Shown piece by piece: positions 1 to 41,775 of a stretch of 41,775 nt of DNA. Below the pieces are notes generated by a model that was given only the letters and a program-made list of their open reading frames with translations, was not told the origin of the DNA and searched no databases. The DNA comes from a virus (taxonomy: Duplodnaviria; Caudoviricetes). Every line of letters starts with the position of its first letter. Positions within the stretch are counted from its first letter, which is position 1. The DNA lies in the IMG/VR virus record IMGVR_UViG_3300038393_000403, positions 1 through 41,775 of that record; one strand, given 5' to 3'. The position numbers and the translations under genes were made by a program.

Positions 1-127
1 ATTGTGTTTGATGAGCGCCGTCCTGTGACGTTAGCGGATTTGGTTGGGATGCGATGAAAGTCACGCTGCCGGGCCAGACCACAACGGTTGACGCTGGGGC
101 CGGCGTTGATCCGATCTGGTACGAAAA
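1..127 (+). repeat. Terminal direct repeat, copy 1 (circular-assembly overlap)
   Basis: Identical to 41649-41775; cuts through ORFs 41274-41705 and 54-290. Confidence 0.95.
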
Positions 128-290
128 ACTGCAAGCCATGGCGAAGATCGTCAACGCGTATGACGCGCTATCTCCGCGTCTCGCCATTCTCGCTGACGTG
201 TTCTCTGAAATTGATCCAGACACGCTGACCAATGGTCAGGTGCTAATCTGGAACTCGACCTCCAAGAAATTCGAACCGGGTAGTAATTAA
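54..290 (+). CDS. Small putative virion/tail-associated protein
   Basis: ATGA-coupled to the upstream gene across the circular junction; C-terminal 'LTNGQVLIWNSTSKKFEP' resembles tail-fibre repeat motifs; lies between the tail hub and ejection genes. Confidence 0.6.
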   Translation: MKVTLPGQTTTVDAGAGVDPIWYEKLQAMAKIVNAYDALSPRLAILADVFSEIDPDTLTNGQVLIWNSTSKKFEPGSN

Positions 291-291
291 T

Positions 292-798
292 ATGGTGAAG
301 CGCACTCCGCTCCCTTCGTGTGAGAAACTGCATGAGTTACTGCGCTATGACGCGGAACGAGGGATTCTATGTTGGCGGGATCGCCGGTTAGGCGTCAACG
401 CTAATATGGTGGCCGGCATCGCCACGCATCGCGGGTATATTGTCGTGAGAATAGGCGGAACACTCTACGCAGCTCATCGGGTTATTTGGAAACTGATGAC
501 AGGATCGGAACCCCCGACCCACATCGATCACATAGATACAAACAGATCAAATAACGCGTGGTCCAATCTTCGCGAGGCTGACAATAGCAAAAATATGATG
601 AACTCGCCCGTTAGCAGACAAAACACGTCTGGAGCTAAGGGCGTATCTTGGCACAAAAAGGCAAAAAAGTGGATGGTTTCGGTTAAGCGTGACGGACGCA
701 TTCACTACGGCGGTTTGTTTTTTGAATTCAGCGATGCTGTCGCTGCAATGGAATTGCTGCGGCTTGGACTTCACGGTGAATTTGCGAGGGCCGCATAA
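292..798 (+). CDS. HNH homing endonuclease with C-terminal AP2-like DNA-binding domain
   Basis: 'AHRVIW...IDHIDTNRSNNAWSNLR' HNH motif, then 'NTSGAKGVSWHKKAKKW...G.F...AV.A' AP2-like motif; more AT-rich than its flanks. Confidence 0.9.
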   Translation: MVKRTPLPSCEKLHELLRYDAERGILCWRDRRLGVNANMVAGIATHRGYIVVRIGGTLYAAHRVIWKLMTGSEPPTHIDHIDTNRSNNAWSNLREADNSKNMMNSPVSRQNTSGAKGVSWHKKAKKWMVSVKRDGRIHYGGLFFEFSDAVAAMELLRLGLHGEFARAA

Positions 799-1521
799 AT
801 GGCATCGTTTCTAAGCACGTTGTTCGGTGGCGGCGCTGAAAAAGAAGCCGCCGATAAAAACCGCGCTCTCTACAACGAATATCGCACGACCGGCACGAAT
901 TACGTCAATCAGGGCTACGACACGGCGCGCGGCGATCTCGGCAACGCGTTGGGTGCTTACACCCCGCTGAGTGATCTTGCCGGGAAATACGGCGGCGCAA
1001 GTTCGATGCTGCTCAATGCGCTCGGCGTGAACGGCGCGTCGGGCAATGCTGCGGCAAATGCCGCGTTCACGAATAACCCAGGTTATCAGTCTGGCTTGAC
1101 TGCCGGCCTCGACGCGATCAACCGGCGGCGCGCGGCGTCTGGTATGCTGGCGAGCGGCAACGCGGATCAGGACGCGCAGACGTTCGGCCAGAACCTACAG
1201 AACCAGCAATATAACAACTGGCTTTCGTCGCTCGGCCAGTTCATCAGCCCCGAACTTGCGGCCACGTCTGGCGCGGCAACGGGACAGGCTGGCGTCTACG
1301 GCGGGCTTGGTGCGCTCGCCACGCAGAACGCAGCCGACAAGACAAATATTCTCGGCAGCACGACAACGGGCCTCGCCAGCGCGAACAATCTGCAAGCTCA
1401 AGGCGAAAGCGCCGGCGCAAAGAACTTGCTCGGGCTCGGCACGTCGCTGCTCGGGCTTGGCACTGGTGGCGGCGGGACGGTTGGCGGTTCGCTGCTCAGT
1501 GGTCTTGGGAAACTGTTCTGA
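799..1521 (+). CDS. DNA ejection/pilot protein (P22 gp7-like)
   Basis: Gly/Ala/Asn-rich; 'FTNNPGYQ...AASGMLASG' pattern typical of podovirus ejection proteins; first of three coupled genes after the tail hub. Confidence 0.7.
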   Translation: MASFLSTLFGGGAEKEAADKNRALYNEYRTTGTNYVNQGYDTARGDLGNALGAYTPLSDLAGKYGGASSMLLNALGVNGASGNAAANAAFTNNPGYQSGLTAGLDAINRRRAASGMLASGNADQDAQTFGQNLQNQQYNNWLSSLGQFISPELAATSGAATGQAGVYGGLGALATQNAADKTNILGSTTTGLASANNLQAQGESAGAKNLLGLGTSLLGLGTGGGGTVGGSLLSGLGKLF

Positions 1522-3092
1522 TGGCGATCAACCCCCTCGCGATTCCGAACTACGGCCCCGCGCTCGATATCACGGGCGACCTCGCGCGGCTGACACAGAC
1601 GATCAATGCCGGTCAGAAGCAGCAGAGCTTGGCCGATCTTGGTAAGGGGCTCGCGAACGGAACCATTGATTACAAGCAGGCAGCGGGGCGGCTGGCTGGC
1701 TTGGGCGACATGGGGTCGGCAGTCTCACTGCTGCAACTCGGGCAGAAGCAACAGGAGAGCGCGGCGGCGGCCGATGCGATTACCCGTGCATTTGGCGGCG
1801 GGGGACAGACTTCGGCTCCTGTGGTATCGGGCCCGACTATCCCGAACGACGCCAATGCATTCCCCGGTCAGGCCGGGATGAACATGCGGCTTGCCGACTT
1901 GTCGCAGGACTTCATCCAAGACAATCCTGGCACCTATCTTTCGTCCGGTGTTCGCTCAACTGCCGATCAGGCGCGTCTCTATGCGGATCGGGCAAACAAT
2001 CCGAATCCCGTCGCAGCGCCGGGTACGTCGCGACATGAGCGCGGGTTGGCGGTCGATATTGGCGGGATGAATGCCGATCAGCGCGCATTGCTGCCGCAGT
2101 ACGGTTTGGCGCAGCCGGTTGCGAATGATCCGCCGCATGTCGAACTGGCGGGTGGCGCCGGTGGTGGCAGTCCTGCGGTCGGCGTCATTTCGGACACAGG
2201 ACCGACGCGCGAGCAGATTGCGGCGCTTGCGGCTAACCCGGCTACCCGGCCGCTTGCCATTGAATTGCTCAAGGCCAAGATGACCGGCCAGAAATTCACG
2301 CAAGAGACTGATGCGGACGGCAATATTTGGAGCGTCAACCAGACGACCGGCCAAAGGTCCGTGGTGCTCAAGGCGAGCGACGACAAAGGGCCGAAGGTCG
2401 TCGAGCTTTACGACGAAAAGACAGGGCAGCCTTACAAGGCGACGTACAATAGCCAGACGAAGCAGTATGACCGCATCGGCGGCGTGAAAGCGCCGTCTGG
2501 TATGCAGATCACAACGAACCCGGATGGCACGGTCTCCGTGACGCAGGGCCCGGTCGGTCATGGCAAGCTGACCGAGGGTCAAGCCAAGGATATGGTGTTT
2601 GTCACCCGCGCAACCGGCGCGCTGCCTATCGTGGATAAGCTAGGCGATAAGTTGGCGAGCCTGCCGGAATACGCGGCGGCTCACATGGGCGGCGTCGGCA
2701 ATTACCTCAAGTCGTCCGGCTATCAGAGGGCAGAGCAGGCAGGCAAAGAGTTCTTGCAGGCTATCCTTCGCAAGGATACCGGCGCGGCGATCACCAAGGA
2801 AGAAACAGCCGAATATGGCACGGTGTATCTGCCGCAGCCCGGTGATAGCTCGGCGGTTCTCGCGCAAAAGAAGGCATCGCGTAATCGCGCGGTGCAGGCC
2901 ATTCAACTCGGATTGCCGCCGCAATCAATCCTCGCGCTTGAAAAAGCCAACGTGAAGTTGGTGGGCCAACCGCAAAATGCCGCGCCGCCGCCTGCCGCTA
3001 TCCAAGCGTTGCGCGGCAATCCAGGCCTCAAGGCGCAGTTCGATGCCAAGTATGGCGCGGGTGCAGCTGATAGCGCGCTGGGTGCTCGGTAA
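1521..3092 (+). CDS. DNA ejection protein with internal M15-family (VanY/D,D-peptidase-like) peptidoglycan hydrolase domain
   Basis: 'SGVRSTADQARLY...AAPGTSRHERGLAVDI...DPPHVEL' matches the M15 SxHxxGxAxD...xxH zinc motif; C-terminal 'QFDAKYGAGAA'. Confidence 0.75.
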   Translation: MAINPLAIPNYGPALDITGDLARLTQTINAGQKQQSLADLGKGLANGTIDYKQAAGRLAGLGDMGSAVSLLQLGQKQQESAAAADAITRAFGGGGQTSAPVVSGPTIPNDANAFPGQAGMNMRLADLSQDFIQDNPGTYLSSGVRSTADQARLYADRANNPNPVAAPGTSRHERGLAVDIGGMNADQRALLPQYGLAQPVANDPPHVELAGGAGGGSPAVGVISDTGPTREQIAALAANPATRPLAIELLKAKMTGQKFTQETDADGNIWSVNQTTGQRSVVLKASDDKGPKVVELYDEKTGQPYKATYNSQTKQYDRIGGVKAPSGMQITTNPDGTVSVTQGPVGHGKLTEGQAKDMVFVTRATGALPIVDKLGDKLASLPEYAAAHMGGVGNYLKSSGYQRAEQAGKEFLQAILRKDTGAAITKEETAEYGTVYLPQPGDSSAVLAQKKASRNRAVQAIQLGLPPQSILALEKANVKLVGQPQNAAPPPAAIQALRGNPGLKAQFDAKYGAGAADSALGAR

Positions 3093-5713
3093 TGGCAAAT
3101 TTCTTCGACCAGTTTGACAGCGCGCCGGCACAGAGCGCGGCACCATCTGGCGGGAATTTCTTCGATCAGTTCGATGCGCCTGTTCAACCGGCCGCGCCTG
3201 CCGTGCAGCGGGCGCCGATCCCGCAAGGCGCAACGCATATTACGGTCGGCGCAGCACCGAAGGGAAATGAGCCGCCGGCGGCGCGCGACAACTTCGCGCA
3301 AATCCTGACGGACTTCCAGAATCAAGGCGCAGCGGCCGGCCAGCGCACCACCCCGAACATCGCGGCGCAGTCGAAGAACCTGATCTCATCTGACGTGCAG
3401 GAAGGCGACGACGGCAACGCCTATTTCGTCGATCCGGCGACCGGCAAACTGCAAATCACCGACAGCAACAAGCATGTGATCTTGCGCGACCCGGCAGATG
3501 GTCGGCTCAAGGTCTATGGACGCACCGACGATACCAACGAGGGGATGCTATCGGCGGCGGGGAGGTTGCTGGGGACGGGACTTGCGACCGGATCGCCGGT
3601 CACGCGCGCATTTGGACCGGCTGTTGTCGCCGCAGAAAGCGCGCCGGGGCATGCCGTGGTTGAGGCCGGCCAGCGCATTGGCGTTGGCGTTCCCCGCGCC
3701 ATTGCAAGCGATAGCACGGCCGTTCAGCGCATCGGGCAGGGTATCCGCAATGTCCCGATTGCGGGCGATGCCATCCCGCGCGCCACGCAGCAACTCTCCG
3801 ATGATCTTGGAAGTGCGGTTCAGCGGGTTGCGGGCGAGTTCGGGCAGGGCAGCGGTCCGAACGTAGCGCACCGGATCGGCAACACGTTGGGCGATGCGGC
3901 GCAGCAGGAAACGCGGGCTGCTACGGACGCCGCTCGGCGCACCGATGACGCGCTCCTGGCGGCTCACGAGCGGGCGCAAACGTCCGGCGTTCAGGCGCTC
4001 GATGCTGCCGATGTGCAAGCCCTACAGCGGGCCAGTGGTGCGGTTGGCGATATATCGCCGCAGGACATGGGGCAGGCGATTACAGCGCGCCTGCGGGCCG
4101 GAGAACAGGCCGCAAGGGCCAATAAAGAACGTCTGTACGATGTGGCCGGGCGAAGCGACGGTTCGATCAGTGCGGATGCCGTTGGCGGTGTTCGGGCGCG
4201 GGTTGCTCAGGCGCTCGAAAATGACGGACGAGTGATCGATGGGGTTCTGACTCCGGCGTCGGCTCGAATGCTGGATGAACTGCAACGGTTCTCCGGCATG
4301 AACATTGAAAACCGAGCCGTGGGAGCGCGGGTGCCATCGGTGGCCGGTGAGCCTGCCGAACGCGTTGCCGTGTCGATGCAGGGCGTGGAACAGGTACGGA
4401 AGCGCCTCAATGGAATTTCCCGTGCTGCCACCAATGATGCCGATCGATCAGCCGCGCGGTCCATCATTCGCGAGTTCGACAACTGGCTGAACGATTCATT
4501 CGACAACGCGCTGTTTTCTGGCAGCGAAGAAGCCCTGAACGCCTTTCGGGAGGCACGTGCAGCCAACACTGAATGGCGGGCCCACTTTGGGTTCAATGCA
4601 CGCGATGATGCAGACCGGGTTATCAACCGGATTGCAACCGGCGATGTGACGCCGCAGGAAGTTTCAAACTGGCTGATCGGTGCAAGCAAGGTCGGCAGCA
4701 AGGGCGTATCGTCTCGCCTGCTCACGCGTATTGCGGACGCGACCGGCAACGATCCGCAAGCCATGCAGGCCATCCGGGGCGGCATCTGGAACAGGCTCTC
4801 GCAATCGACTGGCGGCGTTGATGCCAAGGCCGGGGCGAAGGTCGCAAACGACATCAACGAGTTTCTGAACGGCTCGGGGCGGGACGTTGCAAATCGGCTG
4901 TTCACGCCGGAACAGCGCGGCATCATGTCGGCCTATGCTGATACGATCCGCCGCACACAGGCCGGGCGCGAGCATCTGGCCGAGGTCGGGCGGATCACCA
5001 AGCCGACCACGACCGAGGCCGGGATCGGGCCAATGCAGGAACTGGCGAACACGGTTCTCGGCCGCAATGGTCGAACCGATGAAGCGCTGTTCTCTGCCAT
5101 CAATGCCTATGCAAAGTCTGGCAGCCGTGGCGACGTGCAGACCTTGGCGCGGCTATTGAGGGCCATCCCGCAGCAGGATCGAGGCGACCTCGCTGGCGCG
5201 ATCATCCGGCAAGTCGGAATATCGCCGCGTACCGGACAGTTCTCGCCAGACGTGTTCGCCTCGCAATGGCAAACCTACACGCCGCAGGCCAAGGCACTGC
5301 TGTTCGGGAACGCTGGCGCTCACCGGCAGGCGCTCGACGATATCATGACGATCTCGCAGCGCATGAAACAAGTCGGCAGCCGGTTCGGTAATCCATCGGG
5401 GACGGCGCAGAATACGAACATCATGGCGATGGGGGCCGGTGCCATGGCGGCGCCCCTCTCGACGCTGACAGCGGTTCTTGGCGGCGGCGCTGTAGCGCGA
5501 GTGCTGGCATCCCCAGCCGGTGCCGCGAGCGCGGCTAAATGGACCCGCGCTTATTCAGCGCTCCGCATGGCCCCATCAGCGCAGCGTCTTGCCACGTTCG
5601 AAATGGCGTCACGCAATCTCGCCAACACGGCGGGCGTCAATGTGTCCACCACTGAATTTCTGAAAGCGCTGCAAGGCCCCGTACAGGGCCGCGCTCAGGA
5701 CGAACAGCCATAG
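3092..5713 (+). CDS. Large DNA ejection protein (P22 gp16/gp20-like position)
   Basis: 873 aa, Ala/Arg-rich and likely helical; duplicated N-terminal NFFDQFD motif; last gene of the ejection cluster, followed by a terminator. Confidence 0.7.
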   Translation: MANFFDQFDSAPAQSAAPSGGNFFDQFDAPVQPAAPAVQRAPIPQGATHITVGAAPKGNEPPAARDNFAQILTDFQNQGAAAGQRTTPNIAAQSKNLISSDVQEGDDGNAYFVDPATGKLQITDSNKHVILRDPADGRLKVYGRTDDTNEGMLSAAGRLLGTGLATGSPVTRAFGPAVVAAESAPGHAVVEAGQRIGVGVPRAIASDSTAVQRIGQGIRNVPIAGDAIPRATQQLSDDLGSAVQRVAGEFGQGSGPNVAHRIGNTLGDAAQQETRAATDAARRTDDALLAAHERAQTSGVQALDAADVQALQRASGAVGDISPQDMGQAITARLRAGEQAARANKERLYDVAGRSDGSISADAVGGVRARVAQALENDGRVIDGVLTPASARMLDELQRFSGMNIENRAVGARVPSVAGEPAERVAVSMQGVEQVRKRLNGISRAATNDADRSAARSIIREFDNWLNDSFDNALFSGSEEALNAFREARAANTEWRAHFGFNARDDADRVINRIATGDVTPQEVSNWLIGASKVGSKGVSSRLLTRIADATGNDPQAMQAIRGGIWNRLSQSTGGVDAKAGAKVANDINEFLNGSGRDVANRLFTPEQRGIMSAYADTIRRTQAGREHLAEVGRITKPTTTEAGIGPMQELANTVLGRNGRTDEALFSAINAYAKSGSRGDVQTLARLLRAIPQQDRGDLAGAIIRQVGISPRTGQFSPDVFASQWQTYTPQAKALLFGNAGAHRQALDDIMTISQRMKQVGSRFGNPSGTAQNTNIMAMGAGAMAAPLSTLTAVLGGGAVARVLASPAGAASAAKWTRAYSALRMAPSAQRLATFEMASRNLANTAGVNVSTTEFLKALQGPVQGRAQDEQP

Positions 5714-5764
5714 CCCGTAAGGGTAATCGACCAGCATCCAGCAGATCACCAGCCACGCAATAAC

Positions 5765-5792
5765 AGCCGCCCTCAGAGGCGGCTTTTTCTTT
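5765..5792 (+). terminator. Rho-independent terminator
   Basis: AGCCGCC-ctcaga-GGCGGCT hairpin followed by TTTTCTTT. Confidence 0.75.
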
Positions 5793-5801
5793 GGGGCATC
5801 A

Positions 5802-6785
5802 ATGGCAGGCACCATCCCTTTCAGTCTCTCCCAGCAATTTGACAGGTACGGAAAGCCGCTCTCAGGGGGGCTATTCTACCTGATCCAGGCCGGGACGACC
5901 AGCACTCCGCAGAATGCTTATCAGGATAGCGACCTGACGATTGCGCTGCCGAATCCCATCCAGTTGGACGCTGCCGGCCGGCTTCCGCAGTTCTTCCTTG
6001 CTGATGGCACGATCAAGGTTCGTTTGGTCGATAAAGACGGCGTTGTCCAACTCACGGCCGATGGCGTTCAGGTGGTCGGTCCATCGTCTGGCGGCGGCGG
6101 CGGCGGCGGGACCGTAGACGCAACCACCATTTTCCAAGTTGGCGACGTGCTGTGGCAGGACGCGAGCGGCACGCGTGACGGCTGGGTTCGCGACAACGGC
6201 CGCACAATAGGTTCCGCAACGTCGGGGGCAACGGAACGTGCGGCTTCGGACTGTGAGGCGCTGTTCGGATACCTCTGGCAGAAATTCCCGGACACGACTT
6301 GCCCAGTGGCAGGCGGTCGCGGTGCTTCATCGTCGGCAGACTGGGGCGCGAACAAGACGATCCAGATGCCGGATAAACGCCTGTATGTCCCCGGTGGTCT
6401 GGCCGGTATGGGTAACACGGCGCTGACTTTGCCGTCCGGCGTCCCGATCATCAGTGGCGATGCCGTCACGGCGGGAAGCTGTATCGGCGCATCCACGCAT
6501 GTCCTGACCGCCGCGCAACTTGCTGAGCATACGCATAGCGGTCGCACCGACTTCATGGACAGCAATCAAGAGCACGCCCACTCGTCGAATGCGGCGGCGA
6601 ACAACGGCGGCGCGACGACGGGCGGCGGCAGTTTCACGTCCAACGATCCTTCCGGCGCGACGATCAATCCGGCCAACATCGATCACCGGCACTACTTCAC
6701 GACCGACAAGGGCGCGGGGATCACGAACTCGGCTCACAACAACATGCAACTGACCGTGCTCGGCACCTTCTATAGGAAATTGTGA
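5802..6785 (+). CDS. Tail fibre protein (head-binding-like N-terminus, tail-collar-like C-terminus)
   Basis: N-terminal 'GKPLSGG...AGTTSTPQNAYQD...NPIQLDAAGR' as in podovirus tailspike attachment domains; 'THVLTAAQLAEHTH...AHNNMQ' tail-collar-type motif; poly-Gly linker. Confidence 0.7.
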   Translation: MAGTIPFSLSQQFDRYGKPLSGGLFYLIQAGTTSTPQNAYQDSDLTIALPNPIQLDAAGRLPQFFLADGTIKVRLVDKDGVVQLTADGVQVVGPSSGGGGGGGTVDATTIFQVGDVLWQDASGTRDGWVRDNGRTIGSATSGATERAASDCEALFGYLWQKFPDTTCPVAGGRGASSSADWGANKTIQMPDKRLYVPGGLAGMGNTALTLPSGVPIISGDAVTAGSCIGASTHVLTAAQLAEHTHSGRTDFMDSNQEHAHSSNAAANNGGATTGGGSFTSNDPSGATINPANIDHRHYFTTDKGAGITNSAHNNMQLTVLGTFYRKL

Positions 6786-7105
6786 CCATGTTCACCGGCT
6801 CACTGCCTGCCGCGTCGAACCGCGCGGACTGGTCCGAGGTGTTCGAAATTTTCGATGACGAAACCGGCGACCAGATTGATTTGTCCGCCGCGACCATTGT
6901 GTTCGAGCTTCGCGAATCCGGTTGCCGCATTCAAGCGACAATCACGCTGGTCGATACGGGGAAGTTCACGGCGTCATTCACGCGCGACCAGCTAAATCGG
7001 CTCTGCTCCGGCACGTACAGCGTCGGATGCACGATCACCCGAAACGACATCATCACCCAGGAATTCATTGGCACGCTCGCCGTGCTTGACGGAGTTGTCC
7101 GATGA
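6782..7105 (+). CDS. Small tail adaptor protein (beta-rich, BppU-N-like)
   Basis: GTGA-coupled between two fibre genes; 'IDLSAATIVFELR...G.Y.V' pattern. Confidence 0.5.
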   Translation: MTMFTGSLPAASNRADWSEVFEIFDDETGDQIDLSAATIVFELRESGCRIQATITLVDTGKFTASFTRDQLNRLCSGTYSVGCTITRNDIITQEFIGTLAVLDGVVR

Positions 7106-9744
7106 CGATTGCGATGCGCCACGTTGTCAAATTTCCGGCCAATGTTCAGGCGACCGCTGGTGTTGAGGTTGCTCGGTCTGGTGGCACTTACACCTTCAAG
7201 CTGAATTACAACGAACTCGCGCCGTCCAGCGAGGTCCAATCTGCGGCGCTCATCGCGTTCATGGACCCGCTAACGGGTGCCATGGGTGTTACGTCGCTGT
7301 CCGCTGCGACCAATTCGAACGCCAACATTCAGGCCATCGCCCAAACGCCGACTGATGCCGATAAGGTCGGCTACTGGAATGGTAGCGCGTCCTATGCGCT
7401 GGCAGATTTTACCAGCTTCGCACGAACGCTCGTCGCATCGGCTGATGCAGGCGTGGCCCGATCTGCTCTCGGTTCTGTCATCGGGACGGACGTACAGGCG
7501 CATTCCAGCAATCTGGATGATTTTTCGAGCAAGGCTGCGCCGGCCGGTGTTGTTGTCGGCACCAGCGACACGCAGACGCTGACCGGCAAGACGATCTCAG
7601 GTAGCGACAACACTCTCACCCATATCCCGAACAGCGCGTTGAACATCGGCACTGCTGCCAATCAGATCGTTGCCTTGGACGGCAGCGGGAAACTCCCGGC
7701 CATCGACGGTTCTCAACTGACCGGGCTTCCGGGTGGCGGCGACATGCTCAAATCGAGCTACGACCCCGGCGCCATCGATTCCAACGCCTTCGACGGCTAC
7801 CCGATTGCCAACCGGACCACGCTGGCCGGTCTGGACATGTCGAAGTTTACGACGGCTTATCTACGAGAAAGCGGGCGTGAGGGTGTATTTGTTCGCAACC
7901 TGTCTGACCTCTCCACGCAAGTCACGGCCGACACAGGGCAGGGCGATTATGTCCCGCCTACGGCTGACACAACCGGCGCAAGCGGCGCGTGGCAGCGGGT
8001 TCGCAAGTTCGGGGATTTGTTCAAAACGAGCGAGTACGGCGACGACATCGCAAAGGCCATGGCAGCGTGCGCGGCGCGCGGCGGTGGTACGGTAGAGATC
8101 AACAAAGTCGGTTCGATGTCGCTGCCGAAGGGGCTCATCAAGCCTGCGAATGTCGAGTTGGTTGGCCTAGGCGCCGGTAAAACAATCATCGTCCCGACGT
8201 TCACGACCCTTGCTGATTTCGCGAACTTGGGCGGCGATGGTGTCGGGTATTGGTCGCTTGCGACGCAGGACGGAAACAGCGGCTCGATGACTGAACTGCC
8301 GGCGTTCTCTGCGGTTGGCAAAAATGAAACTGAGATGGCGTTTACTTCAGCCCATGGGCTGAAAGTTGGCGATGAGATGTGCCGCTACGACTCTGCCGAC
8401 TATTCGTTCTCGGCTTACCGTCCATATTATCGCCGGGGCGATAGATGCTTCATTATGGGTGTAGATGGCCTCAAGGTTTACACGGATAAGGGAGCTTTGG
8501 ACACGTATGTCTACAGTTCGACTGTAAAAGCCTACAAGGTCCACAAGTGGGAAGGTAAGTTTGGGGGATTCTCGGTCGATGCCAGTGGCGTCGACCCCGC
8601 GCTTTCGTCATGGGGTGTGGTCAAGGTTTTTCGCGCGGCGAGCGCGGAAGTGGATGACATCGAGGTATTCGGCACTGATTCATCCGGTATTGAATTTGAC
8701 CAGTGCATGAACATGCGCCCGCCTCGGATGCGCTGTGCCTCTCAGATGGATGGGGCGGCTGATACAACGCATTATCCGCTGTTACTTACGAGTTGTTCCG
8801 ATGTGGTCATTACGGGCGGCGTCGGGCGCGGCATCTGGTGCGGCGGCGATATCAGCGGGTATGACACTCCGGGCGGGACGCAAAGCTATCGCAGCGGATA
8901 TGACGGTTGCGAGATTGTCAATTCCGGTACATCGCCAGCCGCTGGCGTACATGGCAACAGCCAAGAGTGCTTCTATCGGAATTGCAAGATCGATGGTGGA
9001 GCCTGTCTCGGCGGCCTGAATTTCACGCTTGATAGCAATGACGTCACGGTCCATCGCGGAACAAATTCAGTACTCTATTACGGCTCAGATGTGGTTGGCG
9101 GGTGGATGAACATCATCAACTGTAACGCCAGTTCTCAAAAAAATGGAGGCGGTGAGGCTGCGCCGCGAGCAGCGGTATTTTTCCGCGTGGAAGCGTCTGC
9201 CAGCGAGGAAGTGTTTCTCAATATTCAGGGCGGCTCGATCTTTGCATCAGCCGAGACGCGCCCGATGTACTTCGAGACGCTTTCCACCGCCGCGCCGCTC
9301 TCCTATGCCATTGACGGCGTGCGCGTTGATTTCCAGTCTTGCAACACTGATGGGTTCGTGCGTGTCCTCAAGTCGGCCGCCCATACGACGCCTCAATTTG
9401 CGATCCAGCGCAACATCAAAAATTTTGTTCCTTCGCAACCGTGGGCTCGCTGGGATGGCGGGTATGTTGCGACGCAAATGGAAATGCCTCCCTACGCAGG
9501 AACTTGGAGCGATACTTCGACGGCGGTCGCGAGCATTAATTCGATCATCACTTTGCCCCACGCCTACCCGACAGGATATCCCGTTAAAGCGTGGGCCATG
9601 ATTACCACAAACAACCTTGGCCCGAACGTCGTAACGCTCATTTGGGATAAGGGATTGTCCTATATCCGGCCGATGATTGCGACGGCGTCAGGGAGCAACT
9701 TCACCTCGGGGGTGGCCTTCACGGTGGACTGGGGGGTGAAGTGA
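7102..9744 (+). CDS. Tailspike / receptor-binding protein, probable beta-helix polysaccharide depolymerase
   Basis: N-terminal fibre motifs 'FTSFARTL...ARSALG' and 'GTAANQIVALDGSGKLPAIDGSQL'; 'DIAKAMAACAARGGGTV...VELVGLGAGKTII' pectate-lyase-like entry motif followed by beta-rich repeats. Confidence 0.8.
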   Translation: MTIAMRHVVKFPANVQATAGVEVARSGGTYTFKLNYNELAPSSEVQSAALIAFMDPLTGAMGVTSLSAATNSNANIQAIAQTPTDADKVGYWNGSASYALADFTSFARTLVASADAGVARSALGSVIGTDVQAHSSNLDDFSSKAAPAGVVVGTSDTQTLTGKTISGSDNTLTHIPNSALNIGTAANQIVALDGSGKLPAIDGSQLTGLPGGGDMLKSSYDPGAIDSNAFDGYPIANRTTLAGLDMSKFTTAYLRESGREGVFVRNLSDLSTQVTADTGQGDYVPPTADTTGASGAWQRVRKFGDLFKTSEYGDDIAKAMAACAARGGGTVEINKVGSMSLPKGLIKPANVELVGLGAGKTIIVPTFTTLADFANLGGDGVGYWSLATQDGNSGSMTELPAFSAVGKNETEMAFTSAHGLKVGDEMCRYDSADYSFSAYRPYYRRGDRCFIMGVDGLKVYTDKGALDTYVYSSTVKAYKVHKWEGKFGGFSVDASGVDPALSSWGVVKVFRAASAEVDDIEVFGTDSSGIEFDQCMNMRPPRMRCASQMDGAADTTHYPLLLTSCSDVVITGGVGRGIWCGGDISGYDTPGGTQSYRSGYDGCEIVNSGTSPAAGVHGNSQECFYRNCKIDGGACLGGLNFTLDSNDVTVHRGTNSVLYYGSDVVGGWMNIINCNASSQKNGGGEAAPRAAVFFRVEASASEEVFLNIQGGSIFASAETRPMYFETLSTAAPLSYAIDGVRVDFQSCNTDGFVRVLKSAAHTTPQFAIQRNIKNFVPSQPWARWDGGYVATQMEMPPYAGTWSDTSTAVASINSIITLPHAYPTGYPVKAWAMITTNNLGPNVVTLIWDKGLSYIRPMIATASGSNFTSGVAFTVDWGVK

Positions 9745-9801
9745 CCGGTTGAACTAGTGCTGTTGGCGTGGCAAATTCCGCCTTCATTTTTGGAGGCGGC
9801 G

Positions 9802-10644
9802 TTGAATATCCCGTGGCGGCTTAAAAGTTCAGCTTTTTCGATCATCGACATTGTTGGCGAGGAACCCCTGTATTTCGCACAGAAATACATCACGCGGCGG
9901 GCGGCGTCGCGTGGCCTGACCATCAGCCCGAATTGGTTGTTCCATCAGCATGTCATCCGCGATAGTGGCGCGAAACGGGTTCTGGAGTTCGGGGCAGGGA
10001 AGGATCTGGTGCAAAACCTTTTCCTGTCCCAAGAAGGCATCGATCAGGTCGCCGTTGATCTTTTCGACATGCTTGATATCGACCTTGTAAATAAAGCCAT
10101 CGGCAATCTGGATGCCAAAGGCATTCCGATGAAGGGTCCGGTTTCAGATCGCGCCGACCTGAAATCGAAATATCGGATCGAGTTCATTGCACCGCTCGAT
10201 ATGTGCTCAACACAGTTCCGTGGCGCGTCGTTCGATCTCTGCATTTCAACAAACACCCTAGAGCACATTCCGCGCGAGGTTATTCAGAAAATCTGGCGGG
10301 AGTGCTCGCGAATCCTAAAGCCGGACGGCTTGGTGTCGGCAAAAATCGATTACAGCGACCACTACTGGCATACGGATAAGTCAATTGGCGAACTTAATTA
10401 CCTGAAGTTCTCCGAAAAAGAGTGGTCCCGTTTTAATCACCGGAATCACTATCAGAACCGGCTAAGGCACAAGCACCACCTTGACCTATTGCGGGAGGCG
10501 GGTTTCGTAATCGTGTCAGACCGCGTAGAGGATGCTGTGAAGGTTAATCACGAGGTCAACGCTGAGAACCTGACAGGCGATGCCACGGATTACGCTTTGA
10601 CGGGCTTTGTCGTGGCCCGCAACGCCGGGGCGCCCTCTGACTGA
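9802..10644 (+). CDS. Class I SAM-dependent methyltransferase (moron)
   Basis: Motif I 'VLEFGAG', 'FDLCISTNTLEHI', 'RILKPDG'; TTG start at 9802 preceded by GGAGG (9792-9796); more AT-rich than the structural genes. Confidence 0.85.
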   Translation: MNIPWRLKSSAFSIIDIVGEEPLYFAQKYITRRAASRGLTISPNWLFHQHVIRDSGAKRVLEFGAGKDLVQNLFLSQEGIDQVAVDLFDMLDIDLVNKAIGNLDAKGIPMKGPVSDRADLKSKYRIEFIAPLDMCSTQFRGASFDLCISTNTLEHIPREVIQKIWRECSRILKPDGLVSAKIDYSDHYWHTDKSIGELNYLKFSEKEWSRFNHRNHYQNRLRHKHHLDLLREAGFVIVSDRVEDAVKVNHEVNAENLTGDATDYALTGFVVARNAGAPSD

Positions 10645-10648
10645 TTGT

Positions 10649-10882
10649 TTATTTTGGGTAGGGCTGCCCACCGGTGTCACGATTAAAAACCAAATCGGCG
10701 CTGGCATCGCGAGGGCGTTCTGACTGCTGTTGCGCGGCGGCATGAACGACTCTCCGATCCGGCCCGAATGGTCCAAGTATCCAAACGAGGCTCATCAGTA
10801 TCGTCATAGCCGGGCCGAGTACCGCGATGATCGCTCCGATAATTTTGGAAATTTCTATTAAGACTCGTTTGTTCTCGCTCAC
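10649..10882 (-). CDS. Small single-pass membrane protein
   Basis: Long hydrophobic stretch 'IIGAIIAVLGPAMTILMSLVWILGPF'; GGGGG upstream of GTG; convergent with the methyltransferase. Confidence 0.55.
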   Translation of the reverse strand: MSENKRVLIEISKIIGAIIAVLGPAMTILMSLVWILGPFGPDRRVVHAAAQQQSERPRDASADLVFNRDTGGQPYPK

Positions 10883-10977
10883 TGTTACCCCCCGTTGCCG
10901 CTAAAGCTAGCATATAGCCCGCCGCCATTCGTCACAACCCAAGCCCACCAACCTCCAATTTCAGAGGACGAGAACCT

Positions 10978-11781
10978 ATGGCCGATGGCGTCCGCCTATC
11001 GCAGGCAACGATGCGCGCTGTTTTCCCGAACGCGCCGGATACGATCATTTCGGCGTTTGTCGAGAAGCAGGGCGTCTTGTCTGCGGTCGAGCTCAACCAG
11101 ACCCGGCAGCGGCTGGCCTATTGCTTCGCCAATCTGCACGCCGAGACGAGCGGGTTCACGATCAAGAACCTGACGGAGAACATCAACTATACGGCCCAGC
11201 GCATGGCCGAGGTGTGGCCGGGGCGGTTCAAGGATGCTGCTGCTGTCCGAGCCAGATACGGCGCCGATGAGGATTGGCGGAAGATGGCCTTCGACGACAT
11301 CTACGGCAACCGGATGGGCAATCGGCCCGGCACGTCGGACGGCTCTCGCTTCATCGGACGTGGCGGGCCGCAGATCACCGGCAGGGACGGCTATGCGGAG
11401 ATTGGCAAGCGAATTGGCGTGGACCTTGTTTCTGCTCCTGATCTTGCTTGCAATCATGCGCTACAGCCGGACATCGCGGCGGCGTTCTGGTCGTGGAAAG
11501 ACATGAACAAATTTGCCGACGCCGGCAACTTCATCGGCTGCGTCAAGGCGTGGAACGGCGGGACGAACGGACTTGCTGAACGGCAGGCGCAGTTGGCGCG
11601 AATCCAGAGGGCGCTACAGGGCGCGGAGTGGGGCGCGGTGGCCGATGCTCCGACCAAGCCCAAAGATTCACCAGCGGCCACGGCTGGCCCGCCTAGCCCT
11701 AGGCCAGCACAAACCAACAACCAGCCGTCCGCCTGGGCGGCTTTTTTCATGGCCGTGCTCGGCCTGTTCAAGAGGAAATGA
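10978..11781 (+). CDS. Endolysin, glycoside hydrolase family 19
   Basis: 'FANLHAETSGF...ENINY...YGNRMGN...DG.RFIGRG..QITGRDGY...WNGGTNGLAER' GH19 motifs; GAGGA RBS; Pro-rich linker and hydrophobic/basic C-terminus. Confidence 0.9.
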   Translation: MADGVRLSQATMRAVFPNAPDTIISAFVEKQGVLSAVELNQTRQRLAYCFANLHAETSGFTIKNLTENINYTAQRMAEVWPGRFKDAAAVRARYGADEDWRKMAFDDIYGNRMGNRPGTSDGSRFIGRGGPQITGRDGYAEIGKRIGVDLVSAPDLACNHALQPDIAAAFWSWKDMNKFADAGNFIGCVKAWNGGTNGLAERQAQLARIQRALQGAEWGAVADAPTKPKDSPAATAGPPSPRPAQTNNQPSAWAAFFMAVLGLFKRK

Positions 11782-11981
11782 CCATGGGGCCTTTTATCAG
11801 AATCGGGCTGCGGTATCTCGGCGGCTATCTGGCGGCGCGAGGATTCCTCGCCCAAACCGATACCGGGATCTTCGACGATCCTGATCTGGTTGCCGCCATC
11901 AGTTACGGCGGGGCCGCGCTGTGCGCTCTGGCGAGCGAGGGCTATTACTGGATGGCGCGCAAGTTCGGGTGGGCGAAGTGA
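11778..11981 (+). CDS. Putative holin (two TM segments)
   Basis: ATGA-coupled to the endolysin; 67 aa, two hydrophobic segments, basic C-terminus 'ARKFGWAK'. Confidence 0.7.
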   Translation: MTMGPFIRIGLRYLGGYLAARGFLAQTDTGIFDDPDLVAAISYGGAALCALASEGYYWMARKFGWAK

Positions 11982-12388
11982 CGGCCATCCTCTCTTGGCT
12001 GGCCTCGCTGATCACCGGGCCGCTACTCAACAAGGCGCTGGACGGCTGGAAAGCCAAACTGGCGGCCGACAATGACGCCGACAAGATCGCGGCCGATCTG
12101 GCAGCCCGAGAATTGGCCGTACAGCAACGCGAGATTGAGGTGCAGTCTCAATACCGGATTGCCTCGCTAGGCCACTGGTGGGAGCCCGACAAGATCATGG
12201 GCTACACCGTGGCGGTCTACTTCGCCAAGCTCCTGATCTGGGACAAGGTGCTCGGCTTTGGCGTCACTGACGGCCTGACCACCAAGACCGGCGAGCTGTC
12301 GTGGGCTGGCATCACGGCCACCACCATTGTTGCGTTCTATTTCGGCAAGCGCACGTTCGAGAACGTCGCAAAAATCATCAAACGATAA
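11978..12388 (+). CDS. Putative holin-like membrane protein (3TM-holin type)
   Basis: GTGA-coupled start at 11978; N-terminal amphipathic helix, coiled segment, two TM segments ending 'IVAFYFGKRTFE'. Confidence 0.65.
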   Translation: MTAILSWLASLITGPLLNKALDGWKAKLAADNDADKIAADLAARELAVQQREIEVQSQYRIASLGHWWEPDKIMGYTVAVYFAKLLIWDKVLGFGVTDGLTTKTGELSWAGITATTIVAFYFGKRTFENVAKIIKR

Positions 12389-12402
12389 GGGGCGACGGGG
12401 CG

Positions 12403-12696
12403 ATGCAAGACAGCGACGTGAGACTGATCGTCAGCGAAGTTCTGGCGGAACAAAAACGCCTCCACAATGAACAGGTTGACGAAGTGGTCCTTCGCACTAT
12501 CGCTACGATCCTGACCTCGTTCGGGATCGAGGAGGAAGATCGCGTCGAGCTTCGCGCCGACTTCATCCACCTTCGCAAGTGGCGCAAATCCGTTGAGCAA
12601 GCCCAAGGCTACGGCTTCAAGGTGATCGTGACGGCGATTGTTGGCGGATTCGTCGGCGCTGTCTGGTTGGGCTTCAAGGCGATGATTGGGCGGTGA
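12403..12696 (+). CDS. Lysis-cassette membrane protein (C-terminal TM)
   Basis: GGGG RBS before ATG 12403; C-terminal hydrophobic helix 'VIVTAIVGGFVGAVWLGF'. Confidence 0.6.
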   Translation: MQDSDVRLIVSEVLAEQKRLHNEQVDEVVLRTIATILTSFGIEEEDRVELRADFIHLRKWRKSVEQAQGYGFKVIVTAIVGGFVGAVWLGFKAMIGR

Positions 12697-12744
12697 CCCG
12701 CTCAGTTTCCAACGCAATAGCTTTTAGGTGGCCGTGATGGCGGC

Positions 12745-12769
12745 AAAGAAAAACCCCGCCGGAGCGGGG
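12745..12769 (-). terminator. Rho-independent terminator for the leftward hicBA-like pair
   Basis: A-rich tract then CCCCGC-cgga-GCGGGG on the + strand, directly after the stop of 12772-12978. Confidence 0.7.
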
Positions 12770-12771
12770 GG

Positions 12772-12978
12772 TTAATTTGGAAGCCTCTTGAAAAATGCTT
12801 CGTAGTGTTCGATCGCGGCGGCGCGCTTCTCGAAGGTGCCGAGAAACTCGGGTTTCGTGACCCGAACCGGGTCACCTTCGATTGTCCTGCAAAGGACCGC
12901 CTCGCCGTCTCCGAGATCCTTTTCTTTTATGAGGGGAATAGCGCGAATGCGCGCCCAATATTCCTCCTCAGAACACAC
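12772..12978 (-). CDS. Small protein with possible HicA-like alpha-beta-beta-beta-alpha layout
   Basis: 68 aa, directly coupled (TAA-GTG) downstream of a HicB-like gene; canonical GSH motif absent. Confidence 0.45.
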   Translation of the reverse strand: MCSEEEYWARIRAIPLIKEKDLGDGEAVLCRTIEGDPVRVTKPEFLGTFEKRAAAIEHYEAFFKRLPN

Positions 12979-13236
12979 TTACGCGGCTTCCTTTTCGAGA
13001 CGCCCGGTGGCGACATAAGTAGGCGGCCAAAATCCCTCGGGGGATTCCTGGCGCACCGAGACATCGGATATCGGTTCGCCGATGGCCTTCATGAAGTGCT
13101 CGAAGGCCGGGCCGAGCTTGGCGAACATCTCTTCCTCGGTGTGAGCGTGGACCATAAAACCCTTCAAATCCTCGCTCATTGCAGCGAGCAGGCCGGTTTT
13201 TTTGTGCTGCATAACGTGAATTTTGATTTCGGGCAT
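12979..13236 (-). CDS. HicB-like antitoxin-fold protein
   Basis: 'GLLAAMSEDLKGFMVHAHTEEEMFAKL..AFEHFM...GEP' follows the HicB N-terminal pattern; no DNA-binding C-domain. Confidence 0.65.
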   Translation of the reverse strand: MPEIKIHVMQHKKTGLLAAMSEDLKGFMVHAHTEEEMFAKLGPAFEHFMKAIGEPISDVSVRQESPEGFWPPTYVATGRLEKEAA

Positions 13237-13317
13237 GATGATTCGTTTTCTGTCAACTGTCTGATTCTCGTGTCAAGAGCATATTGTGCGGAAAACCCAA
13301 AAATCAAGTTAACCTTT

Positions 13318-13332
13318 GTTCCGTGTGTGTTC
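13318..13332. promoter_or_regulatory. Alphaproteobacterial LexA (SOS) box
   Basis: GTTC-cgtgtgt-GTTC, an exact GTTC-N7-GTTC match, in an intergenic region. Confidence 0.7.
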
Positions 13333-13359
13333 CTTCGGCGGGCCAACATCTGAGGTTCC

Positions 13360-13518
13360 ATGATCCTCAGCCTCGTGCCGGCGGCGCTTGCGCTTGCCCA
13401 ACCCCTCGGGGCCATCCTCGCCCTATGGGGCGCGTGGCTTATGCTGATCGGCGCTAGGGGCTGGTGGACGTTGGGGCTGCTGGTGGTGGGCGGGGCTTGC
13501 CTGCTCATCGGCGGGTAG
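13360..13518 (+). CDS. 52-aa very hydrophobic membrane peptide (not in the ORF track)
   Basis: Manual translation MILSLVPAALALAQPLGAILALWGAWLMLIGARGWWTLGLLVVGGACLLIGG*; GAGGT just upstream; starts 27 bp after the LexA box. Confidence 0.55.
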   Translation: MILSLVPAALALAQPLGAILALWGAWLMLIGARGWWTLGLLVVGGACLLIGG

Positions 13519-13620
13519 GCGGCCTATCCCTTGACCAATGCGAGATGTTCAGAAATCGCAGGCCGGTCGCAACTGCAACGTAGCCTAGGCGGGGCTTGTT
13601 GGTGACGTGGGGCCAGTGGG

Positions 13621-13926
13621 TCATCGTTTTTCGAGGATGATGGGCGGCAATGGGCGTAACATTGCCTCCGTTCGCTTAACATCCATTATGGCCAATTCCT
13701 GATCTGTCCATCCTTTTTGATTGCGAGGGGGCAGTCCAGCCTTCTCGCGATCATCCTTTGTGATGACGTCAATACCCGCGTTATGCAGCGCGTCTATCAA
13801 ATCACGCGTGGCGTATTTGTGGTCATCGCGCTGGATATACTTCCCGACAGCCGACATGATTAAGGCTGCCACAGCGTCAACCTGATATCGCTGGCGGTCT
13901 GGTGCATATTCTTCAATGCCTAGCAT
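13621..13926 (-). CDS. Hypothetical protein
   Basis: GGAGAG RBS upstream; last gene of the leftward cluster beyond attP. Confidence 0.65.
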   Translation of the reverse strand: MLGIEEYAPDRQRYQVDAVAALIMSAVGKYIQRDDHKYATRDLIDALHNAGIDVITKDDREKAGLPPRNQKGWTDQELAIMDVKRTEAMLRPLPPIILEKR

Positions 13927-13980
13927 TTTGACTCTCCATCTCTCTCCATCCTAGCCCGGATCGTGGCCGGGTGCATTTTC

Positions 13981-14184
13981 TCAATTCCGCGCCCCGATCT
14001 CTCCGAAATACTCTGACGTCTCACGGACCTGACCGTCCGCTGGCGTTATCGTAGGGCTCCCGCACTTCGGGCATGGCCATGGGTCGCAGGCGAGATGCCC
14101 TGCCGGAACTACGACGTCGCCAACCGGGAATTTTGCATTACAGGTCAGACAAGCCCACTGCTGTTTTAGTGCGTCGGCCATCAC
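13981..14184 (-). CDS. Small zinc-ribbon protein
   Basis: CLTC...CPKC motifs; coupled to the upstream gene with a GGAGGGG RBS. Confidence 0.65.
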   Translation of the reverse strand: MMADALKQQWACLTCNAKFPVGDVVVPAGHLACDPWPCPKCGSPTITPADGQVRETSEYFGEIGARN

Positions 14185-14390
14185 TCCCCCTCCTTGGAGG
14201 GCGGCGGCATCCAGTGGGTCGGGTAGAATACGTTAAAACTGGCAGCGTCAACCCAGCCTTCGGTATATCCTCCCGCCTCGTAAAATCCGTCTAGCTCGAC
14301 AATGCCATCGGTGTTAGGCCAGCGGCCTTTTAAGCGGACTGCCGTCCCATCCCTCGGCGCCGTCCCGATATCCTGCCAGGTGGTGGTCAT
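14181..14390 (-). CDS. DUF551-like phage protein
   Basis: 'WQDIGTAPRDGT...PTHWMPPP' signature; ATGA-coupled start at 14390. Confidence 0.7.
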   Translation of the reverse strand: MTTTWQDIGTAPRDGTAVRLKGRWPNTDGIVELDGFYEAGGYTEGWVDAASFNVFYPTHWMPPPSKEGE

Positions 14391-14557
14391 GCGTACCATT
14401 TGTCCACCTTTTCCCATTCAGCGACGACGTCGGCATAGCCGAGTTCGGTCAGCAACCGACACAACACTTCGTCGGCGCCGGCGTGAGCAATCTCCGTGTC
14501 ACCGGATTCTTGCAACTCGCGAAGTTCCGAAAGTGCGGATAGGCGAAGCTCGCTCAT
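14387..14557 (-). CDS. 56-aa phage protein (not in the ORF track)
   Basis: Manual translation MSELRLSALSELRELQESGDTEIAHAGADEVLCRLLTELGYADVVAEWEKVDKWYA*; strong AGGAGG RBS; stop overlaps the next start. Confidence 0.75.
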   Translation of the reverse strand: MSELRLSALSELRELQESGDTEIAHAGADEVLCRLLTELGYADVVAEWEKVDKWYA

Positions 14558-14595
14558 CTCCACCCCTCCTGTGAACGAGGGGAAACGGCCCCAAA

Positions 14596-14807
14596 AATGT
14601 TTTGCAAATCACGTTTTGTCCCGCCGGTTTCGGCCGTCAGAATGAGGAGTGATTGCATCGATATTGTTGGAAAATCAGCGCCGTCTAGCGATTTTAAGTC
14701 CGTTGCGTCTACCAATTTCGCCACGCCCGCCTCCGTTGTTTTCTCTAGATAATTTGCCGTTTGGTCAATCAATGTTTTGCAGCTAGTCCGTTGTGTTTTG
14801 CAAAACA
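14596..14807. repeat. Putative integrase arm-type sites flanking the att core
   Basis: AATGTTTTGCA at 14596-14606 and 14771-14781; palindrome TGTTTTGCAAAACA at 14794-14807. Confidence 0.65.
14690..14730 (-). other. attP core: 5' half of a tRNA-Leu(UAA) gene
   Basis: Minus strand reads GCGGGCGTGGCGAAATTGGTAGACGCAACGGACTTAAAATC (acceptor 5' strand, D-arm, anticodon loop CTTAAAA), then diverges; no T-arm or 3' acceptor strand; 80 bp downstream of the integrase. Confidence 0.88.
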
Positions 14808-14810
14808 GGT

Positions 14811-15890
14811 TCATGATCCATCCTTCTTACGCTTTCCAGAGAACGCGCGGATCACCTTGTTCTCTGCTTCCACGTGTCTTGTGTAATGCGTCCCCATGCG
14901 GTCGGAACGGTCGCCCAGCGCGGCGGCAATATCGCCGTCAGACGCCCCGCCAGTGCGCTTGAGGTCGGCCGCATAGGTGACGCGCAGCCCGTGGAGCGTT
15001 GTGCCGGCTCCGATCTTGCCGGATTCCTCCAAGGCTCGCAGGAAGTGGCTCACCGTCCATTGCATCTGCTTCTCGCTGTCCCACGGCTGGCCGCTGTTTC
15101 GGGTCGCGATCTTGAGCGCGGTGCGATCCAACCCATCAAGATAGGCTTGCAATTCTGGCGCGGCCGGGATCCACGACGCTTCGTCGTTCTTCTTCGCGAT
15201 GTGCCGGAAGCATTTCCCGAAACGGGGGTCGGCCTGATACGCTTTCCACGGCAGTGCCGCGATGGTCTGACCTCGGAATCCGGCATAGCGCGCCAGCATC
15301 AATGGCGTCTTGATCTCGGGCGGCGCGGCTGCAAGTGCGGCCGCAACCTCGTCCGTCGTCCATTCACGGTTGGCGTTCGGATCGGCCTTGGAGGCTTTCT
15401 CGATACCCTTGGCCGGGTTCATCGCCATCTTGTGGCGCTTCACCGCTTGCGTGAACATGGAGGAGAGGGCGGCAATAAGCTGGTCGGCAAAACGCGGCCA
15501 CTTCGCTTTGGCGGCCTTTTCCTGCACGTCGTAGAGCGACGGCTGGGTAATTGATTCCAGTGGCGCGCCCCATTCAGGCTGTAAATACTGGTATGCCGCG
15601 CGGTAGTCGCGCTTCGTCGCCTCCGACAAATTCGCAAACCGGCGGCAATCATTCTCGAACCACTGGATCAGCGCGCCTAACGTGCCATCAGGATAGGTCC
15701 GCTTCAGGTCGCGGACGCGCAGCGCATGGTAAAGATCGCGCATGTCGTCCTGTTCGAGGCGGCGCATCAGGTCCGCGCGCGATCCCTCAAACCCGGCCAA
15801 TAGGCGCTTCTTCGTCCCGCGAATGTAGACGTAGAACTTCCCTCGCGACCTGACGATGTTAAGGCCGTCCATCCGCACCTTTACCACCAT
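14811..15890 (-). CDS. int: Tyrosine recombinase (phage integrase)
   Basis: Catalytic R in 'YAGFR', 'HGLR', Tyr in 'MGTHY'; adjacent to the att core and an excisionase-like gene. Confidence 0.92.
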   Translation of the reverse strand: MVVKVRMDGLNIVRSRGKFYVYIRGTKKRLLAGFEGSRADLMRRLEQDDMRDLYHALRVRDLKRTYPDGTLGALIQWFENDCRRFANLSEATKRDYRAAYQYLQPEWGAPLESITQPSLYDVQEKAAKAKWPRFADQLIAALSSMFTQAVKRHKMAMNPAKGIEKASKADPNANREWTTDEVAAALAAAPPEIKTPLMLARYAGFRGQTIAALPWKAYQADPRFGKCFRHIAKKNDEASWIPAAPELQAYLDGLDRTALKIATRNSGQPWDSEKQMQWTVSHFLRALEESGKIGAGTTLHGLRVTYAADLKRTGGASDGDIAAALGDRSDRMGTHYTRHVEAENKVIRAFSGKRKKDGS

Positions 15891-16125
15891 GAAGCTTTTC
15901 CCCGAATTTGTAGTTGCTCGGGGACGTTGCGCCGTTCGGGTCCAAAGATGCCAGCCAATTATCGAGACTGGCGCGGAGGTATCGGTTCCCGCGTGTGGAT
16001 TCCGTGAACTGGATCGGCTTAACCGGGCATTTCTTCTTGAATGTATCGACGCATAGGCCAGAGTATTCGGCCGCCTGATCCAGACGGAGCGCAGCCGGCC
16101 AGGTTGTAGCCGCTACCCTGCTCAT
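15859..16125 (-). CDS. Excisionase-like winged-helix protein
   Basis: 'PAALRLDQAAEYSGLCVDTF...RYLRASLDNWL' pattern; overlaps the integrase start. Confidence 0.75.
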   Translation of the reverse strand: MSRVAATTWPAALRLDQAAEYSGLCVDTFKKKCPVKPIQFTESTRGNRYLRASLDNWLASLDPNGATSPSNYKFGEKLHGGKGADGRP

Positions 16126-16292
16126 GGGCGCTCACCATCGCGGTCGTTGACATGATGCACGAAAGTTTTGATCGTGATGTTGACGGGGCTCCATTCCAGC
16201 CATTTACAGACAGCGGCGAACCCGAACGCGAAGAATATGCCACATGAACCGCACAGGCTGGCAATCTTGAGTATGCCGAGAACTTGATCCAT
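16122..16292 (-). CDS. 56-aa membrane-associated protein (not in the ORF track)
   Basis: Manual translation MDQVLGILKIASLCGSCGIFFAFGFAAVCKWLEWSPVNITIKTFVHHVNDRDGERP*; GGAGG RBS; coupled on both sides. Confidence 0.6.
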   Translation of the reverse strand: MDQVLGILKIASLCGSCGIFFAFGFAAVCKWLEWSPVNITIKTFVHHVNDRDGERP

Positions 16293-16489
16293 CACCGCCT
16301 CCGCTTCCTCGTCTTAGCCAAGGCCTTGCCGGCCCGCAGCTTGCGCGAAGCCGCGCGCGTGACCATCTTCGCCTCGGCTGTCAGTTTCCTGGTGCGCTTG
16401 ATCTCGCCGTCGAGTTCTGCGGCTGTGGCATTACCTAGCCGCTCCATCTGTTCGAACAGGCGATCATTCATTTCGTCTAAGCGTGGCAT
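16292..16489 (-). CDS. Hypothetical basic protein
   Basis: In the tightly coupled leftward early operon; GGAGGG RBS. Confidence 0.65.
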   Translation of the reverse strand: MPRLDEMNDRLFEQMERLGNATAAELDGEIKRTRKLTAEAKMVTRAASRKLRAGKALAKTRKRRR

Positions 16490-16492
16490 GAT

Positions 16493-16888
16493 CTACCCCT
16501 CCGCCCTTGGGGGAGAGGGGAGGGGCGCTGTTAGCGGTTGCCAGTGCGTCACCTCGTAGTCGTCATCCGCGTCTATCTCGTTCCAGCCGGCGTCTTTATC
16601 GAGATGAACGTCTGCACCGTAACCACGCTTGACGCCCCATAGCCAACCTTCACCGGAATCTATGCGCGCCCCGAATGTGATTACAGGCCGACCATTGAAG
16701 CCGCCATTATAGATGATGAGAACGACCTCATCCATCTTCGGCAATTCAGTTTCGACTGGCCGCCACATTGCTGCAAGCGCGGCGGTGAGTGCGGCGCGCA
16801 TAGCTTCGAATGGGTCGGATGAGATGGCGAGGCTGGCGGCGTGGTGCGCATCAAGCGCGGCATCGACCATTGCGTCAGTTACTTGCAT
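16493..16888 (-). CDS. DUF551-like phage protein
   Basis: 'WRPVETELP...VTHWQPL..P' signature. Confidence 0.7.
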   Translation of the reverse strand: MQVTDAMVDAALDAHHAASLAISSDPFEAMRAALTAALAAMWRPVETELPKMDEVVLIIYNGGFNGRPVITFGARIDSGEGWLWGVKRGYGADVHLDKDAGWNEIDADDDYEVTHWQPLTAPLPSPPRAEG

Positions 16889-17102
16889 CGGTGGACTCCG
16901 TGACTAGCACCAGCTTTTCGCGGCGATGGTGCAATTCGATACGGCCGGCTTCGCGCGCGTGATCCCAAATATTCTCAAGTTCCCGTTGAAGCTGCTCTGC
17001 CTTCTTAAGCCAGAAGTCGCGTTCCTTTTCCAAGGAATCCGCGCGCTGTTCTTCACGGATTTCCATTGCTGTCGGGATGGTAGCGTTGACCCAAGTCATC
17101 AC
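16875..17102 (-). CDS. Hypothetical coiled-coil protein
   Basis: Overlap-coupled in the early operon. Confidence 0.6.
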   Translation of the reverse strand: MMTWVNATIPTAMEIREEQRADSLEKERDFWLKKAEQLQRELENIWDHAREAGRIELHHRREKLVLVTESTDASN

Positions 17103-17455
17103 TCACCCCCGTTCTGCGCTGCTGCGAGCAGGGCGCGATATGCGCTTTCGTCCATCGCCTTCTGTTCGGGGTTATCGATCATTCGGCGGCCAGCCAGAAT
17201 CCTAGCCTCCTGTTCGTTGGCCCCGACATGCTTCGATTGATCAATCCACGTCGCCCATCGCATCGCCTCGGTGATTTCTCCCGGCACCACCACGAACCCT
17301 TCCCTCTCCATCTGTGCGAGGTAGGCCGTGATCGCGGCGGTGGCGTGTTGCGTGTAATAGTCGCTGATGTATTCGGCATTGTTGCAATTGCCGTGCATAG
17401 ACTCGCACGTTGCCTTCGCCGCCGCTTCCAGCGCAGTAGGGGAAAGTTGGGTCAT
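17099..17455 (-). CDS. Hypothetical phage protein
   Basis: ATGA-coupled; 'GFVVVPGEITEAM...YRALLAAA' recurrent phage early-gene motif. Confidence 0.65.
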   Translation of the reverse strand: MTQLSPTALEAAAKATCESMHGNCNNAEYISDYYTQHATAAITAYLAQMEREGFVVVPGEITEAMRWATWIDQSKHVGANEQEARILAGRRMIDNPEQKAMDESAYRALLAAAQNGGE

Positions 17456-17721
17456 TCGAAGCCGCTCCCTGCGACGAACACTCGGTCTTGTCCGGCGCAG
17501 TCGGCCGTCACTTCACGGATCTTGCGGAGTTCGACTAGTCGATCGGCACAGGCAAGCATGTCCCATGAGTTGCCGGAGTGGCCCTGCATCAACTCGGCCA
17601 TCCTAACCGCGCCGCTGATCCTGATCCTTGAGCGAGCCTTTTCATAGATGCTCAGGAATAGCTTTGAGCCTTCCTCTGTGAACAAATTTGGGCGCTGGGC
17701 TTGATAATCGTAGGCCATCAC
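17452..17721 (-). CDS. Hypothetical phage protein
   Basis: Coupled, with GGAGG RBS. Confidence 0.65.
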   Translation of the reverse strand: MMAYDYQAQRPNLFTEEGSKLFLSIYEKARSRIRISGAVRMAELMQGHSGNSWDMLACADRLVELRKIREVTADCAGQDRVFVAGSGFE

Positions 17722-18194
17722 TTCACTTCCTCCATCAGTTGGCGGGCGGCGCGGCTGAACACGTCGGCGTCAGTGTAAATTTCGCTACCTTCCATTCGTG
17801 GGTATGTTCCCCAACCTCGTTCCTCTGAAATAACATCCAGTCCGAGCCCCACGACTTCCCGGACACGGGCGCGGAGGGTGGAAAGTTCGGATTCGGCGGC
17901 GAGGGCGCGGGTTTTGTAGCCAAACATTGCTTCCGCAAACGGGGACTGGTTGTCGAGCCCAACCGTCTTGTTGCCGAGAATTTCAGCGCAAGCCTCGCGA
18001 ACTTGGGCGCGTGTCATCGGGCCTTGACAATTCACAATGCCATTGATACCGGCCCGCAGCCTCTCGATCTCGGCTCGGGCTTCCGTGAGGGCTTGGGCAT
18101 GATCCTGGTATCTCACGAACGGCCCTGTCGGGTCGTCGTAGGTTCGCATCATGCGAAAATCGACACTTAGACGCTCAATCAGGTCATCGCTCAT
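17718..18194 (-). CDS. Hypothetical Ead/Ea22-like mosaic protein
   Basis: Start MSDDLIERL at 18194 (GAGGG RBS); 'EARAEIERLR' and 'RALAAESEL..LR' coiled-coil linkers. Confidence 0.6.
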   Translation of the reverse strand: MSDDLIERLSVDFRMMRTYDDPTGPFVRYQDHAQALTEARAEIERLRAGINGIVNCQGPMTRAQVREACAEILGNKTVGLDNQSPFAEAMFGYKTRALAAESELSTLRARVREVVGLGLDVISEERGWGTYPRMEGSEIYTDADVFSRAARQLMEEVK

Positions 18195-18387
18195 TGGTGC
18201 GGCCCCTGTACGGGACGCAAATCGCGAATGTGCGATAGGCCCTGTCGTGGTTTCTATTGAGTTCAGTGTGGTGAGCCGTTTGAACAGCCGTGATCGCTTG
18301 CTCGCAAGCCGCTTTGTCGGCAAACCGCGCAGTCGCAGGTCCGCCGCCACGATCCATATAGAGAGCGAAAATAAGAACCCATTCCAT
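18184..18387 (-). CDS. Small protein with hydrophobic N-terminus and a Cys pair
   Basis: 'MEWVLIFALY...F...AACEQA...AICVP'. Confidence 0.6.
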   Translation of the reverse strand: MEWVLIFALYMDRGGGPATARFADKAACEQAITAVQTAHHTELNRNHDRAYRTFAICVPYRGRTNER

Positions 18388-18390
18388 CCC

Positions 18391-18633
18391 CTATTTCCCT
18401 TCCTGCTCAAGCGCGGCGCGGCCGGCGGGGGTGAGGGTCACGTTGTCGAACCCGGCATCCTGTACCAACCCTTTTTGTTTCAACGCGACGATAGTGGCGT
18501 TGCCGCATACGCGAGACACGTAGCCTCCCGGATGCTTGCGGCACCAATTCCAAAGCGATGTGGAATAGCGATGAAGTCCGCCGACCTCGTGAATGACGCC
18601 CAATACGCGTCGTTGCGCCTCTGTCAGCTTCAT
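18391..18633 (-). CDS. Hypothetical winged-helix-like protein
   Basis: 'MKLTEAQRRVL...L..KGLV....LTPAGRAAL' pattern. Confidence 0.65.
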   Translation of the reverse strand: MKLTEAQRRVLGVIHEVGGLHRYSTSLWNWCRKHPGGYVSRVCGNATIVALKQKGLVQDAGFDNVTLTPAGRAALEQEGK

Positions 18634-19022
18634 TCCCCGCCTCCCGACCGAATGGCGGCAACAGCAAACGCCATCGCACCCTGCGGCGTTCGGAATTTTT
18701 CATCCGTCTCGTCGCAGTATCGATCCCACAGGTCAGCGGGGTCGATTGCGTCCGCCCTAACCGCCGCTTCGTCGGGCACAAGGCCGGTGGCGAGGATGGC
18801 GCGGGCATGAAATTTTGCGGCGTCAGTCCGCTCGGCCATACCTCGATAATACAAATGGAACGCATCCAGTGATGATAGATACCGCGCCACCCTCTCGACC
18901 GCATCGCCTTTGAAGGAGGCGAGGGCTTCGTCGATCATCCGCAACGTATTCTCGGCGTTGCTGCCCGGAGCAGCCTCGACGTATGCGCGCGCCCGTTCCA
19001 GTGCTTCTTTCGGTGTGGTCAT
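18630..19022 (-). CDS. Hypothetical phage protein
   Basis: AAGGA RBS, ATGA-coupled start at 19022. Confidence 0.6.
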   Translation of the reverse strand: MTTPKEALERARAYVEAAPGSNAENTLRMIDEALASFKGDAVERVARYLSSLDAFHLYYRGMAERTDAAKFHARAILATGLVPDEAAVRADAIDPADLWDRYCDETDEKFRTPQGAMAFAVAAIRSGGGE

Positions 19023-19210
19023 GGGCGGTCCTTTCGTCGAAGTTCGACAGCACCAGTCAACCGAACGTGCATCGTGTATCCGTGCTCCTTGAGCCATTGA
19101 CAGATGCGCGCAATCTCAAAATCGTAGTAGGGTTGAGCCCGCATCACCTCACTTCCTCCTGATCTCGTGCGTTTCGAGCAGAGCGCGGGCGAGGTCTTCT
19201 TCATCGTCAT
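19019..19210 (-). CDS. Hypothetical protein (start may be 19144)
   Basis: Fills the gap in the coupled operon; GAGGTG RBS before ATG 19144. Confidence 0.45.
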   Translation of the reverse strand: MTMKKTSPALCSKRTRSGGSEVMRAQPYYDFEIARICQWLKEHGYTMHVRLTGAVELRRKDRP

Positions 19211-20205
19211 CGCCGCGCACGGTTAAGAATCCGCTGTCGTAGATAAAGCCGGGCAAGGCTCTCCACCGTCACGTCGCTGCGGGTGGGTGAAGGGTCTGAC
19301 GGACCGGGCGCTACTCCGGCTTGCGCTGGCATCGTCGCAGGCGTTGTTTGCTCAATGCAGGGAGCCCGTCCCCCAGTGCCAGGATGTGCGGGTCTGCTTT
19401 CCCCGCCGCCGTCAGATTTCGTCAATGCCTCAGACCGCAGAGCGGTTAAGGCGTTGATGATCGCATTCATCATGTCGAACTTAGGTCGCCCGTAGTCGGC
19501 CGTCAGTTCTTCGCGCTTGTAGTCGCCAAAATTTCCTGTCTGACGCACCGCCTGAATGCATGCTTCAATAGCTTCGTTCCATCCGCCGTCAGATTTCGTC
19601 GTCGCGCCGGGCGCGGTGAGCCAAATCAGGCCGTTGGTATCGCGGATTTCATCGCCATTGCTGATCTGTCGCGCAAGACGGCGCATGTCCGTCTCAAAAG
19701 CATCATACGCTTCACGCAGAGCACCGAACACATTGATCCGCGCGGCGGCTCGGCCGGCCGCCGCGGCTTTGTCAGCGGCGAGAAGAAAAGCGCGCTCCAA
19801 CGCCTCTCGCATCCCGGCGTCTGCGGGTGGGGCGGTGCCTTGGTCCGATCTGATTTTCAGGTTGATGGCGTCTAGCAGCCACTCCCGATCTTTGTCAGTC
19901 GTAGGCCGATTGAAATGCAGTTTGATGACGCGGTTGCTGTCGATATCGCCGGACATCGCCTTGAGGTCGGCACCGCCGACAAGATAAGTGTCCTTCACCC
20001 CGCTATCAGATGAGGCGAGACGGCGGAGGGCGGATTCAAGCCGATCAATGTACTCGGCGTCCGTTTCCGGCCGTTCGGTATTCGAGCAATGCTCATCGTT
20101 GCGGATATTCTTGCCGCAACGCGCGCACGTATCAAAATCATCATCGCTCGGCACGAAGTAGTGCTTGCGCGGCTTCACCAGTTCCTCGCGATCAGGATTC
20201 GTCAT
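19207..20205 (-). CDS. Multi-module mosaic early protein
   Basis: GGAGG RBS before ATG 20205; N-terminal H/CxxC/H cluster; internal repeated TKSDGG linker. Confidence 0.65.
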   Translation of the reverse strand: MTNPDREELVKPRKHYFVPSDDDFDTCARCGKNIRNDEHCSNTERPETDAEYIDRLESALRRLASSDSGVKDTYLVGGADLKAMSGDIDSNRVIKLHFNRPTTDKDREWLLDAINLKIRSDQGTAPPADAGMREALERAFLLAADKAAAAGRAAARINVFGALREAYDAFETDMRRLARQISNGDEIRDTNGLIWLTAPGATTKSDGGWNEAIEACIQAVRQTGNFGDYKREELTADYGRPKFDMMNAIINALTALRSEALTKSDGGGESRPAHPGTGGRAPCIEQTTPATMPAQAGVAPGPSDPSPTRSDVTVESLARLYLRQRILNRARR

Positions 20206-20629
20206 TGGTTGCCTCCGTCTGTCTGGCGCGAAGGATGGCGGCGAGAAGGGCGAGGGTGGGATCGTCATGCCGCGCGATGTAGTTCGACGAGGACCGCCAG
20301 AATCCGACGCGGGCGCGAAAGATTCCGGGTATCCCGAAAGATGCCATCGGACTATCCGGCGACCGCAACTGTTCGATGAGCCACCAGCATTCGGTCGTCG
20401 GCGGCAGCAACGTGCGAACGGCGTCGATAGAGGTGGAATACGCGGGCGGACCTTCCCACGCCACGTGGTCTATTGGGTCGCGACGCAACCAAACATCGCC
20501 GTCAATAAGGTCGTTCGCCCAAACGTCGCCCGGTTTTTCGCAGATGGCTTTCCAGATACCGCCATCCAACTCCCGACTGCCTTCCGTCGCGGCCTCAATG
20601 CGCTCAATGAGTGAGGTGAGTGAGGTCAT
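20192..20629 (-). CDS. Phage protein, ABA-sandwich-like domain
   Basis: 'GSRELDGGI...PPAYSTSIDAV..L...PTLALLAAILRA' pattern. Confidence 0.55.
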   Translation of the reverse strand: MTSLTSLIERIEAATEGSRELDGGIWKAICEKPGDVWANDLIDGDVWLRRDPIDHVAWEGPPAYSTSIDAVRTLLPPTTECWWLIEQLRSPDSPMASFGIPGIFRARVGFWRSSSNYIARHDDPTLALLAAILRARQTEATNDES

Positions 20630-21018
20630 TGCGCGGCCTCGTAGGCTTGGAGAGCGGTACGAGCCTTGCATTCGGCCGCATAGGCGTGGGCGTATGCTTG
20701 AGCGGTGGATGTTGCCATGATCGATTTTGGTGCCGTCATCATCGCCAAAGCGGCTTGAGAGGCGCGCAGCGCCTCTACCAGAGGCTCGACGAGATCGGCG
20801 CGGTGTTTCAGCGCGTCATACTGGTTGCAGGCTTCGACGATGAAGGCGGCGTTTGCTTTGGCTTGCCGCTCGCCGCCATGATCGTTGAGCACTTCCGCAA
20901 TACAATAATCGATGCCATCATTAAGAGCGGACTTCGGATAAATCATCCACCTTCTGCGCGGACTGAAAAAATCCCACGGTCCAGGAGTCCGCGCCGGCAT
21001 CTTGCTTGCTTCACTCAT
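20626..21018 (-). CDS. Hypothetical phage protein (TPGPW...ANA.FI family)
   Basis: 'RTPGPW...KANAAFIVEACN'; GGGAGG RBS. Confidence 0.65.
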   Translation of the reverse strand: MSEASKMPARTPGPWDFFSPRRRWMIYPKSALNDGIDYCIAEVLNDHGGERQAKANAAFIVEACNQYDALKHRADLVEPLVEALRASQAALAMMTAPKSIMATSTAQAYAHAYAAECKARTALQAYEAAQ

Positions 21019-21292
21019 CGGAGCCTCCCGACTTAGAGGCGGCGAGCATCGCATCCGCGAGGTCGAATGCGGCTTTCGTAATCTGTTCGTCGGTAATGTC
21101 CGCGATATTGGGGGACCAAGGCGTGTAGCTGTTGGCGCAAATGCCCGTCAGCGCCGCCGCAGCGAAGTAATCGCGCTTGGTGAGGCCGGACGAAATGTCT
21201 ACGCCGCGCGTGTCGGTTACCGGGTTGATTGCAGTATCTGCGTTCAAGGGAAAGGCAGGCCCGCCCGTGTCGATCTTGCTATTCTCAGCCAT
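21011..21292 (-). CDS. Conserved phage early protein
   Basis: 'GGPAFP...GLTKRDYFAAAAL...AFDLADAMLAA' recurrent phage motif. Confidence 0.75.
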   Translation of the reverse strand: MAENSKIDTGGPAFPLNADTAINPVTDTRGVDISSGLTKRDYFAAAALTGICANSYTPWSPNIADITDEQITKAAFDLADAMLAASKSGGSDE

Positions 21293-21578
21293 GTGCCTTC
21301 ACCTCGTCGGTGCGGGTGGCGGAACGCAAAATTTCCTCGAACACAGCAATAGAAGTAGGGCGGGAGACGATGGGGCGGAAGCACTTCGCCATGTAACCGG
21401 GGTCAAAGTGATCGTCGCCGCCGAACGGCAACTCGACAAGGTCAACCATCTTGTCGCCATCAGAATCAATCCAAGCGTCTGCGATGGTGTAAACCCGACC
21501 CACAACCGGGATGTGGTCAACTTCGTTATCTTTGCGCTCATACTCGACGCAAATGCACTTCTGCCCAACCCTAAACAT
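21285..21578 (-). CDS. Hypothetical phage protein
   Basis: 'MFRVGQKCICV...G.VYTI...FRP...TSIAVF..IL'; GGGGAG RBS. Confidence 0.65.
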   Translation of the reverse strand: MFRVGQKCICVEYERKDNEVDHIPVVGRVYTIADAWIDSDGDKMVDLVELPFGGDDHFDPGYMAKCFRPIVSRPTSIAVFEEILRSATRTDEVKAHG

Positions 21579-21765
21579 GCGCCATCTCCCCGCGCACAAT
21601 CTCGTTGTCGCGCTGCCAGTCGTTCAATGTTGTGTTGTCGTTCAATTCCCAGCGGCGGGCCTGATCGAGGTAGAGCAGGCGGTTGGCGATCTGCTGCGGT
21701 GTTTCGCGTTGCCATGCGCTCACCGTCAGCAAGGCGCGGTCTGCAATGTGGTCGGGGGCGGTCAT
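21571..21765 (-). CDS. Hypothetical protein
   Basis: Overlap-coupled in the early operon. Confidence 0.55.
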   Translation of the reverse strand: MTAPDHIADRALLTVSAWQRETPQQIANRLLYLDQARRWELNDNTTLNDWQRDNEIVRGEMAHV

Positions 21766-21983
21766 GGCTTGAACCCCAATGCGTCGAGATAGAAGCGGGT
21801 CAGCGAGTCGTATTGACCGGCGCGATTGCGGAGCTTTTGGCCTTCGTCGCCGTCCTTCTCGATCATGCGGGCCGATGCGCCGGGACCGCCGCCAGATGCG
21901 TCATCGAGCTTGGCGCGATAGACCTTTTCGGAAATGTCCCGGATGTAGTTCGGGTCGAATGTGGGCTTGGGAACGCGGGTCAT
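21762..21983 (-). CDS. Hypothetical protein
   Basis: ATGA-coupled start at 21983. Confidence 0.55.
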   Translation of the reverse strand: MTRVPKPTFDPNYIRDISEKVYRAKLDDASGGGPGASARMIEKDGDEGQKLRNRAGQYDSLTRFYLDALGFKP

Positions 21984-22351
21984 TGATCCGCCCCCGTGGC
22001 CTTGGCGATGGCGGCGCGGATCGTCGTCAGGAAGGGTTCGGCGCTTGCCCAGCCGGACAGCCATTCCTCTGCGCTCTTACATGCGGTGAGCAGTTCGGCG
22101 CGCTGCTCCGCAAGCTGGCGCGGCGTCAGGCCGGTTTCGTGAGCGACGGTGAAGGCTTCCGCGATCAGATTGGCGTTGGCCTCGGCAGGAAGCCGGGAGC
22201 CCTCTCTGTCGGCGGCGCGGCCGAATGCCTCGGCGATAACGCGCTTGTCGCCGCAACCGATGGCAAAATCGTATTCGCCATCACTCGGAATTTTTGACCG
22301 GGTGACAGATGCCGGCCCCGCCGTGAACGCATGTTTGCGGGTGGAGGTCAT
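21980..22351 (-). CDS. Hypothetical phage protein (related to 20626-21018)
   Basis: 'FTAGP...EANANLIAEA...ELLTACK...RAAIAKATG'. Confidence 0.65.
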   Translation of the reverse strand: MTSTRKHAFTAGPASVTRSKIPSDGEYDFAIGCGDKRVIAEAFGRAADREGSRLPAEANANLIAEAFTVAHETGLTPRQLAEQRAELLTACKSAEEWLSGWASAEPFLTTIRAAIAKATGADQ

Positions 22352-22647
22352 GCCGCCACCCAATGCTTGCGCTCGTCGCGGTTATGATCGCGCAGCCAAT
22401 CAACAATGCGCTGCTCGGTTTCGTCGCGCGCAGGCTCGACGTTGAGAACTTCGCAGGCTTCCAGCAGACGATTTTCCGCCGTGCCGTCATGAATGTGGGT
22501 GAGCGACACGACCTTGTGACCGGCGCTCCACGCCTCTTTCACCTTGCCGAGGGCGTCGGACCATGTGTCGTTCTGATCGACGATGCCTTGAGGCGCGCCG
22601 TCGCCGTAATCGACCATGACAATGAAAAGGTCTGGCTGGCTGATCAT
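22348..22647 (-). CDS. First gene of the leftward early operon, hypothetical
   Basis: GGGG RBS; directly downstream of the predicted PL. Confidence 0.65.
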   Translation of the reverse strand: MISQPDLFIVMVDYGDGAPQGIVDQNDTWSDALGKVKEAWSAGHKVVSLTHIHDGTAENRLLEACEVLNVEPARDETEQRIVDWLRDHNRDERKHWVAA

Positions 22648-22683
22648 GCTCTTGCCCCATCGGTGCGTTGGTTGATGGGGATT

Positions 22684-22734
22684 GTTATGGCACGCTATGG
22701 CGTGTCACGCAAGCAAGAAAAACGCTATAGCGTG
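22684..22734 (-). promoter_or_regulatory. PL promoter with two operators (OL)
   Basis: Minus strand TTGCGT-N17-CATAAC (22712 to 22684); near-palindromes CACGCTATGGCGTG (22691-22704) and AACGCTATAGCGTG (22721-22734). Confidence 0.8.
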
Positions 22735-22778
22735 TTTTTATTTGTGCAGCGATGCCAGCCGGGCTATGCTCGGGCATG

Positions 22779-22803
22779 AAAAAGCCCCGCTGTGGGGCGG
22801 GGC
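22779..22803 (-). terminator. Terminator closing the immunity region
   Basis: AAAAA-GCCCCGC-tgtggg-GCGGGGC on the + strand. Confidence 0.7.
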
Positions 22804-22825
22804 GGGAGGCGAAAGGAACGAATGT

Positions 22826-23221
22826 CTACTGAACGCTTCGGTCCAGTAATTCGCGAATGCCGGTCATCTGCTGATCTAGATCGCGGAACTGTTCCGGCAA
22901 AAATGTCAAATCGACGTGTATGTCCCCGCGTAGAGTTATCCTCCACGCCAATCGGCCATCGGCAGACATCGAAGATGTCATCCCTATTACCTCAAGCGCC
23001 TGCGTCCGATGCCCCGCCGACGCCGGGAGGCTGGCACGAAGCGCAGTGGCTTCACCCTGTATGGCCACGATTAAGGCCGGAACAATGGCGGGATCGATCT
23101 CGATAGCGTAGGCTTGGCCGTCCTCACCGGTAAAGAGGATGTCAACGGAGTTGCGCTCAGTGTTTGCGGTGCTGCCGCTAACCGCCACAAACCGCGGGGC
23201 CTTGCGAACATCTATTGTCAT
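22826..23221 (-). CDS. Hypothetical protein in the immunity region (rex-like position)
   Basis: GGAGGGG RBS, AT-rich upstream region, own terminator; between cI and OL. Confidence 0.7.
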   Translation of the reverse strand: MTIDVRKAPRFVAVSGSTANTERNSVDILFTGEDGQAYAIEIDPAIVPALIVAIQGEATALRASLPASAGHRTQALEVIGMTSSMSADGRLAWRITLRGDIHVDLTFLPEQFRDLDQQMTGIRELLDRSVQ

Positions 23222-23361
23222 TACCCCTCCACGCCCGCTCTAATCGCGGCACCATTTGCGAACTTGAATTTCATCTTCACGATTTTCGAAACATATATTT
23301 TGGGAGTTTCTTTAATTTTAGGATTCTGATCCTTGAATTTCTAACTACGTTCTGATTGCAT

Positions 23362-23376
23362 GAACGAATAGGGAAC
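23362..23376. promoter_or_regulatory. Alphaproteobacterial LexA (SOS) box
   Basis: Exact GAAC-gaatagg-GAAC; second one-mismatch box TTTC-taactac-GTTC at 23338-23352; TTGAAT -35-like element at 23333-23338. Confidence 0.75.
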
Positions 23377-23389
23377 GTGGGGCGCAATC

Positions 23390-23545
23390 GTGTACGATCT
23401 GCTGGCACTATTCGACGAATGGAGAGGCCTTAGCCCCGGGGACCGGCGGCTGGCTCTTGACCACCTGATTTTGCTCTCAAAGCGCGAAAAAAACGATAAG
23501 CCTCAGCCCGCAATTCCGGGTCAAGGCTCGCGACCACCCGGATAA
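23390..23545 (+). CDS. Candidate LexA-regulated antirepressor peptide, antisense to the repressor 3' end (not in the ORF track)
   Basis: GTG start 13 bp after the LexA box; MYDLLALFDEWRGLSPGDRRLALDHLILLSKREKNDKPQPAIPGQGSRPPG*; L-x-P-x-x-R-x-x-A pattern shared with the repressor C-terminus. Confidence 0.55.
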   Translation: MYDLLALFDEWRGLSPGDRRLALDHLILLSKREKNDKPQPAIPGQGSRPPG

Positions 23546-23774
23546 ATTCATCGTCTTCTGGCGTCCTTTCGTGGCCGGTCAACACGTACATGGCCGAAGC
23601 GCTGCCGAGCACGTTTAGGATTGCGAGAAACCGATCCACGGTCGGCCGCTTGCCGTTCCGAACCATCTGCTGGACGTAGTTCGGCCCACAACCAGCGGCC
23701 TGGCTGATCGCTTTCATATCGCGACCGTCCTTCTCGATCATCTCAACGAATCGCGAGTACCAATCCTTATTCAT
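23430..23774 (-). CDS. CI-like XRE-family repressor lacking an S24 autopeptidase domain
   Basis: HTH 'MKAISQAAGCGPNYVQQMVRNGKRPTVDRFLAILNVLG'; 114 aa from ATG 23774; divergent from the cro-like gene. Confidence 0.85.
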   Translation of the reverse strand: MNKDWYSRFVEMIEKDGRDMKAISQAAGCGPNYVQQMVRNGKRPTVDRFLAILNVLGSASAMYVLTGHERTPEDDEFIRVVASLDPELRAEAYRFFRALRAKSGGQEPAAGPRG

Positions 23775-23787
23775 GCGGAACTTGTAA

Positions 23788-23854
23788 CACGCTATCAGCA
23801 TGGGCGGAGCACGTTATAGCGTGTCTTGACCAGCACGCTAAAGCGTGTTAGGTG
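23788..23854 (+). promoter_or_regulatory. OR operators and PR promoter
   Basis: CACGTTATAGCGTG (23810-23823), CACGCTAAAGCGTG (23834-23847), degenerate CACGCTATCAGCATG (23788-23802); TTGACC-N17-TAGGTG (23826-23854). Confidence 0.8.
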
Positions 23855-23861
23855 ACGGTTC

Positions 23862-24059
23862 ATGCGAAATGATCTCCTCACCGATATCGAGAAATTCATG
23901 CAGGCCAACGGCATCGGCCCGCACCGATTTGGCATCCTCGCAGTAAAGAACGGTCGGCTTGTCGATCGGCTCCGCGATGGGCGCCGCATCTGGCCCGAGA
24001 CTGAAAAGCAAATCAGAGACTTCATGCGCTCCCGGTCAAAATCGCGGAGAGCGGCATGA
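23862..24059 (+). CDS. Cro-like transcriptional regulator
   Basis: 65 aa 'LLTDIEKFM...IGPHRFGILAVKNGRLVDRLRDGR...TEKQIRDFM'; divergent from the repressor. Confidence 0.8.
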   Translation: MRNDLLTDIEKFMQANGIGPHRFGILAVKNGRLVDRLRDGRRIWPETEKQIRDFMRSRSKSRRAA

Positions 24060-24616
24060 ACAGCAACCCGTACATCTATTTCATAAAGCCGGTCGGGATG
24101 ACCGGGCCGATCAAGATTGGGTGCTCCTGCATGCCTGAGCGCCGTCTTTCCACGCTGTCTACATGGTCTCCATTTGAGTTGGAGATTGTTACGACGATTG
24201 CGGGGGGGCAACGCCTTGAGCGCAATATTCATGAATGCTTTGCTGATCTGCATACTCACCGCGAATGGTTCATGCCGGGGCGGCATCTGCTCGATGCGAT
24301 TAGCCGGTTGAAGAATGGCGAGCCCATCGAACAAGTAATCAATCTCAATAAGCGCATCGGGCGGATCACGAACGGGCGTTGCGGCGGTGCGGGTTGGAGC
24401 GAAGTGACCCGCCAAAAGATGAGCATCTTCCATCGAGTGCGCGGCGCGATGAAGAAGATTGGTGGGAGCCCATACAACCCGCCAAAACAGATCGATGCCA
24501 TCATGCGCATCTCCGAACAGCGCATTCTCAACCCGGATGAACTCGCTCAAATCAATAGGTTCACAAGCAACCCATTTGCGTTCGCCCCCACCTCCGACCA
24601 ACGGGGCGCCGCATGA
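24056..24616 (+). CDS. GIY-YIG-like (T5orf172/MUG113) domain protein
   Basis: 'YIYFI...PIKIGCS..PERRL..L...SP..L...LERNIHECFA....REWF'. Confidence 0.8.
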   Translation: MNSNPYIYFIKPVGMTGPIKIGCSCMPERRLSTLSTWSPFELEIVTTIAGGQRLERNIHECFADLHTHREWFMPGRHLLDAISRLKNGEPIEQVINLNKRIGRITNGRCGGAGWSEVTRQKMSIFHRVRGAMKKIGGSPYNPPKQIDAIMRISEQRILNPDELAQINRFTSNPFAFAPTSDQRGAA

Positions 24617-24695
24617 CCGCCGACGCTCTCTCCACCATTGGCATTGCCATCCTGCCGTTTGCTTTTGCATGGGCGCTGCTGCCACGGAGGCGGGG

Positions 24696-24977
24696 ATGAG
24701 CCTCACCAACATTTCGCCGCCCACCGATCTGACGCCGAAGGCTAAGTACTTCGATGAAGTCGGGGATACTTGTCTGAACGTCGATATGTGCATTGAGGTC
24801 TGTCGGCGGACAGACACGCCGAAGGCCAAGGCAATCTATCGCGCGTTCCGCAAACGCCTTGCGACAAACCAGCAAGGTATCCTTTCTGCTGAAAAGCATC
24901 GTGAGCAGGCGTTCTTTGACGCGCTTCATGATCTCGGCTTCCGCACGTCGTTCACTCCGATCAAAGGGACGATGTGA
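24696..24977 (+). CDS. Hypothetical protein
   Basis: GGAGG/GGGG RBS before ATG 24696. Confidence 0.55.
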   Translation: MSLTNISPPTDLTPKAKYFDEVGDTCLNVDMCIEVCRRTDTPKAKAIYRAFRKRLATNQQGILSAEKHREQAFFDALHDLGFRTSFTPIKGTM

Positions 24978-25255
24978 TGACCTCCATTCTCTCCCTTGCG
25001 CGTGAAAACTCAGTCCCAACACCACGCGCCAACTCGCCGGCCAGCGCTGGCGTTTTTTATTCCTGCCTCGCCAATCCGTTCGCCGGGCTCGGTGAACGTC
25101 CCGACGAATGGCACGCCGTTCCATCGTGTCCGTCTTCCGATCTGCTGCCGCCGCTCGATGATTGCGCGCCGGTCGATATCAGCCGCGTCGATCTGATGGC
25201 TTGGGTCCGCCAGCTTGCGGACGAAGTGATTTTGCAGCGGGGCGCGTCATGCTGA
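24974..25255 (+). CDS. Hypothetical protein
   Basis: Coupled to neighbours; contains an internal terminator-like hairpin. Confidence 0.4.
   Translation: MMTSILSLARENSVPTPRANSPASAGVFYSCLANPFAGLGERPDEWHAVPSCPSSDLLPPLDDCAPVDISRVDLMAWVRQLADEVILQRGASC
25035..25061 (+). terminator. tR-like intrinsic terminator
   Basis: CGCCGGC-cagc-GCTGGCG-TTTTTTATT. Confidence 0.6.
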
Positions 25256-25476
25256 TCCAATTCACCAACGAGAGCACGCGAGCGGCCTACGGGGCAACGC
25301 CCGACCGCTCGCGTCTCGACATGCGCGAGGGGGCTTCGCGCAATCCATCATTCCTATCCCGTTGCTGCTCGGCGCTGATCGATATCGCTGCCGTTGTCGC
25401 GGGTGTTCTCCTGATCTGTGCGACGGGCCTTGGTATCGCCTTCGCCGCTTTCGTTCTGATCTTCGTATCTCTGTAG
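25249..25476 (+). CDS. Small protein with C-terminal hydrophobic segment
   Basis: ATG 25249 with GGGG RBS; 'IAAVVAGVLLICATGLGIAFAAFVLIFVSL'. Confidence 0.5.
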   Translation: MLIQFTNESTRAAYGATPDRSRLDMREGASRNPSFLSRCCSALIDIAAVVAGVLLICATGLGIAFAAFVLIFVSL

Positions 25477-25603
25477 CAGTCGCCGCGTCGCCAAACTGAG
25501 CGGCTGCCAAGTCGAGTTGTCGTTAGTTCGTACCTTCGTCATGTCGAGCAGCATGAACGAAGGAGAGTTGAAGGTGCTCAAGAAGTTTTTGAGAGTTACG
25601 CAA

Positions 25604-25942
25604 ATGAGTGAAACCGCGTTCGTTGAAGATGCTGCGCTCTGGTCGCGAGAGTTAACGCGCATGAGAGCACGTGGTCCCGGCGATGCCGACAACGCACTTC
25701 GATCAATCGAGAGAGACTATGGCATCAACTACTGGACGCTCTGGCAACTTCGCTACCGACTCGCATCAGTCAAGAAAATCAGCGCCGGAGCCTACGCACT
25801 TATCAAAGCCGCCTACGACAACGAGCGGCAGCGCCAGTTTGCCAAGCTCAAGCTCGACATCGAACGAACGGAAGCCATTGCCGGGTCTGATTGCGATGTG
25901 GTCCGCGCGGCTCGGGCTTTGGTTGGCGAGAGTAAGGAGTAA
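25604..25942 (+). CDS. Putative DNA-binding regulator (CII-like position)
   Basis: 'ALRSIERDYGINYWTLWQLRYR' HTH-like segment plus coiled coil; start uncertain. Confidence 0.55.
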   Translation: MSETAFVEDAALWSRELTRMRARGPGDADNALRSIERDYGINYWTLWQLRYRLASVKKISAGAYALIKAAYDNERQRQFAKLKLDIERTEAIAGSDCDVVRAARALVGESKE

Positions 25943-26320
25943 GTGATGAGCGTCAATAACTGGACTGCCGGCGAAATTGAAACACTGCTTGCCTTGAAGG
26001 CGGCAGGCAAGATGCCGTCCGAAATTGCCGAACGTCTGAACCGATCCACAAAATCGGTCACAACCCGACTGGCGCGCATGAAGATGACGCCGGAGCAGAA
26101 AGCTCGCCGTCTGGCCTACGAGAACAACAGGCTTAGAAGCAAGCGCGCGGCAAAGAGCGGCATTATCGGCGTCAGTGCCAGCGCGCGCCAAAACATCGAT
26201 GTCGAAGCAAGCATCTTGATGGAGCGCGACCGACGCTATGGCGCGCCCGCACGAAGCCTCACGGCGGCGTTCTTCGGTGACCCTCCGGTCGGATACTCAG
26301 CATTGGAACGCCGGGCATGA
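25943..26320 (+). CDS. GcrA-like N-terminal HTH protein
   Basis: 'WTAGEIETLLAL...GKMPSEIAERLNRSTKSV..RLAR' resembles the GcrA/Myb-like N-domain; AAGGAG RBS. Confidence 0.65.
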   Translation: MMSVNNWTAGEIETLLALKAAGKMPSEIAERLNRSTKSVTTRLARMKMTPEQKARRLAYENNRLRSKRAAKSGIIGVSASARQNIDVEASILMERDRRYGAPARSLTAAFFGDPPVGYSALERRA

Positions 26321-26517
26321 TCACGACCGACCGCACGGCGAAGTTGGCCTACCTGACCGTCATCGACGGCAAGCCGATCCTGAACCTGACATTCGAAGAA
26401 CTCGGCATGGCGCGCGGACAAGCATTGGAGCGTGTCGAGATCAGCGCCGCGCAGCTTGGTCGGCTGTGTTCGGACGGCGTGAAGGCGCTTTGGGCGGGGG
26501 AGGTAGAGAATGTCTGA
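26317..26517 (+). CDS. Hypothetical protein
   Basis: Overlap-coupled on both sides. Confidence 0.6.
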   Translation: MITTDRTAKLAYLTVIDGKPILNLTFEELGMARGQALERVEISAAQLGRLCSDGVKALWAGEVENV

Positions 26518-26992
26518 CCGCTGCATTTGTGGAATAGACCCAGGATTGTCCGGCGCGCTGGCTTTCATCTTCCAGAACGATCCGAACCGAGTTGCCATTG
26601 AGGATATGCCAACCGCCGATGGCGATATCTGCGCGCCGTTGCTGTCCGCCATTATCAAGAAGTACGCGCCATCCTATGCGGTGATCGAGTTTGTCGCCTC
26701 GATGCCGGGGCAGGGCGTGGCGTCAACCTTCAAGTTCGGTAAGTCATACGGTCAGGCGCTCGGCGTGCTCGGCGCTAACGCCGTGCCATTGCATTACGTC
26801 ACGCCGAAGAAATGGAAGTCGCGTTTTAACCTCCTGAAAACCGACAAGGAAGCGGCTCGCAACAAGGCGCTCCAATTATTTCCCGCCTGCGCCGAGAACT
26901 TCCGTTTGATCAAACACCACAACCGCGCCGACGCCGCTCTGATCGCCAAGTACGGCCTTGAAGTCCTGTTTCCGTGGAGCACCGCAGCATGA
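26510..26992 (+). CDS. RuvC-like Holliday junction resolvase
   Basis: 'GIDPGLSGALA...AVIEFV..MPGQGVASTFKFG...VTPKKWK...RADAALIA'. Confidence 0.85.
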   Translation: MSDRCICGIDPGLSGALAFIFQNDPNRVAIEDMPTADGDICAPLLSAIIKKYAPSYAVIEFVASMPGQGVASTFKFGKSYGQALGVLGANAVPLHYVTPKKWKSRFNLLKTDKEAARNKALQLFPACAENFRLIKHHNRADAALIAKYGLEVLFPWSTAA

Positions 26993-27717
26993 GCTTTATC
27001 ACTCGCCATTCGCCGTCGTCGCTGAACTTGTTCTGCGCTTCACCGGCGATGTTCATTCTCGAAAAAGTCATCGGCATTCGCCAGCAGGTCGGCGCACCGG
27101 CGCATCGTGGCACCGGCGTCGAGGAAGGCGTGACGCTTGGCCTGCTTAAGCCCGACGCGCCACTGTCCGATTGCATCGAAGCCGCCTTCAAGAAGTACGA
27201 CACGGTTTCGGCGCTGTCCGGCGACGCGCGCCGTCAGGACTACCGCGAAACCATCCCGGCCATGGTGGAACACGCGCTCAAGGAATTGCGCCCCTACGGC
27301 GTCCCCAGCCGCACCCAAGGCTTGGTCGAGTGGAAGCCGGAAGGGTTGGCGCTGCCGATTGTCGGCTACTTCGATTACGAATGGGCGGACCACGGCATCA
27401 TCGTGGATCTGAAAACAACCGAAAAGCTGCCGTCGCAGAACAAGGTGCCGCACGCGCGCCAAGTCGCGCTCTACGCCTCAACCGACAACATGGACGGCCG
27501 GCTTACCTACTGCACGCCGAAGAAGATTGCGACCTACCGCGTCGAGAATATCCGCGAGCATCGCCACGCGCTGCATCAGATCGCGTTGCGCGTCGAGAAG
27601 ATGCTGTCGCTGTCCGACGATCCGCAGTTCTTCAAATCGATCATCGTTCCCGATCTTGAGAGCTTCTACTGGGGCGGCCCGAACCGACAGTTGGCTTTCG
27701 AGCATTGGGGCATCTGA
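26989..27717 (+). CDS. PD-(D/E)XK family exonuclease
   Basis: 'HSPSSLNLF...RGTGVE...GYFD....IVDLKT...QVALY'; ATGA-coupled to the resolvase. Confidence 0.85.
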   Translation: MSFITRHSPSSLNLFCASPAMFILEKVIGIRQQVGAPAHRGTGVEEGVTLGLLKPDAPLSDCIEAAFKKYDTVSALSGDARRQDYRETIPAMVEHALKELRPYGVPSRTQGLVEWKPEGLALPIVGYFDYEWADHGIIVDLKTTEKLPSQNKVPHARQVALYASTDNMDGRLTYCTPKKIATYRVENIREHRHALHQIALRVEKMLSLSDDPQFFKSIIVPDLESFYWGGPNRQLAFEHWGI

Positions 27718-27740
27718 AATTCCCGAAAGGGATTGGCAAC

Positions 27741-27767
27741 GCTGCGGGCCTGATCGCAGCTTTTGTT
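27741..27767 (+). terminator. Terminator-like hairpin
   Basis: GCTGCGG-gcctga-TCGCAGC-TTTTGTT. Confidence 0.5.
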
Positions 27768-27784
27768 GAAGAAGGAGAAGCCAC

Positions 27785-28474
27785 ATGGCTCTCGGTTTGT
27801 CTACTGGTGGAAGCGGCGGCGATATCAAGCCGTATGTGAAATACGATGCAAAGGCCGGCCGTCTGTTTCGGATGGATCGTGTCCAGCACAGCGACGGCAC
27901 GTTCTCGTCGGAATCGCACGAGATCACCAACACCGCGCAAATGGTGATGGACCTCGCGAATATTCGCGTCGGCTGGATCAACTACACCTCGCAAGGTCCG
28001 ATCCGCCGCCTCGTCGTGCTCGGCCAGGAAGCCATCCCGCCGCGCCCCGAGGACAAGAACACGGACGGCAAGCCGGCATTCAAGCAGGGTTTCGAAGTCG
28101 ATCTTTTGCTCGACAAGAATAGCGGAGGCGGCGGGTTGCGCGTGCTGGGCTCGGCTGCGGGTTGCGTTATCGAGGCCATGGACGCGCTGCACGATGCCTT
28201 CACCGGTGCGGCTGAAAGCAAGGCTGGCAAGCTGCCCGTCGTGAAGATCGCCGGTGTGTCACCGGTGAAGTCGGGCCAGTCCACGAACTACAAGCCCAAC
28301 TTCGCAATCGTGAACTGGATCGATCGACCGCAGCCGCTGGCCTGCACCGCGCCGCAGACCCAGCCCAGCCAATCGGCGCCGGCGACCGGATCGACTCAGG
28401 TTTCGGCCCCGTCGTCGCAGCCTGCACAGGCACCGCAGCAAGCCCAGTTGGCTGACGCAGGCGATTTTGGTTAG
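27785..28474 (+). CDS. Putative ssDNA-binding/annealing protein
   Basis: Strong AAGGAG RBS; between the exonuclease and primase-helicase; beta-rich core, Pro/Gln linker, acidic-aromatic tail 'DAGDFG'. Confidence 0.6.
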   Translation: MALGLSTGGSGGDIKPYVKYDAKAGRLFRMDRVQHSDGTFSSESHEITNTAQMVMDLANIRVGWINYTSQGPIRRLVVLGQEAIPPRPEDKNTDGKPAFKQGFEVDLLLDKNSGGGGLRVLGSAAGCVIEAMDALHDAFTGAAESKAGKLPVVKIAGVSPVKSGQSTNYKPNFAIVNWIDRPQPLACTAPQTQPSQSAPATGSTQVSAPSSQPAQAPQQAQLADAGDFG

Positions 28475-28575
28475 CCCCCAACTTCGCTCCGACAACGTGA
28501 CCGGACCCGCTGCGGCCCGGTCACTCTACCAGATCACCGCGTAACGAGTAGAGGCAAGGAACAGATAGCCGGATA

Positions 28576-30792
28576 GTGGACGACGTGGGGCAAACAGCTA
28601 CAGCGACCGTAACGCCGATGTTCCAACCGGACATCGAGGCAATGACGCAGCACGTCGAACACCTGTTCGGCGGTGCGCCGGCTGGCCTTGTCGAACTGGC
28701 ATGGACCGATACGACACCGGACGACGCCGGCCGCTATCGCCTCCGTCACGCCCAGCTTTTCAACACCAACAATCTACCGGCGCTTGTCGCAGAAGCGGCG
28801 CGATTGAACGCGACGCCCATGTGTAACGTCTATATTGGTGCGGCGCTGCGTCATCCCGATACGGCACCGTTCGGCCGCACCAAAGACGCTGACGCCTTTG
28901 CGCTGACCGCCGCCTATGTCGATCTTGATGACCCAGGCACCGCGACGGCGGCGAAGAACATCTATGGCGACAACAAGCCAACGCTCGTTGTCGTCACCGG
29001 GCGCGAGCCGCACACCCGCGCGCAACTGTGGTGGCGGCTCGACGAGCCTGTCACCGACACCGCGCAATGGCCCGAACTGCTCAAGGTCATGTCGGCGGCG
29101 ATGGATGCAGACACCAGCGTCACGAATCCGGCGCGCGTCATGCGCCTCGCTGGCACCGTGGCGTGGCCGGTGAAGCCGGGCCGCACCGTCGAACTCACCA
29201 GCATTGTGCCGCTCAGGGAGCCCGGCCAGAGCCGTTACACCATGGCGGCACTATCTGCCGCATTCCCTGCGACGGCCGCACCAGTGGCCGCGCCTGCAGC
29301 GCCAGCGACCCCAAAACTCGCGGCCTCGCTCAACGCGGCGAAGCCGGCCGCTGATCGCTCGAACTTCTTCCGTCAAGCCAACGATCTGGCGCTCCGTAAC
29401 ACCGGAGCCTGGGTGCCAGCCGTGTTCGGTAGCGCGGCGCATTTTCAGACCGGCACCGGTGCGTGGCGCATCTCATCGAAAGAGCTTGGCCGCAACCTCG
29501 AAGAGGATCTGTCAATCGCACCAACCGGTATCGTGGACTTCGGCGTTCACGACATGGGGGACGCGAGGCAAGGCAAGCGGACGCCGGTTGATATCGTGAT
29601 CGAGCACGGCGGCGCGCCAGACGCCAAGGCGGCTGCGTTCTGGCTGTGCGAGCAGATCGGCGTCAAGCCGGAGGCCGTGGGGTGGCAGGAGGCAGAGCGG
29701 ACGCCAGACGCGCCGGCGCTACCCAAGCCGGCGGTGCAGGACGGCATCATCAAAACAACGGACTTCGTTACCCTACTCACTGAGGAAGTCGTCGAGGAGC
29801 CGGATTATATCGAGCCGGGCTTTGCCGGTCCCGGCATGTTCGTGCTGATCGCAGGGCCGCCCAAGGCTCAGAAATCGTTCCTGTTGCAGGAAATGCTCGT
29901 TGCGGCCGCAACTGGTGCCAGCTTCCTGATGGACACCTTCAAGTGCACCCGGCCGCTCCGGGTGTTCTATCTCCAAGCCGAAATGAACCGGAAGCTGCTC
30001 CGCAAACGCGCGCGTGAGTTCAAATTGTTGTCGCCGGACGAAAAGGCGCTACTGGCAACCAACCTGATCGTGTCGGAACGCTTCCACATGATCCTGAACG
30101 AAGGTGGCGTCAAAACCGCCGTCGAAACGATCAAGGCGGCGTTTCCCGATGATCCGCCAGACATCATAGCGATCGATCCCATGGCGAACGTGTTCGACCA
30201 GGAGAACGAGAACGACAGCACGCAATTGATGCGGTTCCTCACGAGCCGGATTGAAGCCATCCGGCAAGAGGTCAACCCGGCCGCTTGCATCGTCATGGTG
30301 CACCATGCCCGCAAAGCGTCAGCCGAGGATATGGCTCGCGATCCATTTGTGGCGATCCGTGGTGCCGGCGCGCTGCGCGGGTACTACGACAGCGCGATTG
30401 TAATTTTCCGCACCGGTGAAGAGACCAAGTCACGGAAGGTGCATTTTGAATTGAGGTCCGGGGAGCCGCCGGAACCGATGACGGTAGAGCTGGAGAACGG
30501 AAGGTTCATCACAGCAGGTAAAGCAGGGTCGAAAATCGACAAGCATATTGCCAGACGGATGCTCAACGCATTGCGCGAAGCATGGGATGCAGGGTTGCCA
30601 ATGTCGCCAAACTCTCAATCGAAACGAGAGGGCAGGTTCGCGGTCTACAACCTTTCAAAGCAGTTCGAAGTACCAGCCAAAGAAGTAGGAACGATGCTCG
30701 ACGAGTGGATGCGATTGCGTGTCGTCGCCATGCGAGACCGCGTGTCACGTGGCCGTCCGGCCGGTCTGGAAGTCATCGGAAGTATCGATTGA
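28576..30792 (+). CDS. Primase-helicase fusion (RepB-like primase N-domain, AAA_25/RepA-like helicase C-domain)
   Basis: 'NVYIG..LR...YVDLD...PTLVVVTG...RAQLWW.L...NPARVMRLAGT'; Walker A 'GPPKAQKS', 'YLQAE', Walker B 'IIAIDP', 'VHHARK...IRGAGAL'. Confidence 0.85.
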   Translation: MDDVGQTATATVTPMFQPDIEAMTQHVEHLFGGAPAGLVELAWTDTTPDDAGRYRLRHAQLFNTNNLPALVAEAARLNATPMCNVYIGAALRHPDTAPFGRTKDADAFALTAAYVDLDDPGTATAAKNIYGDNKPTLVVVTGREPHTRAQLWWRLDEPVTDTAQWPELLKVMSAAMDADTSVTNPARVMRLAGTVAWPVKPGRTVELTSIVPLREPGQSRYTMAALSAAFPATAAPVAAPAAPATPKLAASLNAAKPAADRSNFFRQANDLALRNTGAWVPAVFGSAAHFQTGTGAWRISSKELGRNLEEDLSIAPTGIVDFGVHDMGDARQGKRTPVDIVIEHGGAPDAKAAAFWLCEQIGVKPEAVGWQEAERTPDAPALPKPAVQDGIIKTTDFVTLLTEEVVEEPDYIEPGFAGPGMFVLIAGPPKAQKSFLLQEMLVAAATGASFLMDTFKCTRPLRVFYLQAEMNRKLLRKRAREFKLLSPDEKALLATNLIVSERFHMILNEGGVKTAVETIKAAFPDDPPDIIAIDPMANVFDQENENDSTQLMRFLTSRIEAIRQEVNPAACIVMVHHARKASAEDMARDPFVAIRGAGALRGYYDSAIVIFRTGEETKSRKVHFELRSGEPPEPMTVELENGRFITAGKAGSKIDKHIARRMLNALREAWDAGLPMSPNSQSKREGRFAVYNLSKQFEVPAKEVGTMLDEWMRLRVVAMRDRVSRGRPAGLEVIGSID

Positions 30793-30794
30793 GT

Positions 30795-30943
30795 ATGCAC
30801 AGCACGCACAGAAGGGGTCTCTATGTCATTGAAATCATTATGCACAGCAGATGCACCGAAGCTGCACAGAAGCACACAACCCATATGCAAGTGTTTGAAA
30901 TCACTGATGCACAGCAGCACTGCACAGCGCGTATATAAATATA
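30795..30943 (+). repeat. Iteron-like repeat array with AT-rich tract, candidate replication origin
   Basis: GCACAG at 30797, 30806, 30842, 30864, 30909, 30922 plus variants; TTGAAATCA-N2/3-ATGCACAGCAG twice; TATATAAATATA at 30932-30943. Confidence 0.65.
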
Positions 30944-30977
30944 GCTGCTGCGCCTCAGGGCGCGCAGCTTGCGAGCG

Positions 30978-31637
30978 ATGATCATGGCCCGCACCAAAGA
31001 CATCATCGCCGGCGACACGACGGTCCGTCCCATGTCGGACGAACGCTCATGGGCGCGCTCGAATGGCACGTACATTTCGGGGCGCGCTTACCTCGACGGC
31101 GCCGACGAGACGGCCGCCGAGATGGAGGCGAAGTGGGGCGCTGATCGGCTGCGGCTTCTGGTAAGCGCCGAGCTTCGCGAGAAGTTCGACCGACAACGCT
31201 ACCTGCTCAACCAGGCTGTTTGGCATGGCGACCTTGAGCAGGTCCGCCGCGAGGCCAACCGGATGACGACGGCATGGCTGGCGCTCGACAAGGCGGCGAC
31301 CGCCGCAGGCAAGCAGCCGCTGCACCCGCAGGTGTGGGAGGTGGCCGTCACCGATCCGGGAATGTCTGACGAGCCGGAGCGCGCGGCCTACGTCATCGCC
31401 ATCGTGCCGGACGACGCCAGTGCACGCCACGTCATCGCGGAAGGGCGCAAGGTCACGATCTACACGCTCGACGAGATCGGCCGCATCCTTGCCGCGTACC
31501 CTGATCTGGCGAGGGTCAAGAACGCGATGCCGGGAGCGACGATCACCGCCGTGCGCCGGAGCGTGGACGATCCGCTCGACGCCATCCACGACACCAAGGC
31601 CGGACTGGATGACCCGGTAGAGGACATCTACGCGTGA
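30978..31637 (+). CDS. Hypothetical protein, replication-module associated
   Basis: Long ORF directly after the repeat array; acidic C-terminus. Confidence 0.7.
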   Translation: MIMARTKDIIAGDTTVRPMSDERSWARSNGTYISGRAYLDGADETAAEMEAKWGADRLRLLVSAELREKFDRQRYLLNQAVWHGDLEQVRREANRMTTAWLALDKAATAAGKQPLHPQVWEVAVTDPGMSDEPERAAYVIAIVPDDASARHVIAEGRKVTIYTLDEIGRILAAYPDLARVKNAMPGATITAVRRSVDDPLDAIHDTKAGLDDPVEDIYA

Positions 31638-31698
31638 CCCGACCCGGCATCCGTTGGTCGCGGGAGTGTGAGTGAGCTTAAACCAGAAAGGGGCAACG

Positions 31699-31920
31699 AT
31701 GACTAAATCACCAAAGGCTAAAACTACTGCGGCACCGACTATCGATAAGTCGATCCATATCAGCAACTGCACGATATCTAACCTTGATCGGGAGCGCATG
31801 ACGGCGATTGAGGCTCTGGCGCGCGCTGCTGAGGCAAACGCTGATGCAATCCTTGAAATTGCTAAGGGCGTATCGGCGGGCAGTGCTATCGGCATAATGG
31901 TCAAGACAGAGCCGGCTTGA
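31699..31920 (+). CDS. Hypothetical protein
   Basis: AAGGGG RBS before ATG 31699. Confidence 0.55.
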   Translation: MTKSPKAKTTAAPTIDKSIHISNCTISNLDRERMTAIEALARAAEANADAILEIAKGVSAGSAIGIMVKTEPA

Positions 31921-31983
31921 CCTGTGCGTGGCGTGGTGTGGTCGCGGGAGTTGATCCAGTTCAAGCGAGGGGCAAAGCAAATC

Positions 31984-32520
31984 ATGGTCGGACGACCGCG
32001 CAAATCAGGACGACGCAAGCCGAGTGGTCGGTTGGCGCAAACTTACGTTAATCCGAAGGCGCAAGTCGCGGCTCAGCCGCATCGCCGGACAGTGCCGGTG
32101 AAGTTTCGCGAGATGAGCGATGCCGAATCCGAATTTGGGCGGTTGATGCTACGTGGTGGCATCACGCCAGCGCAGAAGGAAGCTGGAGAGGCATACGCTC
32201 GCCTAGCGGCGGCGCTACGTGCGGTTTACGACGCGGAGAGTCCGCACCCACGGGCGATAGATTTAACGAACCAGCGGGGCGCTAATGGCCGGGAAATAAC
32301 ATCGGAGGAAGCGGAGCAAATCAAGGAGCGAGGCCGCCGCGCATTTGAGGCGTGCGGCGAGGCGGGCAATCGAGCGCCGCGCGCTGTCAAAGAGCACGTC
32401 ATCCTTGATAGGCCAGTGGCAGATTTTGAAACGCTGAAGGTGTTGAAAAGTGGCCTCGATAAGCTGGTAACGTTTTTCGGTATTGACAGATCGCTGCAAA
32501 TCAGTTCCCGTGCGAAATAG
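31984..32520 (+). CDS. Putative late-gene regulator (DUF6456-like, Q-position)
   Basis: Basic N-terminus; 'GRLMLRGGITPAQKEAGEAY...LKSGLDKLVTFFG'; last early gene before two terminators and the packaging genes. Confidence 0.6.
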   Translation: MVGRPRKSGRRKPSGRLAQTYVNPKAQVAAQPHRRTVPVKFREMSDAESEFGRLMLRGGITPAQKEAGEAYARLAAALRAVYDAESPHPRAIDLTNQRGANGREITSEEAEQIKERGRRAFEACGEAGNRAPRAVKEHVILDRPVADFETLKVLKSGLDKLVTFFGIDRSLQISSRAK

Positions 32521-32533
32521 ATGATACGCAATT

Positions 32534-32565
32534 GCGCCCGGAGGCTCAGCTTTACGGGCGCTTTT
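32534..32565 (+). terminator. Terminator-like hairpin at the start of the late region
   Basis: GCGCCCG...CGGGCGC followed by TTTT. Confidence 0.55.
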
Positions 32566-32685
32566 GATTCCGGCCACGCCCCGCACAGGTGATGCCAAGG
32601 GTGGTGATCAAACCATCGCCATACGCACTAAAATTGAATCGCATCAATTAGTTGGGCTGGTGCTCAAGGTGATGTCGAACCACAC

Positions 32686-32715
32686 ACCCCGCCCCGACAG
32701 GCGGGGTTTTGTTTT
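32686..32715 (+). terminator. Rho-independent terminator upstream of the late genes
   Basis: ACCCCGCC-ccgaca-GGCGGGGT-TTTGTTTT. Confidence 0.75.
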
Positions 32716-32727
32716 GAGGGATAGGAC

Positions 32728-33045
32728 ATGCATACCTACATTGGTGATCCGATGGATGTGGTGAAGGGGAATGCCTTGCATGGTCAGGTGCTCGGAGGCA
32801 TCGCATGCGGTCAGATCAAGCCTGAACTCGGCATGACCGAGCGCGCTAGCTGTGTTGCGCGCGGTCTGCAGGCTCTCTTCGACAAGATGGGGAATCTTCG
32901 CGACAAGATCGAAGGCAATAGCCAAGCCAGCGGCAAGCCTTGCACTCCGGTATCTGGCGGCGGGCTACGCGGTCATATCACCGAGGCTGAGTCCATCCTG
33001 AGCGCCTGTCACTCCTTGCTCGACGATATCGCCGGCAAGTTCTGA
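32728..33045 (+). CDS. Hypothetical protein
   Basis: GAGGG/AGGA RBS. Confidence 0.55.
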   Translation: MHTYIGDPMDVVKGNALHGQVLGGIACGQIKPELGMTERASCVARGLQALFDKMGNLRDKIEGNSQASGKPCTPVSGGGLRGHITEAESILSACHSLLDDIAGKF

Positions 33046-33109
33046 CCCGGTTTTTTTGAGGGGATGGGGATGATTACCGCGCCATTCCAAAAACTTGAGT
33101 ATTTTCAAA

Positions 33110-33469
33110 ATGGCAGGCGTTAAGGGCCGTTCAGGCACCAACAAGGGCAAGGATAAACCGTTTGCCGAAGCGCTTCGTATGGAGATTGCGGCGGCCGGCG
33201 CCGACCATAAGGCGCTGCGAGCCATCGCGCGCAATCTGATTGATTTGGCGCAAAAGCCCGACATCGCCGCACTACCTGCGATCAACGCGATTGCTGACCG
33301 TTTGGACGGTAAGCCGGCGCAAGAATCAACGGTGACCATTGACGATAAACGAGATGCCACGGATTGGACCAGAGACGAACTGGTCGCCTTCCTCCGTGAC
33401 TCCGCACCAGATCGCGACCGAGCTTCTGAGGCGGAAGGACGCGGAAGCGAGCCTGATCGCATTCACTGA
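33110..33469 (+). CDS. terS: Terminase small subunit
   Basis: 'KPFAEALR...A..LI..A.....AINAIADRLDGKPAQ'; directly upstream of and overlapping TerL. Confidence 0.75.
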   Translation: MAGVKGRSGTNKGKDKPFAEALRMEIAAAGADHKALRAIARNLIDLAQKPDIAALPAINAIADRLDGKPAQESTVTIDDKRDATDWTRDELVAFLRDSAPDRDRASEAEGRGSEPDRIH

Positions 33470-34838
33470 GTATACGTTCCCGCGATACCGCACGGCCAAG
33501 CACCATCGGATCATTGCTGAGCAGTTGGAGCGGGTCGCGAGGGGCGAGGTTGACCGGTTGATGCTGCTTGTGCCGCCAAGGCACGGTAAGTCGGAGTTGG
33601 CGTCGATCAGGCTCCCGGCGTGGTTCCTTGGACGACAGCCGCACAAGCAGTTTCTGTCTGTCTCGGCAACGGAAGGGTTAGCATCCGACTTTGGGCGTGC
33701 GGTCAGAAATACAATCAGTAGCCCAGAATATCGGGCAATCTTCGATACCAGGCTATCGGAGGACAGCCAAGCCAAGGGTAAGTGGCACACGTCGGCTGGC
33801 GGAATTTACTATGCGCTCGGCATTGGTGGTTCTGTTCTTGGTCGTGGCGGCGACTGCATTCTTATCGATGATCCGTATGCATCGATGCAAGACGCGCTAT
33901 CGGAACTGACGCGCAAGAACGTTTGGGATTGGTACACCGGAACGGCTTACAACCGGTTGATGCCGGGCGGCTCGATTGTCGTCATCAATCACCGGATGCA
34001 CGAGGATGACCTTTGCGGGCGTTTGCTGGCGCAGCAGGCAGCTGGCGGCGACCGATGGGAGGTTGTGGACCTTCCTGCCATCAACGATGCCGGTGAAGCG
34101 CTTTGGCCGGATGCGTACCCGATAGAGACGCTAGAGCGGATCAGGAAAAACACACAGGCTCGGTTCTGGTCGGCGCTCTACCAGCAGCAGCCTGCGCCCG
34201 AGGAAGGCGATTACTTTAAGGCTGATTGGCTGCGACCATACGAGAAAGCGCCAGACCTCAAGACGTTGCGTGTTTACGGCGGATCGGACTACGCGGTGAC
34301 AGCGGACGGCGGCGATTACACGGTTCACGCGGTTGTCGGGCTCGATCCTGAAGGCCGCATGTATTTGCTGGACCTATGGCGCAAGCAGGCTGCGTCCGAT
34401 GTTTGGGTTGAGGCGTTCTGCGATCTGGTTAAACAATGGAAGCCAATCGGCTGGGCCGAGGAACAGGGACAAATCAAGTCTGGCGTCGGGCCGTTTCTGG
34501 ATCGCAGGCAACGTGAGCGCAAAGCCTACGTGGTGCGTGATCAATTCCCGACGCGGGGCGACAAGGCCGTTAGAGCACAGTCCATTCGCGGCAGGATGGC
34601 GCTGGAAGGGCTTTACGTTCCGATTGGCGCATCTTGGTATCCCGATTTGCGGGCCGAACTGCTGAGCTTCCCTGCGGGCAAGCATGACGATCAGGTGGAT
34701 GCCTTGGGCTTGGTTGGACAGTTGCTTGATCAAATGGTTGCGGGCGAGAAAAAGCCGGAACAAGAAAAGCCGTCTAATCGGTCGGGCTATAGCGCATATG
34801 AGGCTGATCGTACAGACAATGAATGGGTTACGTACTAA
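33339..34838 (+). CDS. terL: Terminase large subunit (start uncertain; GTG 33396 possible)
   Basis: Walker A 'PPRHGKS', Walker B 'ILIDDP', 'RMHEDDL.G', nuclease 'GSDYA...FPAGKHDDQVDA'. Confidence 0.93.
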   Translation: MTINEMPRIGPETNWSPSSVTPHQIATELLRRKDAEASLIAFTEYTFPRYRTAKHHRIIAEQLERVARGEVDRLMLLVPPRHGKSELASIRLPAWFLGRQPHKQFLSVSATEGLASDFGRAVRNTISSPEYRAIFDTRLSEDSQAKGKWHTSAGGIYYALGIGGSVLGRGGDCILIDDPYASMQDALSELTRKNVWDWYTGTAYNRLMPGGSIVVINHRMHEDDLCGRLLAQQAAGGDRWEVVDLPAINDAGEALWPDAYPIETLERIRKNTQARFWSALYQQQPAPEEGDYFKADWLRPYEKAPDLKTLRVYGGSDYAVTADGGDYTVHAVVGLDPEGRMYLLDLWRKQAASDVWVEAFCDLVKQWKPIGWAEEQGQIKSGVGPFLDRRQRERKAYVVRDQFPTRGDKAVRAQSIRGRMALEGLYVPIGASWYPDLRAELLSFPAGKHDDQVDALGLVGQLLDQMVAGEKKPEQEKPSNRSGYSAYEADRTDNEWVTY

Positions 34839-36857
34839 ATGACCCCATCATCCGGTTATGCGGCAACCCCGGCGACAGTCTCGACGGGCAGCGCAGCCGC
34901 GCCTAAAGCAGACTATTGGCCGCTGGAGAGGTGCAAGCGCGCATATCTGGACTATCTCGTCTCCAAGGCTGATGAGATCGAGGAACAGAAGGAATCGCGC
35001 CGCTATTATCACGGCGCTCAACTCACGCAGAAGCAATACAAGGTTCTGGAAAAGCGCCGGCAACCGCCGCAGATCAGGAACCGGATCAATCGTAAGATTG
35101 ACGGTACGATTGGTCTGCTTGAGCGCTTGCGGCAAGACCCGAAGGCTTATCCGCGTACCCCGAAGCAAGAGGATGGCGCCGATCTGGCGACGGCTGTCTT
35201 GCGCTATGTGCTGGATGAGCAGCAATGGAAAGCGGTTTCGCCGGAATGTAGCCGCGATGCAGCTATTGATGGCATCGGCGGGATTTCACTTGAGTTAACC
35301 CAGGGCGATGAAGGCGACCCGGAGATCGGTTTTGATCTGGTTGAGCCGGATTCATTCTTCTATGACCCGCGCTCCTACCGTGCTGACTTTTCCGACGCCG
35401 GGTACATGGGCGAGGGAAAGTGGTTTGACACTGATACCGCCGTCGATTTGTTCCCGGATCACGCCGAGCAGATACGCGGCACCGGTTCTGACAGCACCGA
35501 ACTGACCAGCTTGCCGGATCGGGAGCGCAAGTGGTTTTCGTTCGAAGGCGGCAAGCGTCTCATTCGCATTGTGGAGATCTGGTACAAAAACAAGGGCGGC
35601 AAGTGGTGCTGGGCCATGTTCACCGGCGACACGATCCTGATGGAGGGGGATTCGTATTTCTTCGACGAGAAGAAGAAGACGATCTGCCGCTACATCATGT
35701 TCGCGTGCAATGTGGATCACGATGGCGATCGGTACGGCTTCGTGCGGAATATGAAGTTCACGCAAGACTCGCTGAACTTCAAGCACTCCAAGATGAACCA
35801 CATGCTTGCGTCGAAGCGGTTGTTTGTCACCAAGGGGGCTGTTGACAATATCGAGCGGACGCGAACTGAGGCCGCGCGAGCCGATGGTGTGGTTGTCGTT
35901 AACGGGAAAACCGTGAACGACGGCATTAAAACCGACGACCAGTCCTTTGATTTCGCCGGCCTCGCCAAAATGCTTGAGGAGGACAAGCAGGAGATTGATC
36001 GGTTCGGGCCGAACCAGGCGCTTATTGGTGACATGACCAACACGTCGGGCCGCGCCATCCAGTTGCTACAACAGGCTGGGATGGCTGAGCTTGGGCCATA
36101 TATCCTCGGCTGGCGTGGCTGGAAAATCCGAGTTTACCGCGCAATCTTCAATGCGGTGCAGAAGTATTGGCAAGCCCCGCGATATATCCGCGTGACGGAT
36201 AGCGAGGAATTGCAGCAGTTCATTCAGATTAACGGCGTGGGGATTGATCCGCAGACCGGCTTCCCCACGATGGTTAATGCGCTGGGCTCACTCGACGTTG
36301 ATATCATCCTTGATGAGGGTGCGGATCAGGTCAACGCGCAGGCGGACCTTTACGAGACGTTGCAGCAGGTTCTCCCGGCTGTGGCGCCGATGCTAACCCC
36401 GCCGCAGGCTCAGGCCGCAGTCGGGTTGCTAATCGACGCGTCGTCGTTGGAATCGCAAGCTAAGAAGAAGTTCCGTGACGCATCCAAACCGCGACCGCCC
36501 GACCCAATGCAGCAGCGCGCCGCGATGGCCGAAGTGGCTGGCAAGGAAGCGGACGTACAGGAAACACAATCCAAGGCCGCGCTGAATATGGCGAAGGCCC
36601 GGGAAACCGGCATGCCCGATATGGGCGCGCCGCAGAAACCGCAGGCATATGAACTGCCGCCTGACATCCAGAACGCGCAGGCCATAGCCGACATCAACGA
36701 GACAAATGCGAGCGCTGAGCACAAGCGCGCTCAGTCACGCCACATCGAAACGCAGACCGCCATGGCCCCAATCGAGATGATGGCGAGCCACGCCCAGCAG
36801 GCGGCTGACAGGGATCAACGGGCAGAGCAATTCGCTAATCGCCCGCAGAGTTCGTAA
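34839..36857 (+). CDS. Portal protein (P22-like)
   Basis: 672 aa after TerL; 'YYHGAQ...L..R.QP....NRI..KID...G', 'FFYDPRS...DFSDA.Y', 'YGFVRNM...QD..N', 'SGRAI...QQAG', long Gln/Ala-rich C-terminal region. Confidence 0.88.
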   Translation: MTPSSGYAATPATVSTGSAAAPKADYWPLERCKRAYLDYLVSKADEIEEQKESRRYYHGAQLTQKQYKVLEKRRQPPQIRNRINRKIDGTIGLLERLRQDPKAYPRTPKQEDGADLATAVLRYVLDEQQWKAVSPECSRDAAIDGIGGISLELTQGDEGDPEIGFDLVEPDSFFYDPRSYRADFSDAGYMGEGKWFDTDTAVDLFPDHAEQIRGTGSDSTELTSLPDRERKWFSFEGGKRLIRIVEIWYKNKGGKWCWAMFTGDTILMEGDSYFFDEKKKTICRYIMFACNVDHDGDRYGFVRNMKFTQDSLNFKHSKMNHMLASKRLFVTKGAVDNIERTRTEAARADGVVVVNGKTVNDGIKTDDQSFDFAGLAKMLEEDKQEIDRFGPNQALIGDMTNTSGRAIQLLQQAGMAELGPYILGWRGWKIRVYRAIFNAVQKYWQAPRYIRVTDSEELQQFIQINGVGIDPQTGFPTMVNALGSLDVDIILDEGADQVNAQADLYETLQQVLPAVAPMLTPPQAQAAVGLLIDASSLESQAKKKFRDASKPRPPDPMQQRAAMAEVAGKEADVQETQSKAALNMAKARETGMPDMGAPQKPQAYELPPDIQNAQAIADINETNASAEHKRAQSRHIETQTAMAPIEMMASHAQQAADRDQRAEQFANRPQSS

Positions 36858-36943
36858 CGCACCCGACGAAACAGGGACGGTCACGCACGCTGACGGCGAT
36901 ATGTCGGCACACGTCTCGGCACGAAACGCCGGCTTGAGGAAAC

Positions 36944-37813
36944 ATGGAACTGAACAACGGAGACCTTCTAGATTCTGCAATGACTGATGAGCCTGTCGTG
37001 ACGCAAGAGGTGGCAACGCCTCCCGCTGACCAGCAGGACGCCGGACAGTTGAGAGACGAGCAGGGACGCTTTGCGGCGCAACAGGCTGAACAGCCTGCGG
37101 AGCATGTAGACCCGGCACAGTCTCAACAGCCGCCGCAGGGATTTGTCCCATCGGGGCGGTTGCGCGAGGAGCGCGAGGCAAGGGAAGCGATTGAACGTCG
37201 TTTCCAGGAATCGCAGGCGCAATGGCAGCGTGAATTGCAGCAGATTCGCTCGCAATTACCGCAGCAGGAGCAGCCAAAAGCTCCCGACGTGTTCGAAAAC
37301 CCTGATGGGTTTTTGCAGCACGGTGTTCGGCAGGCAATCGACCCCATCCAGAACCAGATCGGACAGTTGCGAGAGTTCTATTCGCAGCGCGAGGCCGTCC
37401 GGGAGCATGGGGCCGAAAAGGTGAAGGCCGCTTACGATTGGATCGTGCAGGGCATGCAAATGAATGACCCGGCACGCGCATCGATCTATCAGCGGGCGAT
37501 GCAGTCGATGGACCCATACGGGGAAATTGTCGCGGAGCATCAGAAAAGCACCGTCTACAGTCAGATCGGCAACGACCCGCAGGCTTGGTTCGGCAAGACG
37601 CTCGATGAGCGGCTATCATCCGATCCGAAATTTGCGGCCGAGGTGTTGCAGAAGATCCAAGGCGCCGTGCAAGGCCATAATAACCCTCAAGCGCAAGGCA
37701 ACAACATCATCAATGTGCCGCCAAATCTAAGGCGCGCTCCTGGTGCCCGTGCAGGCTCGGAAGAGTCGGGCGACATGAGCAACGCGTCTCTGCTGGCGGC
37801 GTCAATGCGCTAG
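36944..37813 (+). CDS. Scaffolding protein
   Basis: Between portal and capsid; 'RDEQGRFA', 'VP..RLREERE.R' coiled coil; Gln/Glu-rich. Confidence 0.75.
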   Translation: MELNNGDLLDSAMTDEPVVTQEVATPPADQQDAGQLRDEQGRFAAQQAEQPAEHVDPAQSQQPPQGFVPSGRLREEREAREAIERRFQESQAQWQRELQQIRSQLPQQEQPKAPDVFENPDGFLQHGVRQAIDPIQNQIGQLREFYSQREAVREHGAEKVKAAYDWIVQGMQMNDPARASIYQRAMQSMDPYGEIVAEHQKSTVYSQIGNDPQAWFGKTLDERLSSDPKFAAEVLQKIQGAVQGHNNPQAQGNNIINVPPNLRRAPGARAGSEESGDMSNASLLAASMR

Positions 37814-37835
37814 AAGTCCGCACATCAATCAAAGC

Positions 37836-37862
37836 AGCCCGCCTCTGGCGGGCTTTTTGTTG
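37836..37862 (+). terminator. Terminator between scaffold and capsid genes
   Basis: AGCCCGCC-tct-GGCGGGCT-TTTTGTTT. Confidence 0.7.
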
Positions 37863-37892
37863 AGCGGATGACGGCGCGAAAGGAAAACGACA

Positions 37893-39047
37893 ATGGCCGT
37901 CACGAATGTTTCGAGCAACAACAAGCTCGTCAAGTACACGACTGAAATCAACCGCGAGTGGGTTCGCGGCAATGCGTTCTCGCCCTATCAGAGCGAGAGC
38001 TTGAACGCGATCATCCGCATCCGCACCGATCTTGAAGGTGTGAATGGCGGCGAGCAGATGAATATTCCGCTCGTGCGCCGCTTGCAGGGCAAGGGCAAGG
38101 GTGTCGGCACTCTCGTCGGCAACGAAGAGAAGATCGACAACTACGGTCAGCGCGCCTACATTGACTGGAAGCGCAACGCCGTCGCCACCACGAAAGCAGA
38201 TCAGCACAAGGATTCGGCTGACATCTTCGGAGAGGCCAAGCCGCTGCTTTCGGACTGGATGAATGAGGCCAAGCGGGATGAACTGATTGCGGCGTTCATG
38301 TCGCTGCCGTCTGAATCCCCGCCCGCAAACCTCGGTTCGGATGACGGTGATACCGTCAACGGCATTCGCTACGAGGATGCGACAGCGGCCCAGCGCAATA
38401 CCTGGAACGCGGACAACTCCGACCGTGTTTTGTATGGCGCCGCAACGACAAACTACAATGCGACGCATTCGACGGCATTGGCGACGCTGGACACCACGGC
38501 CGATACCTTCACAGCAACAAACCTGTCGCTGCTCAAGCGTATCGCGCGCAATGCCAACCCGAAAATCCGGCCTTATAAGCTGGGTGATGGCCGGGAGTAT
38601 TTCGTTGCCTTCGCCGGCACGAACTCCTTCCGTGATCTGAAGCTCAGTCTTCAGACCATCAACAAGGATGCGCGCCCGCGTGAGGGGAATGGCGTTTCCA
38701 ACAACCCGCTGTTTCAGGATGGCGACCAGATTTATGACGGCGTGATCGTCCGGGAAGTGCCGGAAATCTCCGCGTTCGTCACCAATGTCTGGACCTCTCT
38801 CCTGACGGCTGGCGCTTCGTCCGCTCGCGTCGAGCCTGTGTTCCTCTGCGGCCAGCAGGCGGCCTACATGGCCATCGGCCAGATGGCGCGCCCGACGTTC
38901 CGTAAGGAAGACGATTACGGGATGATCAAGGGCGTCGGTATCGAGGCGGCTTACGGCGTCGGCAAGATGTTCTCTAAATCTCAGAGCAACACCAAGCTGG
39001 TGCAGTGGGGCGTTGCTACCGGGTTCTTCGCTTCGGCGGCCGACTAA
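37893..39047 (+). CDS. Major capsid protein (DUF4043-like)
   Basis: 384 aa; 'L..RLQGKG....LVGNEE', 'NPLF.....YDGVIV.E', 'LCGQQA...EDDYG..KGV'; strong AAGGA RBS; terminator after. Confidence 0.85.
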   Translation: MAVTNVSSNNKLVKYTTEINREWVRGNAFSPYQSESLNAIIRIRTDLEGVNGGEQMNIPLVRRLQGKGKGVGTLVGNEEKIDNYGQRAYIDWKRNAVATTKADQHKDSADIFGEAKPLLSDWMNEAKRDELIAAFMSLPSESPPANLGSDDGDTVNGIRYEDATAAQRNTWNADNSDRVLYGAATTNYNATHSTALATLDTTADTFTATNLSLLKRIARNANPKIRPYKLGDGREYFVAFAGTNSFRDLKLSLQTINKDARPREGNGVSNNPLFQDGDQIYDGVIVREVPEISAFVTNVWTSLLTAGASSARVEPVFLCGQQAAYMAIGQMARPTFRKEDDYGMIKGVGIEAAYGVGKMFSKSQSNTKLVQWGVATGFFASAAD

Positions 39048-39054
39048 TCCATCC

Positions 39055-39077
39055 GGGGGAGCTTCGGCTCCTCTTTT
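39055..39077 (+). terminator. Terminator after the capsid gene
   Basis: GGGGAGC-TTCG-GCTCCTC-TTTT (UUCG tetraloop). Confidence 0.75.
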
Positions 39078-39101
39078 CCATTTTCAGAGAAGGAAACCGC
39101 C

Positions 39102-39497
39102 ATGACTGGCACCCTCAACAATAACGCGGCAGCGCAGGACATCGGTTACGGTGTTGTGCAGTTTCTACGCAAGACCATCACTTACCTCGACGACGGCAAG
39201 ACCGTCGATATCGGCACGCTGCCGGACGGCGCAGTGATCCTCAAGGTGCTGTCCGGCGTTCAGGTCAACATCGCCTTTAATGGCGGCACGACCAACACCC
39301 TCGACGTTGGCCCCTCAACCGACAGCGGCACGAACCTGTGGGGCACGGTGCTCGCACTGGGGGCTATCGCATTCGTCCCGCTGGACGAAGCCGTGTCGAT
39401 GGCTGTTTCTGGCGATACCAAAGCTCAGGCCAAGGTGGTTTCAACGGCCGGCGCTTCGGCCGGTTCGGCTGATATCGTCATCGCCTACGTGGTCTAA
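39102..39497 (+). CDS. Capsid decoration/cement protein
   Basis: Follows the capsid gene; 'IGTLPDGAVI....V.V..AFNGGTTNTLDVG' beta-rich. Confidence 0.65.
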   Translation: MTGTLNNNAAAQDIGYGVVQFLRKTITYLDDGKTVDIGTLPDGAVILKVLSGVQVNIAFNGGTTNTLDVGPSTDSGTNLWGTVLALGAIAFVPLDEAVSMAVSGDTKAQAKVVSTAGASAGSADIVIAYVV

Positions 39498-39503
39498 CCT
39501 CTC

Positions 39504-39839
39504 ATGACCAAGACAGCCGATAACCTCGTCTATGAAGTCGCTGGCATCCTTGGCCGAGCCGTTCCCGGCGAAGCTTTGGGCCAGATCGAGTACGACATCA
39601 TCAACGGTAATATCGATCCTGTCTTGGCTGAGGTTGCGACCATCGTTTACGTCGGGGATCGTAACGCAATCCCCGACAATTTCTTTCAGACCATAGCGCG
39701 GCTGGTCGCCGTTCATTCGGCGGCGAAGTTCAGTAATGCGCCGGTCGATCTAGCGGCAGTTGAACAGCACGAAAACCGGCTTCGATATCTGTCGGCTGAA
39801 ACGCTCACCTACGCGCCAGCGGCCGGCGAATACTTCTAG
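39504..39839 (+). CDS. Head-tail adaptor (P22 gp4-like)
   Basis: Small helical protein between head and tail-hub genes, ending 'EYF'. Confidence 0.65.
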   Translation: MTKTADNLVYEVAGILGRAVPGEALGQIEYDIINGNIDPVLAEVATIVYVGDRNAIPDNFFQTIARLVAVHSAAKFSNAPVDLAAVEQHENRLRYLSAETLTYAPAAGEYF

Positions 39840-39841
39840 CC

Positions 39842-41260
39842 ATGGCCGCCATTCCTCTCCCCCTGATCACCGCACCGGGACGGCACCCGCAAGCGGCGGG
39901 CGGGCGGCTGGTCAATACGTATATGGAGAAGCTGAGCAGCACGGCCGGGCAGAAGTATGCCTATTGGCGGGCTCCGGGGCTCAAGCTGTTCAAGGCGATT
40001 ACGGGGAGTAATTTCCGTGGCGCGCTTGTCGTTGGTTCGCTGCTCTACGTCGTGGTGGATAATATCGCGTACTCGGTGACGAGCGGCGGGGTTGTCACCG
40101 CTATGACCGGAACAGTGCCGGGCACGGTTGGCGTGTTCATGGCGCACAACAACAAGCAGCCAACCGCTGATATCGTGATAGTTGCGCCGGGCGACGGTGC
40201 ATTCATCATCGCGTCAGGCGCGGTGAGCGATTATCCCGACGCCGACGTTGGGCAGCCTAACTCGGTCGTGTTTCATCGCGGCTTCTTCGCGTTCACGTAT
40301 GGCGACGGCAAGTCGCGCACGTCGGGCATCAACACGACGGACATCAACACGAACGACGTAGCGACGGCTGAAAGCAAGCCGGATGGGCTATTGCGCCCCA
40401 TTCCGCTCGGTAACGGGCAAATCCTGCTCTGCGGTTCATCGTCGATAGAGGCATGGGGCGGGCAGAACGACACGGCTTATCCGTGGAATTACATCGCCAC
40501 CATCCCGCGCGGCATCATCGGCGCGTATGCCATCGCAGGGCATGAGGACGGTTTCGGCAAGGGGCTGTTCTTCGTCGGGGATGACTTCGGCGTTCATACC
40601 TTGAACGGCTATGCTACGGTGAAGATTTCGCCGGATGATCTCGACCGGAAGATTGAAGCCGAGACGGACAAGACGGCCATTCGCGTTTCCGCTTTCATTT
40701 CTGGCGGCCGGTCATTCGTCGCGGTGCAGGGTGTGGCGTGGTGCTGGATCTATGACGTTGGCGAACAAACGTGGCATGAGCGCGAAAGCTATCTCGTCAA
40801 GTATTGGCGCGCCTGCTTCCCGGTGAAGGCATTCGACACGTGGCTGTGTGGCGATCTGAAAACGGGCGATTTGTTGCAGATCGACATGACGACACAGGAC
40901 GAGGTTGGCGACCCGCTGCGGCAGCGGATTGAAACTGGTCCGGCTGGTGCGTTCCCCGCGCCGATCCGCGTCAACGAGATCGAATTGTATCTCACCAAGG
41001 GCGTTGGCATCGCGACGGGGAGCGACCCGGATCAGACCGCGCCGGATATCGAGGTTTCGATTTCGCGCGATGGCGGCCAGACGTGGAGCAACCCGCGCGT
41101 GTTGAAGGTTGGTCGGCAGGCGCTCACGGCGGGGCGCGTGCGCTCCTCGATCTGGGGCACGGTTGACGATCCGCAGGGTGTGCGCTGGCGGTTCGATATG
41201 TCGTCGGCTGCGCCGTTCGCGCTGATGGGCGCCGACATGAAAGCGGACGTGCTTCGATGA
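39842..41260 (+). CDS. Tail hub / packaged-DNA stabilisation protein (P22 gp10-like)
   Basis: 472 aa; 'RLVN.Y.E', 'APGL', 'ATAESKPD', 'WIYD...QTWHER.S', 'SRDGGQTWS...G'. Confidence 0.82.
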   Translation: MAAIPLPLITAPGRHPQAAGGRLVNTYMEKLSSTAGQKYAYWRAPGLKLFKAITGSNFRGALVVGSLLYVVVDNIAYSVTSGGVVTAMTGTVPGTVGVFMAHNNKQPTADIVIVAPGDGAFIIASGAVSDYPDADVGQPNSVVFHRGFFAFTYGDGKSRTSGINTTDINTNDVATAESKPDGLLRPIPLGNGQILLCGSSSIEAWGGQNDTAYPWNYIATIPRGIIGAYAIAGHEDGFGKGLFFVGDDFGVHTLNGYATVKISPDDLDRKIEAETDKTAIRVSAFISGGRSFVAVQGVAWCWIYDVGEQTWHERESYLVKYWRACFPVKAFDTWLCGDLKTGDLLQIDMTTQDEVGDPLRQRIETGPAGAFPAPIRVNEIELYLTKGVGIATGSDPDQTAPDIEVSISRDGGQTWSNPRVLKVGRQALTAGRVRSSIWGTVDDPQGVRWRFDMSSAAPFALMGADMKADVLR

Positions 41261-41273
41261 ACGGGGTTTAGCG

Positions 41274-41705
41274 ATGCCAGATAGCATGAGCTTAGCTTCG
41301 CTCGGACTTAATCCGGTGCTTGCGGGCCGAGAGCCGGCACCGACCTACAACACGCCGCTGGGCCAGCTTGGTGAAATGGCTTTCCGCCAGTGGGTGCAGG
41401 ACAACCGTGTTCCTTTTAACCCGGATGCCACAGCACCGCAGGATTACGATATGCGGGGATTTTATCAGGGATTGCAGCAGCAGAACCCAAAGGCGATGAC
41501 CGCCGTAAATGCGAACGACGGTCAATTGCATTTCCCGGACTATTGGAAAACACCACTGCACCGCAGCTTTTCCAACGAAAGCCAGTGGGCTCCTCCGACC
41601 GCGCCAAGCTGGAACAACTTAGATCAACTTGTAACTCCTGGCGGCCGTATTGTGTTTGATGAGCGCCGTCCTGTGACGTTAGCGGATTTGGTTGGGATGC
41701 GATGA
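41274..41705 (+). CDS. Hypothetical late protein with a distinctive motif set
   Basis: 'YNTPL...E.AF.QW...DYDMRGFY...HFPDYWKTPLH.SFSNESQW'; stop overlaps the ATG of the next gene. Confidence 0.7.
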   Translation: MPDSMSLASLGLNPVLAGREPAPTYNTPLGQLGEMAFRQWVQDNRVPFNPDATAPQDYDMRGFYQGLQQQNPKAMTAVNANDGQLHFPDYWKTPLHRSFSNESQWAPPTAPSWNNLDQLVTPGGRIVFDERRPVTLADLVGMR

Positions 41706-41775
41706 AAGTCACGCTGCCGGGCCAGACCACAACGGTTGACGCTGGGGCCGGCGTTGATCCGATCTGGTACGAAAA
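41649..41775 (+). repeat. Terminal direct repeat, copy 2 (circular-assembly overlap)
   Basis: Identical to 1-127. Confidence 0.95.

Follow-up and report, generated by a model that had tools for sequence, protein, structure and literature searches.

SinI–SinR is a chromosomal biofilm switch under Spo0A control, with its two genes in tandem. The closest known system to the locus analyzed here is AimX–AimC of Bacillus extended arbitrium phages (phi106 family). According to the accessible part of the preprint (bioRxiv 10.1101/2025.11.23.689978), aimX is a 29-aa ORF behind a LexA site and overlaps the end of the gene for the short repressor AimC in antisense; the AimX–AimC heterodimer blocks DNA binding, and the authors liken the pair to SinI–SinR. 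A broader group, comprising Gifsy GfoA/GftA/GfhA, 186 Tum and N15, inactivates a non-cleavable repressor by means of a LexA-repressed small protein, as described in the accessible text of PMC3121763.

The locus studied here resembles each of these systems in part. As in AimX–AimC, as far as that system has been described, a small ORF behind a LexA site runs antisense to a short helix-turn-helix (HTH) repressor gene at its 3' end. As in the Gifsy, 186 and N15 systems, the repressor lacks an S24 autocleavage domain; the genes of the Gifsy antirepressors are situated outside the immunity region in the available part of PMC3121763, whereas the mini-gene here overlaps cI. SinR has an HTH domain with a two-helix C-terminal hook, a build that CI may share, and SinI is a small protein mimicking the oligomerization domain.

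The basic design has thus already been shown in Bacillus AimX–AimC, and the new elements are an alphaproteobacterial family, a detectable similarity between peptide and CI, a fixed tail-to-tail geometry and LexA-less variants. In contrast to AimX–AimC, box and hosts are alphaproteobacterial, the overlap is 116 nt rather than the 30 nt given in the accessible part of the preprint, and the hairpins of peptide and repressor are similar in sequence, which is not reported for AimX in that part (bioRxiv 10.1101/2025.11.23.689978). Heterodimer binding has been demonstrated there and is predicted here. The arbitrium genes aimR and aimP were not found upstream of the mini-gene, where a 131-aa ORF occupies the opposite strand and no long plus-strand ORF is present. 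Because it lacks these genes, we regard the locus as working like AimX–AimC without being a member of that system, which suggests that the AimX-type layout has arisen, without arbitrium, in a second phylum. Literature searches outside subscription papers found no such module described for alphaproteobacteria. Short, non-self-cleaving repressors occur in many alphaproteobacterial prophages, and the mini-gene is a specific candidate for their induction route, usually missed by annotation.

The immunity region and its antisense mini-gene

The window (the whole stretch analyzed, 41,775 nt) is an entire virus record and represents a temperate phage, with matches to integrase, endolysin, terminase, portal and major head proteins among 37 scanned ORFs. 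A recheck of the sequence upheld the positions that the earlier note had assigned to cI, both boxes, the GTG ORF and its 116-nt overlap with cI, and placed the TTGAAT element at 23333–23338. The divergent cI/cro pair spans 23430–24059 (Table 1).

Table 1. Features of the immunity region in the window.
Feature	Position	Strand	Reading or basis
cI, short CI-like XRE repressor, 114 aa	23430–23774	−	HTH domain 1–66 and C-terminal hairpin H72–82/H86–103
Antisense mini-gene (candidate antirepressor, 51 aa); GGGG upstream of the GTG start	23390–23545	+	Open reading frame
Exact LexA-type box GAAC-N7-GAAC, GAACGAATAGGGAAC	23362–23376	.	Ends 13 nt before GTG
Second box, one mismatch, TTTC-N7-GTTC	23338–23352	.	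Overlaps −35 of minus-strand promoter-like site; not generally conserved
Putative promoter TTGAAT-17-TTGCAT, weak −10	23333–23361	+	Inferred by eye; ends right before exact box
cro-like gene, 65 aa, divergent from cI	23862–24059	+	First gene of rightward early operon, inferred from position
Two ACGCT-N2-AGCGT palindromes, cI/cro gap	23811–23846	.	Likely CI operators
Two further ACGCT-N2-AGCGT palindromes, ahead of leftward early operon	22692–22733	.	Likely CI operators
131-aa gene, family unassigned	22826–23221	−	Between leftward operators and LexA box

CI had been read as a 114-aa protein without an S24 domain, and this was confirmed: translation gave the length, the Pfam search returned a weak HTH_3 match and no S24 domain, and the AlphaFold2 model (pLDDT 88) consists of an HTH domain followed by helices 72–82 and 86–103. 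Among the matches listed, SinR (1b0n_A) was the only near-full-length fold match to this model (Z 6.8, rmsd 5.0, 100 residues aligned), with a Z in the range of common helical arrangements. Foldseek returned no match to the CI model at E ≤ 0.001, neither CI nor 25 peptides matched the SinI/SinR dimerization family in Pfam at E ≤ 1, and no SinI chain occurred among 24 PDB sequence matches. The ACGCT-N2-AGCGT palindrome (≤1 mismatch) occurs five times in the window, against 1.57 expected and a count of five reached by 2 of 100 shuffles; because four of the five either lie between cI and cro or precede the leftward operon, these sites are likely CI operators. The 131-aa ORF (22826–23221) had no Pfam match; a near-identical phage (L001) carries a different gene at this position, which is therefore a variable slot.

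The motif GTTC-N7-GTTC, which the earlier note had taken for the alphaproteobacterial LexA site, is described as such in the accessible text of PMC3323433 and also lies upstream of Gemmobacter lexA. Exact boxes are at chance level in the window (2 found, 1.31 expected, 2 reached in 39/100 shuffles), and the box gains its significance from relatives rather than from the window alone. A promoter scan recovered no plus-strand sigma70 site at its stringency; it reported a minus-strand promoter-like site (23343–23315) overlapping the second box. The other exact box in the window (13318–13332) lies ~80 nt ahead of an 85-aa ORF on the minus strand (12979–13236; weak DUF1902 match, E 0.037), which is followed by a 68-aa ORF; these possibly form a second SOS-controlled unit, e.g. 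a toxin–antitoxin pair.

In its AlphaFold2 model, the mini-gene peptide forms a hairpin of helices 2–12 and 16–36 with a disordered tail. The two similar segments, previously described as encoded by largely different DNA, proved to have none in common: the peptide segment occupies 23408–23476 (+) and the CI segment 23478–23546 (−), abutting tail to tail. Searches with the peptide against Pfam, PHROGs and PDB sequences gave nothing specific, and the best ESM Atlas feature score (0.84) led solely to hypothetical clusters. The expectation that gene callers would miss the ORF held for the window version, which was absent, together with five other phage and prophage versions tested, from ~15 billion called proteins; it failed for the orthologues in Bartonella, which are annotated as hypothetical proteins. 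The mini-gene is also unannotated in a Roseicitreum plasmid and in Agrobacterium phage Atu_ph08, whose accessible description (PMC6630229) makes no mention of this ORF and reports that UV induction of lysogens has so far failed.

Conservation of box, peptide and frame

Viral, genome and metagenome scans yielded 80 loci; counted together with the window, 71 were distinct (10 duplicates dropped). Further loci came from annotated phages and plasmids and from two 401-genome samples, with L092 and L126 removed as duplicates. With 43 chromosomal Bartonella loci set aside, the set comprised 79 loci, namely 62 with a CI of ≤135 aa and 17 with longer HTH proteins, several of which have S24-like tails by eye and some of which are unrelated fusions. 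A peptide was called when its ungapped PSSM score exceeded the null 99th percentile.

An exact GTTC-N7-GTTC box lies within 200 nt past the cI stop in 21/62 short-CI loci versus 0/17 long ones, against a background of 7 boxes in 190,833 nt (0.007 per 200 nt). Antisense peptides above threshold were found in 34/62 short-CI loci versus 0/17 long ones, a count that is partly circular because 23 of the 62 trained the PSSM. The 37 held-out loci included four with a box and nine with a peptide; three of these four boxed loci also have a scoring peptide (Atu_ph08, the Roseicitreum plasmid and L127). The helical-hairpin ORF keeps the same relative frame in 20/21 boxed loci, and other antisense frames exceed the PSSM threshold in 2/62 short-CI loci. 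The 21 boxed loci represent 18 clusters at 70% CI identity, and their boxes, which occur in both orientations, have 19 different sequences. Joint conservation of box, start codon and frame, which had been set beforehand as a refutation test, was borne out. The remaining boxed locus, POI1126, has an annotated gene (gp72) behind the box in another frame; with no significant similarity (hhalign 0.9%), it was rejected as a homologue and is a positional analogue only.

In two relatives (L064/L065), LexA box and mini-gene are separated by an inserted gene of 81 aa, coded on the mini-gene strand (−313 to ~−70 from the cI stop), and the box is pushed to −393/−391, still ahead of the mini-gene. That the box stays in front despite the insertion argues that it governs the mini-gene direction; from its layout, the insertion appears to make a two-gene SOS operon. 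A rival idea is that the box serves the leftward 131-aa gene and that the ORF is a shadow of cI. The minus-strand promoter-like site at 23343–23315 would suit that idea, which is nevertheless largely refuted and which we consider scarcely credible: to the left of the box, the boxed loci have unrelated DNA (≥5 shared 11-mers in 5/210 pairs), the conserved hairpin is encoded opposite the variable tail of cI or outside cI, and the Bartonella mini-gene is under coding selection. The window box itself may act in both directions.

Judging from the distribution of boxes, not every member of the family is under LexA control. No exact box lies within 200 nt in 14 of the 34 peptide-bearing short-CI loci, nor in any of the 43 Bartonella loci, and 27/62 short-CI loci lack both the box and a scoring peptide. 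Among new loci from the 401-genome samples, the exact box was found in 0/29 of the Pleomorphomonas order and 1/17 of the Gemmobacter order; on these counts, the window's subfamily shows a strong LexA link, which is rare in distant subfamilies.

Selection, transcription and wiring of the Bartonella copy

The cI gene and its antisense mini-gene also lie in a chromosomal phage remnant of 43 Bartonella genomes (L018–L061), where the pair was retained after the flanking phage genes decayed. Selection was estimated by pairwise NG86, in which pairs are not independent, on 41/43 loci (L038 and L059 excluded for length). The mini-gene starts with ATG in 41/41 and its frame is open in 40/41, while the five other frames carry stops in 40–41 of 41 loci. 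Omega outside the cI overlap was 0.24 (hairpin 0.18), compared with 0.84–1.29 upstream; the CI N-terminal domain had 0.04. The antisense ORF is a real, conserved, mostly unannotated protein-coding gene under purifying selection in Bartonella.

Stranded RNA from one run matching the B. koehlerae locus (2890/2985 reads at ≥99%) covers the mini-gene strand of this boxless lineage at a depth of ~105–165 versus 8–45, with strand direction checked on neighbouring genes including an rpoD-like gene. The antisense transcript is broad and its reads continue through cI, exceeding sense reads over the cI 3' half (~160–200 vs 30–58). Together with the conserved convergent geometry, this coverage speaks for a reading in which a LexA-controlled antisense transcript is the main effector, lowering cI mRNA by RNA pairing or polymerase collision, and the peptide is secondary. 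We hold this to be improbable, given purifying selection on the protein outside the overlap and given that, in the accessible part of the preprint, AimX start-to-stop mutants lost the effect whereas overlap recoding did not abolish it (bioRxiv 10.1101/2025.11.23.689978). The earlier note had allowed convergent transcription a part in lowering cI mRNA, and this part is weakened because antisense RNA mattered little in AimX–AimC, as far as described.

The Bartonella copy is wired differently, with an exact LexA box in 0/43 loci although lexA is present in both genomes tested. Instead, a CI-operator-like ACGCTTTAGCGT site, matching the site upstream of cI, ends ~30 nt before the mini-gene ATG and lies ~147 nt past the cI stop. 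From this arrangement, the Bartonella CI may repress its own antagonist in a self-contained double-negative switch. The proposed antirepressor role is also a candidate function for a hypothetical gene pair kept in >40 Bartonella species. A role as regulator of BaGTA (brr/bgt) was considered and rejected, as the copy sits between the dcw cluster and rpoD and the B. henselae CI orthologue BH11470 is non-essential in TnSeq (PMC5496983). For the neighbour of BH11470, BH11460 ('phage related protein'), the donor z-score for BaGTA is −4.6 despite a position outside the BaGTA cluster (PMC5496983).

Likeness of the peptide to CI and the proposed mechanism

The resemblance of the peptide to the CI C-terminal domain, noted before from a single alignment, was recovered at the profile level, and in this the candidate antirepressor parallels SinI, although the motif is generic. 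The peptide profile matched the CI profile with a probability of 81.8% (hhalign), and the peptide core matched the CI C-terminus at 93%, versus 0.25% for the N-terminal domain and 13% for the reversed core; none of 200 column shuffles reached the core score, and profiles from disjoint locus halves gave 54–74%. With a peptide-only PSSM, the hairpin of CI exceeded the null 99th percentile in 27/37 held-out short CIs versus 1/17 long ones, and the AlphaFold2 hairpins of peptide and CI match. The hairpin motif had 46 matches in 1.84 billion proteins (28 of them DUF3106 repeats, only one an HTH_3 protein) and is generic. Cognate-specific mimicry was not detected: a peptide resembled its own CI no more than it did other CIs (n = 30, p = 0.43). 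The complex prediction for CI(1–105) with peptide(1–36), both as alignments, scored 0.21 against a mark of 0.32 and counts neither way.

The hairpin-coding arms meet tail to tail; their spacing is 7 nt in 16 of the 28 scored loci and −5 to 25 nt in 28/28, a count that excludes L004, L005, L011, L058 and L074 because the search window truncated them (peptide PSSM scores 19–32 on rescoring). Because the arms abut in this way, each folded part lies opposite the disordered tail of the other gene or outside it. This geometry weighs against an SOS-induced peptide with another target (host LexA or RecA, cell division, another element's repressor), whose CI likeness would be that of a common hairpin. 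The generic motif, the absence of cognate bias and the LexA-controlled DinI homologues of Gifsy prophages (accessible text of PMC3121763) speak for such a target; besides the geometry, the restriction of the peptide to short CIs (0/17 long) and its retention with cI in Bartonella after neighbouring phage genes decayed speak against it. We give this alternative a small chance, the largest among the rivals considered.

The mini-gene probably codes for an antirepressor under LexA repression, which would stand in for a CI subunit at the C-terminal oligomerization hairpin. Conservation, coding selection, the occurrence of the box with short CIs only, profile similarity and antisense RNA in one Bartonella run were observed. 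We infer LexA binding, induction by damage, binding of the peptide to CI and an effect on lysogeny. In a lysogen, host LexA on the box over the transcription start would silence the mini-gene. DNA damage leads to RecA-stimulated self-cleavage of LexA. The peptide would then be made and its hairpin (H2–12/H16–36) would pair with that of CI (H72–82/H86–103), and CI oligomers would leave the ACGCT-N2-AGCGT operators, setting off the early operons. The antirepressor would thereby substitute for the autocleavage domain missing from CI.

It is very improbable that the peptide binds CI yet stabilizes or retunes it as a co-repressor or scaffold. A homologue of the hairpin could join CI oligomers, and the Bartonella mini-gene is transcribed without a LexA box; however, a damage-inducible stabilizer would give a non-cleavable repressor no induction route, and the known C-terminal mimics, SinI and AimX, inhibit.

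A tentative and rather doubtful further reading for the antirepressor concerns its origin. An inverted duplication of the cI 3' end would have given rise to it, producing a protein-level palindrome, a cassette with swappable input and a general route to an off-switch. The 7-nt spacing of the arms (16/28 loci), with the disordered tail of each gene over the folded part of the other, would be a trace of this event. Host LexA would serve as the input in phages; in the domesticated copy of Bartonella it would be a CI operator, which would yield a double-negative bistable switch. The duplication is unproven because no DNA-level inverted repeat is evident between the arms (identity 0.33 in the window, 0.24–0.46 over 28 loci). 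If true, it would offer a general path by which non-cleavable repressors gain a matched off-switch. As a search rule, the antisense strand at the 3' end of short cI genes should be inspected.

Other arrangements at or around such genes were noted in passing. Phage Yong-M2-251 (L125) has an exact box at −207, ahead of an unrelated ~85-aa antisense ORF that overlaps the end of its 130-aa CI and may be another type of antirepressor; its alphaproteobacterial box is at odds with the recorded cyanobacterial host. Five loci of a distant short-CI subfamily (L137–L140, L143) have, at the 3' end of cI, an antisense ORF that is conserved but different; by eye, it follows ATCACAAGTGAT-like palindromes and lacks a LexA box. 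In three loci (L134–L136), the same HTH family makes up the N-terminal part of a fusion on ~850-aa open frames.
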